Assembly: GCA_038217285.1 (NCBI GenBank) | Contig: JBBQPO010000186.1 | Coordinates: forward strand, 1 to 12,147 | Direction of reading: 5' to 3' | Origin: Chthonomonadales bacterium | Lineage (GTDB): Bacteria; Armatimonadota; Chthonomonadetes; Chthonomonadales; Chthonomonadaceae | Length of the DNA stretch: 12,147 bases | Made by a program: the position numbers and the translations under genes | Part shown: positions 1-12,147 of the stretch, piece by piece | Position numbering within the stretch: the first letter of the stretch is position 1 | How the letters are laid out: each line of letters starts with the position of its first letter | The notes under the pieces: model-generated | Databases searched by the model: none | What the model was told of the DNA's origin: nothing | What the model saw: the letters and a program-made list of their open reading frames with translations, nothing else

Positions 1-183
1 CACTGTCTGTGGACAAATCCATGATTTTGCGACTACCGCTAGAAATCAGACAACGCCGTCAGTCGAAAAATCCTGCGATCGGTTTTTAAATTGATCGGCA
101 GACACTATAGGTAGCGAAATCTTCGGCCCGACCCTGCCTGTAGGGGCAAATATGCCTGTGTAGTAACAATATGTGACAAAAAT

Positions 184-226
184 AACAGGCTGGCCTCATT
201 CTTTGAGTCCGGCCTGTTGTATTTTG
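184..226. terminator. Imperfect hairpin, possible bidirectional intrinsic terminator
   Basis: Arms AACAGGCTGGCCTCA (184-198) and TGAGTCCGGCCTGTT (204-218) match at 13/15 positions around a 5-nt loop. Flanked by an A-tract on the left (CAAAAAT) and GTATTTTG on the right. Confidence 0.45.
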
Positions 227-328
227 CCTGGTGCACCTGTCTTTGCAGGAACCTCTCCTCTTCCCGCCGAACAGGAAAGGCAAGAGAGTTAGGCGGAACA
301 GGGGTTCCACGCGGGAAAGGGAGAGAGC

Positions 329-2335
329 ATGAAATTTCGAGGTCTGGTGACAGTGGGGTTGCTGGCATTGAGTGTGATGGCGCAGGCAGATGGGACGGGG
401 GATAACTCGGTCGCCAGTGTGCGACGGCAGCCGCCGCCCGGAGTAGCGGTCTCCGCCGAGGATCGCGCGGCGCTGCAGACGGGCATCGCCGCGCTCGGTA
501 AAGAGATCGATTCGCTGCGCACGGAGCTGAAGGGCAAGCCCGAGCTGCTGGAACTTCTGCCGGATGTGCAGATCTACTACAATGCGGCGCGGTACGCGCT
601 GACGTACGACGAGTTCTTCAACCCGAACGAAATCAAGACCGCCAAAACGGAGTTGGCGCAGGGCACGGAGCGTGCGACGAACCTGCGGGCGGGTAAGACG
701 CCCTGGACGACACAGACCGGCCCCGTCGCGCGAGGCTATGTCTCGCAGATCGACGGCTCGGTACAGCCCTATGGAATCATCGTCCCGACGACATTCGCCG
801 ACAGTACGAGCCGCAAGCGCCCCCTAGAAATCTGGTTTCACGGCCGGGGCGAGACTCTGAGCGAAGTGAACTTTATCAACGACCGTCAGCGTTCGATGGG
901 GGAGTTCGCTCCGGCGGATACCTTCATGCTGCACCCCTACGGCCGCTACTGCAACCCCAATCGCTTTGCAGGCGAAGTCGATACGTTCGAGGCGATGCTG
1001 CATATTACCAAACACTACCCGGTCGACCTAGACCGCCTGGCGGTGCGCGGGTTCTCGCTGGGGGGGGCCTCCTGCTGGATGTTCGCCACCCACTACTCGG
1101 GCCTCTGGGCCGCCGCAAATCCCGGCGCCGGGTTCTCCGAGACGGCGGACTTCCTGAAAGTCTACCAGAACGAGAGTCTCCAGCCAACCTGGTACGAGAA
1201 GACGCTCTGGCATCTCTATGACAGCACGGACTACGCCCTGAATATCTACAATGTGCCCACGGTCGCCTACTCAGGCGAACTCGATGGACAGCGGCAGGCG
1301 GCGGAGATGATGACCAAGGCCATGGCGGCGGAGGGTCTGACCCTGACGCATGTCATCGGACCAGGAGCCCACCACTTCTATGAGAAGAACGCCAAACTGG
1401 ATGTCGCCGCCCGCGTCGATGCGCTGGTGGCGAAAGGCAACGACCTCGCGCCCGAGAGCATCAAGTTCACGACCTGGACGCTGAAGTACAACACGCTGAA
1501 GTGGCTGACCGTCGATGCGATGGGCCAGGAGTGGCAGCGCGCCCGCGTCGATGCCGACCTCGATACCGCGGGAAATGTCCTTGGTATCAAGACGCAGAAC
1601 ATCAACGCCCTGACCATTAGCCCACCGGCCGATGTCGACTGGGTGCATCTGAAAGCGATCAACGTCGATGGGCAGCATTTCGGCTGGAAATCTGGCCCGG
1701 TCCACTTCCGGAAAATGAACGGCAAATGGGCCACCGCGAAGTCCGCGACCGAAGTCCGACTCGCCAAGCAGCATAACCTGCAGGGGCCGATAGACGACGC
1801 CTTTATGAGCCACTTCATCATGGTGCGTCCGACCGGCACGCCGATGAACCCGAAGGTGGGCGCGTGGGTCGAGGGTGAGATGAAACACGCCGTCGAGCAC
1901 TGGCGGCGTCAGTTCCGGGGCGAGGCCATCATCAAGGACGACAGCGCCATCACTCCCGCCGACATCGCCTCCGGCAATCTCGTGCTCTGGGGCGACCCAT
2001 CGAGCAACAAAGTCCTGGCGAAGATCGCCGCCAGCCTGCCGGTAAAGTGGGATGCGACCGGAGTGCATGTCAACGGCCAGACCTACCCGCCGGACAGCAG
2101 CGTACCGGTCCTGATCTATCCGAATCCGCTCAACCCGAAACACTACATCGTCCTGAACAGCGGCTTCACCTTCCGCGAATACGACTATCTGAACAACGCC
2201 CGCCAGACACCCAAACTGCCGGACTGGGCCGTCGTAGACATCACCGAGCCGCCGAACTCCCGATGGCCCGGCCGCATCGCCGCCGCCGACTTCTTCGGCG
2301 AACACTGGGAACTGACGGCCCCGCACAAGGAATAG
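329..2335 (+). CDS. Secreted alpha/beta-hydrolase (prolyl oligopeptidase / esterase-like serine hydrolase), 668 aa
   Basis: Signal peptide MKFRGLVTVGLLALSVMAQA; oxyanion-type motif WFHGRG; nucleophile elbow GFSLGG; candidate catalytic Asp (GELD) and His (GAHH); purine-rich RBS (GGGAGAG) before the ATG; strong GC3 codon bias. Confidence 0.85.
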   Translation: MKFRGLVTVGLLALSVMAQADGTGDNSVASVRRQPPPGVAVSAEDRAALQTGIAALGKEIDSLRTELKGKPELLELLPDVQIYYNAARYALTYDEFFNPNEIKTAKTELAQGTERATNLRAGKTPWTTQTGPVARGYVSQIDGSVQPYGIIVPTTFADSTSRKRPLEIWFHGRGETLSEVNFINDRQRSMGEFAPADTFMLHPYGRYCNPNRFAGEVDTFEAMLHITKHYPVDLDRLAVRGFSLGGASCWMFATHYSGLWAAANPGAGFSETADFLKVYQNESLQPTWYEKTLWHLYDSTDYALNIYNVPTVAYSGELDGQRQAAEMMTKAMAAEGLTLTHVIGPGAHHFYEKNAKLDVAARVDALVAKGNDLAPESIKFTTWTLKYNTLKWLTVDAMGQEWQRARVDADLDTAGNVLGIKTQNINALTISPPADVDWVHLKAINVDGQHFGWKSGPVHFRKMNGKWATAKSATEVRLAKQHNLQGPIDDAFMSHFIMVRPTGTPMNPKVGAWVEGEMKHAVEHWRRQFRGEAIIKDDSAITPADIASGNLVLWGDPSSNKVLAKIAASLPVKWDATGVHVNGQTYPPDSSVPVLIYPNPLNPKHYIVLNSGFTFREYDYLNNARQTPKLPDWAVVDITEPPNSRWPGRIAAADFFGEHWELTAPHKE

Positions 2336-2467
2336 AGCAGGGAAGGGAATGCCTTGATCAAGGAGAGTTCGGCTTGCCGAGTGAACCTGGCCTTCCCCTT
2401 CCTGCCTTCCTTTCTTCCTATTTCCTGTTCTGCATCCGCATTTCCTGATTTCCTTAGAGGAGTAAGT

Positions 2468-3529
2468 GTGAACGGTAAGATACGGGTCGGGATCATTGGG
2501 GCAGGGTGGTGGGCGGCGCATACGCATGCTCCTGCTCTGAAGGCGACGGGGGATGTGGAGATCGTAGCGGCGTGTCGGCGGTCTCCGGAGCCGTTGCAGG
2601 AGTTCGCGGATCTGGTGGGCGTGCCGCAAACTTTTACGAGCCATGAGGAGATGCTCGATAGGGTGGCGTTGGATGCGGTGGTGGTCTGCTCGCCGCACGC
2701 CATGCATTATGAGCATGTGAAGGCGGCGCTGGAGCGGGGGCTGCCTGTTTTGACCGATAAGCCGCTGAGCATCAAGGTGGCTGAGGGGGAGGCGTTGATC
2801 GCGCTGGCGGCGGCGAAGGGTGTGCCGCTGGCGGTCTTCTTTGGGCACTGCTACGATGCGGCGCACCGCTATGTGGCGCGGGCGATTCGGGAGGGACGCC
2901 TGGGGCGGCTGCTGGATGTCAGCCAGACGGGCTATGCCAATCCGGACGCGCTCGGCTTTTTTGGGAATGCCGAGTTCAAGCCGGATAAGAAAGAGTTTCC
3001 GATTGTGCCCACGCAGTTCCGCGCCGATCCTGTGTTGGGGGGAGGGGGCTATCTGCAGGATGTGGGCAATCATCTGCTCAGCGGCATGCTGATCGGCACC
3101 GGCCTACGTGTCGCGGAGGTGTCGGCCATAATGGACGACCCGGAGCGCGATCTGCGTGCTGTCGTCACGTTCCGCTTTACCAACGGCGCGCTCGGTACAC
3201 TGACGGTCTTTGGGGATCTGCGGCCACCGGTTGAGAACTACTTTGGCACGGGCCGCTTCGCCTACACCGGCGATCTCGGCGCGTTCTGGCGCGACAATGG
3301 CAGTCCACATCTGCGCTTCCAGCGGTGGCGTGAAGAGCCGATCGATGTCGGCACGGAGGAACTTCCGACCCCTACCAACCCCGACGAAAACTTTATCCGC
3401 ACGCTGCAGGGCCGTGCCGAGCTCATCGCCCCGGCCTCCGAGGCGATCGAGTGTGTCCGCGCCGCCTCTGCCGCCTACGAAGCCGCCCGAACCGGCTGCA
3501 AGGTCGTTGTACGTCCCGTGGAAAAATAG
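2468..3529 (+). CDS. Gfo/Idh/MocA family NAD(P)-dependent oxidoreductase, about 353 aa
   Basis: Rossmann start KIRVGIIGAGWWA; DAVVVCSPHAMH; DKP variant of the EKP motif; GGGYLQDVGNH. The start is moved from 2354 to the in-frame GTG at 2468, which follows GAGGAG (2457-2462). Confidence 0.92.
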   Translation: MNGKIRVGIIGAGWWAAHTHAPALKATGDVEIVAACRRSPEPLQEFADLVGVPQTFTSHEEMLDRVALDAVVVCSPHAMHYEHVKAALERGLPVLTDKPLSIKVAEGEALIALAAAKGVPLAVFFGHCYDAAHRYVARAIREGRLGRLLDVSQTGYANPDALGFFGNAEFKPDKKEFPIVPTQFRADPVLGGGGYLQDVGNHLLSGMLIGTGLRVAEVSAIMDDPERDLRAVVTFRFTNGALGTLTVFGDLRPPVENYFGTGRFAYTGDLGAFWRDNGSPHLRFQRWREEPIDVGTEELPTPTNPDENFIRTLQGRAELIAPASEAIECVRAASAAYEAARTGCKVVVRPVEK

Positions 3530-3553
3530 CGCCGCGCGCACCGGAGTTCAGGT

Positions 3554-3661
3554 ATGTCTGTAGGGATAAGGGTCTGGGCATGGCTACGGACGACGTGTGA
3601 GTTGAAGGATCCCAAAACTATGATCGCTAAAATCGTAGATTTCCTGGAGAACAATCCATGA
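3554..3661 (+). pseudogene. 35-aa mini-ORF whose 3' part resembles the C-terminus of a Vsr very-short-patch-repair endonuclease (probable remnant)
   Basis: Translates as MSVGIRVWAWLRTTCELKDPKTMIAKIVDFLENNP*. The segment CELKDP..MIAKIVDFLE resembles the Vsr tail (WECELK....L..I..FL). Its TGA (3659-3661) overlaps the methyltransferase ATG as ATGA, consistent with a coupled vsr-dcm pair. GGAG lies at 3543-3546. Confidence 0.5.
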
Positions 3662-4983
3662 AACGACCAATTGGCATAGATCTCTTTGCAGGCGCTGGAG
3701 GAATGAGCTTAGGCTTCGAACAAGCCGGGTTTGATGTCGCCGCTGCCGTAGAAATCGACCCTGTTCACGCGGCAATACATAAATTTAATTTTCCCAACTG
3801 CACAGTCATCCCAAAGTCGGTTGTCGGTCTGACTGGCGACGAAATTCGCAGGACGGCCAATATCGACGGATGTCGCGTAGACGTTGTATTTGGCGGTGCA
3901 CCATGTCAGGGGTTTTCTCTTATGGGCCAGCGGGCAATCGACGATCCCCGCAATAGCTTAGTAAAAGAGTTTGTTCGTCTGGTACACGAATTGGAAGCCA
4001 GTTATTTTGTCTTCGAAAACGTAAAGGGCCTGACTGTCGGGAAGCATCGGAAGTTCCTCGAAGAGATTATCGAAGCCTTCGAAGGTATCGAATATGATGT
4101 TCGTTTACCTTGGAAAGTGCTGAACGCGGTGGAATACGAAGTACCGCAGGACCGACAACGCCTCATTTTGATAGGTGCAAAGAGGGGCAAGCGACTTCCA
4201 TGTTATCCTAATCCAGTAACAAACGCAGCCGATAAAAGAGTAGACAGCTTATTTGCTGGCCCTTCGTGCCACGATGCCCTCGCGGATCTTCCGGAGGCGG
4301 AAGATTTTCGCGACTTGCTCTATAGTGATGAAGTGGAAGTGAAAAGGTGGGGCAATCCTAGCATTTATGCACAGAAAATGCGGTGCCTCGGCAAAGAGTC
4401 TTGGGGGTTCGGCTATCAGCGCGAATGGAATCCCGAACTTCTGACATGCAGTATGAGAACCGATCATTCGGACATTTCCCGAAGGCGATTTTTGGAGACG
4501 CCGCCAGGAAGCGTCGAGCCAATTTCGCGATTTTTCCGATTGTCGGGCGACGGTGTGTCGAATACACTGCGTGCAGGGACCGACTCGGCACGTGGAGCCT
4601 TCACGAGTCCGCGCCCTATACACTACTCCAAGTCGCGTTGCATTACTGTTCGAGAAATGGCACGTCTTCATAGCTTTCCGGATTGGTTCAGGTTCCATGA
4701 AACGAAATGGCATGGCGCGAGGCAGATAGGGAATGCCGTGCCGCCATATTTAGCTCGTGCAGTCGCAGATAAAATTATCGATGCCCTCGGAGCCGAACCG
4801 GAGCAACCGGGGCAGGTCGTCGAATTAGGCCACACGGAACTATTACGAATGGATATGTCTCAAGCATCACGCTATTGGAACATCGTTGTACCCATTGGGA
4901 AGCGGGATCGCAAGAGCGGCGCACGAAAACGTAAGCAAAAGGATATCGAGACAACAAGACTGATTGAGGCCACCCATGGCTAA
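3658..4983 (+). CDS. dcm: DNA (cytosine-5)-methyltransferase, 441 aa, apparently intact
   Basis: C5-MTase motifs occur in order: I DLFAGAGG, IV GGAPCQGFS (catalytic Cys), VI FENV, VIII PQDRQR, a TRD with NTLRAG, IX ITVREMARLHSFP, X QIGNAVPP. RBS GGAG upstream. Confidence 0.96.
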   Translation: MKRPIGIDLFAGAGGMSLGFEQAGFDVAAAVEIDPVHAAIHKFNFPNCTVIPKSVVGLTGDEIRRTANIDGCRVDVVFGGAPCQGFSLMGQRAIDDPRNSLVKEFVRLVHELEASYFVFENVKGLTVGKHRKFLEEIIEAFEGIEYDVRLPWKVLNAVEYEVPQDRQRLILIGAKRGKRLPCYPNPVTNAADKRVDSLFAGPSCHDALADLPEAEDFRDLLYSDEVEVKRWGNPSIYAQKMRCLGKESWGFGYQREWNPELLTCSMRTDHSDISRRRFLETPPGSVEPISRFFRLSGDGVSNTLRAGTDSARGAFTSPRPIHYSKSRCITVREMARLHSFPDWFRFHETKWHGARQIGNAVPPYLARAVADKIIDALGAEPEQPGQVVELGHTELLRMDMSQASRYWNIVVPIGKRDRKSGARKRKQKDIETTRLIEATHG

Positions 4984-5377
4984 GACTACGAATACCGAGA
5001 ATAGATACCAGGCTTTAGTGAAGAAGATTTTCTCTGATCGCTACAAGATCGGGGCGACCGAAGTAGCCTTTGTACGGGAAGACCTGGAAGCCGCCGCCGC
5101 AAAGTTAGGAATAGCGCTGCCGAAAAATCTGGGCGATGTTATTTACTCGATACGATACAGAACCTCGATGCCGCAGGAAGTGCTTGCGACACAGCCGAAA
5201 GGTATGGAGTGGATCGTGGAAGGAACCGGTCGTGCGCTCTATTCATTTAAGCTCGTCACCATTAACCGAATTGTCCCGAATGCGGCCTTAGTTAAAGTCA
5301 AGATCCCCGACGCAACACCGCAAATAATCAGCGCTTACGCCCTCTCGGACGAACAGGCTCTCCTTGTTGACGTTTAG
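4976..5377 (+). pseudogene. N-terminal half of a putative type II restriction endonuclease, truncated by the foldback element
   Basis: ATG at 4976 follows GAGG and overlaps the MTase stop (ATGGCTAA). LPKNLGDVIYSIRYR and KIPDATP...YALSDEQALL match my recollection of a Dcm-linked endonuclease family that continues about 100 aa further with the nuclease motifs. Here the frame enters the inverted repeat right after DEQALL, and the stop TAG (5375-5377) lies inside the repeat. Confidence 0.7.
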
Positions 5378-5592
5378 ACTATTTTCGCCCGTCCGAAATG
5401 GCGTTCACAGACGATTTGAGATCGGAAACCCTAACTCTAATGAAATGCTATGGATTTATGGCACTCTGGTACAGCGAACGGGCTATACCTAACACGCCAT
5501 AAATTCCTGGCAATACGTTCGCGAAATGCTTTTTGATCTCATTTGCCTTCGATGAGGCCGCACTTGAAGGTTCAATTTAGTCTAAACGTCAA
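5367..5592. mobile_element. 226-bp MITE-like / foldback element with perfect 15-bp terminal inverted repeats
   Basis: TTGACGTTTAGACTA (5367-5381) is the exact reverse complement of TAGTCTAAACGTCAA (5578-5592). Concentric internal pairs: TGAGATC/GATCTCA (5417-5423/5535-5541), ATTTATGGC/GCCATAAAT (5454-5462/5496-5504), GGTACAGC/GCTATACC (5468-5475/5482-5489). No transposase ORF and no flanking direct repeat. Mobility is inferred, not shown. Confidence 0.75.
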
Positions 5593-7237
5593 ACTCAAAG
5601 AGGCGGTCGAAAAGATGCTGCGATTCAGCGAACCCATCTCTATCGAAACCGATCTGCCCCAGCAGCGCGGCGACTACCGGTATCTGCAAAAGTGTCTTTT
5701 GCAGAATGGCGTCTTGCGCCATGGAACGCCGGACGGCTTTATCCTGCGATGCGAGTTCGAGAAAGACACTGCGAAGTTCCAGGCGAAGTTTCCTGCGTTG
5801 GCAGAGATGATATGCGAGATTCGTGCTCTGGACGCGACAGGCAAGATACGCCTCTCAGATTGGGTTCAGAAGTATAGATGCTCGCCTTATGGTCAAGGGC
5901 CTGTCGCCCTAGCGCTTTCTCTCGCCTGTCTTCGTCATCTGTTCCGTGATAGCATCCGCTTCAAGTCGCAGGAAGGCGACCTTGCCGATACGGCAGTTCG
6001 AACATTCGATCAGGTTATGATGCTCATCGATGGAACACTGCCCAATGCATTTCTCAGTTACCGTCCGCTCAGTTCTACCGAGAAGGCGGTCGTAAGCGGT
6101 GTCTACTCGCTCTTCGGCGCTTCCGGTTCAGCCGTGACAAAGGATTATTCGGTTGTTGAAGCGCACACTGCGTTAAAAACATGGTGGGCAGGACTACCTC
6201 CGATTGCCAGGGTACCGAAGCTCTACCCCCAGGAACAGGCTACTCAGAACTTCATTACCGTAATGGAGAAAGTAGCTGGGAAGGATGCGCATGCCTTTAT
6301 CTTCGAGGAGCTGCCGATAGCCTTTGGATTGGACGGGGGCTTAATGGTAACCACGGAGGTCGCAGACACGCTTCAGGCCGAACTTCCCAAAGTGAAAGCG
6401 AGACTGGAAGCCGGACTGGAAGCCTTAGAGGCACGCATTATTCATGGCGTGCGCGATCTGTTTGGAGTTGAGCAGAACACCTACAGCGACATTCTGGATG
6501 GAATCAAACAGTGGTACAACAAGCTGGACAATCAGCAACGCGACTCGTTCACGAAGCAGACAAACGACTCAAAACCGCTGGTTGTGTATCTGAAATCCCT
6601 TTCGGACTTTACACAAACGTTCTTTGTGGAGATTCCGAAAACGCCGGAATATGGCAACAGGCCTGTACGAGATTGGCTTTCTGACAGAGTAAGTGAGTAT
6701 CTGGCTCAACTCAAGAGCGGCAAGGAGTATATCGAGGCTAACCGCATCAAGGTGGAACCTCCTACGCTGGAACCAGAAGGCGACTATGATTGGCCTGAGG
6801 GGGGACAACTGGCGTTTAAAAATAAAGTCAAAATCAAGTTCAAAACGCCGAGCAAGAACGCCAAGATCTACGTCGCAGAAGGCAGCGCCGACCCGACCAA
6901 TCCTGCCGCGGATCGCCATGAGATGAACGGAAATGAGCCTCTCGTAATCGAAGAGAACAAAACGATCCGTTATGCGGCGCAGGACGCGGAAGGAAACTGG
7001 AGTCCCGTGCAGATGTTACATCTCTCCAACGCCAACAAAGAGTTCGTTCCGGCGATCGGTCCATCGAATCTGTATGGACAGCGTACGGTACAGTTCAACT
7101 TACCGACGGATGTCTCCACACTAAAGGTAACCTGCCGTGAGTTGTTCCGCAAGTGCGTTGAATTCGGCATCGTAGATGCGTCTCAGATGGAAACAGCCGT
7201 CCTCGAAGCGCTGCAAGAGGTGATATCCGTCTCATGA
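5593..7237 (+). pseudogene. C-terminal portion of a BrxC-like BREX protein (ATPase domain missing) with a C-terminal Fn3-associated / chitobiase-C-like domain
   Basis: The open frame begins inside the foldback element (TTG 5543, ATG 5552; internal ATG 5615 after GAGGCGG). No Walker A/B motif. Contains the SPYG motif seen in the post-ATPase region of BrxC-type proteins and an Fn3-associated-like segment (KIYVAEGSADPT...IEENKTIRYAAQDAEGNWS). ATGA-coupled to pglZ, in the brxC position. Confidence 0.6.
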
Positions 7238-9600
7238 GCGTTCTCATCACGATAATGCTGGATAAAGACCGGCTTCTGGATGTGCCGAAAGGCGTCGTCT
7301 TGATCGAAAGGGTCGCAGACTACCCACAGGCTTGTCTGGCAGTACGTACGGCCCTGCACAGCCGCAAGCGCATTACCCTTACCGTTCGTCATAAAGCAGT
7401 CGCAACGTGGCTGACCTCTTATGCCCAGGTCTACGGAGATGAGAACGTAAGTATAGCCAGGTATACAGCGCGCGAAGCGTTGGCGGCGAAATGGCAAGTC
7501 TCTCTGCCTGCCGACATATCTGACGCTGATATTATCCAGGCGCGTTTGCTGGATGAGCCTGCGGTTGCACGTGAGGGCCAATCATTTTCAGAGCTTCTCA
7601 TGGCGCACTTCTACAGCCCCCTGTTCAGTTTCCGAACTCTGCCGGTCATGCAATTAGGGGCGTTGCTGGCAGGATACGATGCAGATAAGTGGAAGGCGGC
7701 TTCCAGTCGCCCGCTCGTATCGCGTATCTTGAAAGAGCGACTGAATCAATGGTATGACAGGGCGCAAAACGACGCAGCACGGGCGCTCGTTACAGCGTTC
7801 CGCAACGATCCCCTCGGCCTGCGGAGAGACCTGTGTGCGTTCAAAGTGTTGAAAAGCTATCCTCCGGAAGTCGGGAAGAAGGTGTTGGATGTTAAACTGG
7901 AAGTTTTTCGAAAGGCGAAGGTCGATACGGACGCACTTGATTTAGCCTCTAGCGATCCTCAGTCAGCCACAGAGATAGACTACTATCTGGCGAGCGTGCG
8001 GGGCGACATAAATGGACAAAATGACGTTGAGACCCTTGTGGGGCAAATGAGCGGTTATCTCGACATAGAGTTTCGCTTTATCGAGGCTCTGCTGCGGGAG
8101 CATACCGACTGGATAGCGTTGTCTCTCATCCACCGGATTGAACAGCGTTTCGCCCCCATTTCGTCTCGGGTCGCCAAGCCGCTGGCCGCGCTGCGAAAAC
8201 TCATCCAGCCGCCTTTTCCTGTCCAACCACAGGCCGACTGGGATGCCGATGACTGGCTCCAGTGGGTACAGACCAGCTACATGCCCTACTACGGCTGGCT
8301 GGAGCTTCAGGATAAACAAGACGAGAAGGTAACGGAGTATGCAGTCACGTTCGCCGATTGGTTCTATGAGAATTTTGTCGCCTTGAAGTATGGACAGTAC
8401 AAACGCTTCGCGTTTACCGCGCTTTATCGTGAAAAACCTCGTATCAATACTCAGGATGCTGTCACGCTTGCCCTGATCGTGGACAACTTCAACTATGTGC
8501 ATTTCGAGGACTTGTGCCGCATATTCCAAGCACATGGCATGTCGCTTGCCGCAAGCGAGCCTCTTTTTTCTTTGATACCGACCGCAACCGAAGTCGGAAA
8601 GGCTGCACTGCTCGCTACCAAGGGCGATCTTATCGACCTGCCGACCAACAGTTACCCTGCTCTGGTGGATAAGGAATGGAATCACAGTAGTTCCAATAAA
8701 AAAGCGACCTATCTGGCAAACATCGGCGCGTTGCAGCAACTGTCGGCGCTCAATCATGAGATCTATTTTTTGAACTACCTGCCGATTGATGAGGCGCTCC
8801 ACCAGAACGCGCAGGAGACAGGGCGGCCGCACAGCGAAGTTATCTATGAGCATTTAGGGACGGTAGCAAAAACTGTCGCTGATTTCGCAGGACGTTTCCA
8901 TTTGCAGAAGCGTCTGCAAATCTACGTCCTTTCGGATCATGGCGCGACCCGCATCGCAGAAGCCGCAGTAAATGTACTGGACACGTCGTATTACAAAGGC
9001 ATCGCCGACAAAAATCATCATCGTTATGTCGCCGTCTCCGACGAGAAATTCGCAGATCTCCCACAGGCAGCAGGCCAACAGTGCTATCTAATAGACCGGC
9101 AGAAGTTCAAGACCAACCACAACTATCTTGCGGCACGGCGCTACTATCGCTTCCTGACAACGACCAGCAATTTCTACGTGCATGGAGGACTGACCCCGGA
9201 AGAAGTCGTAGTGCCATTCGCGCGATTCACTTTTGTTCCTGTCATACCGGATGCCCCGACTTACGCTCTGGTCAGCGACCAATTCCGATATTCAGTCAAA
9301 TCGCGTATTCTCATGGAAGTATACAACCCGAACGGCTTTCCCTTGGACAATGTAACGGTGCGGTTGCTGGATGCCGACGCCGAAGAAGTTACCCTGGATA
9401 AGCTCGGCCCGAAAGAGAAGGTCACAGTCGAGTTAACCACAACGTTCCGCAAATCTATCGGTGGTTCCAATACCCGACCCCTCGCAATTAGGGTCAAATA
9501 CAGTTACCAGGGAACAGAGTATTCGGCTCCTGACAAAGAGTTTACGATAACTATGAAAGCCGTCATGGAGGAAAAAGATGACTTTAGCGATATATTCTAG
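7234..9600 (+). CDS. pglZ: BREX PglZ-domain alkaline-phosphatase-superfamily protein, 788 aa
   Basis: Metal/nucleophile motifs LIVDNF, IPTATEVGKAALL, IDEALH, VLSDHG and YVHGGLTPEEVVVP. ATGA overlap with the upstream ORF; GAGGTG RBS; directly followed by brxL. Confidence 0.88.
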   Translation: MSVLITIMLDKDRLLDVPKGVVLIERVADYPQACLAVRTALHSRKRITLTVRHKAVATWLTSYAQVYGDENVSIARYTAREALAAKWQVSLPADISDADIIQARLLDEPAVAREGQSFSELLMAHFYSPLFSFRTLPVMQLGALLAGYDADKWKAASSRPLVSRILKERLNQWYDRAQNDAARALVTAFRNDPLGLRRDLCAFKVLKSYPPEVGKKVLDVKLEVFRKAKVDTDALDLASSDPQSATEIDYYLASVRGDINGQNDVETLVGQMSGYLDIEFRFIEALLREHTDWIALSLIHRIEQRFAPISSRVAKPLAALRKLIQPPFPVQPQADWDADDWLQWVQTSYMPYYGWLELQDKQDEKVTEYAVTFADWFYENFVALKYGQYKRFAFTALYREKPRINTQDAVTLALIVDNFNYVHFEDLCRIFQAHGMSLAASEPLFSLIPTATEVGKAALLATKGDLIDLPTNSYPALVDKEWNHSSSNKKATYLANIGALQQLSALNHEIYFLNYLPIDEALHQNAQETGRPHSEVIYEHLGTVAKTVADFAGRFHLQKRLQIYVLSDHGATRIAEAAVNVLDTSYYKGIADKNHHRYVAVSDEKFADLPQAAGQQCYLIDRQKFKTNHNYLAARRYYRFLTTTSNFYVHGGLTPEEVVVPFARFTFVPVIPDAPTYALVSDQFRYSVKSRILMEVYNPNGFPLDNVTVRLLDADAEEVTLDKLGPKEKVTVELTTTFRKSIGGSNTRPLAIRVKYSYQGTEYSAPDKEFTITMKAVMEEKDDFSDIF

Positions 9601-11026
9601 ATCGGAACGCCTCCCCTTTGAAGAAAAGGCCGTCGAGCATTTTGCCGAGGTCATCATTAACAAATCTCTTATCCATGAGGCTGGCTTTGGCGCACGTGCT
9701 ATCCCTACTTACGTGGGCGAGTGGATTATGTCACGCTATCTCGAAGACGGCGAACTCAGCGACGTTTCCCGCGAAAAAATTGCTCAATTCATTGCCCGTT
9801 TCCTGCCAGCAAAGGGGCAGAAAGACACAGTCAAAGATATCTTGCTCCGTCAGGAAGCGGTCAAATTGCTCGACGATTATAGCGTCACCGTGAACCTGAA
9901 GTCGGGCCAGCGCCAACTCAGAATCCCATTTCTTGACATTAACGACGCAAACTTGACTTCCCTCATTGTGGACCAAAACGCGCTCTTGCTATCGAGTGGA
10001 GTATGGGGAGTGGGCGAACTGTTCTATATTCCGCCCGACGGCTCGGATCGAAAAAAAGGCGAGGTATGGATGCGTGAGTTCCGTCCTTTTCAGGTCGGAA
10101 CGATCGACCTCGAATACTACATTGAGTGCCGCCGGCACTTCACGCTGGACGAGTGGCGTGATCTGCTGGTATCCAGCATGGGTTTCAATCCAGTAATTTA
10201 TACAGATCGCCAGAAAATGTTGTTGATCACGCGAATGCTTCCCTTCGCTGAACCGCGCGTTAACCTAGTAGAACTCGCTCCCAAAGGAACGGGCAAGTCC
10301 TTTGTTTATGACAACCTTTCCCGCTATGCACGTGTTTTGAGCGGCGGCAGGGTGAGCCCTGCGGTTCTGTTTCACAATCTGGCGACGAACGCACCCGGTC
10401 TGGTTACCCGCTATGATGCCATCGTGTTTGACGAGGTCCAGTCTGTTGCCGGAGATACGGCCGGAGAGTTAATCGCAGGTCTAAAAGTATATCTGGAGTC
10501 TGGCCGTTTCTCACGCGGGAACGCAGAAGCGTCAGCGGAGGCCGGACTTGTAATGCTCGGCAATATCAGTATGGACAGCAATCATCAGCCTCTCTATATT
10601 GAACAGAGCCTATTCAAGGAAATTCCGAACTTTTTGCAGGAGACAGCCTTCATAGACCGAATTCATGGGATCATTTCGGGGTGGGAAATGCCTCGCGTTT
10701 CGAAAGAGACGCCTTCACGCAGTCTGGGCTTTAAGGGCGATTTCTTCTCGGAAGTGTTGCATCGCATACGAGGTGAGGTGCGTTACAGCGATTACGTGAA
10801 GACCAACATGCAACTCGACGGGTGTAATGATCTTCGTGACCGCAAAGCCATAGGGCGTCTGGCAACGGCCTATCTCAAACTACTGTTTCCTGACATTAAT
10901 CCGACGCCGGAGGAGTTCCGTATTTATTGTGTAGTGCCTGCGGTGGAACTGCGGCAGCGCGTAAGAGATGAATTACATAAGTTGGATGCTGAGTATTCCT
11001 CCGTGTTCATTCAGGCGCGGTGCTGA
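9578..11026 (+). CDS. brxL: BrxL-family MCM-like AAA+ ATPase lacking the C-terminal Lon protease domain, 482 aa
   Basis: IPTYVGEWI N-terminal motif; NLVELAPKGTGKS (Walker A); IVFDE (Walker B); LKVYLESGRFSRG; AFIDRIHG; RDRKAI; ELRQRVRDEL. GGAGG RBS and a 23-nt overlap with pglZ. Confidence 0.9.
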   Translation: MTLAIYSRSERLPFEEKAVEHFAEVIINKSLIHEAGFGARAIPTYVGEWIMSRYLEDGELSDVSREKIAQFIARFLPAKGQKDTVKDILLRQEAVKLLDDYSVTVNLKSGQRQLRIPFLDINDANLTSLIVDQNALLLSSGVWGVGELFYIPPDGSDRKKGEVWMREFRPFQVGTIDLEYYIECRRHFTLDEWRDLLVSSMGFNPVIYTDRQKMLLITRMLPFAEPRVNLVELAPKGTGKSFVYDNLSRYARVLSGGRVSPAVLFHNLATNAPGLVTRYDAIVFDEVQSVAGDTAGELIAGLKVYLESGRFSRGNAEASAEAGLVMLGNISMDSNHQPLYIEQSLFKEIPNFLQETAFIDRIHGIISGWEMPRVSKETPSRSLGFKGDFFSEVLHRIRGEVRYSDYVKTNMQLDGCNDLRDRKAIGRLATAYLKLLFPDINPTPEEFRIYCVVPAVELRQRVRDELHKLDAEYSSVFIQARC

Positions 11027-11226
11027 GCCTGAAAGAGATCCACGACATGACAACCGGGATGCTGGTCGAACTGCGCCCCTACCTGCCGCAGTTCGCGGGC
11101 AAGTGCCTGCGCCCTACGCCGACCATCAACATTCCCGCCGACTGTCAGGCCGTCGATGTGCCTCTCGACCCTGCTCTCGCCATCGGCAAACGCTTCGGCA
11201 CCCTCATCGAACAGAAGACCGACTGA
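11014..11226 (+). pseudogene. Probable 3' remnant of a family-4 glycoside hydrolase (MelA-like alpha-galactosidase)
   Basis: The frame reads GAVLSLKEIHDMTTGMLVELRPYLPQF..., resembling the GH4 terminal helix (DPLT-AAVLSL.EI..M..EML......LPQF). The preceding DPLT is absent, there is no RBS, and codon usage returns to high GC3 at this point. Confidence 0.6.
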
Positions 11227-11393
11227 ACCCAAAGCTGGTGCAAGAGATCCAAAGTCTACAGCAGCCCTCGGCTCACAACAGGGAGCCGGTCGCTGGAACG
11301 CCCACGTAGGGTCCCGGAAGACCGAGGGGTCGTATAGATTTCAGCAGGCTGACGCGGCCTGATCGCACTCCGGAAGAGACAAGGAATAGGCAA

Positions 11394-11702
11394 ATGAAAA
11401 GGATAGTTCCCGCTCTGTTTTGGTTGGGTCTCTTCGGCCTGAATGCGCATTCAAATGCGCGGGCCGAAGAGACTAGACCGCCGCTGAAGGTGACGGTCGA
11501 AAAGGGTTCGCGTAAGGACGGCTTGACGGTGAAACTGACGGTTCTGAATGCGTCCAAGACTTACCAACTGTTTCAGTCGATCAGCTGCAGTTGGCAGGAT
11601 TTCTGGCAGGCGGATAGCAAGGACGTACTGCTGAGAGGACAAAGCGAGTGTGCAAAGAACTCGCTCTACACGATCGTCCCCCTATGCGTCTATAATATGT
11701 GA
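11394..11702 (+). CDS. Small secreted hypothetical protein, probably 3'-truncated by the adjacent IS
   Basis: Signal peptide MKRIVPALFWLGLFGLNAHSNARA; AGGA RBS; beta-rich mature part with SCSW and ECAKN cysteines. The last codons and the stop fall in the putative IS left end. Confidence 0.6.
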   Translation: MKRIVPALFWLGLFGLNAHSNARAEETRPPLKVTVEKGSRKDGLTVKLTVLNASKTYQLFQSISCSWQDFWQADSKDVLLRGQSECAKNSLYTIVPLCVYNM

Positions 11703-12147
11703 GACCAAAGCCCGCAAGGCTTTACTGTAGTAAATTTAAGGGCGAGAAGGATCCTCTCTAAGATTATGTCTGCTTCTATGATACCAGATGGCCCCAGCGC
11801 CGAAAACGCTCCTCTCTCTCCAAAGCCGCATTTGACCGAGGCCAAGCCGGTTCGACGCCGCTACACTCGCGAAGAGAAACTGCGCATTCTCCGCCTGGTC
11901 GATGCCTGCGCCGAGCGAGGACAGATCGCCGCCATCCTGCGACGAGAAGGCATTTACTACTCCACTCTCAACGACTTCCGAAAACAACAGCAGCAAGGAC
12001 GTCTGGAAAACAAGACCGAGCGTGCAAAGCTGCACAACCACGACAACGACAATGAACTCGCCCGCTTGCGACGCGAAAACGCACGCCTGCAACACAGGCT
12101 CGAAAAAGCCGAGCTCATCATCGACGTCCAAAAAAAAGTGTCGCACC
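11681..12147 (+). mobile_element. Left part of an IS3-family insertion sequence (left boundary approximate)
   Basis: An AT-richer leader containing TGCGTCTATAATATGTGAGAC precedes an IS3-type orfA. The right end is outside the window, so the IR and target duplication cannot be confirmed. Confidence 0.7.
11766..12147 (+). CDS. IS3-family transposase OrfA (HTH plus leucine zipper), partial at the window end
   Basis: Manual translation from ATG 11766: MSASMIPDGPSAENAPLSPKPHLTEAKPVRRRYTREEKLRILRLVDACAERGQIAAILRREGIYYSTLNDFRKQ...ELARLRRENARLQHRLEKAELIIDVQKKVSH. Shows the HTH_Tnp_1-type pattern and a coiled coil, with an A8G run at 12130-12138. Confidence 0.88.
   Translation, partial: MSASMIPDGPSAENAPLSPKPHLTEAKPVRRRYTREEKLRILRLVDACAERGQIAAILRREGIYYSTLNDFRKQQQQGRLENKTERAKLHNHDNDNELARLRRENARLQHRLEKAELIIDVQKKVSH

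Follow-up and report, generated by a model that had tools for sequence, protein, structure and literature searches.

The 12,147-bp stretch of DNA analysed here (the window) raises the question of how a 226-bp inverted-repeat element came to lie between a truncated restriction endonuclease gene and a truncated BREX-like gene, and what part the element played in bringing them together. The original prediction was that positions 5367 to 5592 are a non-autonomous mobile palindrome or recombination site that had fused two broken defence operons. The features assigned to the element and its ends are as follows.

5367..5592, no strand assigned: MITE-like non-autonomous element, whole copy of 226 bp (blastn of the whole window against 32 loci)
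5367..5381, forward strand: left terminal inverted repeat, TTGACGTTTAGACTA (15/15 complementary to the right arm)
5578..5592, reverse strand: right terminal inverted repeat (complement of the left arm)

On its left side the element is preceded by a restriction-modification pair.

3658..4983, forward strand: C5 cytosine DNA methyltransferase, full length (Pfam DNA_methylase, E value of 1.4e-63, profile positions 4-323 of 324; PADLOC MTase_II, 6.9e-169, profile 2-407 of 412)
4976..5366, forward strand: type II restriction endonuclease, 5' half, first ~130-134 of ~267 residues (PADLOC REase_II PDLC03404, 3e-53, profile 2-128 of 260)

The nuclease open reading frame (ORF; 4964-5377) overlaps the methyltransferase ORF and, as predicted, stops inside the left repeat, with the stop codon TAG at 5375-5377. 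The search for relatives of 241 to 2000 amino acids returned 671 proteins, and the 120 listed were 257 to 321 residues long, most of them 264 to 271. Comparison with one full-length relative, P0003 (267 aa), showed 109 identities in 133 positions, covering residues 1-133. Conservation extends through YALSDEQALL to nucleotide 5365, and the G at 5366 agrees with the codon that follows in the relative; the element begins at 5367. No second piece of the nuclease gene was found in the window by tblastn with full-length relatives (E ≤ 1), and no solved structure matched P0003. The arrangement of a full-length methylase followed by an overlapping nuclease gene is that of a type II pair of C5 methyltransferase and nuclease, but the nuclease here keeps only profile positions 2-128 of 260 and is cut after ~134 of ~267 residues, so that a complete type II system is not present. 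Restriction-modification systems tolerate decay in this order, with the nuclease lost and the methylase retained.

On the right side of the element are three consecutive genes of a BREX-like remnant.

5593..7237, forward strand: BrxC/SspC-like ATPase gene, 3' ~40%, with the ATPase part missing (equals residues ~824-1371 of 1374)
7234..9600, forward strand: PglZ-like protein, 788 aa, apparently intact (Pfam PglZ, 2.4e-5, 24.8 bits against a cut-off of 25; PADLOC PglZ, 3.7e-7; NCBIfam BREX_PglZ_4, 7.7e-11, below cut-off)
9578..11026, forward strand: short BrxL, 482 aa, without a Lon protease domain, apparently intact (Pfam BrxL_ATPase, 2.3e-107, and BrxL_N, 9.1e-23; NCBIfam TIGR02688, 456.7 bits against a cut-off of 329.3)

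The first of these ORFs (5543-7237) reads through the right repeat and encodes the last ~547 of ~1370 residues. It gave no family match of its own in Pfam, PADLOC or NCBIfam. An exhaustive profile-free search returned 166 relatives, and among the 150 listed were 30 of 1311 to 1405 aa which aligned to it over their last ~550 residues. These full-length relatives matched the PADLOC SspC model (down to 1.5e-32) and the BrxC/PglY models with their N-terminal halves, in agreement with the predicted BrxC-like fragment emerging from the right repeat. Clear homology starts at LKEAVEK, nucleotide 5594, and the element ends at 5592. A tblastn match with P0121 extended 24 residues into the element (nucleotides 5522-5593) with 7 identities, one stop codon and two gaps; this extension was rejected as chance because the DNA concerned is conserved among element copies at unrelated sites. 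No other BrxC-like piece was found in the window by tblastn with full-length relatives (E ≤ 1). A few distant relatives of the C-terminal module are separate proteins of 543-589 aa, with their start Met 0-35 residues from the breakpoint. Split forms of the ATPase may therefore exist, and the ancestral gene may have been one of these, shortened here by no more than its first codons. Fused or longer proteins are found among the closest relatives (46-60% identity), and an upstream ATPase gene is absent here either way.

The PglZ-like and BrxL genes match their relatives in length. An intact homologous system was identified on an Abditibacteriota plasmid (AP024153.1), with 49.7% identity over 99% of the BrxC-like fragment. 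It consists of six genes, encoding an Eco57I/PglX-type methyltransferase (1119 aa), a DUF4007/SspB-like protein (280 aa), a small protein (161 aa), a BrxC/SspC-like ATPase (1371 aa), PglZ (795 aa) and BrxL (485 aa). By that yardstick, ~7 kb of the front of the BREX-like operon would be missing from the window. BREX phage-defence systems reportedly include BrxC/PglY, PglX, PglZ and, in some types, BrxL. The window resembles these in its PglZ-like and BrxL genes and in the order brxC-pglZ-brxL, and the intact plasmid relative adds the Eco57I/PglX-type methyltransferase. It differs in several respects: the BrxC-like gene is reduced to its C-terminal 40%, the methyltransferase of the system is missing (no PglX-type gene was found in the window with Pfam or PADLOC), BrxL is the short form, and PglZ scores below the curated cut-offs. 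SspC models also fit the full-length ATPase relatives better than BrxC models do, and the DUF4007/SspB-like gene is present in the plasmid relative. A complete BREX system is thus not present; BrxL is clear, PglZ is weak and the BrxC-like gene is without its first ~820 codons. The claim of two broken defence operons therefore holds, in that both genes are truncated and their homology to full-length relatives stops or starts within 1-2 nt of the element ends.

The perfect 15-bp terminal inverted repeats bounding 5367-5592 were verified (15/15), with a spacer of 196 nt between the arms. No further copies of the 15-mer occur in the window with up to 3 mismatches allowed. A perfect, non-overlapping 15-nt inverted repeat within 300 nt arose in only 1 of 1500 mononucleotide shuffles of the whole window, which argues against a chance palindrome. 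To look for relatives, we extended the 15-mer to a 19-nt end pattern, using positions where both ends of the window copy agree, and scanned 185,579 species, one genome each. The scan returned 32 loci, 31 of them in Chloroflexota or Armatimonadota metagenome-assembled genomes (MAGs). Ten were in Chthonomonadaceae (Armatimonadota; from five MAGs) and 21 in Chloroflexota, comprising 11 in Chloroflexia, 8 in Ktedonobacteria (Dictyobacter included) and 2 in other Chloroflexota. The one match in Cloacimonadota (L016) overlaps the start of a kinase ORF and is probably due to chance.

A second, inverted end was located 90 to 257 bp away in 23 of the 32 loci, with no more than 3 mismatches in 21 of them and with 4 in L012 and L028. 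At L007, L019, L020 and L030 the contig end is reached inside or just past the element, whereas L002, L024 and L032 are copies that break off part-way, and L009 is without a recognisable partner end. When the whole window was compared with the 32 loci by blastn, matches were confined to 5367-5592 and stopped exactly at both ends. The full-length relatives of the window copy at 74-76% identity are three Chthonomonadaceae copies: L006 (76% over 228 nt), L017 (75%) and L029 (74%), the last two over 227 nt. A further match, to L019, was 90% identical over 96 nt, to the contig end. These matches suggest that the window comes from an organism probably related to Chthonomonadaceae.

Elements with the same 15-nt ends were found to have unrelated interiors, with lengths of ~90, 118-122, 170-182 and 225-257 bp, the window copy being of the long type (225-257 bp). 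Shared ends around unrelated interiors are the pattern expected if one transposase recognises the ends. The element had been described as something other than a simple TIR-spacer-TIR MITE; this distinction was not upheld, since its 15-nt ends are common to subfamilies with unrelated interiors of 90-250 bp, and it is a MITE. Several related MAGs hold more than one copy (five loci in one MAG and two in each of six others; the window itself has one), and the copies inspected at other loci were mostly intergenic. In one MAG, two contigs each carry the same 248-bp sequence (L018 and L021) with different flanking duplications (TTATGA and TTCAAA), which argues for recent movement.

No ORF of at least 60 aa lies wholly inside the 226-bp element. 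Rfam gave no family at a meaningful score, the best being mir-558 at chance level (E value of 0.33), and blastn of 5340-5620 against 72,556 plasmids gave no match. A promoter and terminator scan of 5200-5800 returned 0 sites of either kind, giving no support for a sigma-70 promoter or terminator supplied by the element.

An exact flanking direct repeat of 5 to 8 bp (mostly 6 or 7) was present at 15 of the 24 element intervals outside the window, compared with 3 of 506 mismatched flank pairs that reached 5 bp. Since a single site, found in two MAGs, accounts for both L017 and L029, the 15 duplicated intervals represent 14 independent sites. The predicted non-autonomous and mobile character of the element is thus borne out by a family with conserved inverted ends, target-site duplications and several copies in some related MAGs. 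The flanks of the window copy, CTCCTTG on the left and ACTCAAA on the right, share no direct repeat (0 bp under strict matching and 0 bp with 1 nt of slack), also as predicted. No clear duplication was seen in 9 of the 24 other intervals, so the absence of a duplication taken alone is weak evidence of rearrangement.

We conclude that 5367-5592 is a copy of an apparently undescribed MITE family with the conserved end TTGACGTTTAGACTA(W)(W)TT. As seen across the related MAGs, the family shows the properties of a MITE apart from a known parent insertion sequence. A transposase- or recombinase-carrying element with the same ends was not found: no DDE transposase lay inside an element among the 59 larger ORFs of the 32 loci (Pfam on 14 + 45 ORFs), nor was an autonomous insertion sequence with the same ends seen among these loci. 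The search covered loci with an exact 19-nt match and the 2 kb flanking them; insertion sequences are often missing from MAGs, which makes this absence weak evidence. Matches to mobile-DNA families were limited to two genes outside the elements, a Transposase_31 (YhgA-like) gene ~340 bp from the L008 element and a large serine recombinase gene abutting the L022 element. Two 12-mers of the end sequence were absent from the literature searched, and the matches listed for a 10-mer were unrelated human or viral work. Nothing was found on MITEs in Ktedonobacter, and the matches listed for MITEs in Armatimonadetes included none on such elements. The matches listed for MITEs, Chloroflexi, insertion sequences and terminal inverted repeats together concerned REPs and DGRs.

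Besides the terminal repeats, the original prediction placed three inner inverted pairs around a common centre at about 5479, and all three were found. These are a 7/7 pair (TGAGATC at 5417-5423 with 5535-5541, centre 5479), a 9/9 pair (ATTTATGGC at 5454-5462 with 5496-5504, centre 5479) and a 7/8 pair (5468-5475 with 5482-5489) which flanks the loop GAACGG at 5476-5481. The evidence for palindromy of the interior is mixed, and the outcome varies with the test. Without the 15-nt ends, ungapped self-complementarity was 31 matches of 98, a value equalled by 8.7% of 5000 shuffles (p = 0.087, not significant), and gapped alignment of the left half with the reverse complement of the right half gave z = 4.2 (100 shuffles). 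Folding of the interior as DNA gave z = -1.17, with 23 of 200 shuffles folding equally well (not significant); the whole element gave z = -4.24 (0 of 200 shuffles), mostly because of the terminal stem. The description of the element as one decayed palindrome is therefore accurate only in part. The hairpin at the centre of the long subfamily has been maintained through compensatory changes, not left to decay, and the rest of the window copy's interior is only weakly symmetric.

This hairpin was assigned as follows.

5452..5506, forward strand: central stem-loop of long-type copies (consensus of 14 copies by RNAalifold; also in the window copy's own fold)

The alignment comprised 14 long-type copies (13 distinct) from both phyla, and the RNAalifold consensus stem has 18 pairs. 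Standard pairs were formed in 91.0% of cells (shuffled mean, 79.8%), 27 cells were changed on both sides (shuffled mean, 10.5) and the covariation score was 0.371 (shuffled mean, 0.176); none of these values was reached in 500 shuffles, indicating that the central hairpin covaries among the copies. The number of stem pairs with a change on both sides (8) was reached by 53 of 500 shuffles. When the 3' partners were slid by 1-3 columns, 29-38% of cells paired. In the window copy, 14 of the 18 consensus pairs are Watson-Crick, 1 is G-T, 1 is A-C and 2 are other mismatches, so that its hairpin is partly degraded and among the more degraded copies. A sigma-54 promoter in the hairpin, judged by eye, was rejected, since the GG/GC positions vary among copies. 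On the aligned strand there were 18 G-T against 7 A-C mispairs in copies that are not independent, a weak hint of a strand-specific single-stranded form.

These observations allow the reading that the long subfamily is not merely a passive internal-deletion derivative and that its hairpin would function as single-stranded DNA or RNA; the family would then be moved by a kind of transposase not yet linked to such ends, since the 32 loci showed none. We regard this reading as quite unlikely. If it were true, transposition might depend on the hairpin, or the hairpin might work as a small regulatory RNA. An equally simple alternative is a mutational cause of the kept palindromy, as template switching can correct near-palindromes.

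Could the repeats then be something other than the ends of a mobile element, such as a recombinase target, an operator or another recombination or regulatory site, or a chance palindrome between naturally short genes? A site or operator would fit the compensatory changes in the central hairpin, the failure to find a transposase in the 59 ORFs and the serine recombinase gene next to L022. It would not explain target duplications of variable sequence at 14 independent sites, or identical copies at two sites in one MAG. Nor are the flanking genes naturally short, since their full-length relatives are ~2 times (nuclease) and 2.4 times (BrxC-like) as long. With the target duplications and the lengths of these relatives, this explanation is already largely refuted, and we consider it extremely improbable.

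The window copy is the only one with perfect ends, no duplication and two different truncated genes beside it, one at either end. Such a joint cannot come from ordinary insertion but can be produced by a deletion, and we therefore consider that 5367-5592 is probably a MITE-family copy forming the joint of a deletion between the nuclease gene and the brxC-like gene. We suggest that members of the family are moved by a transposase supplied from elsewhere, which would leave a target duplication of 6-7 bp (range, 5-8). The deletion may then have arisen by recombination between a copy in the nuclease gene and another, of the same orientation, in the brxC-like gene (route a), or by transposase-mediated adjacent deletion from a single copy (route b). 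Either route would leave one element and no target duplication, with the intervening DNA lost. Gone with it would be the second half of the nuclease gene and the first part of the BREX-like operon which, by analogy with AP024153.1, may have encoded the PglX-type methyltransferase, the DUF4007/SspB-like protein, the small protein and the ATPase part of BrxC. What survives would be a methylase lacking its nuclease, together with BREX-like genes that probably no longer work. Adjacent deletion and recombination between two copies were both put forward in the original prediction, and the missing duplication fits them; the deletion itself we infer from a single contig. The event was probably recent, since neither fragment has lost its open frame and full-length copies of pglZ and brxL remain. 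The G+C content falls from ~0.63 to ~0.50 at about position 3600, placing the defence genes in foreign-looking DNA.

Since the window is the entire 12,147-bp contig, and the truncated ORF is recorded on one contig only, an assembly mis-join has to be weighed as the main rival. Two near-identical copies, one in each gene, could have been collapsed into one by the assembler. There would then be no deletion or fusion, although both defence genes would still be disrupted by insertions. The expected product is identical to that observed, with no duplication and with the genes cut at the element ends. The contig also terminates in an IS3-type gene, as is typical where a repeat breaks an assembly, and at L007, L019, L020 and L030 of related MAGs the contig edge is reached at or just past the element, showing that these repeats do disturb assemblies. 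However, assemblers break at such repeats more often than they join across them, as those same four loci illustrate, and a mis-join requires two independent insertions in coding sequence in a family whose copies elsewhere are mostly between genes. On this balance we consider a mis-join rather unlikely. The G+C content is 0.50-0.53 on both sides of the joint, which is neutral in this respect.

The element might also have transposed in the ordinary way into a pre-existing joint of two truncated genes, with no part in the deletion. The family is mobile, and defence islands undergo frequent rearrangement. Such an insertion would, however, be expected to leave a duplication of 6-7 bp where 0 bp matched, and since the 15-nt ends are still perfect, decay of a duplication is unlikely. 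It also leaves unexplained why both homology breakpoints fall within 1-2 nt of the element ends. We consider this history very unlikely and retain the deletion, by either of its two routes, as the preferred explanation of the joint.

Deletion next to an insertion sequence or MITE and recombination between repeats are textbook mechanisms. The locus resembles their products in having one element at the joint, flanks from different sites, no duplication and genes cut at the element ends, and differs in that the event is read from one contig. Among known bacterial MITEs are the Correia elements of Neisseria, RUP of Streptococcus pneumoniae, ERIC of enterobacteria and Nezha of cyanobacteria. Like these, the family is short (90-257 bp), non-coding and bounded by terminal inverted repeats with target-site duplications. 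Its members likewise occur in several copies in some related MAGs, usually intergenic, are probably able to mediate rearrangements, and are partly palindromic and can fold as a long hairpin. The family differs from them in its end sequence, the 12-mers of which were absent from the literature searched, in having the same 19-nt end in two phyla, in the long subfamily hairpin kept by compensatory changes, and in having no known parent insertion sequence. Correia elements have a TA duplication and their own ~26-bp ends, and a Correia-type element was excluded by the 5-8 bp duplications of varied sequence and the different end. Palindromic elements derived from IS200/IS605, and REPs, have no terminal inverted repeats, no duplication and subterminal hairpins, and were excluded by the inverted ends and duplications. 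The element is therefore outside every named family that was testable.

What is apparently new here is a MITE family common to Chloroflexota and Armatimonadota, in which a single end sequence and duplications of 6-7 bp go with four or more types of interior. The family should be useful for genome annotation, for explaining contig breaks in MAGs and for tracing its transposase. Of its features, only the covarying hairpin at the centre could open something new, and the cross-phylum end is also worth following. If the joint was formed by deletion as proposed, the locus would show, to the exact base, a tiny mobile repeat taking out both a nuclease and the first part of a BREX-like operon in a single event, leaving behind an orphan methylase and an apparently intact PglZ-BrxL pair, and defence islands in little-studied soil phyla probably turn over in this way.

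Relatives of the C-terminal module of the BrxC-like protein (P0128, P0150, P0152, P0160, P0166 and P0177) were found to be stand-alone proteins of 543 to 589 aa, with a Met start near the breakpoint, the position (window nt ~5594) at which BrxC/SspC-like homology begins at the right end of the element. Since these relatives begin near the breakpoint, their sequences suggest that a natural domain boundary is located there and that the BrxC-like ATPase possibly exists in split forms. The BrxL of the window (9578 to 11026) was the short form of 482 aa, in which the BrxL_N and ATPase domains were present and the Lon protease domain was absent. An intact relative of the window's system was located on plasmid AP024153.1 (L033), where positions 1733 to 14383 comprise six genes, encoding:

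a methyltransferase, Eco57I/PglX- or DrmMI-like
a DUF4007/SspB-like protein
an AAA_33-like protein of 161 aa
a BrxC/SspC-like ATPase
PglZ
a short BrxL

This combination of BREX and Ssp-like components is not known to match any of the textbook BREX types.

The G+C content of the window was observed to drop between positions ~3450 and 3750, from about 0.63 to about 0.50, with the lower value holding downstream of about 3600, and the defence genes therefore sit in an island of foreign composition. The side with about 0.63 G+C carries the peptidase S9-like and GFO/IDH/MocA genes (329 to 3529). Two other features of the window were considered:

1271 to 3073, minus strand, a 600-aa ORF antisense to these two high-G+C housekeeping genes
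11766 to 12146, an IS3-family OrfA-like gene with an HTH_Tnp_1 domain, open at the contig end

The 600-aa ORF gave no match in a Pfam search and is most likely spurious. The ends of the IS3-family OrfA-like gene showed no relation to the 15-mer terminal repeat of the element.

Among the loci recovered by the genome scan, a further element copy was found within a restriction-modification pair in a Chloroflexia MAG (L018, 629 to 3983). This complete 248-bp copy has a TTATGA duplication and is flanked by genes for a D12 adenine methyltransferase and for an AlwI-type restriction endonuclease. In a second case of association with a BREX gene, also in a Chloroflexia MAG (L032, 1690 to 4018), the copy lies immediately upstream of a full-length brxL, whose product, unlike the window BrxL, has a Lon_C domain; this copy retains one end and the central hairpin and is missing the other end. 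The 395-aa ORF upstream had no Pfam match. In L022 (2001 to 3996), a copy of 119 bp, whose duplication is TGAAAG, directly adjoins a gene for a large serine recombinase at the start of that gene. In the element family, copies that are rearranged or truncated are not rare, as two copies beside unrelated genes (each around 2001 to 2170) stop part-way, that of L002 after ~75 nt and that of L024 at the central hairpin's 5' arm.

The target duplications of the element copies were in the majority A+T-rich, and several insertion sites were located within or next to a CTCCTT/AAGGAG-like sequence, resembling a ribosome-binding site, as observed in the flanks of L001, L004, L005, L017/L029 and the window copy. 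These features may reflect either a target preference of the element or survivorship of insertions close to gene starts.
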